Shown here: piece by piece, positions 1 through 64,000 of the stretch
Position numbering within the stretch: the stretch's first letter is position 1
How the letters are laid out: every line of letters starts with the position of its first letter
Assembly: GCF_006345805.1 (NCBI RefSeq)
Contig: NC_043006.1
Coordinates: 73,470,001 to 73,534,000 of the forward strand
From: Octopus sinensis
Taxonomy: Eukaryota
DNA: 64,000 nt
Direction: 5' to 3'
Made by a program: the position numbers and the translations under genes
The notes under the pieces: generated by a model
Database searches by the model: none
What the model was told of the DNA's origin: nothing
What the model saw: only the letters and a program-made list of their open reading frames with translations

Positions 1-310
1 ATGTGTATAAGTCGTGAGTCTGTGGTTTACGTGTGTGTATTTGTGTGGGAATGTTTAGGTTAGGGGGTTTACTTTATAGGTTTGTTATAGAGTTTAGCAA
101 AGGGAGATTTTATCGTTATATGTTTTTAGAGTTTTGTTTTATCATGGTTTTTTTTTTTTTTTTAGGGAATTCGTGGTAATTAGTCTATATTTTCGATATG
201 GATTATATATAGGTTATATATGGATTATATACTTATATTTTTTCATTTATACTTTAATTATTTAAAAGTATTATTTTTATTTTAAAATTTTGATTTTTTA
301 GATTGGAAGT

Positions 311-353
311 CCACCTGAAGATTGTCGATCAAGACAAGAAACGATTGTAGTGG
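311..353 (+). ncRNA. Minimal type I hammerhead ribozyme (PLE pLTR), copy 1
   Basis: CCAC-CUGAAGA-UUGUC(GAUCAA)GACAA-GAAA-C(GAUU)G-UA-GUGG. Stem I CCAC/GUGG, 5-bp stem II, vestigial helix III, predicted cleavage after GUA (349). Confidence 0.88.
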
Positions 354-584
354 CGGTTTCTTTGACTATTTATTAAATTTTATGTATTGATTAAGTCTTT
401 CCTTGTTTGTTTTGCAAAATAGTGGTTTTGTCTCAAATAATATTTTATAATATTTTACTATAAAATTGGATTTAATCCTAAATCTGATTTTTTTTCCTGT
501 AAATTTGGATATATCCCTAATATTTATATTTATATAATATTGATAATTTTGTATATTGAGTGTAATACCTCAATTTCGCAAATT

Positions 585-3079
585 ATGGATTTTACAGGTA
601 AGATAGAACCGCTGTTTTGGGATTCATCTTTGAAAGATATTCCTATTCCTTCTAGAAAGGAATTTATCTTGAAACTTGTTAATAATGTTAAAGATTTTAT
701 TTCTAGAATTAAATGGAAAGCTTTTTACTATAATTTTTATTTATTTAATGATATTGATAGTAGGAATGATAATTATACCTCTAAATTTAAATCTAGAAAG
801 GAACCTCCATTAATAAAGAATTACAATTACTTGAAGATAGTATATGGAAGGTGGTAAAAAATATGAATTCCATAAATACCCAAATAGAAATAATGAATAT
901 TTAGGAATTTAGCAATTAAAATTAAAGATATGAGAAATATGGATAGTATTATAGTACAATCTGATAAAACAAGGAACTTATATAAATTAGATGTTAAATT
1001 ATATGATAAACTTTTAGGGAAAGAAATAATTAAAAAATATAAAATTGTTCCAGATGATATTCTTTATAATATTAATAAGGCCTCTAAAGTAGTAATGTTA
1101 AAATATGAGTTGGATAATAAAACTGAACCTTATGTACCTCTGCACCCCAGAATTACTCTTAAAGACCATAAAGATAATTTTTATTCAGACCCTAAAGTTA
1201 GATTAATTTGCCCATGTAAATCGGACCTAGGTAAATTAAGTAAATTTATTTTAGATAAATATATTGATAAGTTAAATAAACTTAATTATTTAAAATTATG
1301 GTTTAGTAATAATAATACATTGAAATGGTTTAATAATATTAAAGATAAAAATCGTTATAAATTATTCAAATAGATATAGATAATTATTATTCTCTATTAA
1401 TGAAATTGTGTTTAATAAAGCGCTTATTTTCGCAATGAATAAAGTGGGCATGTCACGGGAAGAAGTTAATGTAATTAAATTGGCTAGGAAATCGCTAATT
1501 AAATATAAAAATAAATTATGGGCTAGGAATGATACTAGAGATTGTTTTGATATACCTATGGGAGCACCAGATTCTGCACAGGCTACTGATTTAGTAGGTA
1601 TTTTTCTTTTATCTGAACTCCAATTAGAAAATCTTAAGATAGAGGGTGGTTTATATAGAGACGATCTTCTACTAGTTACAAAGAATTGTACTAATAGGAA
1701 TCTAGAAGTATATAAGAAAAAACTATATAGTTTCTTTAAAAGATATGGTTTACGTATTACTATATATAAGGAGAATTATAATGTTAATTATTTAGATGTT
1801 AATTTTAATCTTATTACAGTTAAAACACAACCATATCATAAACTTAATGAGAACCTTAGATATATAAATGTTAATAGTAATCACCCATTTTCTATTAAAA
1901 AATCGTTGATTAATAATATAAGTAAACGTATTTCATTACTCTCTTATGATATAGAGATTTTTAATAAACATGCTAATTATTATAATGAGGCCCTTAGAGG
2001 GGCAGGTTATAATAAGAATATTAAATTTTATAATATTAGCGATAATGATTTAAATGATAATTTTCGAGATACTTCTAATAATAATTATAATTTTGTTACG
2101 TTAGTGGTAAAAAAATAGATATTATAAAAAAAAATAATAAAAATGATAAAAATATAAATAAGAATAATAATATAATAATAAATATAATAATAATAATATA
2201 AATAAGAATAATATAATAAAAATAAATTTAATAATTATTATAATAATTATATTGATAAATTTAATAATATTAATAATTCCTTAAATGCTGTACATAGATA
2301 TAATTCTGATAATAATTTTAATAAAATAAAGAATTATAAATATATTTATAATAATGATAATAATAATAAGGTTAATAAGAATAAAATTTGGTTAATAGTT
2401 CCTTATGGAGATCAAGTTAAAACGAATATTATTAAAGAGATTTTAGATGTTATAGAGATAATCGTAAATATCGAAACATTTTCTCTTTTAATAATTTTGG
2501 AGTTGGTTACTCTACCACTAATAATGTTGGTAACATTATTTCTTCATTTAATAAATATAAACTGAATAATTTTTATAAAAAGAAATTATTTGATAATAAT
2601 ATTAATAATGATAAGACTTATATTAATTGTACATGTAGAGATAAATCTAATTGTATATTAAATAATAATTGTGATATTAACGATGTAGTGTATAAATGTA
2701 TAGTTACATTACATGATAATAACTTTAAGAATAATAATACAATAAAGCGGTTTATATAGGTTCTACTTCCTCAAAAATAAAACTAAGAATTGCACAACAT
2801 ATGAATTCTTTTAAAAATAAAAACTTAATCAACTCAACCGGACTTAGTAAGTATATTTGGAGTCTTAAATCACTAAATATTAATTATAGTTTAATATGGG
2901 AAATAATTTGTAAAACTAAATCATATAATATAGGAGCTAATTGTTGTTATTTATGCTCTAATGAGTTTAAAGAAATTTTATTTTATAAGTATGATAATTT
3001 ACTTAATACTGGGGAGGAGCGAAAAATAAAATGTAGACACAAGTTACTTTACTTATATAATAAGTTTCATGATAAATAG
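585..3079 (+). CDS. Penelope-like (Naiad) RT + GIY-YIG endonuclease, copy 1, split by several frameshifts
   Basis: N-terminal SLKDIPIP...RIKWKAF and SDKTRNLY; RT motifs DIDNYY, FDIPMGAPDSAQ and GLYRDD; thumb YINVNSNHP; linker CTC...CILNNNC; GIY-YIG VVY...VYIGST; C-terminal CYLC..E...LLN...E....CRH. ORF-track pieces at 540, 930, 1408 and 2801. Confidence 0.88.
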
Positions 3080-4183
3080 CAATAATAGTTCCCTTTTAGG
3101 TTATTTTAGTTTAAATTAGTTTAGATGTTATATTTTTGGTTATGTTGTCTAGGATTTAATTATAGTTAGTCTTTATTGATATTTCTTTGTTTATTAGTTC
3201 ATTTTTAATGTATATTAATTTAGCAGTTTATGGTACGTTAAACTTTAATAATTTATATTAGATTTTTTTATTTTTTTTTATTTTATTTTTTTATTTTATT
3301 TATTTTATTTTATTATGTATTTTATTTTGCATTTGTTATATGTATTTTGAGGATATATTTATATGTTTTGGGGGTTTTTTTAGTGGTGTTTTTATTGAGT
3401 TTTGTATGTATGTGTGAATGTTTAAGATCCCTTTGTTTTTTGTTTTTATTTGTAGGTTGAATTGACAGATTTTATTTGGGTATTGTCTTTTATAATAAAG
3501 TACACACCCATAACAATTATAAGTGCCCACTTCATTCGTTGTACTTGGGTTTGCATGTGAGCCTCAGCATATGCACCTAACGGCCACTCCAGCCCCACAT
3601 GGATAAATTAACACATACATCCCCAACCACCATCACAATGAAACCCACACCCATACAATGACAAAAACTCCCCCATACCCTATTTACACCTACATAGTAA
3701 TCCCAATATATTCTTCCATACATGGACGCAAGTGCGTGAAGCACATGAACATAATTAGTACGTACAACCCCTAATACACACTAATATATACGTATCAAGC
3801 TCGACCTCCACAGTGATAAGTTTACACACAATCACACCCAGATGGGTGAATTGCACAACCAGTGAATGCTCACACATACGGGCGCGATTACATGTTGCAT
3901 ATATCGAGCCAAAATTGTATGCATATGTACATGTGAGGGGTACACGTAAATGAAGTGAGCGTGTACCCCCTGTATTTATCCGTGCGTGAATATACACATG
4001 GAGACTACCACACAGGTACTAAGTGTTTTAGAAATGGGAGCCCCATCACTACACTTAATGTATACTCTCACCCATCCGCACGGATGTGTAAGTGTATCTC
4101 CGGTGTATATGTTGAGGCTTATATGTAGAGTTGTTGAAGGGAACGTCGTTGAAATTGTGAATGGGTAGAGTTGGGAATTGTAA

Positions 4184-5770
4184 CCGTGTGGTGGACTAGT
4201 GTTGTTTGGAATTGTGAATGGATTAGGGTGGTAATGAGGTAGGCATTGAGTATGGGTTACTGTAAGTTGTTTGTTAGAGTTGCTAGGGTGAGCTAAAGCT
4301 CATAAATGTATATAATTGATTTTTCATGATAGTTTTTAAAGAATCCATTCATAATAAATATAAATTTTTTTAAGTAGCGTTGGTTTGCTACGTGGAAATA
4401 GTTTTAGTTCCATTTATTATATTTCTCCATTCATACTATGAATGACGTTTACTTTCTATGGCGCGTATTCTTTTTTTACATTAGTTATTTCCATGGTAAC
4501 GTAATTTTGTTTGGTTTTTTAACGGCTAAAAATCTAATTTCACTTCATAATTTGTAACTGAATTGTAAGTATGTATTTGATTTATCCTTATGTCATAATG
4601 TTATTTTGATATTCTGGTTAATTACGATGTATTTATTGTTGTTTTCATAAGAGTGTTTATGTATATGAGATTGGTTGTGAGTTTTTAATTGTATAATTAA
4701 TTTATTTATCTGTATGAGTGTGGGTGTAAATATTGTTGTATATATCGAGTTTTAGTGAGTATGTATATGCGTATATGTGAGGGAGCATATGTATCTGTTG
4801 TGTATGTGTGTTTGTGTGTGTGTGTTGTTGTGTGAATGTGTATTTGGGTTTGTTATTTAGGATTTGGGATGTATGTGTTAATTTGTCTGTGTGGGGAGGG
4901 AGTGGTTTTTGGTGTATATTGAGGTTTATAAGTTAGTATAGGTTTGTGTATAAGTTTTGGTCTGTGGTTTACGTGTGGGTTTTGTGTGTGAATGTTTAGG
5001 TTAGGGGGATTGCTATATAAGTTTGTTATAGGGTTTAGCAAAGGGAGATTTTATCGTTATATGCTTTTATGAGTTTTGGTTTATCATGGTTTTTTAGGTA
5101 ATTCGTGGTATTTTGTCTATTTTGGTGTTGGTTATTTTTTTACATTGTTTCATTCATAATTTTTGAGTGGTGTTCGTTTTGCCACGTGAATAACCGGGTG
5201 GTGGACTAGCGTTGCTTGGAATGTGAATGGAATAGTGTAGTAGTGAGGTAGGTATAGAGAATGGGATTGGGTTACTGCAAGTTGTTTGTTAGAGATGCTA
5301 AGGTGAGTTAAAGCTCATAAATGTATATAATGTTTTTTGTGGGTGTGTAAGTATTGTTGTATATGTCGAGTTTAGTGAGTATGTATAGGCGTATATGTGA
5401 GGGAGTATATGTATCTTTTGTGTGTGAGTGTTTTGCGTGTGAGTGTGTGTTTTGTGTGTGAATGTGTATATGGGTTTGTTATTTAGGTTTTGGGATGTAT
5501 GTGTTAATTTGTCTGTGTGGGGAGGGAGTGGGTTTTGGTGTGTATATTGAGGTTTATAAGTTAGTATAGGTATGTGTATAAGTCGTGAGTCTGTGGTTTA
5601 CGTGTGTGTATTTGTGTGGGAATGTTTAGGTTAGGGGGGTTACTTTATAGGTTTGTTATAGAGTTTAGCAAAGGGAGATTTTATCGTTATATGTTTTTAA
5701 GAGTTTTGTTTTATCATGGTTTTTTTTTTTTTTTTTTTTTTTAGGGAATTCGTGGTAATTAGTCTATATT
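4184..5770 (+). repeat. Diverged internal direct duplication in the PLE non-coding region
   Basis: About 4184-4317 resembles 5193-5331, and about 4718-5120 resembles 5338-5770. The same arrangement recurs in unit 2. Confidence 0.8.
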
Positions 5771-5888
5771 TTCGATATGGATTATATAGGTTATATATGG
5801 ATTATATACTTTATTTTTTCATTTATACTTTAATTATTTAAAAGTATTATTTTTATATTTTAAAATTTTGATTTTTTAGATTGGAAGT

Positions 5889-5931
5889 CCACCTGAAGAT
5901 TGTCGATCAAGACAAGAAACGATTGTAGTGG
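5889..5931 (+). ncRNA. Minimal type I hammerhead ribozyme, copy 2
   Basis: Identical to 311-353. Confidence 0.88.
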
Positions 5932-6166
5932 CGGTTTCTTTGACTATTTATTAAATTTTATGTATTGATTAAGTCTTTCCTTGTTTGTTTTGCAAAATAG
6001 TGGTTTTGTCTCAAATAATATTTTATAATATTTTACTATAAAATTGGATTTAATCCTAAATCTGATTTTTTTTTCCCTGTAAATTTGGATATATTCCCTA
6101 ATATTTATTATTTATATAATATTGATAATTTTGTATATTGAGTGTAATACCTCAATTTCGCAAATT

Positions 6167-8677
6167 ATGGATTTTACAGGTAAGATAGAACCGCTGTTTT
6201 GGGATTCATCTTTGAAAGATATTCCTATTCCTTCTAGAAAGGAATTTATCTTGAAACTTGTTAATAATGTTAAAGATTTTATTTCTAGAATTAAATGGAA
6301 AGCTTTTTACTATAATTTTTATTTTTTAATGATATTGATAGTAGGAATGATAATTATACCTCTAAATTTAAATCTAGAAGGAACCTCCATTTAATAAAGA
6401 ATTACAATTACTTGAAGATAGTATATGGAAGGTGGTAAAAAATATTGAATTCCATAAATACCCAAATAGAAATAATGAATATTTAAGGAATTTAGCAATT
6501 AAAATTAAAGATATGAGAAATATGGATAGTATTATAGTACAATCTGATAAAACAAGGAACTTATATAAATTAGATGTTAAATTATATGATAAACTTTAGG
6601 GGAAAGAAATAATTAAAAAATATAAAATTGTTCCAGATGATATTCTTTATAATATTAATAAGGCCTCTAAAGTAGTAATGTTAAAATATGAGTTGGATAA
6701 TAAAACTGAACCTTATGTACCTCTGCACCCCAGAATTACTCTTAAAGACCATAAAGATAATTTTTATTCAGACCCTAAAGTTAGATTAATTTGCCCATGT
6801 AAATCGGACCTAGGTAAATTAAGTAAATTTATTTTAGATAAATATATTGATAAGTTAAATAAACTTAATTATTTAAAATTATGGTTAGTAATAATAATAC
6901 ATTGAAATGGTTTAATAATATTAAAGATAAAAATCGTTATAAATTTATTCAAATAGATATAGATAATTATTATTCTTCTATTAATGAAATTGTGTTTAAT
7001 AAAGCGCTTATTTTCGCAATGAATAAAGTGGGCATGTCACGGGAAGAAGTTAATGTAATTAAATTGGCTAGGAAATCGCTAATTAAATATAAAAATAAAT
7101 TATGGGCTAGGAATGATACTAGAGATTGTTTTGATATACCTATGGGAGCACCAGATTCTGCACAGGCTACTGATTTAGTAGGTATTTTTCTTTTATCTGA
7201 ACTCCAATTAGAAAATCTTAAGATAGAGGGTGGTTTATATAGAGACGATCTTCTACTAGTTACAAAGAATTGTACTAATAGGAATCTAGAAGTATATAAG
7301 AAAAAACTATATAGTTTCTTTAAAAGATATGGTTTACGTATTACTATATATAAGGAGAATTATAATGTTAATTATTTAGATGTTAATTTTAATCTTATTA
7401 CAGGTAAAACACAACCATATCATAAACTTAATGAGAACCTTAGATATATAAATGTTAATAGTAATCACCCATTTTCTATTAAAAAATCGTTGATTAATAA
7501 TATAAGTAAACGTATTTCATTACTCTCTTATGATATAGAGATTTTTAATAAACATGCTAATTATTATAATGAGGCCCTTAGAGGGGCAGGTTATAATAAG
7601 AATATTAAATTTTATAATATTAGCGATAATGATTTAAATGATAATTTTCGAGATACTTCTAATAATAATTATAATTTTGTTACGTTTAGTGGTAAAAATA
7701 ATAGATATTATAAAAAAAAATAATAAAAATGATAAAAATATAAATAAGAATAATAATAATAATAAATATAATAATAATAATATAAATAAGAATAATATAA
7801 ATAAAAATAAATTTAATAATTATTATAATAATTATATTGATAAATTTAATAATATTAATAATTCCTTAAATGCTGTACATAGATATACTGATAATAATTT
7901 TAATAAAATAAAGAATTATAAATATATTTATAATAACGATAATAATAATAAGGTTAATAAGAATAAAATTTGGTTAATAGTTCCTTATGGAGATCAAGTT
8001 AAAACGAATATTATTAAAGAGATTTTAGATGTTATAGAACTATTTATTAGAGATAATCGTAAATATCGAAACATTTTCTCTTTTAATAATTTTGGAGTTG
8101 GTTACTCTACCACTAATAATGTTGGTAACATTATTTCTTCATTTAATAAATATAAACTGAATAATTTTTATAAAAAGAAATTATTTGATAATAATATAAT
8201 AATGATAAGACTTATATTAATTGTACATGTAGAGATAAATCTAATTGTATATTAAATAATAATTGTGATATTAACGAGATGTAGTGTATAAATGTATAGT
8301 TACATTACATGATAATAACTTTAAGAATAATAATACAATAAAGCGGTTTATATAGGTTCTACTTCCTCAAAAATAAACTAAGAATTGCACAACATATGAA
8401 TTCTTTTAAAAATAAAAACTTAATCAACTCAACCGGACTTAGTAAGTATATTTGGAGTCTTAAATCACTAAATATAATTATATAGTTTAATATGGGAAAT
8501 AATTTGTAAAACTAAATCATATAATATAGGAGCTAATTGTTGTTATTTATGCTCTAATGAGTTTTAAAGAAATTTTATTTATAAGTATGATAATTTACTT
8601 AATACTGGGGAGGAGCGAAAAATAAAATGTAGACACAAGTTACTTACTTATATAATAAGTTTCATGATAATAAATAG
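6167..8677 (+). CDS. Penelope-like (Naiad) RT + GIY-YIG endonuclease, copy 2, split by frameshifts at mostly different sites
   Basis: Near-identical to copy 1. ORF pieces at 6122, 6678, 6881 (FIQIDIDNYYSSI, GLYRDD) and 7638 (IWLIVPYGDQVKTNI, GYSTTNN). Confidence 0.88.
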
Positions 8678-11493
8678 CAATAATAGTTCCCTTTTAGGTT
8701 ATTTTAGTTTAAATTAGTTTAGATGTTATATTTTGGTTATGTTGTCTAGGATTTAATTATAGTTAGTCTTTATTGATATTTCTTTGTTTAATTAGTTCAT
8801 TTTTAATGTATATTAATTTAGCAGTTTATGGTACGTTAAAACTTTAATAATTTATATTAGATTTTTTATTTTTTTTATTTTATTTTTATTTTTATTTATT
8901 TTATTTTATTATGTATTTTTATTTGCATTTGTTATATGTATTTTGAGGATAGGATATATTTATATGTTTTGGGTGTTTTTAGTGGTGTTTTTATTGAGTT
9001 TTGTATGTATGTGTGAATGTTTAAGATCCCTTTGTTTTTTGTTTTTTATTTGTAGGTTGAATTGACAGATTTTATTTGGGTATTGTCTTTTATAATAAAG
9101 TACACACCCATAACAATTATAAGTGCCCACTTCATTCGTTGTACTTGGGTTTGCATGTGAGCCTCAGTATATGCACCTAACGGCCACTCCAGCCCCACAT
9201 GGATAAATTAACACATACATCCCCAACCACCATCACAAATGAAACCCACACCCATACAATGACAAAACTCCCCCATACCCTATTTACACCTACATAGTAA
9301 TCCCAATATATTCTTCCATACATGGACGCAAGTGCGTGAAGCACATGAACATAATTAGTACGTACAACCCCTAATACACACTAATATATACGTATCAAGC
9401 TCGACCTCCACAGTGATAAGTTTACACACATCACACCCAGATGGGTGAATTGCACAACCAGTGAATGCTCACACATACGGGCGCGATTACATTGTTGCAT
9501 ATATCGAGCCAAAATTGTATGCATATGTACATGTGAGGGGTACACGTAAATGAAGTGAGCGTGTACCCCTGTATTTATACCCGTGCGTGAATAACACATG
9601 GAGACTACACACAGGTACTAATGTTTTAGAAATGGGAGCCCCATCACTACACTTAATGTATACTCTCACCCATCCGCACGGATGTGTAAGTGTATCCGGT
9701 GTATATGTTGAGGCTTATATGTAGAGTTGTTGAAGGGAACGTCGTTGAAAATGTGAATGGGTAGAGTTGGGAATTGTAACCGTGTGGTGGACTAGTGTTG
9801 TTTGGAATTGTGAATGGATTAGGGTGGTAATGAGGTAGGCATTGAGTATGGGTTACTGTAAGTTGTTTGTTAGAGTTGCTAGGGTGAGCTAAAGCTCATA
9901 AATGTATATAATTGATTTTTCATGATAGTTTTTAAAGAATCCATTCATAATAAATATAAATTTTTTTAAGTAGCGTTGGTTTGCTACGTGGAAATAGTTT
10001 TTAGTTCCATTTATTATATTTCTCCATTCATACTATGAATGACGTTTACTTTCTATGGCGCGTATTCTTTTTTTACATTAGTTATTTCCATGGTAACGTA
10101 ATTTTGTTTGGTTTTTTAACGGCTAAAAATCTAATTTCACTTCATAATTTGTAACTGAATTGTAAGTATGTATTTGATTTATCCTTATGTCATAATGTTA
10201 TTTTTGATATTCTGGTTAATTACGATGTATTTATTTGTGTTTCATAAGAGTGTTTATGTATATGAGATTGTTGTGAGTTTTTAATTGTATAATTAATTTA
10301 TTTATCTGTATGAGTGTGGGTGTAAATATTGTTGTATATATCGAGTTTTAGTGAGTATGTATATGCGTATATGTGAGGGAGCATATGTATCTGTTGTGTA
10401 TGTGTGTTTTGTGTGTGTGTGTGTTTGTGTGTGAATGTGTATTTGGGTTTGTTATTTAGGATTTGGGATGTATGTGTTAATTTGTCTGTGTGGGGAGGGA
10501 GTGGTTTTTGGTGTATATTGAGGTTTATAAGTTAGTATAGGTTTGTGTATAAGTTTTGGGTCTGTGGTTTACGTGTGGGTTTTTTGTGTGTGAATGTTTA
10601 GGTTAGGGGGATTGCTATATAAGTTTGTTATAGGGTTTAGCAAAGGGAGATTTTATCGTTATATGCTTTTATGAGTATTGGTTTATCATGGTTTTTTTAG
10701 GTAATTCGTGGTATTTTGTCTATTTTAGGTGTTGCTTATTTTTTTACATTGTTTCATTCATAATTTTTGAGTGGTGTTCGTTTTGCCACGTGAATAACCG
10801 GGTGGTGGACTAGCGTTGCTTGGAATGTGAATGGAATAGTGTAGTAGTGAGGTAGGTATAGAGAATGGGATTGGGTTACTGCAAGTTGTTTGTTAGAGAT
10901 GCTAAGGTGAGTTAAAGCTCATAAATGTATATAATGTTTTTTGTGGGTGTGTAAGTATTGTTGTATATGTCGAGTTTTAGTGAGTATGTATAGGCGTATA
11001 TGTGAGGGAGTATATGTATCTTTTGTGTGTGAGTGTTTTGCGTGTGAGTGTGTGTTTGTGTGTGAATGTGTATATGGGGTTGTTATTTAGGTTTTGGGAT
11101 GTATGTGTTAATTTGTCTGTGTGGGGAGGAGGAGTGGGTTTTTGGTGTATATTGAGGTTTATAAGTTAGTATTAGTATAGGTATGTGTATAAGTCGTGAG
11201 TCTGTGGTTACGTGTGTGTATTTGTGTGGGATGTTTTAGGTTAGGGGGTTTACTTTATAGGTTTGTTATAGAGTTAGCAAAGGGAGATTTTATCGTTATA
11301 TGTTTTTAAGAGTTTTGTTTTATCATGTTTTTTTTTTTTTTTTTTTAGGGAATTCGTGGTAATTAGTCTATATTTTCGATATGGATTATATATAGGTTAT
11401 ATATGGATTATATACTTATATTTTTTATTTATACTTTAATTATTTAAAAGTATTATTTTTATATTTTAAAATTTTGATTTTTAGATTGGAAGT

Positions 11494-11536
11494 CCACCTG
11501 AAGATTGTCGATCAAGACAAGAAACGATTGTAGTGG
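11494..11536 (+). ncRNA. Minimal type I hammerhead ribozyme, copy 3 (terminal pLTR)
   Basis: Identical to 311-353; lies about 185 nt before the array end. Confidence 0.88.
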
Positions 11537-11894
11537 CGGTTTCTTTGACTATTTATTAAATTTATGTATTGATTAAGTCTTTCCTTGTTTGTTTTGCAAA
11601 ATAGTGGTTTTGTCTCAAATAATATTTTATAATATTTTACTATAAAATTGGATTTAATCCTAAATCTGATTTTTTTTCCCTGTAAATTTGGATATATTCC
11701 CTAATATTTATTATTATATATATATATATATATCTATATATATATATAATAAATATATATATATATAATATATATATATTATATATATATATATGTATGT
11801 ATATATGGTATGTAGATCTAGTCATGAATCTTGTCGATACATTCATATTGGGACACGCGTGGGTTACTTTATACTTTCGATACTTCTGTAAAAT

Positions 11895-12105
11895 GAGTTG
11901 GCAAAATTTCTTAGTCCGCCAAACAAAATGCTTAGCGGTATTTCATCCGTCTTCACGTTCTGTGTTCAAATCCCGCCGAGATTGAATTTATCTTTCTTCC
12001 TTTCGGGAATGATAAAATAGGTGCTTGCTGAACAATGGGGTTGATTTAATCGACTTGGCTTCCCATCCAAAACAGCTGACCTTCTGACAAAATTTGAAAC
12101 CAAAG
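11895..12105 (+). mobile_element. Degenerate tRNA-derived SINE, family B
   Basis: gagttggcaaaa...aatgcttagcggtatttc...gttcaaatcccgccgag, matching the other B copies. Confidence 0.65.
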
Positions 12106-12579
12106 TTTCTGCGAATCATTGTATCGAGCACCTTGAGTAACTCTTCGCATTCATCTCTTGAATGTGAAGTACAGACACAAATACAAACACACACATTCAC
12201 ACGCGCACGCATGCCCACACACACACGCACGCACGCATACACACACACAAACACATACATATTACGTTGATACTGCCCGGATATGTAGCCTAGTGTTTCT
12301 AGTCAGATCTTAAAAGCATAGCTAACAGAAGTCTGACCGTTGTCAAGGGAAATAACAACATTTCTTAAACAGACATCATTGACAGAAAGGTCTGAAATGT
12401 TACAATAGAAACTGAAGTATTTATAATTCCGAAACAATCTCTCTCGCTGTCAACCACTTCTATATATTCATCCATCCATATACACGACTAGATTATAAAT
12501 CTACATTTTTAACAATAATAATTGGTACACTTGATTTTGTTAGTGGTAATCTGGGAAAGGTAGGCTTATCAGAAATATA

Positions 12580-13010
12580 TTTCTTTATTAACCACACAGG
12601 GCTGAACACAGAGGGAACAAATTACAAAGTAGAGTTTTTCTTTTTAGGGAGAAAAAAAAGAAAAGAAAAAAGAAAAAAAAGGGGGTAGGTTTTCGATCAA
12701 AAGGGATCGTAAAAAAAGCAGAACGATCAATAGGGATAGTCTATCACAGAAATGTCATGATGTAAAGTGTAAAGGGGGAAACAGATAAGGTTTATCCGTG
12801 GGAAGAAAAGCCTACGGAAAAGACCACGGTAACCTCGGTTAGTAATGTCACATGTTAACACATTTATTTGCAAGTAAGTAACTCTGTTTAAAGTTTTTCC
12901 GGGTTCATAGGATTATGCTCAAGGTGGCTTCGTCATTCATACATGCCATCTTTGCTACATTCACCCATCTTTTTTTTTTAAACATTCGCTAGACAAAACT
13001 TGCCTCTTTA
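12580..13010 (-). mobile_element. 5'-truncated 3' end of a Tx1-like LINE
   Basis: The minus strand encodes an ORF2-like C-terminus (RWVNVAKMACMNDEATLSIIL*), followed by the 3' UTR also seen at 23105-23735 and the tail cagccctgtgtggttaataaagaaa. The clade assignment is inferred. Confidence 0.6.
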
Positions 13011-13215
13011 TCAATTAGCTAACACACGCATTAGAAATACAATTTGTATGTTAAGCAGTAAAAATATTCAAAGCTTTTCCCAAGTTCAACATACGACATT
13101 GTTTTCTTACCAATGTTTCAGCGACGGAGTTTTATATCTATTTTAAGAATCAGCTCCTTGTTTACAGGAAGTCTTCAAATAATAAAAAAAATAGAAGCGA
13201 ACATGTGTACATACA

Positions 13216-13292
<77 letters not shown>

Positions 13293-13361
13293 TATATATT
13301 ATTTTATAGAAGGAGCTTCTACAGGACTAGAACTGTTTCATTCAAATGAAATCATCAGGAA

Positions 13362-13400
<39 letters not shown>

Positions 13401-13547
13401 ATATATACATACATATATATAAAATTTGTAGAAAACGTAAATCCGAAAGAAGTACACTAAGATATATATATATATATATTGGTAAAACGGTAAGATAACA
13501 AAAGAAAGAAAGAGACCTCAATATTATGTAAATAGAGGAAATTTATC

Positions 13548-13633
13548 TATAAAATAATATGTTACATTACTCGATAGTCAAGATAAACTCAGAGTTTTAT
13601 CTTGACTATCGAGTAATGTAACATATTATTTTA

Positions 13634-13635
<2 letters not shown>
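13548..13635. repeat. Near-perfect hairpin (about 40-bp arms) at the end of a short insertion in (TA)n
   Basis: tataaaataatatgttacattactcgatagtcaagataaa / tttatcttgactatcgagtaatgtaacatattattttata. Confidence 0.9.
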
Positions 13636-13664
<29 letters not shown>

Positions 13665-13667
13665 TTG

Positions 13668-14069
13668 AATGATGACAAAATAACGCCCTTAGTAGGATAG
13701 GTAGAGAGGAGAATAAGGGGAAAGAAAATGAAAATGAAATAAATTAAAACAGGATAAGATACAATAATATGGAGGGAAACGAAATAAAATAAAAGTAAAA
13801 CAACATAATATGCAATAAAGATAGTAGATTACAAGGCGGTTTTATTTTCTCTAATAGGTTGATGGATATAATTTTTTTTTCAAAGGTGACGGATATACAA
13901 GATTTAAAGGTTCGTGGATATAAGGTTTGAAAGTTTCAAAATACTTTGAAGTTTTAAAAGTTTTAAAATGTTTAGAAGTTTTCAAAGTTTTAGGACGTAT
14001 AAAAGGTTTGTGGATATGGAAGGAAGTATAGCAGTGGATAGGTAGATAGATGGTTAGAGACATAGGTAA

Positions 14070-14129
<60 letters not shown>

Positions 14130-14870
14130 GTCTGCCTGCCTGTCTGTCTGTCTGTCTGTCTGTCTGTCAGTTTCCTTCTCTCTCTCTGTTTTTATATATT
14201 TATTTATTTATTTATGCGCCCTTTTCATACCTAGCCAGGCTCATGGCCCGTTTCCCGGTTTCTGTGGCGTATGCCCCCCCCTAGCTGAACGGGACGCCAG
14301 TTCATCGCAGCGTTACTCAAGAAACAGGAAGAGAGAGTGAGAGAAAGTTGTGGCGAAAGAGTACAACAGGGATCACCCCCCCACACCTGCCGGAACCTCG
14401 TGGAGCTTTAGGCGTCTGGGAATCGAAACCGCGATCCTCCGACCGCGAGTCCGCTGCCCTAACCACTGGGCCATTGCGCCTCCGCCTCTGTTTTTATACC
14501 TACTTCAATATCCACAAACGTTTTATACACCTTAAACTTTCAAAACCGAAAAAAATATATTAAAATTTTAAAAACTTGAAAAACTTCTAAAACTTTTATA
14601 TCCACGAACCTTTAACGCTTTTATATCCGAGACCTTTCAAAAGAAATTTATATCCATCAACCTATTACAGAAAATTAAACCTCCTTGTATCTACTAACTT
14701 GTATTATATATATTATATATATTAAAATTCTTGCATTTTATATTCTTTCTTTTCCCACCTTATTGTATCTCATCCTGTTTTATTATTTTATTCTATTTTA
14801 TTGTATTTATTCTCATCTTCTTCCTTACCAATTCTACTGACAGCGTTACTTTGTTATCTGACTGAACTGC
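13668..14870. mobile_element. Fold-back/MITE-like element with diverged arms of about 370 bp; centre filled by (TCTA)n and a SINE
   Basis: For example taataggttgatggatataa (13852) versus ttatatccatcaacctatta (14648), and aaaggttcgtggatataa versus ttatatccacgaaccttt. Confidence 0.7.
14200..14486 (-). mobile_element. tRNA-derived SINE, family C
   Basis: Minus-strand head ggaggcgcaatggcccagtggttagggcagcggactcgcggtcggaggatcgcggtttcgattccc with A- and B-box-like motifs. Confidence 0.8.
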
Positions 14871-14959
14871 AAGCATATTGCCGGAGATATACCAACACAT
14901 TATATATATATTTTTTTCCCTTGCTTCAGTCATTAGACTGCAGCCGTGCTGTGACACTA

Positions 14960-15082
<123 letters not shown>

Positions 15083-15104
15083 TTGTCTGTCTGTCTTTTA
15101 TTCT

Positions 15105-15291
15105 TTTATTCTTTCACTTGTTTCAGTCAATTGACTGTGGGCATGCTGGAGCACCGCGTTTAGTCGTGCAAATCGAGTCCAGGACTTACTCCTTGTAAGC
15201 CTAGTACTTATTCTGTTGTTCTTTTTGCCGAACCGCTAGACCACGGAGACGTAAACACACCAGCATCGGTTGTCAAGAGATTTTGGGGGGA

Positions 15292-15378
<87 letters not shown>

Positions 15379-15398
15379 GCGCACACACACACACCACA

Positions 15399-15429
<31 letters not shown>

Positions 15430-15567
15430 AATACACACATACATATATACGACGGGCTTCGTTCAGTTTCCTTCTACCAAATCCACTCACAAGGCTTTGG
15501 TCGGCCCGAGGTTATAGTAGAAGACACTTGCCGAAGGTGCCACGCAGTGGGACTGAATCCGGAACCA
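15105..15567 (-). mobile_element. tRNA-derived SINE, family A, with internal (CA)n
   Basis: Reverse complement of the ggttcagtcccactgcgtggcacc...gactgaaacaagt unit seen at 26341. Confidence 0.8.
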
Positions 15568-16489
15568 TATATATATATATATATATATCCCCAATTATAC
15601 ATACATACATACACATTTACATGTATTCATGCCTATCTAAATCATTTCTCTAGAACTTGTTTCCATTTCATTATGCAAATTAGTGATGTTATAAATATGT
15701 TCTGCTATATTTGTATACGATTAAGTGTCTCGTTCTGCAGGAAATAAGATGGGCCATATATATATATATATATATAGGATGATGTTTTTTTTACAGAAAA
15801 AATTCATCAAAAAAGTGGCACCATATTAAAATACCTTTGAAGGTGAAAATTATAAACAACTTATAAACAAGGGCAAAAGAAAATTATTTCTGCATAGAAA
15901 TAATATATATTTATTATATATATATATATATATGTCAGTGAACAAGTGCATCTAGTTATGTTTGCATCGAGTTAATTGTTGAACTATTTTTTTCTCATAG
16001 CTAAACATCTTAGGTGTCGGTAAGAGGTTATTGCATTCTAATTGAATCAACATTGAGATCCAATGCCTTTTTACAAATCGCCGTCTATAGCGACTGCGAG
16101 CTGTTGTGGATATTAATGAATTACGTTAGTGCAGACACCATAACTCTGAGTGTTTGTCTTTTTGCAGATTAATTTCTGCGTCTAAAAATTTTTGATGCAC
16201 CTTATAATGTAAAATAACATTTTTGTACTTAAATCAGTTTGAAATACGATGAGTATTTTCTTTACATACACATACACACAGGAAACAAAAATATATAAAA
16301 AAACAAAACAAAAACAACAACAAAAAACTTCAGCAGTATTCATATTAGTGGTTCATTTGTTTTTCGTTTAGAATCAGAAACTTAGAAGTGTTTCCTTATT
16401 TTTGAGATTGTTATTCTTGCTATTGTCGATAATGTTGCTGCTACCATTGTGGAGGAACTCGGTTTTTAATTATCATTATTATTTCCAAC

Positions 16490-17305
16490 CGATCTTAGTA
16501 CACCGGTCGAAATCCTTAGCTACGTTCCGAGTTCAAGTACCGCCGAAGTTGACTTTGCCTTTCATCCTTCCGGGGTCGATAAATTAAATACCGGTTGAAC
16601 ACTGGCAGCGATGTGATCCACTCATTCCCTTTCCCAAAATTGCTGCCCTTGTGGAAAAATTTGAAACCCTTATTACCAGCCGATCTTAGCACGCCGTGCG
16701 AAATGCTTAGCGGTATTTCGTCTGCCGTTACGTTCTGAGTTCAAATTCCGCCGAGGTCAACTTTGCTTTTAATCATTTCGAGGTCGATCAAATAGGTACC
16801 AGTCAAGTGTTGGGGGTAGATGTAATCGACTAGTCCCCTCCCTTCAAATTTCAGGCCTTGTGCATATAGAAGAAAGGATTATTATTACCAGCTAAGGCGG
16901 CGAGCTGGCAGAAACGTTCGTACGCCGGCCGAAATGCTTAGCGGTATTTCGTCTGCCGCTACGCTCTGAGTTCAAATTCCGCCGAGGTCGACTTTGCCTT
17001 TCATCCTTTCGGGGTCGATTAAATAAGTACCAGTTACGCACTGGGGTCGATATAATCGATTTAATCCCTTTGTCTGTCCTTGCTTGTCCCCTCTGTGTTT
17101 AGTCCCTTGTGGGCAATAAAGAAATAAGAATCGTTAGCACCTCGGACAAAATGCTTAGCGACATTTCGTCCCACTTTATGCTCAAATTCCGCCGAGTTTG
17201 ATTTTGCCTTTCATATTTTCGGGGTCGATAAAACAAGTACCAGTTATGTAATTGATTATGCCCTACCCTGAAATTCCTAACCTTGAGCCAAAATTTAAAA
17301 CCATT
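16490..17305 (+). mobile_element. Cluster of about four SINE family B copies (tandem or nested)
   Basis: Repeated ggcggcgagctggcaga...gagttcaaattccgccgaggtcgactttgcctttcatcctttcggggtcgat units. Confidence 0.8.
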
Positions 17306-17729
17306 ATTATTACTGAGTAATCTAAATTTTCTTAAATTCTACTAGACACGTGTAGTAATACCAGACATTTCTCTCAATTTCTTTATGCTAACTTGTTAAA
17401 AGTTTTATATATTTTAATTTGTCATTTTAATGTAAATTTTCAATTTTATTCTTCAGTTGCCCGGAGCTTCAGGTAGATACGAAAACTATACATATCTAAA
17501 ATATAAGTTACAGAAATACAGTTTGATCCTTCTGGGCATCAATTTGCGATGCTAAAACTAAATTGATTCGAAATAATTTCCCACAGCAAGCAGTAATTAT
17601 TACGTCTACGACCTGAGCTACCACAATAAATCGGTTAGCGAAACATAAATCAGACGAGTTTTGTAGCATTTTCAATAATATTTTCCTTCCATTAAAACAG
17701 TCTACAGTAGAGCAGATATTAATGTTCCC

Positions 17730-17884
17730 TTCAAATTCCGCCGAGGTCGACTTTGCCTTTCATTCTTTCGGGGTCGATAAATTAAGTAACAGTTACGCAC
17801 TGGGGTCGATGTAATCGACTTAATTCGTTTGTCTGTCCTTGTTTGTCCTCTCTGTGTTTAGCCCCTTGTGGGCAGTAAAGAAAT
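17730..17884 (+). mobile_element. 5'-truncated SINE B with LINE-like tail and target-site duplication
   Basis: Flanked by agatattaatgttccc (17714-17729) and agatattatgttccc (17885-17899). Confidence 0.75.
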
Positions 17885-20800
17885 AGATATTATGTTCCCA
17901 ATCAGAGGATAACTCGCGAGGAGCGGTTTCCTCTTGCCAATTCACAGAAACACTTTAAAAAATGTACTGGTTGTTTACTCTCCTCCTCTTCCTCCTCTGT
18001 CGGTGTCGTCGTCAGCTAAACCATTCACTTCATTGCTACTCTGAGTTTTTATTTTCTGCCCCGGTCACAACTCACACACACACACACAGGCACGCCAATA
18101 ACATCCGTTGATATTTTAAGATGTTTCGAAACGATCACACTGCCTAACATCTTCCTTTTATTTTATTAAGTTAGTTCGTCTATTATTCCTAAGAGGTCAT
18201 CTTTATTTTAATTCACTCAAGAACAACCTAAAGTGAACAACAGATATATTGATATTGGCGTTTGATGAGGATTTAACTCGATTCTCTGAAGTACGATTCT
18301 CGGTACGTTTTGAACATTACATAAGTCACCGGAATGGTAAAAGTTATTACCATTTCAATTGGATTCTGCTGACCATTTAACTAAACCTCCGATGGCATTT
18401 GTGTAATTATGGATTGTCAGTAATGTAAAGCTATAGAACTGTAGTAACTACTAGTATCTTGAGAATTAGTAATAATAAGAATGTAGTCTGTTATTAAGGG
18501 CGGTAGTATTTTTAGTTTCGTCTTATGTTGTTATTGTCTATCTTCAGATCAAGTTCTAAGTGAACAAACTAAATATGAAAAGCGTTCCAGTTCAGACCAT
18601 CTAGTTATGTTTTGGCAATATAGGACTATATTGACTATTATGAGCCTTCGTACATTAAGAAGTTGATGTGCGATTTGAGGGAGATTTGGTTGCTATCTCT
18701 AGCGGGTCAAGTGACTCTACCGCATGCTAAAGATAGAAATAGGCGCCAAATCTCCCTCAAATCATACACCATCCTCTTAAAATATGAAGTTGGTGCGTGA
18801 GGTTGGCATGTGAAATGTAATACTAATTAATTCACATTCTTTTAAATTAATCATGGATTATCTCGTAGCTTCGACATTTCATGGTGGGGTAGGTGTGAGA
18901 GGTCGGATTTAGCCGATTGGAGCATAAAACATACAGAACATTTGGAACTGGTATAGCTGGTTTAAATGCTAAAGAGATATGTAGGCCCACTTATTGGCTT
19001 GTTTGCATTATGTAATTTTATAAGGTATTAGCACTGTACAATGGCCTTAGGCTCATTGAAAATTGAAGTCTTCGGTGCAGGTTCAATTTCCAGTTGCACC
19101 CTTTCATTTCAGTTCCGTCAGTTCTCCGACATCCCTCACAGCTCCTCATCTTTGATCCAGTTGCATATCGTATATGTAACAGTTGGAGAAGTGGAGAAGA
19201 AAAAGAGTGAGATATAAGTACAAGTAGACAGTTGAGCAGATTGGAGTCATGTGACAGTAAGACCCTTGCTCAAGGACACAACACACCATTCAGTCCTAGA
19301 ATTGACTCTATTGTCTTATAATCATGAACCGAATACCTTAACCTGAAAGATAGGCGCCTTCACGGTCCTCAGACTAGCTTTCAATTAATAAAGTTTTCAA
19401 AAGATCAGTGGAGCTACAGTCCTGAAACTTACATTGATTTAAACGCCTGACGTTTAAATCAATGTAAGACGGAGGTGGTTGAAAAATACTTTTAATATGG
19501 GAAAATATAGAGTTCTGTGATTAAGTAGTATACTTCAAGAATAGATGGTTCCAGGTTTGATCCACTATACGACACCTCAGGCAAGTGTCTTTTACCATTG
19601 TCTTGTGTTGACCAAATCTTCGTGAGTAAACATCAATTTCCATGGAAACCGCCGGGAAGCAGTGGAAACTGGTCGGGGGATTGGTTTGTTTTACTTGGGT
19701 CGTAGATATCATTCATTGCCTGGTTTAACACCACCTTCTACTTCTCCTTGGGCTAATGTGGAGCGTTCCAGCAAGATCTCCGGTCTAAGAACAAGTTTCC
19801 CTCTCTCTTCCTCCTGTGATGGAAGCCTTGTAAAGTGCTATGAGCATCGTCCTCCTCACTTTCAATAAATCATTTAAAAATCAATAGCAACGTAAGACCA
19901 GTGATTAATCAACTTTACATTTCACCCGACCATTTCATTAGAATGAATATTAACCATATATTGAGAACTACTCGATATATTAATCCCCGTCCAAGCATTT
20001 GTTTAGTGGTTAAGAAAAAAAAGAACAACCTATATTTATGTTGGTTTGTTTGCATTGTCCGTAACGTGGCGGTTCGCAAAACACCCCGATAGAATAAGTA
20101 CTAGATTTGAAAATAAGCTCTGGGATCGATCTGTTCAACTAGAACCCATCAAAGTGGTGCCCCAGCATGGCTGCAGTCCAATGACCGAAACAAATAAAAT
20201 ATAAAAGATAATGCAAACTATTTTATTGCTAAATTATTTTAAGATGAGCGGAAAGGTGATGGTGAGAGAGAATCGTTTGAGCATCATTCTTACAGCACAC
20301 ACGATATTCCATACCTACTTATGGTAGCTATTTATACCAAAGAGAATTAAGCTAACGTCATTTATTCTATTTCAATAGATCATAGGTCAACTCTGAAGCA
20401 AAATCTGAGCATTCATCCCTTTCACCAAAAGAAATTTATAACTAAAGTTACTAAAGTTTGTGCTACTCACACCCGAAAGTTTTAAGATATATTCTCTACT
20501 GTTCTGTTTGAGCAAATATTTCAGAAAATCTATTGAATCCATTATCTGTCTTTTGTTTCCAGTAAAACTTTAACTGTCATTTGTTCAGATGGTTGCTTCG
20601 TGTAAAATGGACATAAATGTTTCAAACTTTAAAAAGACCTCCGAATTAATGAGCTAATGAATCAATGAGAACTTACAATACAAACCAACGTTTAAGTATT
20701 TATTCCGTAACTTATGGCTGTGATAACATTATATATTCAGGCTTAGAAATATTACTGGAACAATTCAAAGAAGGAACAAGACATATTAGAAGTTGGAACA

Positions 20801-21399
20801 ATCGTAGAAGAATATCTAGAAAGTTAATTGCTATCTTAGCCCAATCTGTTAACTGGTTTTTCATGGCTTTGAGTAGAACAATGGTACATTAATCACTTTA
20901 TCCTCTGAATTATTAACTAACATAAAACAGTTCTTGCAAACAATCATGACAACAGCACACATTTCAATCCGTTCTTCTTAGTTGAATAGCATTACACAAG
21001 ATAGTCACGAGATATTGTCTTTGTTGATTCATTAGGCCACCATTATTATTTATTCATTAGTCATCTATACAAACAGAAGCAGATATGTTTAAAGCATTTT
21101 AAAAGTATTCAAAAGATAAGAAATGACACGGACAGTGTACCGCCACTACTTGTAAAGAGGGGTTAAATATACTTTACAGGAGGCTTTCACCAGAAGTGGA
21201 AAATATCTGTTACACCTAAAGAGATAATATTATCTTAGTAAGCCTCTGCATTAAGCTTTGCCTTTCATCCTTGCGGAGCTGACAGGCTATGTACCAATCA
21301 AATGATGGGATCAATGCAATTGAGTATACACACTAACTCAAAATTTCTGATATTGTGCCCTATGCTCCAGATTATCAATTTTATTGAACTTCTTTTTAC

Positions 21400-21592
21400 A
21401 TATAGGGAGAGTTTACGAAAAAAACAAAAGACGAAGACAGGTGGTGTAGAAAACAAACAGATGTATTAGTATAACGCTCAGGAATAGAGAAAGTCTTTTA
21501 CGTTTCGAGCTTATGCTCTTCTACAGAAAGGGACACAGAAAAAACAAGGAGAGAAAAAAATGTGTGTAGTGGCTAACGATCAATCATGGCGA
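21400..21592 (-). mobile_element. Short non-coding PLE-like remnant carrying an HHR-like motif (21495-21530)
   Basis: Minus strand CUUU-CUGUAGA-A-GAGC(AUAA)GCUC-GAAAC-GUA-AAAG; the core has A6U. Confidence 0.55.
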
Positions 21593-23003
21593 ACATGATT
21601 TTTACATACATATTTTTACATACATACATAAGTCTTCAAACTGCAATCATCCATGCGAGAGTTGCAGTGCAATTTAACAATAGTGTCTAATTTAATCACA
21701 AGGCTAGCAATTTTGAAGAGAGGGGCAGTCGATTAATTCGATCGCCTGTATTTGACTAGTAATTTATAGTAACGAGGCCGTACGGATGAAAAACAAAGTT
21801 GACCTCGGTAGCATTTGAACACAAAATGTAATGAGTTCGAAGAACTACCACAAGGCCTTGTTTGTGATGCTATAAAGATGCTGTCAATGCATTTAGAAAA
21901 AAGGATAGGAATTTAGAGGAGAGTATGTTAACCCCTTACATTGATTCCAGTACTTAACTGGTGATTTATTTTATTGACCTTGATAGGATAGATGTTCAAG
22001 TTGACTTGCGCAGGATATGAACTTAAAATGTAAAAGTTGAAACGAATAACACAAAACATTTTCCACTACAAACTTACGATTCTACCAATTCACTGCCCAA
22101 CATTGTAATTCAATCCTATAACACTCTTAGGGATGATATGTGTGAATTTTAGCTGTAAAATTCCGACTGATATCATAAGAAATTCTGCTTAAAGAAGGTG
22201 TTAATTGTTTTAAGTTTTCTTTTTCTTATTTCTTGCCAAGTATTTATTCTGCTTTATAGAATCTGTTTTATGTGTTAACGCAGCCAAGATGTTGCTCCAC
22301 CCGACATGTTGCTCTGTCTGATACCTGAGAGCAATCACTGTTATCCGGGCTCCTGTGAATCCGTTTCCCGTTATGATGTGAAGCAGAATTTGTACTCAGA
22401 GCACAAAGAATCGAAACAGATACTGCGCTCCATGCTCTGACAATTCATCCGACCTGCAATTTGGATTGTCATTTTGTTTAACGATCCCTACCCCAACAAA
22501 CGATGGAAGTCGAAGTTAACCATAGTTGGACTTGAACTCAAAACACTGAAAACCCGGAACGAATACTACACGCTATTTTATCCGACGCTCTCCTAACGGA
22601 AGTCCTAATTCATTGCCATTCAATAAAATTTTCTTTAATGGAATTCAAATGTTAGAATTTAATGAAAAATGATAGAAAAAAATCGAGATGGTTGCATGCA
22701 ATATATGTTCTTCACAGTTTAAATATTTCTTTTCGTTAATGGAAAGAAAGCACGGATAAAACATGTAAACATAAGATAAACGAGTTGGAAGTTATAACTT
22801 CAAGGAAAACATTATTTAAAGAAGCTGATTGATGATACTGTATCTGAATATTTTAAAAAGTATAGTGAATTAAAACTGGTATCTCCGTCTCTTTTGGGTA
22901 ATATAGATACATTAGTCCGAACAATATTTTCCCCCTTAACTATATTGGTGGTGTTAGTATTTTGTCCACAAAATAAGAGACCACATCGTTTTCTCTCTCC
23001 CCT

Positions 23004-23890
<887 letters not shown>

Positions 23891-24142
23891 TGTTTGTCTC
23901 TCTCTCTCTCTTATCATATGTCGAAAAGTAAGATTCTCCACTTCACTCTTAGCAACTGAAGTTATTGCAATCTTTAATGAAATCTTCCAAGCTGTTCCAG
24001 CTTCATGAAGAGAGTCTTCTGAATTCGTCACACCACACACACACATTGGCATTTGCTTTCGTTTATGGTTATATACAAATACAATGTAACATTAAACAGA
24101 AAGATGATTCAATACTTTTTAGAAGAGTACATATGTATCATG

Positions 24143-24400
24143 TGGAGGCGCATGGTTTAGCGGCTAGGGTGTCAACATCATGATCGTAAGACTGTGGTTT
24201 CGATTTCTGGACCGGGCGACGCGTTGTGTTCTTGAGCAAAACACTTCATTTCACGTTGCTCCAGTCCACTCAGCTGGCAAAAATGAGTAACGCTGCGATG
24301 GACTGGCGCCCCTTCCAGCTGGGGAACACATACGCGATTGAGGCTGGGAAACCGGGCCCATGAGCCTAGCTAGGCTTTAAAAGGGTGCATTTATCTATTT
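24143..24400 (+). mobile_element. tRNA-derived SINE, family C
   Basis: ggaggcgcatggtttagcggctaggg...ggtttcgatttctggaccgggcg head; 3' part shared with the 14200 and 63560 copies. Confidence 0.7.
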
Positions 24401-24583
24401 TATTTACATATGTATCAACTTTTACAAGATGAGGTTGATAATGACTTCGAAGTTTCTGGACTTCATCACACCTCTACACACACACGTGCGCGCACACATA
24501 TATTATATAATGAAGGCAATGTATAATGTAACTAAGACGAACAACTGAGTGTATTGTCGTTGGTAATGCTTTTGCTGTCTTTA

Positions 24584-24800
24584 AGGCGGTAAGCTGGCAG
24601 AATCGGTAGCACGCCGGGAAAAATGCTTAGTGGTATTTCGTTCGTCTTTACGTTCTGAGTTCAAATTTCACCGAGGACGACTATCCCTTTTATTATTTTG
24701 AGGTCGATAAAATAAGTGCCAGCGACGAACTTGGGTCGATATAATGAATTAGATCCCACTCCTGAAGTCGCTGGCCTTGTGCCAAAATTCGAAATCAATA
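24584..24800 (+). mobile_element. SINE family B
   Basis: ggcggtaagctggcagaatcggtagcacgccggg... head. Confidence 0.7.
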
Positions 24801-25371
24801 TTATTGCTGTTGTTATTGTTGTTGATATTTAACCCCAGGTAAACCCTGATCACATAGACTTATGCTCAAATGCGTTGCAGTTGTGATAATTCGCTATTTT
24901 AGAGCTATGAATGGCTACATTATCTAATATGCTCGCCCTTATTTAAAACAAGAGGATGACGGATATTTGGTTGGTATTTCTAGACAGTCGAGACATCAAG
25001 CTGTTGTCGCTAATCTATTTTGTTTTCATTATAATGTTCTATGACGAGAAACTATAGGAGTTCTGGAATTTTCCTGTGAACAAAAGACATTCAAATAACT
25101 CCAGGAAGACTTGGATTGAAACTAACAATCTAATGTAACTCTGGTGATTAGTTTAAGTTAGCATAACTAAAAGAGAGGCATCCAGTGTTGCCGGGGAACA
25201 AAAGAGCCTCACTTGTTGGCTAATTAGTTGAATTCGACTCATGGCAGTTCTGCATGAATTTATTATCTCAAACACATTCTTTATATCATTACTAAAAGTT
25301 TATTTTTTTTCCTGGCAATCAATTTTTACTTCTGGAATAACTCAATATATTAGTATTTTTCAATGTATTTG

Positions 25372-25705
25372 TGAAGGCGCATGGCTCAGTGGTTAGGTCG
25401 TCGAGCTTGCGTTCATGAGGTTGTGATTTCGAATCACGGACCGGGTTGCGTGTTGTGTTCTTGAGCAATACACCTTATTTCACGTTGCTCCACTTCACTC
25501 AACTGTAGAAATGAGTTGCGACGTCACAGATGTCAAGCTGTATCGGCCTTTGCCTTTCCCTTGGATAACACTGGCGTGGAGAGGGTAGGCCGATATGCAT
25601 GGGTGACTGCTGGTCTTCCATAAAACAAACTTGCCCGGAATTGTACCTGGGAGGGTAACTTTCTAGGTGCTATCCCATGGTCAGTCATGACCGAAGGAGG
25701 TTTCA
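25372..25705 (+). mobile_element. tRNA-derived SINE (C-like head, different body)
   Basis: gaaggcgcatggctcagtggttagg...tttcgaatcacggaccggg...gtgttcttgagcaa. Confidence 0.65.
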
Positions 25706-25723
25706 GCATATCTATGTATTTAT

Positions 25724-26133
25724 AATTAATTGTTATCGCCATATTAGTATGGCATTCTTATAGATATAAGAATAATCGCTGCCGCTGGTCAGCTCCATGA
25801 GGCCACCGCCTTAAGATAGCTATTGATACACGATCTGTATCCATTATAACCTTCGAACAAGGGAGGTCAGCCGCTTCACACTGCCAGTCCGACAGCTACA
25901 GACGCGTTTCGGGGTATTGCCCCTTGTCAATGTAGCGCAGTCAGACCCCGCAGGTGTCGCCACTGACGTCTCTGTTCGAAGGTTTCTATTTACCTAGTTT
26001 CAGTGGGTTATAATGGATACAGATCGTGTATCAATAGCTATCTTAAGGCGGTGGCCTCATGGAGCTGACCAGCGGCAGCGATTATTCTTATATCTATAAG
26101 AATGCCATACTAATATGGCGATAACAATTAATT
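25724..26133. mobile_element. 410-bp fold-back element with perfect 128-bp inverted arms enclosing a hammerhead ribozyme
   Basis: Arm 25724-25851 reads by eye as the exact reverse complement of 26006-26133. Inner stem ccttcgaaca..g.tcag / ctgac...tgttcgaagg. Confidence 0.85.
25895..25936 (-). ncRNA. Type I hammerhead ribozyme, U3-A8 core variant
   Basis: Minus strand GCUACA-UUGACAA-GGGG(CAAUA)CCCC-GAAAC-GC-GUC-UGUAGC. 6-bp stem I, 4-bp stem II, palindromic helix III (ACGCGU), GUC cleavage triplet. Confidence 0.8.
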
Positions 26134-26209
26134 TCCAGTAAACGCTGCCGTAATCTCTTTTATAGAGACTTAGTAATTTTAATATTTCTATTATGTATTT
26201 ATATGTGTA

Positions 26210-26280
<71 letters not shown>

Positions 26281-26340
26281 CACACATGTATATACATGTA
26301 TGTGTATACATATATGTATATTTAAAGATATGTATATATA

Positions 26341-26730
26341 GGAGTGGGAGTGGCTGTTTGGTAAGTAGCTTGCTTACGAACCACATGGTTCCGGGTTCAG
26401 TCCCACTGCGTGGCACCTTGGGCAAGTGTCTTCTACTATAGCCTCGGGCCGACCAAAGCCTTGTGAATGGATTTGGTAGATGGAAACTGAAAGAAGCCCG
26501 TCGTATATATGTATATATATATGTATGTGTGTCTGTGTTTGTCCCCCCAACGTCGCTTGACAACCGGTGCTGGTGTGTTTACGTCCCTGTAACTTAGCGG
26601 TTCGGCAAAAGAGACCGATAGAATAAGTACTAGGCTTACAAAGAATAATTCTTGGGGTCGATTTGCTCGACTGAAAGCGGTGCTCCAGCATGGCCACAAC
26701 TGAAACAAGTAAAGAGAGTAAAAAGAAAGT
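26341..26730 (+). mobile_element. tRNA-derived SINE, family A (near full length)
   Basis: ggagtggctgtttggtaagtagcttgctt...ggttcagtccc head through the ...ctgaaacaagtaaagag tail. Confidence 0.85.
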
Positions 26731-27088
26731 AAAGATTATATCTATCTATCTATCTATCTATATGTATATAAATGCACACACACAACGAAATGAAGAGACA
26801 GAACTACACATTGAAAGGCAAGAAATAAAAATGCATGAATAAAATTTGAAAACAATATATTTGGGATAACGTAATGAATAATTTTTATGAGAGTAATGAA
26901 AGAAATTTATGCCAGAAGTGTTGCTACGAAAATAGCAGATGGCTGTTTTCTTTCGTGAATAAGAATAATAATAGTTTCGCACGTCGGCCGATGACCAGAT
27001 TTATTAGGAACATGATTTAAATCGACTAAAGCTGTTTTTGGTTGCTTCATTTGACTGGTACTGATATTATCCATCCATCCATCTATCT

Positions 27089-27315
27089 ATGACAGGAAGT
27101 GCTGAAAAGTTTCTGGCTTTGGGTAAAAGAAAATACTTGAGGTTTAGTTGTGCTTTTATTCAACATATTCTCCTCTCAGATCCACACACTCACTGTGCAA
27201 CGGTCCTTACTTTTTTCTAAGCCCTTTAAAAGAACTCGGAAGCTTGAGCCTATAACTAGGTCTTTCACCTTTCGCGATATACTTAAAGCCAGGAACTTTT
27301 TAGCACCCCTCGTAT
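27089..27315. mobile_element. Mariner-type MITE
   Basis: Terminal inverted repeats gtgctgaaaagtttctggcttt / aaagccaggaactttttagcac; the right end is cccctcgTA. Confidence 0.7.
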
Positions 27316-27391
27316 ATAGGCACACACACAGACATAGACACACACACACATATAGGCGCAGGAGTGGCTATGTGGTAAGAAGCTTGCTTCC

Positions 27392-28595
27392 GGTTGTTAG
27401 TTGTTCTTCACTCGCCTGTTGAAGTCGCCACGCTGGTTTGCAGCTGGCGAAAATTGAACTGAAGTCACCACGCTGGTGAATTAAAAGACGCTCTACTGTA
27501 AGGTAAGACTTTCTGCTTCTGGAGTCCAGTAGGATTTGTTGCTTGTAGGTTTTATTTTTTGTACTAGCAAGGAGTCCTTACTGGATTCGGAGCTTTTTGA
27601 CTGTCTTGCAGTGGAGACGTATGTGTTTTCTCACATAATTGTTAGAAATTATTTTTCACCTGTGGATTATTGGCCAGGAGTACCTTTTCAGCCGAAAATT
27701 GTTTTCTTTGCCTGGATTTGAACTCTCTTCTTCAAAGCTTTCATTTATTAAAAAAAAAAAAAGAACTTTTATTGAACTGTTATTTTTATTTTGTTTCTTC
27801 CCTTCTGTTGTGTCTTCTTTCTTCTTTTTTTTGTATCTTCCTCATTTTTGAATCTATCGTGAACTTTGTTTGAACTTTTTATACATGGCAAAGAAGAATG
27901 AAGCCACTGCCTTGGAGTGGGAGGTTGTCCCGCCCAAGCAGTGGATCAAAGACCTTGAAAAGAGGACGGTGGTGCTACGAACCTATTCTAGGTCGCGTGG
28001 TGCCATCGCCCTCTTCGACAAGAGCACAATAGAAAGAGAGTTGGCAGACTACCTGCCAACTATAAATTTATTTCTCGGGGGAGCAAATTTGCAACGGTGT
28101 GGTTGCTGTTTGGTACCCCCAAGGAAGCTAGCAGATTTGCTAGCGAGCCCCTTGAGGGAGATGAAATTTTGTTCTTCTCCACGTATTGTGGAAGAAAGAT
28201 AAGGAGAGCCTGGGTGTGCGGGCTGCTCGTTCTGCTCAAGTTGTCCGATACGGCCTCCGCTGGTAGCTGCGGAGGCAGTTAGTGAGGAAATTTTGTCAAA
28301 GGTCACAGCGACCTTTGACAAGAAAGAATTTGCTTTCCTCTTTGCAGGCCCCGACCCGTCGATGCAGAGTTGTCTGCAGGCGGCAGGTAACTTACTTTGG
28401 GAGACCTGACAAAGAGAATTGTAAGAAAATTTTTGATATCGTTGTAAAGAAACTTTGTATTCGAGGGTTTGTCGGTCGGTGGGCGCCAACATCCCTCCCA
28501 TTCGCATTATTTCGTTCCATTTCGTCTCATCCTGTCTATGTCCAGCCCACTTGCTTCTATCTATGTACTGCCCTCGTGGCAAATTTTATAAAATA
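27392..28595 (+). mobile_element. Internally deleted Tx1-like LINE derivative 1, inserted in a SINE A head
   Basis: Follows aagaagcttgcttcc (27377-27391). Has a 250-bp leader, a frameshifted ORF1-like fragment (MAKKNE...RTVVLRTYS...ISRGSKFATV) and the tail ccctcgtggcaaat...aataaagaa. Confidence 0.6.
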
Positions 28596-28610
28596 AAGAA
28601 GCTTGTTTCC

Positions 28611-29387
28611 GGTTCCGGTCGTTAGTTGTTCTTCACTCGCCTGTTGAAGTCGCCACGCTGGTTTGCAGCTGGCGAAAATTGAATTGAAGTCACCACGCTG
28701 GTGAATTAAAAGACGCTCTACTGTCGGGTAAGACTTTCTGCTTCTGGAGTCCAGTAGGATTTGTTGCTTGTAGGTTTTATTTTTTGTACTAGCAAGGAGT
28801 CCTTACTGGATTCGGAGCTTTTTGGCTGTCTTGCAGTGGAGACGTATGTGTTTTCTCACATAACGCTGCCGGCGTGTCCCAATCCTCCTGAGGCGGGTGT
28901 GCCAATGGAGGATGAATTTGTGGTCCTCTTCCACAAAGGAGGAACCATAGAAAACGAAGTTTAAAATATGGAAAGGAGGGGCCGATGGGAGGGACTTCAG
29001 TCCTGCACGGAGAATCCTGAGTGGCTTTCGCAGGTGGCTGAGGAGGTCCTATGGGATAGTGATCATGAATCCTACAGATTTATGTCTGTGTGGTCCGGCC
29101 TGGAACCGAGTACATGCTTCAATGAAGCAAGGAGACTGGTCGGCCGGATAACCTGAACGAGTCTAGAAAATGTGAAACATGTGACTTTTTGTGTGTTTTA
29201 AAAAAGAAAAAAGAAATCTGAACACTGTTGTTTAAGTAAGAGGTTTATTGCCTCATTGTATTTTGGGGGAAAAAGGAAAAAAAGAACATTGTTTTAGAGA
29301 AGCGAAAGTCGGCGGGCGCTTTTCGTCTTCTCCCAACCCGCAAAGCTTCAATCTGTGTAATGCCCTTGTGGCAAATTATATGAAATA
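28611..29387 (+). mobile_element. Internally deleted Tx1-like LINE derivative 2, in tandem at the same site
   Basis: Same 250-bp leader (28617-28863), a different internal part and a related tail; bounded by aagaagcttgtttcc (28596-28610) and aagaagcttgcttcc (29388-29402). Confidence 0.6.
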
Positions 29388-29740
29388 AAGAAGCTTGCTT
29401 CCCAACCACATGCTTCCAGGTTCAGTCCTACTGCGTGGCATCTTGGGCAAGTGCCTTCTACTAAAGCCTCGGGCCGACCAAAGCCATTGAGTGGATTTGG
29501 TAGACGGAAACTGAAAGAAGCCCGTCACACATACACAAATGTCATTTGTGACTGTGTTTGTCTCCCGACAATCACTCGTTCGTGTGTTTACGTCCCCGTC
29601 AGCTAGCGGTTCGGCAAAAGATACCGATAGAATAAGTGCTATGCTTACAAAGAGTAATTCCTGTCAATTTGTTCGACTAAAGGTGGTGCTCCAGCATTGC
29701 CGCAGTCAAATTACTGAAACTAGTGAAAGAATAAAAGAAT
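29388..29740 (+). mobile_element. Remainder of the interrupted SINE A (its 5' part is at about 27355-27391)
   Basis: caaccacatg...ggttcagtcctactgcgtggca resumes where the head at 27361-27391 stops. Confidence 0.8.
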
Positions 29741-29799
29741 ATATATGTGTGTGTACGTGTGTGTATGTGCGTATGTATTTGTGCATACACACACATACA

Positions 29800-30347
29800 T
29801 GGTGGCTGCCCCCTCGTTATCGAGTATGGCCATTGCACAAAGCTTAATCATTGTTGTTATCGTGCAATGCCTGTGCAAGAATATTCTTTTTAAAGTGAGG
29901 AAAGGCTGTGCACTGAGTCAATCCCACTCACTAAGCAACAGCAGCCATAATCCGAAAAGAACAAATCAACATCATCGGTAACCATTGAGCCGCCGTTTTA
30001 TGTCGGAGTTATCCCAGTTACCTGAGTTACCTTCTCCTAGAAGGATGCCCTAACAAAGGCTAGGAATCCTCCACTCCCAATGGTTTAACCGCGCGATCGG
30101 GTATTCAGTCCGATTATTTCTATGCCCCGCGCATGATACAGCCTTAAAACATTTATTGGATGGCCGTTGACTCTCAAGAGTTCCTCCGCCCTTTGACGGG
30201 TTTTGTTTTTCATCCCGCAGGGTGTCCAATAAACATCCTCCTCACCAAGCAAGCTTGGTGGGGTTGCCGGTTTAGTCGCCAACGACCCGACCATGCAACA
30301 GGTTGTACTGGGTTACATGTTACCAGTAGCACTCGAAAGTGACCTGA
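29800..30347 (-). mobile_element. Non-autonomous RTE-like element (5' UTR joined to 3' end)
   Basis: The minus strand has ctagcctttgttagggcatccttctaggagaaggtaactc (RTE 5'UTR-like) and ends cgataacgagggggcagccacc (RTE 3'-like). No ORF. Recognised from memory. Confidence 0.5.
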
Positions 30348-30949
30348 CATACACATACATACACACATATATACAAACATGCATACTTACACGTATATTT
30401 TGAATATCTGATGAATTAGATGTGTTCTACAACTATGAAACTGTAGGTAATGCAGAGCTAAGTTAAAATGTTATTAAATACGTATATCTCTAACGAAATG
30501 TGCTACACGCTACTTCCTACTTCATTCCTTTTGTTCACCCATGTATACACACACACACACACACACACATATGTATATATAGACACCCATATGTATATAT
30601 AGATTATATTTTTTTTGTATATATTCTATCGGATGAATGTATGTTGATCTTTTAATGAATATTTTTCTTAAGATTTCTGATATCTTTTTTTTAATACTTA
30701 CTTTCGAATTTTCTTGTATAAATTCGTATAGGTATGAAAGCTTGTATAGAAATAATCATTATATGGCTAAACTTATTAAAAAAATTTCAAGAAATTCATT
30801 CATATTTATATAATGGCGGAGCTTGGATGTTAAAATGGATTATTTTTTATTTTTCATGTTGCTATACAATTGTTTCATACACATGGACTCAGATAGTCAT
30901 AAATAGAAAATCGTAATAGTCATATTTGTTCCCGTCAGTAACTAATAGA

Positions 30950-31145
30950 AAAACGAAAAAAGATGTTAAAAGTACACAGGATTTTTTCGGAGTTGTCATA
31001 TTTGGATTTGTATATTCGTTCTTCCAGTTTCGTTTATTTGAATCTAGATTTAAGTCTAGATTCAAATAAACGTGACTGGAAGAAAAAATATACAAATCCC
31101 AATATAACTAAGAAAAGAACCTGTACTTTTAACGTTTTTTTTCTT
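30950..31145. repeat. Long imperfect palindrome (fold-back)
   Basis: Centre cgtttatttgaatctaga-tttaag-tctagattcaaataaacg; arms continue to gttaaaagtac / gtacttttaac. Confidence 0.8.
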
Positions 31146-31674
31146 CATTTTTTTTTTTTTTTTTACTTTGGAGACAGCTCTGTAAATGCAGCTTTCTTAT
31201 TTTTACGATTCTGATACCCCTCTCTCGCTCTCTCTGTCCTCTCTCTTTCTCTCTCTCCCTTTTCTCTCTCACACACATAGTAGTGTAGAAGAAAAACGTT
31301 ATCTTTTCTTAAACACACAAGATATAAGTCAATAGATTAAGGATGTTTTTAAAGGATACTATATTTTTTATCATCAGAATATATATATTTTCTCACACAA
31401 CAATTAAGATATATTTATTTTAAATCGCTTCTTTGTAGAGAGAAACTTTTATGTTCTCTCTCTCTTTCTCTCTATCTCTCTTCTCTCATAAAAGAATGAA
31501 ATTCAAGTGAGTTTGGGCGCGAAAGGTGTTTTTTCTAGAACACTGGTATAAAGCTGAAAATATTTAGTGGAAAAAAAGTGTGTATTTTGTTGAGATTAAT
31601 CCAATTATTTGACAGCAAATAGGTAAGCAGTACTTTGTCGGTGAACTTTTACTTGTTTACATATACATACACGC

Positions 31675-31726
<52 letters not shown>

Positions 31727-32309
31727 CAGGATGTGTGTGTATGTGTGTGTATACGTGAATGTAATTTATCTACGTCCACAAATTAGCACGCATGTCGCTC
31801 CAATTTTAGGAGGACATTCGTCACGATCCTAGCTGGGTTTTGTCCACTTATTTTTCCCGAGACCTCCTCGGATAGTGGTAAAAATCGATTTTCATCCATA
31901 ACGTTTACCAATCTTCGCGTCGGTGAAATCTGTTGTTTGCTAACATGAGTAAGTCCCCTGCAATGGTGACTATTATACAGAAAAACAAAGATAAACTATT
32001 TCGTTTTAGGATTTGATTTGGTTTGCAAGATTCTTTACGTGAGTTCGTGTGGTCTGAAAGAAATATGTATATACAGTATACATATAGAATATGTATATAT
32101 TTAATTTTTCTATATATTTCATTTTAAATGAAATTTTGAATGTTAGATAATTAATGTTGGTTTATTCAATTAGAAAACAAAACTTAATGACGATGTAATT
32201 AGCAACTAGCACATTTTGTTTCTTAGTTTTTGTTGTTTTAATATTTAAATTCTATACTTGACTGTTATTTTTTTCATTTCTGTTCGCTAGAAACCTCACG
32301 ACAAACTTT

Positions 32310-32640
32310 GTTCAGCCGCAACATTCTTTCCATTCATTCCTGCTCGTGAAATTAACGTGCAAGTGGATGAGCACTCCACATATATGTGTACTCTTAACGT
32401 AGTTCTCGGGGAGATTGAGCGTGACACAGTGTGACAAGGCTGGACCTCTGAAATACAGGTACAACAGAAGCAAAGAGTGAGAGAAAGGTGTAGTGAAAGA
32501 GTACAGCAGGGTTCGACACCCCACCCCCTGCTTTAGGTGTTTTCGCTCAATAAACACTCACAACGCCCAGTCTGGGTATCGAAACCAAGATCCTACGACC
32601 GCGAGTCCGCTGCCCTAATCACTCAGCCATTATGCCGCCT
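32310..32640 (-). mobile_element. SINE family C
   Basis: gaccgcgagtccgctgccctaa, the reverse complement of the C head. Confidence 0.7.
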
Positions 32641-33974
32641 TTGGGTCCATAGAACAGAAATGTACAAGATTCTATTTTTGACAAACAGGGTTTGTGTTTA
32701 AAGGTGTATTAGTCGAAGCATTTTATCACAACAATGCACAGTTTTCGCTAAAACCAACGATAAAAGAAAGATAAACTGACTTTGGATTTTAGTATATAAA
32801 GATGGAATAGAATTGATGGATTTAGAATAGTGTAGAAAGTGCTGTTGTGAGGCAGGGTCAAACCGGGCCAGTGACCCTGGGGCCTCACGAGTTTAGGAGC
32901 CCAATACTGGTCTACGTACGTAGATTGTTGTCAATAAATAAATACTCAAGTCCCTTTAGATTGATTTGACTCAGGTCTTATAATTCCGTTAAAATGACCT
33001 TGGCTGCAGATAAAGAGAAATTTACAAATAAGGTTTCTCTAAGAGGAATACTCTTTGGAAATCCTATGAATTTATTGGAATGAGGCAGATTCTGAACTTT
33101 TCAAACTATTCCAGTATTTATAGATTTATAACTTATAATGATTCATTATTGAAACTTAAAACTCTCTCTAAGTCTCGTGAAGTGGGTAGGTAATAATTTT
33201 ACATTTTACCCGATAAAGATTCAGCAGGAAATTAAAATCCTCTTTACTGATTATATATCGCGATCCCGGAAACAAGTCAACGTCTTACATCTCGTTTAAT
33301 TTCTAGGTTAAATATTCTAGGATACACAGTCATATATTAAGAAGATTAGCAAGAGTATTTCGGTTTTCACAATATTCCTTTAAAACATTAATCGCTGTTG
33401 CCAGGAATGTGTTTAATATATAAAATTGTGTTACACCGCTATATTTAGTAGTTATTTAAGCAATGTGTCGGTGAATGGTTAATAGGTTGGATGTGATGTT
33501 GAAGAAATAGCAATAATTCCTGAAATATGCATATACACCTATTACCCATTTTAAAAACATATTCGATCACATTATTTACAAAGGCGTATTCGTGTACGAA
33601 ACGTCGTAACTTTCAATGCTGGCTCTAATTCCTATAGATTAGCTGTAGAAATAATTAAAAAAACCTCCATTAAAACAATATATTTGTCGAGATGGGACTG
33701 GCAATTTTAAGATCTTTATAATGTGTATATCCTGTAAACCTTTAATTTTTGATTTAAATTTCAAACTTCCCAAACCTACCTCAGCTTGACTTAATCTATC
33801 TAGAAGCAACTGAATTACTTGTGACAGTTGACCACCAGGGGGACACCACATCAATAAGTTTTCAAATACTTCCTCAATATTTTCAGTTTGAAAATTCTAA
33901 CTCAACCACAATGCCAGACATTTGTAAGGAAAGAATAAAGTCAACTCTAGTATATCATTGATATTTACTTTGTA

Positions 33975-34372
33975 AGGCGGCGAGCTGGCAGAAACGTTAG
34001 CACGCCGGGCGAAATTTTTAGCGGTATTTAACCTGTCTTTACGCTCTGAGTTCAAATTCCGCCGGATTCGACTTTGCTTTCATCCTTTCGGGGTCGATTA
34101 AATAAGTATCAGTTACGCACTGGGGTCGATATAATCGACTTAATCCCTTTGTCCGTCCTTGTTTGTCTCTTCTGTGTTTAGCCCCTTGTGGGTAGTAAAG
34201 AAATAGGTATTTCGTCTATCTTTACGTTCTGAGTTCAAATTCCGCCGAGGTCGACTATGCTTTTCATCCTTTTGGGGTCGATAAATTAAGTACCAATTGC
34301 GTACTGGAGTCGATCTAATCGACTATCCCCCTACCCCAAAATTACGGGCCTTGTGCCTATAGAAGAAAAGGA
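33975..34372 (+). mobile_element. Nested or dimeric SINE family B with LINE-like tail in the middle
   Basis: Full head, then the tail agccccttgtgggtagtaaagaaata, then a second partial B copy. Confidence 0.75.
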
Positions 34373-35274
34373 TATTTACTTTGTAAATTCTAGAAGAGGA
34401 CAAAGTAGACCCCTGTGCAATTTAAAAACTGGATGCAACAAAATACTGTAAAAAATTTATCTAATTTTGGCAAGCTACCATGTCTGTTGCTTCATTTGAA
34501 TAAATCGGAATTTTATTATTACACAGGTATTTTCATAGAATGTAACTAGGGATGAGGAACCAGACAAAAATAAAATTTAAAAAATACTTAAATAAAATGT
34601 ATAATTAGAAGTAAGTAAACGTTCTTTAAAATGTTGTTTTTCATTCTAATTTTAATTCTATTCTTGTTTCGATTTCATTTTGAATTTCAATTTTAGTCTT
34701 AGAGTCGTATTTTTCAATTCAGGTTCCAATTCTCTGATTTCAGAAGTTTATCACGTTGGAATTTCAAGCCCCAAATTCCTTCCTTAAATTCTGCTCCATT
34801 CAAAAAAAAAAAAGTATAAAATAGAGGGATCATTAAAAGCCAAAAAATATATTTGCTGCTTTTGATCTGAAAAGCGTTGGCGCAACTGCTTCAGATTTTG
34901 GGAGGACGAGACAGTTGAACTCACTACATGAATGTAAGTACGGTCTCACGTTTTATGACTCGTAGGGCCTGTTGCTTGGTTTCTATGGCTTACAAATGAC
35001 TAAGATCATAACATTCCCTCAGAATGGGATGCCAGTCCATCGTGGGGCTTCTCATTTGCTGGTTAGAGAATCGAAACACAGCTCATTTCTCATTGTTACT
35101 GTTCATCCGTAGGAAGTGGTTGGACAGAAAAAATTCAGAGTCCGACCAAATACTTTTCTGCATATGAATATGACCATTGTAGGTTCTGAGTTCAAATCTC
35201 ACCTATACACTGGCTTGAAATTTGAGGCTTTGTCATTATCATAAAAATCAATCTTTTTTTTCTACTTTACCTTT

Positions 35275-35650
35275 TATCTTTTACTTGTTTCAGTCATTAG
35301 ACTGCAGCCATGCTGGGGCACTTCCTTAAAGGATTTTAGTCGAACGGATCGAGACCCCAGTATTCAATAATTTTTGGCTAAAACCTGCTATATATTCTAT
35401 CGTTCTCTTTTGCTGAGCAGGTAAGTTACGGGTACGTAAACACAGCAATACCAGTTGCCAAGCAGTGATAGAAACACACACACTTATATACAATGGGCTT
35501 CTTTCAGTTTCCGTCTACCAAATTCACTCACAAGGCTTTGGCCAGGCCGAGACTACAGTAGAAGACACTTGCCTAAGATGTCAAGCCATGGTACTGAACC
35601 CAAAACCATGTGGTAAGGAAGCAAGCATCTTATCACACACACACCCTGCA
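35275..35650 (-). mobile_element. Degenerate SINE family A
   Basis: cttctttcagtttccgtctaccaaattcactcacaaggctttgg...gaagacacttgcc. Confidence 0.7.
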
Positions 35651-36376
35651 GCTATGTCCATTTGAATACATTCGTATTTATTTGAATTATATTTCCCAAT
35701 AATCAAGAAATGCCAGTCTAAATTACACCAACTAATTTTTGGATGAAAGTTAATTAGATGATTAGTGTTCTAGAAATAGTTTAACTCGACGTATTCTTGT
35801 AGAATATCTTCAGGCATAAGAAAAAGAAGTTTGATTATCTAAGATAATTATATTGGTATTAAAAACAAAACGAAACAAAAAACAGGAGCTTAAATTCCTT
35901 GGTTATCATGTTATTCTAAGAATATATACAGGTTTTCAAATTTTGTCAATGCTTAAAAGAAAAAAATAAAGAAAAAAGAAAAGAACTGATTCATTATTTT
36001 AGAAAAATATAAAAAAAATAATAAAGAAAACCCTGCTGTTTTTAGTTATGATGGGAAATTACTTAGTTTCGTCATGTTTAAAATCATCAGGCGATAACAA
36101 ATGATTGCAATGGCAGACAAAGAAGCACGCGGCACTTTGAGTCTTTTAGCTTGTGGTTTTGTTAATTATGATAATAATAATAATAATAATAATAGCATCT
36201 ATTATTGCTCTATTAAAAGTACTTCTGATTAACTATACAAATTCAATAGAAAATACTGCATTACGTCTGAAATATAGGTACATCATTAAAACGGAGTATG
36301 TTTATGTAGCACATAAAAGGTGCGCGCATGCACAAACACACACATACATATATGCACATATATAAACATGTGTGTA

Positions 36377-36423
<47 letters not shown>

Positions 36424-38029
36424 GTGTGTATGTATGTATATGTATATTATATTTATATGTATATATTATATATATATAAACCTGTGTATGTACGTATATG
36501 ATATATGTATGTGTGTGTGTGTGTGTGTGTGTGGCTACGAACATTCTTTTCATAATCCAGTACCGTCCAATGTCTACAACATTTCAATTAATACCAGATT
36601 TGCGCTTGAGGTGGAATCTAGAATTAAGATTTTGATTAAAAAGTGTGTAGTTAGTTTTAAAATTGATAGCTGCAATGTTATGTGTGGAACATATACGGTA
36701 CATTTCTTAATGTTTCCGATCATGTTTTATTCAAATTAGCTATAGTTAATAAGAACGGTTGAGATGTTTTATACGAAATGTTTCAGGCTCAAATGCTCCA
36801 GGCAAACTAAGTAAATTAAAGAAATCGACGGTATTAGCATGTTTTAGTGAATATTGCCAATTTTACAATCATGAAAAGAATTAAAGAATAGGAGCATGTA
36901 ATGAAAGAATTGATTTCCAATGTTGTTAGTATTTTGATGAAAACATTTGAAAGCAGGAAAAGTTTATTCACCTTCAATGCTGGCTCTGTTTAAGATCATT
37001 AGATGGAGATTGGAAATAATAATACATCTAATACAAAACTTTGCCGTGAATAAACTATTAAATCGAATGACAACTTCCTTACAATACAGGAAATCTGTTA
37101 ATCATGTAAACACGATCTCAAAGCAGTTGTCGATGTGCTGTTTGATGAAATGGTATCTCGGGAGGGTCATTTTGCCAATAATAAGCACTCGCACAGGTTC
37201 AATTGTCTCTATTTTATTGATTTATTTTCATTAGTCAACTCGCAGACCATTTAACCAATTAACTATTCGATTGCTTGATTAATCATTCGGTCAATCAATC
37301 AATGAACTAGCTAGATCTGTCAAAGTCCTTTCCTCACCATTCACGGATTTATCAATGTCATGCCCTCCTTATTCCAGGTTTGCTTCAGGTTAGTCTATAT
37401 GTCTTCTACTTTACATGTTCTACATTAATTGGCTAAATGGTAAACCAACTGATTAATAAAAACAAAGAAGTGAAATAGAACCAGTGCATGTGTTTATTAT
37501 TGGCATAATGACCCACCCAAGATACAGCAATATATGTTTCAACATGCAGGTTTACGATGAAAATCTTGCAGATCAAATACAAAAGGAAAAGTTCTATAAT
37601 GATTTAGACAAAAATTGTGATGGGCTTACATGTTAATTTTGATATACGTGTATAACAGTCAGGTTGCTCGATCAAATGGACGTAGTCATAGAGTTAGCGT
37701 GCAAAGTGCCTGAGTATTCCGCATATACATTTACGCTTAATGTGTGATGTGTGACGGTACTAGACCGTTGAAGTAAAAGCTCAGTAAATCAGTTTCCGTG
37801 AATTGAAATTCATTCACAAGACTAGCATTGATCTGAGTCTATGGTAAATGTTTTTGTCAAAGATGCTACGATATGGGATCGAAACTGGGCCTCATGGTTT
37901 TAAAAGAAGCTTCTTATCCACTCAGTTAGGAAAGGATCTCTTTTCAGATAAATTTGAAGATCCTGTATATTTAAGTATTAACAAGTAGAACTGTTGAGTT
38001 GCACAAAAATACAAAGAACATAACGGGAA

Positions 38030-38998
38030 AAAGGGTGTAGCTGATACAAAAACCATGGCTCTATCGAACACGAGAGCTTAGTGAGATACCTAGCCCAAAG
38101 TAAGGAAACCTTGTTAGTGTCAGTTAGGAAAGAGAAAAAAGGAAAAGCAGAAAAAAGGAAAAGCAAAGGAAGAAGTATAAAAAGGACATGAAGAAGAATT
38201 ACGCAAGAAGGGACTACACAGTCAATTTCATGTAGCTACAACAGAAGTTGCTGGAAAAATAGGTGGGATTGGCTGATAAAAGGAACACTAAAAAAAGAGA
38301 CCGAGAACTGGAGGGTCAATCTGAGGAATGAGCAAGTGTCTCCGCTGAGCGGCATCTGCAATAGAGTAGATGAAACCATTGCCCATATCACGAACGAATG
38401 CCTTAGACTTGCCCAAAGCCACTACAAGTTGTAACGACACGATCAGGTCGCGAAAGTGCTTCATTGGAAACTGAGCGAAAAGTGGGGACTAGAGAGCGGT
38501 AAGACGTGGTATGAGCACAAACCGCAGAGAGAGGAGGAGTCGGAGATTAGTAAAATCCTCTGGGATTTTCCAATCCAGACAGATCAGGTGCTAGAACATA
38601 ACAGACAGAAAATAGTGTGTGGTCGACAAGATGCACCACATGTGCTATATAGTTGATGTTGCATAGCCCTTTGACCCATGAATACACAAGAAGGAAGTCG
38701 AAAAGATAGATAAATACAACCATCTTAAGAACGAAATAACTAGGCTATGGAAAATGAAGAAGGTGAAGATAGTGCCAATTATTGTAGGGTCCTTGGGGGA
38801 CAGTGCCGGAAGGCATCAGTAGGAATATAAAAGAAATTGAAATAGTGTCCAGTAGAACTGTAACAAAAGGTTTGCCTCTTTGGCAGCGCCAGAATAATGC
38901 GGAAAGCATTAGATAGCTGAAAAGAACGGATAGTAGATAGCAAGCCCGCTACGCATGCAAGATTCGAGGAGCTCCAACAAAACCTGTGATAAAGAGAC
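38030..38998 (+). pseudogene. Old 5'-truncated R4/Dong-like LINE (RLE-domain remnant)
   Basis: LHWKLSEKWGL...WYEHKP...ILWDFPIQTD with stops and frameshifts; followed by (ATA)n. Confidence 0.75.
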
Positions 38999-39049
38999 AT
39001 AATAATAATAATAATAATAGTAATAATAATGATAATAATAATAATAATA

Positions 39050-42000
39050 GGGAAAACTATGCCCGGAGATAAAACTATCAACAAAAATATACAGACGAAT
39101 ACAGATCGGCTAGCCTTAAGAAGCTGCGCTACGAACAATGTTTACGTGCAGAGAATCCTAAACTGACTGATCCGTCTCTTAATGTAAGAGTCGAAGCTCG
39201 TCATGCTTCAATGTCAACAAAACAACCTACAATCCGCGATGGTCGGCGAGCGGACTACAAAAGACCACGTACCCGAAAATTGGACCAAAGTCTGATTGAA
39301 AAATCAGCTACTGGATCAAATCTTCCCGACACACAGGAGCTGGACGTACCCCGCAACTGGAATATTCCAACAGATGGCCATCCATGCTCGTCACCAAACA
39401 CTCAAAAGAAAAAGAAGGAAAAATGGACTAGGGAAGATAATAAAGAAGTTCTTGCGGCCTTCTACCATGCCATATATTTCCCCACAGATAAATCGAACAC
39501 TATACAAACCTACATAAACTGGAGACAGAAACACCCTGAAGTAAGACCCCTACATAGACAGTAACAAACTTGCCAACGTCAGAAGAAACATTATAAAAAA
39601 AAATTACTGACTGAAGTAGAGATTGATCAAGTTAGACAAGCAGTAACGGATAGAATGAACGAAGCTGCAGCTAAAGAAGATAATACAGAGGAAATAATTA
39701 TAGACCAGCCCAGAGCTGATAAAAACGAAGTAAGGATTGAAAGAGTTAGTATAAGTGATATACTCCCTGAACCAAATATAAACACTAAGACAGATGAACA
39801 TCAAATAGATGAAGAAAGTCACACAAATATTGATCCGACAGAACTACATGAGCTAAAAAGTCAAATCATGATTGAATGACTGAAAATTAAAGAAACCAGT
39901 ATGGATGAACGTGATACACTCCCTAAAATCCGCAACTCTAACCAAAACATGAAAATAATTGGTAAAACCCGGCTTGCACTTAAGGATATAATTTCAGCTT
40001 ATGATGTTGATATCACAGATCTCAACCACCTATACTATGCATCCGCGAAAATCTCAACGATCCTATGTGGTGAAAAGATTAGAAAACGGCAACATTTCCA
40101 CAAAAAGCCTTCTTGGCAAGAGCGTTTGCAACAACAAATTAAACTATTTAGATCTGACATTGAATATTTGAAAAACCTTAGGGTTCATAAGACTACCAAA
40201 CCTACAAAAACCCCAAAACTAATGAAAAAATATAATATGAAAACTATACTTGATATTGATGCCACCATAAAAACCATCAAGCAAAAGGTATCTGCTAAAG
40301 CTGCCCGCATAGCGAGGTATGAAAAGCGTGTTAGATTCTTCAGGGAAAACAACATGTTCAAAAATAACCCCAAAAATGTTTACAGGAAGATAGGAAAAAC
40401 ACCAGTTACTGTAAAGTCTGTACCATCAAAAGAAGTGCAGGGATTTTGGAATAAAATTTGGGCAGAAGAAAAAACACACAGCGAAAAGGCCCCCTGGATT
40501 GATAGAATATCTAAAGAACTGGACTCCTTAGAAGAGCAAAAGTGGGAGGGTGTCAAGGTAGAAGACATAAGATCTGCTCTCAGGAGGTCAAGCAAATGGA
40601 AGTCTCCAGGAAAGGATAAAATCCCTAACTTCTGGTTGAATGCCTTCCCAGAGAGCCATGAACTGCTAACAGAATTGTACAATGATGTTTTGCAACACCC
40701 TAGTAGGATGCCTCCTTGGCTAGTTAATGGGTTAACATTCCTGCTTCCAAAACGTGAAGAAACAAATGAACCAAAAAACTATAGACCCATAACCTGTATA
40801 AAACACTAACATCTGTCCTGACGGAACATACCTTTAGTTTTTTGACAGACAGCAGCATATTCCCTAATGAACAGAAATGATGTAAACGTGGATCCTACGG
40901 TTGTAAAGATCAACTACTCATCAATAAGATGATCTTAGAAGATTGTCACAAACGACACAAAAACTTATCAATAGCCTGGATAGACTATAAAAAGGCTTTT
41001 GATAGCCTACCACATAGCTGGATTAAGAAATGCCTAGAAATGTATAAAATAGCACCTGCTCTGCGAAACTTTTTGTCTGTAAGTATGAGATCATGGAGAA
41101 CCACACTAACTTGAACAGTGACAATGCATCTCTAAATGCTGGTGATGTAAAAATCTCATGTGGCATTTTCCAGGGTGACTCACTATCACCACTCCTCTTC
41201 TGTTTAGCCTTAATACCTCTCTCAAAACTGCTCATGACGCGCAGTACGGATATAAAATGTTTGATAAAAATATAATCATCTCATTTACATGGATGATTTA
41301 AGCTCTTTGCAAAAAATGACCAACAACTCAAGGGCTTACTAGCGATTGTCAAACAATTCAGTGATGACATCAGAATGCAATTTGGCCTCGATAAGTGTGC
41401 AAAAGCTACCTTTATCAAAGAAAAAAAATGACAGAACCATCTAACGTTAACCTTGACCAGCAGAATGTCATAAAATAATTAGACCCCGGAGAACTACAAG
41501 TATCTAGGGGTAATTGAAGGAGACGGAATAAGGCATTCAGAGATGAAGGAAAGGATCAGGAGAGAATGTTATCGCAGAGTAAGAGCAATACTCAAGACAG
41601 AGCTGAAACAGGATCGAAGCGATCAATGCATTAGCCATACCAGTCGTGACTTACAGTTACAATATCGTTAACTGGTCAATTACTGAAATATGTAACCTTG
41701 ACAGAAAAATACGAAAACTGTTGACAATGCATAGAATGCACCACCCTAAGGTAGATACAGAACGACTTTATCTGCCAAGAAAAGAGGGAGGCCGTGGACT
41801 TTTACAACTGGCAATAAGAATGAAGATTGCTACAATTGGCCTAGACACCTACCTGAAAAACTCTGAGGACTGGATGTTAAAACTTGTCTCAAAACATGAA
41901 AACAAGAAAGCATCATACTCAGTAACAAAACAGGCAAAGGAATATCTAAGTGAATTCTGAATACAACAAATTTCGGAATTAGAGATAGACATATAAGAAA

Positions 42001-43027
42001 CAGGCACAGTAAAAGCTAAGCGCATGAAAACCCGTGCTAAATCTGCGGCCTTAGATATTCTGAATGATAAATGGCAAGAAAAACCTCTCTATGGCAAATA
42101 CCCAAAGAGAGCGAATAATGCAGATGTTGACAAAGCCCTGACCCATCAATGGCTAAAGGCCTCTGGCTTAAAATTTGAAACAGACGGGTTTATCATAGCA
42201 GCTCAAGATCAATGCCTACCAACAAGAAACTACCTGGCCAACATATTAAAGATCAGCAGCAGTCCAACGTGTCGTGTATGCCGACAACAAAATGAAACCA
42301 TAGATCATGTGGTCTCCAAGTGCAGTCTTCTAGCGCCTACAGAGTATCTCAACAGGCACGATAGAGCTGCACATTATATTCACTGGGTAATCTGCAAAAA
42401 CCTGGATTTGCCCCATGAAAAAAACTGGTGGGAATACAAACCACCCCCAGTGCTTGAAAATGACCATATCTCACTCCTCTGGAACTTCACCATTCAAACT
42501 GACAGAAAGATAGATGCAAATAGGCCAGACATCATATTGAAAGACTTCAAACAAGGAACATGCCTCCTCATTGATATGACTGTCCCAATCGATATAAACG
42601 TATCTGTCAAGACCTACCAAAAACTGAGCAAATATAAAAATCTTGAAATAGAAATCAGCAAAATGCGGAACCTGAAGACTAAAACAATATCTGTTGTCAT
42701 AGGTGCCCTGGGAATGATAGCAAAAGGGGCTGATAACTACCTAACTCAGATACCAGGAAACCCCAAAATGGCAGAAATTCAAAAGATAGTGCTCATGAGA
42801 ACTGCTCATATCCTACGCAAAATACTTTCTATGTAATCTCAAGGTTTAAAACAAACATTTTCTTTTCTTTTTTTTTTTTTAGACATCCACCAGTACAACA
42901 CAAAAAACAACCAAATATATGGCACACTAGGCATAACAACAACGTGAACTTCCAACCTGTTGTCTCTTGAGGTCTCCGGGTGAGACTTGGAGCCAACTTG
43001 TACAAATATAAAGCAAAAGTCAAACAT
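39050..43027 (+). mobile_element. Near-full-length R4/Dong-clade non-LTR retrotransposon flanked by (TAA)n
   Basis: Single long degenerate ORF with RT, CCHC and RLE motifs; (TAA)n on both sides, the known Dong target. Confidence 0.88.
39211..42836 (+). pseudogene. Disrupted RT-RLE polyprotein of the R4/Dong element
   Basis: [54 protein letters not shown] (about 41287), CRVC..ETIDHVVSKC, RHD, RPDI, KLSKY; several stops and frameshifts. Confidence 0.88.
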
Positions 43028-43069
43028 ATAATAATAGTAATAATAATAATAATAATGATAATAATAATG

Positions 43070-43109
<40 letters not shown>

Positions 43110-43265
43110 TAAAGAGAACAAGAGCACTCAGACAGCGCAACCCCGCCCGCCAAAGCAACACCAACGTCATCTCAACGATTAAAATGAGGATATCTGAAAT
43201 AAACTCGACTAATCTCACAAACGACAATACTGAAAATGAACACGATCGCTCTCAAAAAGGCGGAG

Positions 43266-43306
<41 letters not shown>

Positions 43307-43309
43307 TTG

Positions 43310-43880
43310 AAATCTTTGCCACGAGGGCAGCTTGGAGGAGGGGATCAAGTCGATTACATCGATCCCAGTGCGTAACTGGTACTTAATTTATAGACGTTGA
43401 AAGGATGAAAGGCAAAGTCGACTTAGGTAGAATTTGAACTCAGAACGTAGCGACGCACGAAATACTACTAAGCATTTCGCCCGGCGCACTAACGTTTATA
43501 CGCGCCGGACAAAAAAATTGTATTTTGTCAGTCTTTACGTTCTGAGTTCAAATTCCACCGAGGTCGACTTTGCATTAAAAATTTTTTTTCAGGATTGATA
43601 AAAAATATATTCCAATAAAGCCCTGGGGTCGATGTAATTGACTTAGCCCCTTCCCGAATTTGCTTGTCCAAAACGGCGAGCTGGCAGAATCGTTAACACG
43701 CTGGGCAAAATGCTTAGCGCTATTTCGTCCGTCTTTACGTTCTAAGTTCAAATTCCTTCGAGGTCCACTTTGCTTTTTATCCTTTCGGGATCGATAAAAT
43801 AAAGTTAAGCACTGGGGTCGATGTAATTAACTTAGTCCGTCCCCCGAATTTGCTGGTCTAGTGCCAAAATTTGTAACCGA
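43310..43880. mobile_element. SINE family B cluster: one minus-strand copy (about 43310-43500) followed by plus-strand copies
   Basis: aaaggatgaaaggcaaagtcgac...ttgaactcagaacgta and forward ttacgttctgagttcaaattcc. Confidence 0.7.
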
Positions 43881-44506
43881 TATGACATTTGTTCATTATG
43901 TTCAAGATGGCATGCAGTAAAATCGAACCCAGGACTGCATGGCTGCAAAAAGAACTTCTGAACTACGAAGCCATGTTTGTTTGCTTTCAGACAAATTGTA
44001 CTAGCACTTGTACAAATAAAACACACACAAGCTCATACATGTGCAGAGAATATTTACATATGCGAACTATATACATATGTGTGTGTGTGTGTGTGTGTGC
44101 GTGCTTGTGTGCATATTCGTTGAAAGATCACAAAATCACAAAAGTACTACAGTCTTAGCATCATTGATTTTTCCGTCACTTTTCCATTTGGAACTGATGA
44201 ATATTCATCTATTCATCCAGTTCTTTGGTCGTATAAGTACATACGGTCATTGATCAATGTATATATTAACACTTGACAAATATAGGAAATGTAGTTACAT
44301 GTTCACTAATCTACATCTATACAAATGAGCCATCTTGTAAAGTACACATCCTCATTCATTCATTCATTCATTTAACAGACGACAATAAACGTCTGCATGG
44401 ATAATTTAATGGATCTCTAATGCAAAGGGAACGGAGTTCATATCCCGATGGAGATAATGTTTTATGTGTTGGAGAAGGAATAAAATTACACAGTTAAGTT
44501 AATGTT

Positions 44507-44553
<47 letters not shown>

Positions 44554-44606
44554 TATATATATATATATGTACACTTTATTTAAAAGTAACAGAAATATAA
44601 CAAAAG

Positions 44607-44644
44607 CTGTTACTCAAAGTTTCACGTTCCCGTTTGTCGGACAG
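44607..44644 (-). ncRNA. Degenerate hammerhead-like motif in a ~90-bp insertion between (TA)n tracts
   Basis: Minus strand CUGU-CCGACAA-ACG(GGAA)CGU-GAAAC-UUUGA-GUA-ACAG; the core deviates at positions 4 and 8. Confidence 0.5.
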
Positions 44645-44693
44645 TTTTGTTAACATATATATATATATATATATACATATAGACACACATACA

Positions 44694-46400
44694 CTAGCAA
44701 TGCATCGCGGCGTTGCCCGGGTGTTATGACCTACAGCCATATTGTATTATTTTATTATTTGTTCCTTTCTTATGGACAAAATCGTCACAGCTGATATATA
44801 GTGGACTGCATTACTGGCGGAATGGAAGTTATTGTTTGATTAGAAGTGAAGGGGCGGGGGTACAATTTTCATTCATTTGCATGAAAGTGCATTCTGGTCT
44901 TAAGAAGGATCACAAACTATGTATTGCTTCATTGTATAAAAGAGGGTTAATACGATTTTGCCCCAAAATCACGTTTTCAAAATTTTTGTTTCCCCCCACC
45001 CCCACCGCAATTCATCAATTTGTAACTTTTTTACAAATTTTTTTGTCCATGTAGAAACACAGAGACTACGAATCTGGGAAATATATTTTATTTTAAAGTG
45101 TAATTTTTCTTCATTAAACACTGAATGCCCTTTCCCCTACTTCACCAACCCATCACCTACCCGCTTTCAAAAAGCTAAAAACAGCCAATGTTTCACTTTT
45201 GTTTGATGTTTCACGTATGCGTAGAATTGTACTGAAATAGCAGACGTAAAGAAATATTATAGTACCACCAGAAAACCCAACATGCTATAAACAACAGGTA
45301 AATGACGTTGTTTCTGAAGAAAATTCCCCGCTTTCTAAAAAGCTAAAAGTGAAACATTGGGAGTTTGTAGCTTTTTGAAAATGTTCAGGTGATGCGTGGA
45401 TGTTTGGGAAAGAGATTTTAGTGTTTCTTTATATAAAAAAAAGAAAATTCTTAAAGATTCGTACTCTCTTTTTTTATTCGGTGAATTATCAAGAAAAAAG
45501 TTCGTAAAAAGTAAAAAATGAAGAAATTGGGATGGGAAGGGAGAAAATAAAAATATTGAGAACGAACTTTTTGGGCGAAATCCTAATTTCCTGTATTGAA
45601 AACATAGGAATCGGAAGAAATTTAGGAAAAAAATCAGCGGGGAGGTGGCGAGGGTGGGAGCACAAATATCATCTCGGATATACTAAAAACAACAGGTAAA
45701 GGACAGGAATTGTGGGAGAACTTCCTTTAAAATTTATATCGAAGATCAGGTTTTTAAATGCACACGAATTACAGAAAATAAGGGGATTTCAATGGGATGT
45801 GAGCTGTAATTTTGCGCTTGCACATAGCAAGACATAACATAATTCATACAAAAGTTTTACCTAGTGTGTGTGTGTATGTGCGTGTGCATGTGTGCGTGCG
45901 TGTGTATGTGTGTGAAAGAGAAAGTGGTGTATGTGAGAGGGAGAAAGTGGTATGTGTTGTCATGTATGTATTTTTGCATGTATAAGTGACGACTTTCTCT
46001 TTCTCTCTCTCTCTCACGCACATACATCTTTCATGCACACGTAAATAAATACATACGCATACATCTTCTTTGTATGTATGAGTGCATGTGCACGCGTGAG
46101 AGAAAGTTAGTGACTGTATTTCCTCATAACGTATAGACAAATGGATGTCTTTTAAGGTACACGCTCATATAGAAAATATGACATCATCGTCGCCGTGGTA
46201 TAAAATGTCGTTTAGGATAGTTGAATTATAGAAAGATTATAATGTTAAATTTTTGTAATGCAAATATGCGAATAAAACTAAAGTTTATTTGTTAACCGAA
46301 AGATTACTGAATCTTTTGATACCTCACACGTCAAAACCGACAACTCACTTTTCGAATGTATACGTTAATTTCTGTAATAAGTTTTTATACCTTTATGCTT
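44694..46400 (-). mobile_element. Non-autonomous Helitron-like element (3' end at 44694; far end uncertain)
   Basis: The minus strand ends cccgggcaacgccgcg...gCTAG|t (GC hairpin + CTAG). Internal inverted repeat, about 44953-45210 versus 45345-45582. Confidence 0.55.
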
Positions 46401-46718
46401 TGAAGAGAGCAGAAATTGAAACAGAAGAGAAAGTGAAACTGCGACATTTGCTTTGAAATAAAAACAAAGAGTGAAAGATATATGTATGTGTATATGAAAT
46501 GGATGTTTGTCTGTGTGTGTGCGTATGTGTGTGCGTTTGGGCGTCTACGTGAGAGAGAAAGAGAGGGAGAGTGAAAGTGTGTATTTTCATGTATGTGCAA
46601 GCGACACTCACTCGGTCCATCTTTCTGTCTCTCTCTCTCTGTCACACACACACACACACACACACACCTTACATATACATAAATACATATGCATACATCC
46701 TTTTTGTATACATGTATT

Positions 46719-47106
46719 CCGTTTGATAATCTGACTAGAGGCAATGCAAACGGAAACTAGAGGAACATAATTAATAAACACACACAATATCAAATATATA
46801 TATATATTCTACATTTATAAAACTGATATAAAAATTCCAAATATATAAATATAAAAATACATATAAATAGATAAATATCGATATGTTGGATAAAACAGTG
46901 AATTTTAGATTTAAAAGTTACAATACATTGGTGTAATAAAAAATTGAGATGATAAAACATTAAAAGGACGTACTAAAATACCACGAAAATATTACAAAAG
47001 TGTAATATTTATAATGTAGAAAAAAAAATATTTTTGATTTTGTGTGTGGTTATTAATTATGTTCCTCTATTTTCTGCTTGCATTGCCTCCATTCAGATTA
47101 TTAAAC

Positions 47107-47108
<2 letters not shown>
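46719..47108. mobile_element. MITE-like element with diverged terminal inverted repeats of about 80 bp
   Basis: gataatctga..gaggcaatgcaa..tagaggaacataattaataa versus ttattaattatgttcctcta..ttgcattgcctc..tcagattat. Confidence 0.65.
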
Positions 47109-47188
<80 letters not shown>

Positions 47189-47413
47189 ATATATATATAT
47201 ATATATAGGTTAAGCGTAAATTCAAGGTGTTATATATGCAACATTGATTCTCTTATATATTTATATATTTTTATAAATGAATATATGAATATATGTATGT
47301 GTTTGATGTTTCTGTGGATTTTGTAGTGTTCTTGTAGTTGCTGCTCGCATTGCCACCCCTCGGATTAAAAAGTGTGTGTATATATATATATATAAATAAA
47401 TAAATACAAAAAT

Positions 47414-47462
<49 letters not shown>

Positions 47463-47463
<1 letters not shown>

Positions 47464-47752
47464 GGAGGTGCAATGGCCCAGTGGTTAGGGCAGCGGTCGT
47501 AGGATCGTGGTTTCGATTCCCAGGCCGGGCGTTGTGAGTGTTTATTGAGCGAAAACACCTAAAAGCTCCACGATGCTCCGGCAGGGGGTGGTGATCCCTG
47601 CTGTACTCTTTCACCACTCTTTCTCCCACTCTTTCTTCTGTTGGCCTGCTCGCTTAGCCAGCGGGGTGGAGTCATTCGAAAGCTAAAACAATGCGAACGC
47701 ATTGTGACCAGCGATGTGTAACAACATCTGATGGTCTTGTCGGTCACGGGAT

Positions 47753-47760
<8 letters not shown>
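47463..47760 (+). mobile_element. SINE family C
   Basis: ggaggtgcaatggcccagtggttagggcagcgg head. Confidence 0.75.
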
Positions 47761-47796
<36 letters not shown>

Positions 47797-48562
47797 AAGG
47801 TATGTAGAAAAATACAACATGGACAAGAACGTATAACTCTTAGAAGACGACACAATAAACAAGGACAGGACATTCGAACCCCTCAGTCTTCAGTCAAGAA
47901 CCGGATCATCGTAGTAATTTCGGCTGATTAATCTTGAGATTACTAGATCACGGCCAGCCCTCCAAGAAAAACTAAGCAACGAGCATTAGAAAAACTAAGC
48001 TGGAAGCGTAGATTTCCTGGAAGAAGGATCGAATGCATACGAACACCAGGACAGCAAAAGGGACAGATATAAAAAAACAAAAAACAATAATGGAATACAG
48101 AAACATGAAATACAGAAGCATTAACGGTGAAAAACAAGTGTCTTACGACTGATAACAAGCAAACAAATTTTTTCTCTGGCGCATTAGAAGAAGCCTTTAT
48201 AGCGGCGGACGAAAACAACGATGTTAACACGACGAGGGTCAGGAGCTGAAAGGCAGATTTCGGCCAACAGTCACGTGACAGAGAAGAGGGAAAAGAAAAG
48301 AAAGAGAGGCAAAGGAAGAGAGAGAGAGACGAGGGACAAAACGCAACAAAGAGAGAGAAGAGAAGAGAGAGAAAGAAGGGATCAGAGAGGAGAAGGGGGG
48401 GTCGAAGAATGACCTGTGAGTGCAGAGCGAGACAAAGAGAGAGAGAGGGGGACAGATCAAGTAAAAATGAGAGAGAGAGGGAGACAAAAAGACAGTCGTA
48501 CCAATTATTAAGAATATGTGCTCATATATATATATGTAGTGTTGCTGTGTTTACGTTCCTGT

Positions 48563-48825
48563 AACCTGTATAAAACAGTAAATCCCCACCACAAAAAGAA
48601 ACAAAAAACAAAAACGAAGAACAAACACAGCAAAACAAAAACAACAACGCGGGGACGTGGTACATGCAAAGTATTAGCAGACGCGCGGGGAAGGAAAGAA
48701 AGGTAGTTTTATGTTTCGTGCAAAGCTCTTCGTCAGAACCAGGAGACGGAGGAAAGTCCAAGAGAAAAGAAAGACGGAGGAAAAAATTTGCCAACGATCC
48801 ACATGTGGTCACACTCTGAAATATA
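48563..48825 (-). mobile_element. Short PLE-like remnant with a degenerate HHR (48706-48740)
   Basis: Minus strand GGUU-CUGACGA-A-GAGC(UUU)GCAC-GAAAC-AUA-AAAC; same layout as 21495-21530; next to (TA)n. Confidence 0.5.
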
Positions 48826-49208
48826 AATATATATATATTGTCTCAGTTAAATTAGTCTCAACGTATTTAATCCAGCGGTAAAAGATAAATCTAAGAATAA
48901 CAAAAATGCCGTGAATATTTTAATTATGTCGAAATTACTATTGACAACGCCAGACATAATTCTGTTTTATTATGTCCTTAATGAATTTATTCGTGACGGT
49001 GTAAGAAATTAAGCAGTTCAGCGCTAATTCTAAGAACCTAATTTTACAACGAGACTAATGTGTCTGTTAAACAGGAATACATCTTTACTAATTGTCCGTG
49101 TTTTATTGGTATTTTACTAATTGATGTTGTAGTCAAAGTTGTACCATTATGCATGTAGATTTCTGCTACTGTTTTTCGTCAAGGTAGAAGTGAGGGAGAG
49201 AGAGAAAG

Positions 49209-54830
<5,622 letters not shown>

Positions 54831-55109
54831 CGAGAGAGAGAGAGAGAAATGAGAGACTTCTGATGACTGGTGTGCACTTTGAAACTAGTAGAGGGATTGA
54901 TCTTCATTAAAAACTGCCGAAGTATGTACAGGGTCGAATTCAACAAGATTAACTATCAGTTAATGAAATATATGAAAAATGACTGTATACATAGTCACAC
55001 CAAAGCACACACACATAATTATATATATATATATTAATATATATATATATTAATATATATATATGCATAATACATATGCGTGTGTTTAAAAATGCATTTA
55101 TGCGCATGC

Positions 55110-55288
55110 GTCGCTGCGTATTAAGAAGTTTGCTTCCCAACCACATGGTTCCGGGTTCAGTCCCACTGCGTAGCACCTTTGCAAGCGTCTTCTAATATAG
55201 CTTTGAGCCGATTAAAACCTTGTGAGTGGATTTGATAGACAGAAACTGAAAGAAGCTCGTCGTTTGTATGTATATATATATATATGGA

Positions 55289-55330
<42 letters not shown>

Positions 55331-55730
55331 TTTTCAACAAAGTAAACAACAGGTTGTACTGTACGCCCTACACATGATTTACATATATATGTATATATGT
55401 ATATATGTATATATATATATATATATATATACTCACATGTGTATATTCATGTGTGTGTGTATGTATATATATGTATATGTATGTATGTGTGTGTATGCAC
55501 ACACACACACACATATATATGCGTGCGTGTGTGTCTGCACTTGTCTCCACCACCCCTTGACTAGCAGTGTTGCTGTGTTTAGGTCCCTGTAACCTAGAGG
55601 TTCAACAAAGGAGCCGATAAAATACAAAGCAGGCTTAAAAGCTATAAGTACTTGGGTCGATTCATTTGATTAATACTTCTTGGCGGTGCCCGAGCATGGT
55701 CGCAGCCTGACAAGTGAGATATATAAAAGT
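55110..55730 (+). mobile_element. Degenerate SINE family A with expanded internal microsatellite
   Basis: gcttcccaaccacatggttccgggttcagtcccactgcg head; tail near 55560-55720. Confidence 0.7.
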
Positions 55731-56046
55731 TAAATCACACACACACACACAAATATATATATGCATGTATGTACACATATGTACACATACATAAGCACAC
55801 ATGCGTGCAAACACACAGATACACACGCACACATGTACTGACACACAGATATATTACAACCTGAAAAATCCTGCCCGTCTTAAGGTACTTTGTGCAACTA
55901 ATGGTGCCCATATATTGATGTACTGAATGAGACAAAAAAAAAAACTTCGATATCTACTCCTTATTTTGTAATAATTTCCACAGATTTATCTATTTATTTG
56001 CTTTTGTAAGAAATCTTTGAAATTGTAAAGAAACTTTACGGACCCC

Positions 56047-56084
<38 letters not shown>

Positions 56085-56457
56085 CTCATCCTAAATTAAC
56101 AAACACCCTAAGTTAAACACCACATGGATCTCAAACCTCCAAGGTAATTTTTCCAAGAACTATCATTGAACTCGAGATACACAAAGACTTTACAATGTAT
56201 CGGTGTACCTGTTGTTTAATTTTTGTATATGTTTATTATTTGTTTGCAAAAAACAATGTAATTTTCTTTTTTTCCCCTCCTCAATTATACAAAAAATTTC
56301 TTTTCACCTTACAATTCTTTAAAAGTCGCATTGCATCGAAAACCGGTTAGAATTAATATATTTAAAAAAAAAAAAATTTAATTTTCCATACACCCATTTC
56401 CATTGAAATTTACCTTCAATTTAGCATTCTGCCTTTTTATAATTGTTCCTTGCCTAT

Positions 56458-56497
<40 letters not shown>

Positions 56498-56673
56498 GTA
56501 TATATGTATATAACTACGCAACGTTAAAGGTACACTTGTCTGTGTAGCATTCAACCATTTGCACATAAATTTCACGAGCAGGCTTATCTCTTGATTGGAT
56601 CAACTGGAATCCTCGCCTTCGTAACAAATGGAGTACCAAGTAATGTATATGCACGCACGCACACACACACGCA

Positions 56674-56704
<31 letters not shown>

Positions 56705-57022
56705 TACACATATATATTCATGCATATTTATATATTTATATATAGATATGTATATATGGATATATATGGATGTATGAACGTACATATTCATCTATGTATT
56801 CCCAAGGCTTGATTTTATTTCTCGATATAATTTTTCTTGAAAGAACGAAGCCAATGCGGAACCTATTATAATATTGGATTTTGCTGAAGGGATAATTAAC
56901 CACTTCATTTCATTCAATATTTAACTCGGTTATCACTCTCGCTTCGAAGAACATATTCTACCGCCAAAGCTCTTACACTGAGTACACATACAACAACAAC
57001 AACAACAATAATAATGATAGTT

Positions 57023-57058
<36 letters not shown>

Positions 57059-58348
57059 TATCAGACTTTTCTGTAGTCTCAATACTAGTGTTGTTATTGT
57101 TTTGTGTGTATGTGTGTGTATATATATACATAAGTATATATATATATACATACATACACACATATACATACATATATGTGTTGTACATATCTATATACAT
57201 ATATATATTGTACTAAGTGATGATCATATTTTGTATATCTATATAAATACACACAAAACAATAACAACACTAGTATGAAAAGTATATAAATGTCTGATAG
57301 TTATTTTTATTATTATTATTATTGTTATTATCATTATTGTTGTTGTTGTTGTTATCATCATCATAAATGTTAAATCTCCATCGTTATTTCTTCTTGGAAG
57401 CAGAAGACAAGTTGTCTCTGTGTTGTTCAAGTTGTTGAAAGTAATGAAGCAATAAGGAAAAAAAAAAGAAAAAAGAAAACGTGTTTGACTGGAAAATATA
57501 TTTATGGAAAAATGGTGTCTTTGTGATCGATATTCTAATCAGCCATTCATTGAAAGTGAGTTGGAAGTTAGTCAATTCCCAAATTCCTGTTTTCTTTTTA
57601 AGAGTGAAGAATAAATATTTCCTATGTTACTTAGGCTTCCTGACTTTCTACGAATGAGTTTAATGATGCACTTAAAATATCAATTGTCTTCTTATTAGAC
57701 TTTCATTCCAGTTTACCGCTGTTAACGGAAAATACTTATTCAGTTCTATTATGTAAAGAAGACTTAAGAGAGGAGCTGCGTCTACAAGTTGCATGATTGA
57801 ATTTTGATTTTCAGTTGAACAGTAAGGTGTAATCAGCAAATAAAACAGACTATAGTTGTTAGCAGGAGCATATCCAGACGTCTGAATATACCTCTGTAAA
57901 CAACATTGGTTGTTTATTGAAAGCTTTAACAAGACTAGTCAGGTTTCCTTTTCTTCTACCTCTCCTATTTTCATTCTCTTCGTGTGTCATCATTATAGGC
58001 ACCTGCAATCACAGACCTTCATGACTAAATATGAAGATTTAAGATATTTAATGAGAATTTTCCTGTCTTCTGCCAGTCTTGTTACAGGTTTACTCTGCTT
58101 GTCTCCTATCCTAAGCTTACCCTTGAAACACAGAGCTTAATTTCTTAGGCTGGAAGAATGCTTCACGTGACTTTAGAAAATGTTAACGCAACGGATAGGC
58201 CAAAACTTGTCCGAATTCTGTATGTCGAAGCTACATGACCATATTTTGCTATTTGAACCTAACCGAAGTTAGCATTTCGCCCAGCGTACTAACGATTCTG
58301 CCAGTTCGCTGCCTTCATAATAATAATGATAATAATAATAATAATAAT

Positions 58349-59218
58349 GGCTGTGTGGTGAGTAGCTTGTTTACAAACCACATGGTTCCGGGTTCAGTCC
58401 CACAGCGTGGCACCTTGGGCAAATGTCTTCTAGTATAGCCTCGGGCCGACCAAAGCCTTGTGAATGGATTTGGTGGACGGAAACTGAAAGAAGCCCGCCG
58501 TATATATGTATATATATATATATGCGTTTGTGTGTCTGTGTTTGTCCCCCTAGCATTGCTTGACAACCGATGCTGGTGTGTTTATGTCCCCGTTACTTAG
58601 CGGTTCGGCAAAAGAGACCAATAGAATAAGTATTGGGCTTACAAAAAAACAAGTCCCGGGGTCGAGTTGCTCGATTAAAGGCGGTGCTCCAGCATGGCCG
58701 CAGTCAAATGACTGAAACAAGTAAAAGAGTAAAATAATAATAATAATAATGAAAATAATAATGAAAATAATAATAATAATAATGGCTGTGTGGTGAGTAG
58801 CTTGTTTACAAACCACATGGTTCCGGGTTCAGTCCCACAGCGTGGCACCTTGGGCAAATGTCTTCTAGTATAGCCTCGGGCCGACCAAAGCCTTGTGAAT
58901 GGATTTGGTGGACGGAAACTGAAAGAAGCCCGCCGTATATATGTATATATATATATATGCGTTTGTGTGTCTGTGTTTGTCCCCCTAGCATTGCTTGACA
59001 ACCGATGCTGGTGTGTTTATGTCCCCGTTACTTAGCGGTTCGGCAAAAGAGACCAATAGAATAAGTATTGGGCTTACAAAAAAACAAGTCCCGGGGTCGA
59101 GTTGCTCGATTAAAGGCGGTGCTCCAGCATGGCCGCAGTCAAATGACTGAAACAAGTAAAAGAGTAAAATAATAATAATAATAATGAAAATAATAATGAA
59201 AATAATAATAATAATAAT
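58349..59218 (+). repeat. Tandem duplication (period 435 bp) of a SINE A plus (ATA)n spacer
   Basis: 58349-58783 and 58784-59218 read as identical, including the spacer variant aatgaaaataataatgaaaat. Confidence 0.9.
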
Positions 59219-59452
59219 GTTTTCTGAGGTGAGGCATTAGTCGATACCTGTGATCCCAGTATTAGACTAATACTTGTTTTACATGACTATATTTATTTTA
59301 TCGACCTCAAAACGATAGAAGCAAAATGGACCTCTGCAGTATTTGAACTGAGAACGTAGAGGCAGACTAAATGCTGTTAAATATTTTGATCAGCGTGCTA
59401 ACGATTCTGCTATTTCCGCGAATAATACTTACTACTACTGCTACTTCTGAAA

Positions 59453-59740
59453 GGGTGCATGGCTTAGTGTTTAGGGTATCCCAAACAAAACTGCGAGACC
59501 GGGGTTTCAATTCCTAGATCGAGTGGTGCGTTGTGTTTTTGAGCAAAACACTCCATATCACGTTGCTCTACGATCACTTCGGCTCTTGACGCATGGCACG
59601 CAGTGTGCCAACGACGATTTGAGGGAGAGAGCGAGCTAATGTGTGGCACATACATTTGATCATTATAAACAAATCATTTGTGCAGTTTGTTCGGTAAAAG
59701 CTGAGCGCCCATACATCGTCGTCGACGGGAGAGTCCATCA
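59453..59740 (+). mobile_element. SINE with C-like tRNA head
   Basis: gggtgcatggcttagtgtttaggg...ggtttcaattcc...gtgtttttgagcaaaacac. Confidence 0.55.
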
Positions 59741-59789
59741 CTACTACTACTTCGTCAGGTATTCCTGCTATGAACGATAAAACACCCCA

Positions 59790-60326
59790 CAAAACTGAAA
59801 CGAAAGAACTATCCAGTCAGGTACTCTTGGACTGAAAATAATGAACTCAACCATTTTCTTGCAGTCACCAACGCATCTTTCCTTTTGTTCGTCAGTGGGA
59901 ACCCTAGGAACACGCTTCATGATTTCGGTGTAGAGTTGCTGCACAAACTTCAAACTCTAAGCTTATTGTCTTTGTAAATGTACGACGGTCTTCATCCAGA
60001 AAATTGCGATATTTTCTCAACCAGCTTTGTTGTTCTGATGCACCCCTCCTCTATAGTATTCTTGCCCAGTTTAATACAAAACTTTATTGCATAGCAAACT
60101 TCAAAATTGTCTTCCAGTCCCGACTACATTCTGCGAAACACCTGTGACAAGCAGCATTCAGTAGAGTGCGTTCTAAGTGCTGTTACAGCCGCCTTCATTC
60201 TGGAATAAAAAGTCGACAAGTACGCTTATTAGATTTATGGTAATGATATACTAAAACTACAATAACCTGGGGCAGTTATAACTGCTTCTCCTAAAGTGTC
60301 TCAAAACTTCTGGAATGCACCTTGTA
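59790..60326 (-). mobile_element. Mariner transposon remnant (one terminal repeat + decayed N-terminal transposase)
   Basis: Minus strand YAIKFCIKLGKN, LDEDRR and RVPRVPTDEQKERCV (like the mariner WVPR motif region); terminus TAcaaggtgcattccagaagtt. Confidence 0.7.
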
Positions 60327-61239
60327 CTTTTATTTTATCTGCAACACAATTAATTAGACCATATAATTTCAGTTTCACAATTCGCAATTAGAAACATAAA
60401 ACATTGTCAATGTATAAGGTATTAATATATTTCTCAAATATGGCGGAACTAATTGAGTAAATGTGATAAACTGATGCAATTAAAAGCTTTTATTCGGATT
60501 AAGAGAACATCTATTAAAATCTACAAAAGATAGTAAGTGGTGTATTTGTTACGTCTCAATGGTGTCGCTAAATGAAATACAGAATAAAAGACGTGTGTAA
60601 CACACTTCTAATATACATCTTATTCTAATATGAGCTTAAGAGACTGCCTACTTTATGATGATTATCTTCATGTTGAATTGAAAAAGAAACCTAACAAAAA
60701 CAGCTAAGTTACGATTCTAAAGTGAATATTCCACTGTTAACACTTGTCATTTGTATTGATCAATCAACTTTTATATTGTTATGTAGACATTTTCTCCTGA
60801 AGTGCATACACCATTAACCGATGTTCAGTATTGCGTTGCTTTAGGAGCAAAACTTCGATAAACACTTTACAAATTGTACTGTAATACCCAGTTCAACGAC
60901 TATTCATTGAAAATATCTTATTTGATTTTCTAGCATTAATGGACGCTGACGTTGAAGAATAAACTTCCTTTTAATCAATCAATTTGACATATTTGAGTCG
61001 ATATATTTAAATGGATATAAATATACTGCTTAAAGACATTGTAAAGTCGGGACAGAGTTAATTTCTTACAGCTTCAAATTATAGCCAAGAATTTTAAAGA
61101 AGTTGTCCAAACAGAATAAATGTATCATGGAGTTAAGTTGCAGATTTCAGCTTCTAAAAGCTTGTTACATGCAAGATTCTTTAACTATTTCTTATTTTAC
61201 CACGGTTATATAAAAGAACTTTATTATGTTATAAAGTCA

Positions 61240-61615
61240 GACATGGTCATGCAGTTAAGAAGCTTGCTTTGTAATCATATGGTTTCAGGTTTGCTCCCAC
61301 TGTATGGCACATTGGGCAAGTGTCTTCCTTAATAGCCCCAGGTGACCAATACTTTTGAGTAAATGTGGTGCACAAAAGCTGCGTAAAACCCATCGTGTGT
61401 GTGTGTGTGTATGTTTGTGTGTGCATGTGCGTGTCTTAGTTTGTCTCCACTCCCCGCTTGACAACCGAGGTTGGTTTGTTTACCACCCTCTAAAATAGGA
61501 GTTCCACAATAGAGATTCGACAAAATATAAATGGAGACGATGTGTTTCACTTAAACCCTTCCAGGCGGTGCTCCAGTATGACCGCAGTCCATTGATTGAA
61601 ACGAAGTAAAAGATA
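61240..61615 (+). mobile_element. Degenerate SINE family A
   Basis: aagaagcttgctt...ggcacattgggcaagtgtctt...ggcggtgctccagtatgaccgcagtc. Confidence 0.6.
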
Positions 61616-62195
61616 TAGTCAGGAAAAAACAAAAACAAAAAAGCAAAAACAATTACACAAAACCCAAGCTCAAACGTGATCATGTCATATAATAGTTATA
61701 TATAGGCGTCTGACCGAGTGGTTTGGGCCTTGGGCTCAGGATCATATGGGCGTGGGTTGCGCGTTTTGTCCTTGAGTAAGGCACTTCGTTTCATGCTACT
61801 TCAGTAAACTCAGCCGATAATGAGAACCAGCACAATACAAATGCAGCCCACTCACCTTCCAGCTGTGTTATCCTCAATGTTCTGCTGGGTTAAGGATGAG
61901 AGACACGGGAGAGGGGCTGTCAGCTCGTGATTACATAGGCACCTGAAACAATTAGAGAAAGCATGGTACAAACCATCAAGTAGCCATAGTTACTTTCAAG
62001 TGACAGTTAATATCATGTTATGCTTTGTTTTAAAGAACGATGACACGCGATGTGAGTGCGTGTGTGCATGTTTATATGTGTGTGTCAGTGTGCGTGCGTG
62101 AGCGCATCTGTGTCTGTGCGAAGTGTAGGTGGTTCGAATAGAAGGAGGAATAACATCCATGTTACAGACGGAGCAGTTTATAAAACAACAACAGC

Positions 62196-62242
62196 AACTA
62201 CTATTACTGTTGCTACTACTACTACTGCCACTAATACTGTTG

Positions 62243-62286
<44 letters not shown>

Positions 62287-62293
62287 GTTGCTG

Positions 62294-62325
<32 letters not shown>

Positions 62326-62350
62326 GTTGCTACTACTACTACTGTTGCTG

Positions 62351-62397
<47 letters not shown>

Positions 62398-62432
62398 GTT
62401 GCTACTACTACTACTACTGTTGCTGCGGCTAC
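62196..62432. repeat. (CTA)n trinucleotide repeat with GTTG interruptions
   Basis: Direct inspection. Confidence 0.9.
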
Positions 62433-62914
62433 TCCTTCTGCAACTTGGTGGTTCTGGACGTAAACCGCAGCAAAAGGGATGCCTTCTGACTAGTAGCTCC
62501 ATACGCTCAGACAACAACAGAACAATTAGCTTTCTTCAGATGTCTGCATGTTCTCTTACGAATTTTCTACTCTCTTTTGTCAGTGGGCGATTGAAGTATC
62601 GTTTTGGATACAAATTTGAACTACGTAGAGCTAACTGATTGGAAAGACATTGCAAAAGCCTGGCAATGTAGGCGTTCTATATCACCCTATCCTTCAAGAA
62701 TTGTCTCTGATGTACTTTTTTTTAATCACCCTATTCGGAAGATTATCACTTCGTTTTGTATTCTGCTTGTCTCAGCCACACGAGATAATATTTCATTAAG
62801 ATGACAGACCTAAATATTTGTTGTATCTAATTTTTCGTATCTCTACGTATACTTGTCTTTCTATCTGCAACACCATTCGCAGGCACCCTGGTGTAAGTAA
62901 TCCTGTTGACAATG

Positions 62915-63513
62915 TGCCGAAACTGCCTTGATTTTCACTCAACTGCTGATGAGGATGGTTTACATCTTGTCCTGTACGGTTTATCCGCAGTTGGTGCTTA
63001 ATTTTTTACACACACACACACACACATCTTTAATAATTTGCTAGTCTCAGCCATTATATTGTAGCCATGCTAGAGTATTACCTTCAACGGTTTAGGGCGT
63101 CAAATCGCCCACACTACTTATTTTATAGTTCGGATCTTATTCTGTCAGTCAGTTTTCGAAACCGCTGAAATACAGGAAAGTAAACATACCAGCACTGTTT
63201 GGAAGCTGTGGTGGCGACAAACGCAAACACACGCACATATACATACATATTTATACGACGGTTTCTTCAGTGTTTCCGTCAACCAAATTCACTCACAAGG
63301 CATCGTCCAGCTTCGGGCTGTAGTAGAAGACACTTGCCCAAGGTATTGCACAATAGGACCGAACCAATACGACGTGTGCACAAAGGGACAGTTATGTTTG
63401 CGCCCATCTCTCTCTCTTATATATAATTAAGCACCAACTGCGGATAAACCGTACAGGACAAGATGTAAACCATCCTCATCAGCAGTTGAGTGAAAATCAA
63501 GGCAGTTTCGGCA
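62915..63513. repeat. Perfect 89-bp inverted repeat pair (62915-63003 / 63425-63513) enclosing a degenerate SINE A (-)
   Basis: tgccgaaactgcc...gcagttggtgcttaatt and its exact reverse complement. Confidence 0.9.
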
Positions 63514-63559
63514 GGGTTATATATCCCTTTAAACTCATTATATATTTAAATATTTTCTT

Positions 63560-63858
63560 TTTTCGCCCTTTTCAAGCCTAGCCAGGCTCATTGGTCCGGC
63601 TTCCCGGTTTCTGTGGCGTATGTGTTCCCCCCACCAGCTGGACGAGATGCCAGTCAGTCGCAGCGTTACTCAAGAAACAGGAAGAGAGAGCGAGAGAAAG
63701 TTGTGGCGAAAGAGTACAACAGGGGTCGCCACCACCTCCTGCCGGAGCCTAGTGGAGGTTTTAAGTGTTTTCGCTCAATACGCCCGGTCTGGGAATCGAA
63801 ACCGCGATCCTCCGACCGCGAGTCCGCTGCCCTTACCACTGGGCCATTGCGCCTCCAC
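63560..63858 (-). mobile_element. SINE family C
   Basis: Reverse complement of ggaggcgcaatggcccagtggtaagggcagcggactcgcggtcgg; body matches 14200-14486. Confidence 0.8.
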
Positions 63859-64000
63859 ATATTTAAATATACCCACATAAATAACACACATATATTTAAG
63901 AAAGAATTTTGGAATGCTTTCTAATTAATTTTAATTATTGATAGAATTAATGAGAGTGATGGATTGCCCGAATAGCTAGAACTGTCGGACTAAATGTTTT

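Follow-up and report, generated by a model that had tools for sequence, protein, structure and literature searches.

How did a retrotransposon come to stand in more than one full length at a single site? The question is raised by the start of a 64,000-nucleotide stretch of Octopus sinensis DNA (NC_043006.1, positions 73,470,001 to 73,534,000; hereafter, the window). More-than-unit copies, intron retention and hammerhead ribozyme (HHR) use by Penelope-like elements (PLEs) are questions dating from 2003–2014, and a circular-template, multi-lap proposal for PLEs themselves was made by Cervera and de la Pena 2014 (PMC4209133). The multi-lap idea is, therefore, already in print, and the element described below belongs to a known clade; what we add is genomic evidence. 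Our preferred reading, to which we give a probability of about 0.55, is that the array was likely made by two reverse transcriptases (RTs), each running for more than one lap on one unit-length RNA that was either closed or held at its ends.

Anatomy of the array

A sequence-only reading of the window had described a tandem of near-identical 5.6-kb units with a terminal partial unit, each unit very AT-rich and carrying an identical HHR about 235 nt before the ATG. Self-BLAST bore this out: positions 1–6138 align with 5572–11743 at 97.5% identity, the head-to-tail periods are 5,578 and 5,605 bp, and the tandem at this locus is confirmed as real. The three HHRs are identical in sequence (CTGAAGA cores at 315, 5893 and 11498; predicted cuts after 349, 5927 and 11532), with 235–239 nt between predicted cut and the unit ATGs at 585 and 6167, and GC content is 27% for the whole unit and 21% for the ORF. 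The features, all on the + strand, are:

1–349, last stretch of the upstream partial unit, with the intron's 3' portion, its acceptor AG (300–301) and the 5' half of HHR 1
311–353, hammerhead motif 1, minimal type I (sequence pattern and cofold), predicted cut after 349
350–5927, first full unit, 5,578 bp from one cut to the next
395–642, predicted folded RNA domain (+46 to +293 past the cut), enclosing both arm-end sites
437–453, arm-end site A (~+100), predicted AU hairpin, putative RT start
525–545, arm-end site B (~+190), predicted AU hairpin, putative RT start
585–3079, the only ORF of unit 1 (frameshifted in the assembly), with RT, Asn-rich insert, linker and C-terminal GIY-YIG-type endonuclease (EN)
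3500–4300, CA-rich then GT-rich non-coding stretch with long predicted RNA stems (folded part 3910–4209)
4542–4564, exon 1, 23 nt, with initiator-like TCA(+1)CTTC at its start, putative transcription start
4565–5879, GT..AG intron, 1,315 nt, removed from short copies and retained in long ones
5889–5931, hammerhead motif 2, predicted cut after 5927
5928–11532, full unit 2, 5,605 bp; ORF 6167–8677, frameshifted as assembled
10139, start of unit 2 exon 1, with intron at 10162–11484
11494–11536, hammerhead motif 3, predicted cut after 11532
11533–11727, tail of the array, which stops at site B (+191) and abuts the (TA)n target

The intron contains an internal direct repeat (4718–5095 and 5339–5725). 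Units 1 and 2 differ by 69 indels and 17 substitutions. Since public-run contigs contain the missing base at three frame breaks of unit 1 (809, 863 and 1361), the frameshifts of both window ORFs are probably assembly errors, as judged from these contigs in general rather than from this locus.

The array continues outside the window. The upstream partial unit runs past the window edge to an inversion point at C10:73,469,022, and at its other end the array terminates in (TA)n at about 11727. It forms the right arm of an insertion in (TA)n, 21.2 kb long and head-to-head (tail-out inverted), at C10:73,460,541-73,481,727. The plus arm comprises 2.24 units with three HHRs, and the minus arm 1.5 units with two. 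We therefore read the array as half of one two-armed insertion, left by a young Penelope-like retrotransposon of the Hydra clade.

Assignment to the Hydra clade

In unit 1, tblastn places the RT at 603–2028 and the linker with the EN at 2595–3046; the ORF carries DKT and YRDD in the RT, a CxCx5C linker at 2628–2654 and a GIY-YIG-type EN at about 2690–3050. None of the fetched copies has an intact full-length ORF; overlapping natural ORFs of 519–612 aa cover the full protein. In natural ORF L104, YRDD lies at 102 and YIG at 472, i.e. RT first and EN last. SDKT is found in natural ORFs L016 and L105, with no CxC ahead of it in the L016 translation; among the best 150 relatives the motif is visible in 49 (39 DKT, 7 DKS, 2 DKA and 1 DKG). 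KWKA stands in place of RWK (K for R). Alignment with seven homologues shows CTCRDKSNC (the CxCx5C linker), CYLC and CRH around conserved E and N, and no IFD insertion, i.e. no gap relative to the homologues, between RT motifs A and B, the spacing of which resembles, by eye, the Hydra rows in the figure text of PMC8557442. The EN has no CCHH: a single cysteine lies between the GIY- and YIG-equivalent strands. Pfam returned no informative family for three window ORFs, two natural ORFs and three homologues, and Foldseek, run with a low-confidence model of L104 (pLDDT 60, pTM 0.36), gave weak RT and RdRp folds only, with no GIY-YIG match; we give these fold matches no weight.

By domain order, motifs, canonical HHR and (TA)n target, the element is assigned to the Hydra clade. 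As set out in the portions of Craig et al. 2021 available to us (PMC8557442), Hydra elements, including Hydra-1_Obim, share with it RT followed by GIY-YIG, DKT, RWK-type, CxCx5C, CxxC and CxH motifs, lack of CCHH, a canonical minimal HHR, insertion into (TA)n, and tandem and inverted copies tailed at one end. The same portions list Hydra consensus lengths of 1.1–3.0 kb, as compared to 5.6-kb units here, and tails of 30–40 nt, as compared to about 85 nt; the 1.3-kb intron in the repeat and the Asn-rich insert also set our element apart. A length generally below 3 kb is given there as a descriptive trait of the clade, not a diagnostic one. Our element exceeds it (5.6 kb; 4.6–8.0 kb across copies, with units of 6.3–8.0 kb in a sister subfamily), and the published Hydra consensus lengths may be truncated. 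Because its HHR sequence differs from that of Hydra-1_Obim (compared by eye), we regard the family as distinct.

The sequence-only reading had labelled the element Naiad-type and attributed a C-terminal GIY-YIG to Naiads. Neither survives comparison with the clade definitions in the same source (PMC8557442): Naiads, like our element, insert into (TA)n in tandem or inverted form, but have an N-terminal GIY-YIG, DKA, CxC, IFD and CCHH and no canonical HHR, whereas RT first, C-terminal GIY-YIG, DKT and a canonical HHR are the Hydra definition. A retrozyme (a non-coding unit of 150–1000 nt with a circular RNA) was also rejected: the unit here is 5.6 kb and coding.

The hammerhead ribozyme

We identified the HHR by sequence pattern and cofold; in an Rfam search no family reached the gathering score (0 matches). 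As the genome assembly contains 1,607 exact copies of the 43-nt motif and none of the reversed control, the motif is not there by chance. Stem I has 4 bp, stem II 5 bp and helix III is self-complementary, the same layout as in the Hydra HHR table (PMC8557442, as far as available). Cofolding predicts an intermolecular (dimer) helix III; the MFE structure predicted for the monomer differs from the active fold. In a divergent copy, at C4:78.08, stem II is preserved with a different loop. Self-cleavage at the window sites is predicted from the canonical minimal type I core.

Arm ends and two classes of product

Arms end about 100 or about 190 nt past the predicted HHR cut, and never at the cut. 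In a chromosome-1 sample of 70 loci, drawn from the first 100 of the 1,607 HHR matches, a +100 arm is paired with a +190 arm at 43/43 loci with both ends called (one nested locus was set aside; the remaining loci had fewer than two ends called). Splicing is just as concordant: 31/31 arm pairs in which both arms could be classified agree (21 spliced/spliced, 10 unspliced/unspliced; eight pairs unclassified), and rare alternative splice forms occur in both arms of L043 and likewise of L047. The pairing of ends and the splice concordance suggest that each insertion was copied from one RNA.

The short arms, 1,405 in number, are spliced, end at the cap site and each cross an uncut HHR; this and the positions of the arm ends lend no support to the simple view of insertions bounded by the ends of HHR-cut unit-length RNAs. 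Only 21 spliced arms extend further, 6 nt upstream of the start site. The spliced joint 4564>5880 is found in one contig of X16, among four presumed RNA runs compared at the level of contigs, in which ends, strand and circles do not show; the joint also exists as DNA. Long arms behave differently. Crossings of a second HHR are unspliced in 21/21 cases among 38 marker hits and, in a second subfamily sampled as the first 30 of 85 marker hits, in 9/9 (eight by flag, one by an alignment that passes through the end of the intron). Of the arms crossing a second HHR, 0/20 end within 15 nt of the start site, 9/20 pass it and none stop at the cut, which suggests that long arms are not copies of capped mRNA. 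As read from the copies, then, the family uses two templates: a spliced capped mRNA for short arms and an unspliced template for long ones.

In this young, high-copy family, products of capped spliced mRNA can be told apart from products of a template that has no cap and is apparently endless, and the start, the splice, the cut, both priming sites and the jump-back zone can be placed exactly. Part of this layout has precedents. Drosophila virilis Penelope, as described in the available text of Schostak et al. 2008 (PMC2377424), has an internal promoter with an initiator, a short exon 1 and a 5' intron adjoining the HHR that is kept in genomic long copies; that intron is, however, 75 nt long as compared to 1,315 nt here, and spliced genomic copies are abundant in our family. 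In the Anolis Poseidon element PAc (Frangieh et al. 2024, PMC11167929, seen in part), the tail is set by a pair of internal sites, downstream of the HHR, at which the RT starts, both target strands are cut and extended, and uncut RNA serves as template. PAc belongs to another clade, the candidate start sites of our element are predicted AU hairpins separated by about 85 nt, and the portions of the PAc study at hand contain no report of laps, spliced copies or strict end pairing.

A master MITE was rejected as the source of the short palindromes, since the 18 junctions shown mostly differ. No sequence scar at the HHR cut is enriched in unspliced versus spliced arms, in a comparison in which overlapping loci were not fully deduplicated; this counts against our preferred reading. 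A loose end at 5927 in a single X16 contig is a weak hint of a cut end.

Probable copying for more than one lap on one template

Arms longer than one unit recur at 19 insertions. First laps average 2.17 kb (n=36, from 40 arms after dropping two misclassified spliced arms of L043 and two flank-duplicated ones; the arm pattern missed a few arms) and second laps 1.96 kb (n=20; KS p=0.94), as would be expected if the unit boundary poses no barrier to the RT. Forty-one rare alleles are common to all laps, against a single one that is specific to a lap in both arms, a pattern for which 13,776 sites could be tested; 91 sites discordant between laps were taken as noise. Private alleles at 2472 and 5619 are common to the segments of the window insertion. 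The laps thus look like copies of one segment, although such sharing is also expected if a multi-unit donor was very young or if duplication took place at the DNA level.

A further mark is found in the C7:86.4 Mb insertion: four A>G changes within 31 nt, corresponding to window positions 4021–4051, are present in each of the three segments, two of which are the successive laps of one arm, with a fifth in two of the three. We interpret the cluster as a probable ADAR-like editing mark. It has only four matches genome-wide, and since one insertion bearing it is at C13:15.28 Mb, it may have been inherited from an unseen parent insertion. At C5:4.77 Mb both laps lack the start site and exon 1. At C25:28.7 Mb, 514 nt are missing from both plus-arm laps and mostly present in the minus arm, a pattern that a plain covalent circle does not explain.

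On our preferred reading, Pol II would start transcription at 4542. A transcript running through a unit would hold two HHRs, which could pair via their self-complementary helix III and so release a monomer that runs from cut to cut, without cap and exon 1 and with the intron copy kept at its 3' end; the monomer would then be ligated to a circle, or have its ends held together. The EN would cut (TA)n, and both DNA ends would prime, at about +100 and about +190; each RT would read back over the junction and on around the unit until random fall-off, after about 2 kb on average, and a head-to-head joint would then be made between the cDNA ends. The short, spliced, promoter-less palindromes would come from transcripts in which a single HHR stays uncut. 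Of the mechanism first put forward for the window, the multi-lap part gains indirect support from the unspliced crossings, lap lengths, shared alleles and A>G mark.

The accessible parts of the PLE circle proposal and of work on metazoan retrozymes (PMC4209133; PMC7229834; bioRxiv 10.64898/2026.07.22.740005) likewise describe a dimer-dependent type I HHR and head-to-tail units, with more-than-unit cDNA from a circle as a hypothesis. Circles have been shown for small retrozymes (PMC7229834, in the part seen), whereas the element here is autonomous, 5.6 kb long and known from genomic copies.

Alternatives to multi-lap copying

Uncut, unspliced transcripts of donors with at least three tandem units could have been copied once, the HHR being a bystander, a linear scenario outlined by Frangieh et al. 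2024, who also found in vitro that cleavage of the Anolis element is dispensable and saw no RNA-seq ends at the cut (PMC11167929, in the sections available). Junctions over the HHR are indeed seamless, the 21 spliced arms that pass upstream of the start site imply that read-through RNA or transfer exists, and long tandems may be collapsed in, or missing from, the assembly. We nevertheless consider this explanation unlikely. Only three two-unit arms and no arm with three full units were seen, arrays could only get shorter with each generation, and the private alleles of the window and C25:28.7 insertions occur in 0/23 other insertions compared. An RNA edit would be expected in one lap and is seen in both, and the promoter-less deletion is in both laps of C5:4.77.

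Strand transfer guided by homology, in which a linear RNA has the same sequence at both termini and the RT, having begun close to the 5' end, switches to the matching 3' copy, would account for seamless junctions, shared alleles and the A>G mark with no need of cleavage or a circle. Retroviruses use R repeats for such transfer, the RT of this family demonstrably jumps back on its template, and the short spliced arms look like strong-stop products. Some second crossings should then enter spliced exon 1, yet 0/20 do (p ~0.004, given 7/29 spliced subfamily arms), and we regard this route as improbable.

We give a similarly low chance to a second full unit created by unequal crossing-over between 1.5-kb direct repeats, or by assembly duplication of a 1.24-unit arm. 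The differences between units are mostly error-like indels, the assembly does contain flank-including tandem duplications (C19, L053, L056 and L061), and C25:28.7 fits duplication following deletion. The number of two-unit arms, however, fits random fall-off (1.2 expected, 2 seen), the minus arm of the same haplotype is also longer than one unit, the (TA)n flank is absent from the junctions, and longer-than-unit arms are spread over the 19 insertions.

Self-priming on an antisense template (reportedly proposed by Arkhipova et al. 2013) would give inverted structure with intron retention, in keeping with short palindromes at some inversion points and near-perfect mirror insertions such as L216, but is very improbable and, for the short class, already in large part contradicted. 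Both the GT..AG splicing and the A>G changes lie on the sense strand, and asymmetric or non-overlapping arms (L065, L034, L057 and L089) are impossible by fold-back, the non-overlapping ones ruling out pure fold-back.

Small laps on a fragment with a predicted fold

At 14 loci, a 240–450-nt fragment is repeated, up to about seven times. The junctions lie at or outside the base of the predicted folded domain, the fold of which on the unit-2 copy (5880–6300) has z = -4.4. A structure-guided comparison of jumps gave a Spearman coefficient of -0.52 (p=0.08; permutation p=0.11–0.20), the outcome varying with the segment that was folded. A back-splice circle of exon 2 (+248 to -47) was rejected as the source of small laps, with 0 matches.

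The broader proposition is that an autonomous PLE replicates via a 5.6-kb ribozyme-cut RNA, read iteratively (on a circle or by end-to-end jumping) by a telomerase-related RT that also re-reads 240–450-nt folded fragments; we hold it tentatively, at slightly less than an even chance. If true, iterative reading would explain tandems, pseudo-LTRs and intron retention in one step, and telomerase- or DRT2-like repeat addition would be recorded in a genome alongside an A-to-I editing barcode; an RT re-reading its template would connect repeat addition of the telomerase kind with a mobile element. The small laps work similarly to telomerase repeat addition, with no homology claimed. In the DRT2 reverse transcriptase, according to the portion of PMC12039810 available, repeated jump-back on one RNA likewise gives head-to-tail cDNA repeats; here, unlike in DRT2, junctions differ between insertions and products go into (TA)n, and again we claim no homology. 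Two small-lap loci (C1:189.8 and C2:66.8) cross an uncut HHR, and C3:11.18 has laps on an RNA whose other arm reached the spliced cap end; together with the 1,405 spliced arms, these indicate that lapping does not need HHR cleavage.

Tandem structure and clade

Self-BLAST of the window aligns 1-6138 with 5572-11743 at 97.5% identity, bearing out the head-to-tail tandem with one identical hammerhead ribozyme motif (HHR) per unit that the sequence-only reading had described. The window opens mid-tandem, the units measure 5,578 and 5,605 bp, and the HHR cores lie at 315, 5893 and 11498. The features used below are as follows.

After 349, 5927 and 11532, + strand: HHR cuts predicted by sequence pattern
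585 and 6167, + strand: ATGs of the two window units
2040-2370: Asn-rich insert, ~110 codons, between RT thumb and linker

Between the units there are 17 substitutions and 69 indels, and both ORFs are frameshifted; since contigs from public sequencing runs supply the missing base at three ORF breaks, the breaks are likely assembly errors. As judged by flanking DNA, the array is the right arm of a 21.2-kb head-to-head insertion, each half of which we call an arm. The minus arm comprises 1.5 units and ends 104 nt past the last cut (+104; +n, nt downstream of an HHR cut), and the plus arm comprises 2.24 units and ends at +191, both in (TA)n. The 2.72-Gb genome, of which the window occupies contig C10, 73,470,001-73,534,000, has 1,607 exact matches to the 43-nt HHR and 797 candidates for the RT stretch, all 40 of those scored being 99-100% identical.

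The protein comprises, in order, RT, the Asn-rich insert, a CxCx5C linker and a GIY-YIG-type domain with CxxC and CxH, in which protein comparison found no CCHH. KWK and DKT lie in the N-terminal part, and DKT occurs in 39 of the 49 motif-bearing sequences among the best 150 relatives. Craig et al. 2021 (PMC8557442) describe these protein features for the Hydra clade and define Naiads by DKA, an endonuclease at the N terminus and the lack of a canonical HHR. The Naiad label given earlier is therefore wrong: RT precedes the GIY-YIG-type domain, DKT accompanies a canonical HHR and, by protein motifs and layout, this is a Hydra-clade Penelope-like element (PLE). Its 5.6-kb units, and those of a sister subfamily (6.3-8.0 kb), are longer than the 1.1-3.0 kb listed for Hydra families in PMC8557442; Hydra-1_Obim (2,507 bp) has an HHR unlike this one. 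An Asn-rich insert is likewise described for rotifer Penelope elements (PMC3846280); in the homologue P0001 it sits at another position.

Arm ends and splicing

In 70 loci on contig C1, drawn from the first 100 HHR matches, arm ends cluster near +100 or +190 and never at the HHR cut. Wherever both ends could be called (43 of 43 loci, one nested locus excluded), a +100 arm is paired with a +190 arm.

Palindromes of 400 bp make up many of the insertions; in these a 1,315-nt GT..AG intron is gone and a 23-nt exon (4542-4564) runs directly into 5880. Genome-wide, the spliced junction has 1,405 matches and the unspliced acceptor 1,151; only 21 spliced matches extend 6 nt upstream of the exon, which puts a putative start site at an initiator-like sequence. 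The spliced junctions show a sense-strand spliced template with the HHR uncut. Splicing status is concordant between arms in all 31 classified pairs (8 unclassified), and at two loci (L043 and L047) each of the two arms carries rare alternative splice forms; we infer two priming events per single RNA. This agrees with PAc, which uses two internal start sites in vitro (PMC11167929). At two spliced palindromes (L031 and L054) the arms are separated by DNA from outside the family (0.6 and 1.8 kb), possibly a later insertion or captured sequence.

Long arms and the nature of the template

A marker immediately 5' of the ATG matches 38 times; four small arrays account for 15 of these matches and arms ending in the 5' UTR for two. 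The remaining 21, in 19 arms, are second-HHR crossings, and all are unspliced, as are 9 of 9 such crossings in the sister subfamily (first 30 of 85 marker matches). With one arm from the C1 sample added, the long-arm set numbers 20. Capped transcripts of one-unit donors would be expected to leave many arms ending in exon 1; given that 7 of 29 arms in the window subfamily are spliced, 0 of 20 has p ~0.004. None of the 20 comes to an end 15 nt or less from the start site, nine run beyond it, and the shortest reaches 60 nt past the cut. Mean first-lap length (a lap being one pass of RT along the unit) is 2.17 kb (n=36) and mean second-HHR extension 1.96 kb (n=20; KS p=0.94); the matching distributions indicate a template that behaves as though it had no upstream end. 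Two two-unit arms were seen vs 1.2 expected, and the window array is the expected tail of this length distribution.

We give a probability of roughly 55% to copying from an HHR-cut monomer. Paired HHRs, whose helix III dimer is predicted by cofolding, would free an uncapped, intron-keeping monomer; its ends would be closed or held together, end to end, and two RTs would read it over more than one lap. Cervera and de la Pena earlier proposed a circle model for PLEs (PMC4209133). Also already known are the clade, the arrangement in tandem and inverted copies, and the pair of start sites. Our literature search, chiefly of open-access work, found no publication that documents laps, shared edits or spliced short copies from the genome for an autonomous PLE; a 2026 octopus repeat annotation treats Penelope, in the sections available, in counts and ages only (PMC13282606). 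The copy record of this family makes an old PLE question testable.

Read-through, with multi-unit donors transcribed and copied once, is an unlikely alternative, though the best placed. Several points weigh against the cut-monomer reading: scars at the HHR cut were looked for and none was found, Frangieh et al. found HHR cleavage dispensable in vitro (PMC11167929), the assembly is error-rich and contains flank-including duplications, and at contig C25, 28.7 Mb, both plus-arm laps lack 514 nt mostly kept in the minus arm, a better fit to end-to-end jumping on broken RNA, or to DNA duplication, than to a plain circle. Neither an RNA circle nor a cut RNA end was seen in contigs from the public runs; one contig of run X16 has a loose end exactly at 5927, a weak hint of cut RNA.

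Alleles and A>G marks shared between laps

Across 25 insertions, 41 rare alleles are common to all laps vs one that is lap-specific in both arms, the latter in an error-prone tract; 91 discordant lap sites look like noise. Private alleles at 2472 and 5619 are common to the window's segments. At contig C7, 86.4 Mb, each of the three segments has four A>G changes in a 31-nt stretch, and two of the segments have a fifth; one arm contributes two of the segments, as consecutive laps. These sites, the sole A>G cluster found, fall in a predicted stem and may reflect ADAR editing. The mark has four genome matches, the fourth in an ORF-less copy at contig C13, 15.28 Mb, that carries all C7 alleles and may be either a daughter copy or a sibling derived from an unseen parent; in either case, a mark expected to originate on a single RNA is present in two tandem units. 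At contig C5, 4.77 Mb, both laps are missing ~1 kb, the start site and exon 1 among it, consistent with a monomer excised from a donor whose upstream promoter was intact. One arm at L091 (C1, 93.29 Mb) has four G>A in 15 nt.

Homology transfer between terminal repeats appears improbable, and we judge DNA-level or assembly duplication at the window locus to be equally so. Antisense self-priming (PMC3846280) is very improbable: certain arms are non-overlapping or asymmetric beyond what fold-back could produce.

Small laps

Fragments repeat up to ~7 times at four loci of the window subfamily and, among 22 sister-subfamily loci examined, at 10, usually with one junction per insertion and at times in both arms. 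Upstream ends lie mostly at +12 to +50 and downstream ends at +293 to +338, and the fragment contains a domain predicted to fold, within which both arm-end sites lie. At contig C3, 11.18 Mb, one arm reached the spliced cap end and the other lapped three times; together with two loci that lap over an intact HHR, this indicates that this RT can re-read RNA without HHR cleavage. DRT2 jump-back (PMC12039810) and telomerase repeat addition work similarly; we claim no membership. A junction search ruled out a back-splice circle as the source of small laps.

Other observations in and around the window

A divergent subfamily at contig C4, 78.074-78.086 Mb (L229-L231; 88-90% identity to the window, HHR variant) has two full but unequal units (5,436 and 6,178 bp), ~970 nt of the upstream one lacking a match in the downstream one. 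In sister-subfamily loci with 7.9-8.0-kb units (L234-L239, L244-L245), the promoter-exon 1 block occurs twice per unit and the intron is longer than in the window subfamily. Flank-including tandem duplications at contig C19, 48.805-48.817 Mb, L053, L056 and L061 (periods 6,354, 512, ~2,800 and 977 bp) are either assembly artefacts or local duplications. Within the window, 39211-42836 (+) is a disrupted non-LTR retrotransposon that matches zf-RVT, carries a restriction-like endonuclease motif and presumably resembles Dong/R4; 49200-54850 is a 5.6-kb TA/TG-rich microsatellite field (GC 11-17%); and 56995-57353 is an imperfect 360-bp palindrome, 74% self-complementary. A common repeat is doubled in direct tandem at 58319-58784 and 58754-59219 (period 435 bp, 99.8% identity), possibly by assembly duplication.

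Follow-up and report, generated by a model that had tools for sequence, protein, structure and literature searches.

The locus analysed here raises the question of how two different LINE-like units came to lie at one and the same site in the head of a SINE. The window is a stretch of 64,000 nt of the Octopus sinensis genome (contig NC_043006.1, positions 73,470,001 to 73,534,000, forward strand), and coordinates are given as window positions. A 15-mer occurs exactly at 27377 and 29388 and with one mismatch at 28596. At up to two mismatches it has 7 matches in the window against 0.03 expected, and the other four mark the heads of other copies of this SINE, of which the window holds many. The leaders of the two units (27388-27638 and 28613-28863) are 98% identical over 251 nt, their tails (28553-28610 and 29345-29402) are 88% identical over 58 nt, and the SINE picks up again at 29403. 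The three 15-mer copies, the shared leader, the related tail and the resumption of the SINE, all described in the original prediction, were confirmed by the sequence. The features are as follows.

27355 to 27376, + strand: 5' part of the SINE head (A-box region), broken at its last base; same context as upstream of 35 of the 38 leader loci described below
27377 to 27391, + strand: target copy 1, older A-type SINE variant
27392 to 28595, + strand: Element 1 (1204 bp), ORF1-only, subfamily B, lacking 720 bp of its interior at 28225/28226
27392 to 27638, + strand: shared leader, the first half of the 5' UTR
27885 to 28409, + strand: disrupted ORF1 of Element 1, of which the start and first RRM and, beyond the deletion, the last part of the C-terminal domain are left
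28551 to 28558, + strand: tail of Element 1, start of the target repeated in antisense
28569 to 28581, + strand: 3' stem-loop of Element 1 (4-bp stem, 5-nt loop)
28596 to 28610, + strand: target copy 2, with one mismatch
28611 to 29387, + strand: Element 2 (777 bp), ORF1-only, subfamily A, lacking about 1.1 kb (28862/28863), 27 bp (29065) and 51 bp (29333)
28863 to 29156, + strand: remnant of the C-terminal part of ORF1 in Element 2
29343 to 29349, + strand: tail of Element 2, start of the target repeated in antisense
29361 to 29373, + strand: 3' stem-loop of Element 2
29388 to 29402, + strand: target copy 3, which completes AATAAA with the last five bases of Element 2; without a poly(A) tract
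29403 to 29740, + strand: remainder of the SINE (B box, body, 3' end)

The tRNA-like character of the SINE head held in part: A and B boxes are present and the head aligns weakly to tRNA-Lys and tRNA-Thr genes, but no tRNA was called by ARAGORN on the window or by Rfam on one SINE copy. Elsewhere in the window (58316-59185), a 435-bp unit with a whole SINE stands in two head-to-tail copies with three differences, the result either of recent tandem duplication or of faulty assembly. The leader contains a 5' splice site close to consensus (27500-27510 and 28725-28735), and a pyrimidine tract lies ahead of the ATG.

The leader was searched in the 2.72-Gb genome, which gave 251 candidates; 40 were scored, and the 38 outside the window were fetched. 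In 28 of these 38 leader loci the tail follows about 2 kb beyond the leader, and both window interiors are found there on one element. The interiors of the two units do differ, as had been stated, but they are not unrelated, being different remnants of one family of about 2 kb from two subfamilies. By comparison with these copies, both units are identified as singly deleted members of a HAL1-like, ORF1-only family of about 2.0 kb. The deletion junction of Element 1 was spanned by one of 15 matches and the main junction of Element 2 by one of 28, in each case the window itself. No other scored copy has either junction, and by this measure the window copies are dead singletons. Short deleted derivatives as an amplified family of their own (bipartite SIDE or Bov-A type) were rejected because, among these matches, each junction is unique to the window. 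Short 5'+3' derivatives had been proposed as the spreading unit; the spreading unit is instead the 2-kb, protein-coding, ORF1-only element (hereafter the passenger). Element 1 is 94-96% identical to locus L035 from 27869 on and 95-98% identical to locus L037 over 27392-27812, and it may be a mosaic, with the middle of its 5' UTR closest to a subfamily-A copy.

A protein search with ORF1 gave 107 matches from 104 scored candidates. At 20 of 20 ORF-selected loci, picked mostly for open frames, the ORF is followed by a short 3' UTR, the tail and the target, without ORF2, and one passenger copy has an open ORF1 frame of 397 aa. An RT fragment in locus L039 was tried as the partner's own copy and rejected, as it is a separate insertion behind a microsatellite. 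The 5' UTR starts are wholly different between subfamilies (L102-L108, L034, L038, L050, L068, L074, L122) and hold motifs that we take to resemble NRF1, ETS and E-box/CRE sites; the differences look like repeated promoter replacement, as in mammalian L1. Contigs from sequencing runs X1, X4, X16 and X17 (four organisms) span the whole length of a young copy, so close relatives are present in more than one labelled organism; these contigs have no poly(A) end or start and are uninformative on expression and RNA ends.

The passenger ORF1 has about 400 aa, arranged as RRM-RRM-CCHC plus a C-terminal domain. Pfam gave a weak zinc knuckle only, with zf-CCHC just below the cut-off in the passenger but above it in the partner ORF1 described below. 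An Atlas search led to CCHC and ZCCHC3-like clusters at 0.89-0.93. The AlphaFold model (pLDDT 65, pTM 0.42) shows two RRM-like domains and a knuckle, then a linker that is disordered and a C-terminal domain that is folded, and its best PDB matches were tandem-RRM proteins, at low TM-scores. Protein searches with ORF1 returned one homologue (labelled Octopus sinensis) and one weak plant match. An ORF1 with two RRMs and a CCHC knuckle is a feature of the Tx1 clade; it is seen here in the Pfam matches to the knuckle in passenger and partner and in the tandem-RRM matches of the model. Selection was estimated from 190 pairs among 20 ORFs chosen for being open; median dN/dS was 0.27-0.37 across all dS bins (dS up to about 1.6) and about 0.2 in the N-terminal half. 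Two near-identical pairs had dN/dS of 1.14 and 1.28, as expected of neutral decay. Since dN/dS is about 0.3 across ORF1 pairs, ORF1 is under purifying selection, and the passenger has long depended on it.

Dependence on an autonomous APE-RT partner had been part of the original prediction, and a partner that uses the same site and tail was found. At locus L090 three units are stacked, and the middle one combines ORF1, endonuclease and RT with a tail matching the passenger's; in 19 of 20 loci fetched with the partner ORF1 the tail follows 5.2-5.7 kb on, and then the target start. Locus L122 has an ORF1 of 467 aa and an open ORF2 of 1137 codons, in which Pfam placed Exo_endo_phos at 17-233, RVT_1 at 513-758 and zf-RVT at 977-1024. 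A PDB search with this ORF2 gave human L1 ORF2p as the closest match (E 2.5e-65) and R2 proteins at E 6e-20 or weaker, and the 15 matches listed were only of these kinds; among 120 ORF2 homologues listed, none of which bears the name of a clade, a close RT is labelled Argonauta. An N-terminal APE, an RT and a C-terminal zinc finger in ORF2 are characteristic of the L1 group, and from its domains the partner is classed as a 5.4-kb L1-group element (APE-RT-zinc finger) with the site and tail of the passenger. Its insertion is also sequence-specific, into a multicopy target with a TSD, as in Tx1 elements, and Tx1 is likely its clade. Passenger and partner ORF1 are only 20-26% identical, so the passenger is a long-separate lineage and the exact partner assigned to each passenger subfamily is a candidate only. 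In an older partner group, 19 new loci all have ORF2 remnants, and their 16 readable junctions divide into 10 with the older and 6 with the younger SINE variant. In the first 1.2 kb of the element strand of locus L118, a short unit with an ORF1 38% like the partner's is followed by the tail, without the antisense motif; it is possibly a second, independent ORF1-only lineage.

The host SINE accounts for about 51 kb of 897 kb of fetched sequence (two SINE parts counted). Base 4 is A in its older variant and T in the younger; of 79 intact heads, 19 are of the older kind and 57 of the younger. The octopus SINEs OK, OR1 and OR2 were reportedly described by Ohshima and Okada in 1994. Sequence-specific insertion into the SINE head, with regeneration of the target and stacking, was supported throughout. 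The SINE target stands at the 5' end in 35 of 38 leader loci, and it directly follows the tail in 18 of 20 tail loci, of which 17 were recognised by pattern and 1 by eye (the other 2 are off-target), with a slight bias from five target bases in the tail query. Genome-wide, the exact tail pattern had 835 matches, of which 695 run into the exact first six target bases; the reversed-pattern control had 0. The 3' junction is base-exact and without poly(A). Among the first 80 junctions in genome order, 71 continue into the SINE body, 5 into another element, and 4 are decayed or unclear. Stacks were found in 7 of 38 leader loci and in many further loci. Parent tRNA genes had also been suggested as targets, for which a limited test gave no sign: the 15-mer had no match in tRNA genes of 7 amino-acid types in 30 loci, a partial sample. 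The idea of a SINE that shares the LINE tail and nests in itself found no support for this SINE, which, judged by eye from 45 of 113 SINE ends, has a different stem-loop and a short-repeat tail. A second head within a SINE head was seen in 1 of 171, plus one by eye in L111.

Several single loci were recorded beside these counts. Of the off-target insertions, L069 and L077, one interrupts another repeat with a 12-13-bp duplication and the other a run of GAA. In L216 and L228 two target copies enclose no more than about 45 nt of tail, an extreme 5' truncation. Short extra copies of the SINE head start lie beside the element at the insertion site in L110, L111 and L119, and L086 has a 6.6-kb segment with a filled SINE twice in tandem. 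At G000:C1:114496025-114496108, two tail-target junctions face each other on opposite strands, 27 bases apart. Another common repeat resembles the tail-target junction over about 15 bases (L078, L080, L085, L092, L108, L171).

The 15-bp repeat had been taken as a TSD, and this stands in so far as up to 15-16 bp of local SINE are duplicated; in many full-length copies, however, only part of it is truly duplicated. Of 27 young full-length insertions that stand singly, 14 have target copies that disagree within bases 9-15 and 1 has target copies that disagree within bases 1-8; of 16 older insertions, 6 and 3 do so, respectively. Odd 5' target versions recur at separate loci of a subfamily. True duplication extends beyond base 7-13 in L115, L116, L124 and L065, and the start of the donor-borne part cannot be located by base comparison because bases 1-8 vary little among SINE copies. 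From these differences, the second half of the 5' copy often appears to be donor-derived. The mismatch of target copy 2 is carried by 1 of 33 5' junctions; it is found in the 5' copy of L037, a close relative, and not in its 3' copy, and it may be donor-borne.

The tails were compared in a set of 94, after 18 of 112 rows had been dropped (11 unrelated matches and 7 genuine tails whose stem is mutated). A stem-loop with a 4-bp stem closes every tail, in passenger and partner alike; since the stem served as the filter, counting its conservation would be circular, and what counts is the compensatory pair types alone (6 C-G for U-A, 2 U-A for C-G). The 3' UTR holds an antisense copy of the target start, 7-9 nt long, at -35 to -50 in passengers and at -67 to -81 in partners. 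Of the 94 tails, 63% contain a complement of at least 7 nt, compared with 1.9% of shuffles. The motif matches the target variant in 84 of the 89 junctions scored and, in a further count by lineage, in 38 of 39 tails from partners and 63 of 68 from passengers, in copies that are not independent and amount to at least two switches, one per lineage, or perhaps four or more on weak trees of 200-330 nt. In the genome-order sample of 80 junctions, which partly overlaps the earlier sets, agreement was 69 of 74 scored; of the five exceptions, two are pattern mis-hits by eye and three belong to one subfamily. In that subfamily five of five copies, L031 and L044 among them, combine a young-type motif with an old-type target. 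Old-motif copies stand in young targets in L058, L085 and L086; in the most frequent of the young subfamilies the motif is bulged, and it is absent from a few tails (L061, L118). Folds were predicted for 12 tails with 12 nt of read-through: the motif pairs with the read-through in most and weakly or not at all in L096, L102 and L118. When base 4 was swapped, pairing was weakened in the concordant cases and strengthened in L031. AATAAA is completed only by target bases.

Most probably, the locus is one SINE copy with two stacked, independently deleted ORF1-only copies. They stand at a single base of the SINE head and were likely placed there through target-primed reverse transcription, for which a full-length L1/Tx1-type partner would have supplied endonuclease and RT. 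The following course is proposed from sequence evidence. The partner's APE would nick the bottom strand at a fixed point. An RNA polymerase II transcript would start inside the upstream target copy, at about base 9-10, and end just past an AAUAAA that is formed only by element plus target, and so would have target sequence at both ends. The 3' read-through would anneal to the nicked strand and prime synthesis, and the 5' target piece would anneal to the left arm and close the insertion. The antisense motif would fold back on the read-through and for this reason co-evolve with the target. The regenerated target could then accept the next insertion, which would produce stacks. The likely core of this scheme is an RNA with target sequence at either end whose read-through serves as the primer.

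Targeting could also be the work of protein alone, with the endonuclease reading the site, no RNA read-through, and a tail motif that is a remnant or has a DNA-level or unrelated role. The two off-target insertions, which resemble the target start only loosely, fit such a mechanism, and the available passages of PMC4494074 state endonuclease-determined target choice as the rule for Tx1 elements. It would leave unexplained the co-switching of motif and target in two lineages, the missing poly(A) tract after AATAAA and the donor variants in the 5' target copy, and it is held to be unlikely.

At the other extreme, the element RNA might program its own target. Donor target sequence at both ends and the antisense motif would together form an inherited address, and LINE and ORF1-only parasites would follow the drifting SINE through bases of their RNA, not through the endonuclease. 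This is a speculative proposal and rather unlikely to hold. Its strongest form, in which the motif, as a short guide, would base-pair with the target's top DNA strand and itself decide between SINE variants, appears improbable. Both lineages do show a joint switch of motif and target, UTRs that otherwise differ retain the motif at -35 to -81, and young elements are almost never found in the older variant, though this makes up 19 of 79 intact heads. The steady exception subfamily, with a young motif in old targets in five of five copies, argues against a strict guide, as do the old-motif copies in young targets and those tails that use the site without a motif; age alone accounts for old elements in old SINEs.

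Composite movement, in which SINE and passenger travel as one unit by the SINE's machinery, would suit the tight linkage of element subfamily and SINE subfamily and is very improbable. Truncated copies decide the matter. In 5'-truncated elements the intact SINE head is kept upstream, with duplications of 0 to 15 bp, and a private SINE variant is repeated on both sides in six of them (L071, L075, L078, L081, L087, L088). The elements were therefore inserted into existing SINE copies, and composite movement is refuted for the copies examined. A single LTR-like element with the 250-bp leaders as its repeats, or a local tandem duplication, is hardly credible in spite of the 98% identity of the two leaders, the highest of any pair seen, since other copies have one leader per unit, at the 5' end only, L036 is 97.4% identical to both leaders, and the two 3' halves are from different subfamilies; as an LTR element the reading is refuted, and local gene conversion of the leaders may have occurred.

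Stacked insertion by a target-specific partner, the preferred reading, has relatives among known elements. Crocodilian Tx1-Mar LINEs with SINEU-3, and Xenopus Tx1L in Tx1D, are cases of a LINE or its non-autonomous passengers inside abundant mobile elements, and SINEU-3 has a 16-bp TSD and tandem insertions that sandwich the TSD (PMC4494074, available passages). The octopus system is like Tx1-Mar/SINEU-3 in that the target is another mobile element and stacks are formed, and truncated copies served there too as evidence of independent insertion. It differs in its target, which is the tRNA-like promoter region of a SINE and not a DNA transposon, LTR element, microsatellite or RNA gene as in Tx1-Mar and Tx1L, and in its passenger, which codes for ORF1; an antisense tail motif does not occur in the available passages of PMC4494074.

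ORF1-coding non-autonomous LINEs are represented by HAL1 (half-L1), HeT-A and Ag-Sponge (PMC5786205, PMC5753468, available passages). Like HAL1 as described in the same passages, the passenger consists of 5' UTR, ORF1 and 3' end without ORF2 and needs an autonomous partner; it is likewise a multi-copy ORF1-only unit with its ORF1 under selection. HAL1 is derived from mammalian L1, and site specificity is not described for it in these passages, whereas the octopus element is site-specific with a CCHC-type ORF1. HAL1 proper was rejected as an identification on the ground of this CCHC-type ORF1, which is not derived from mammalian L1 and whose only close homologue is labelled Octopus.

SART1Bm and R1Bm are site-specific elements with an APE; annealing of their RNA to the target is proposed to start reverse transcription, and R1Bm needs downstream target sequence (PMC7265360, available passages). 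Their targets are telomeres and rDNA and their annealing sequence is sense, unlike the antisense motif here. The SIDEs of R1 and R2 are site-specific deleted passengers, and those at the R1 site have 14-bp TSDs (PMC3414825, available passages). The passages seen of PMC7265360 and PMC3414825 describe no internal antisense copy that co-varies with a drifting target, and those of PMC10294476, PMC4758252 and PMC3649969 hold nothing on an octopus SINE-targeting system. The literature searched, which takes in few subscription papers, contained no octopus LINE that targets a SINE head and no co-varying antisense tail; a Repbase entry for the family may already exist.

Set beside these systems, the octopus locus presents parasitism in three tiers, with the SINE as host, the LINE as its parasite and the ORF1-only element as parasite of the LINE, and the genome offers hundreds of dated, natural insertions at one base. 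The change of the target, mirrored in the RNA tail, is a natural series of compensatory mutations that bears on the shares of RNA and endonuclease in targeting; because a copy with open ORF1 and ORF2 exists, this question can be tested in cells, and it is relevant to tools for RNA-templated gene insertion. The system is akin to the known target-specific Tx1-type elements, ordinary in its parts and unusual in their combination and in the covariation of tail and target.
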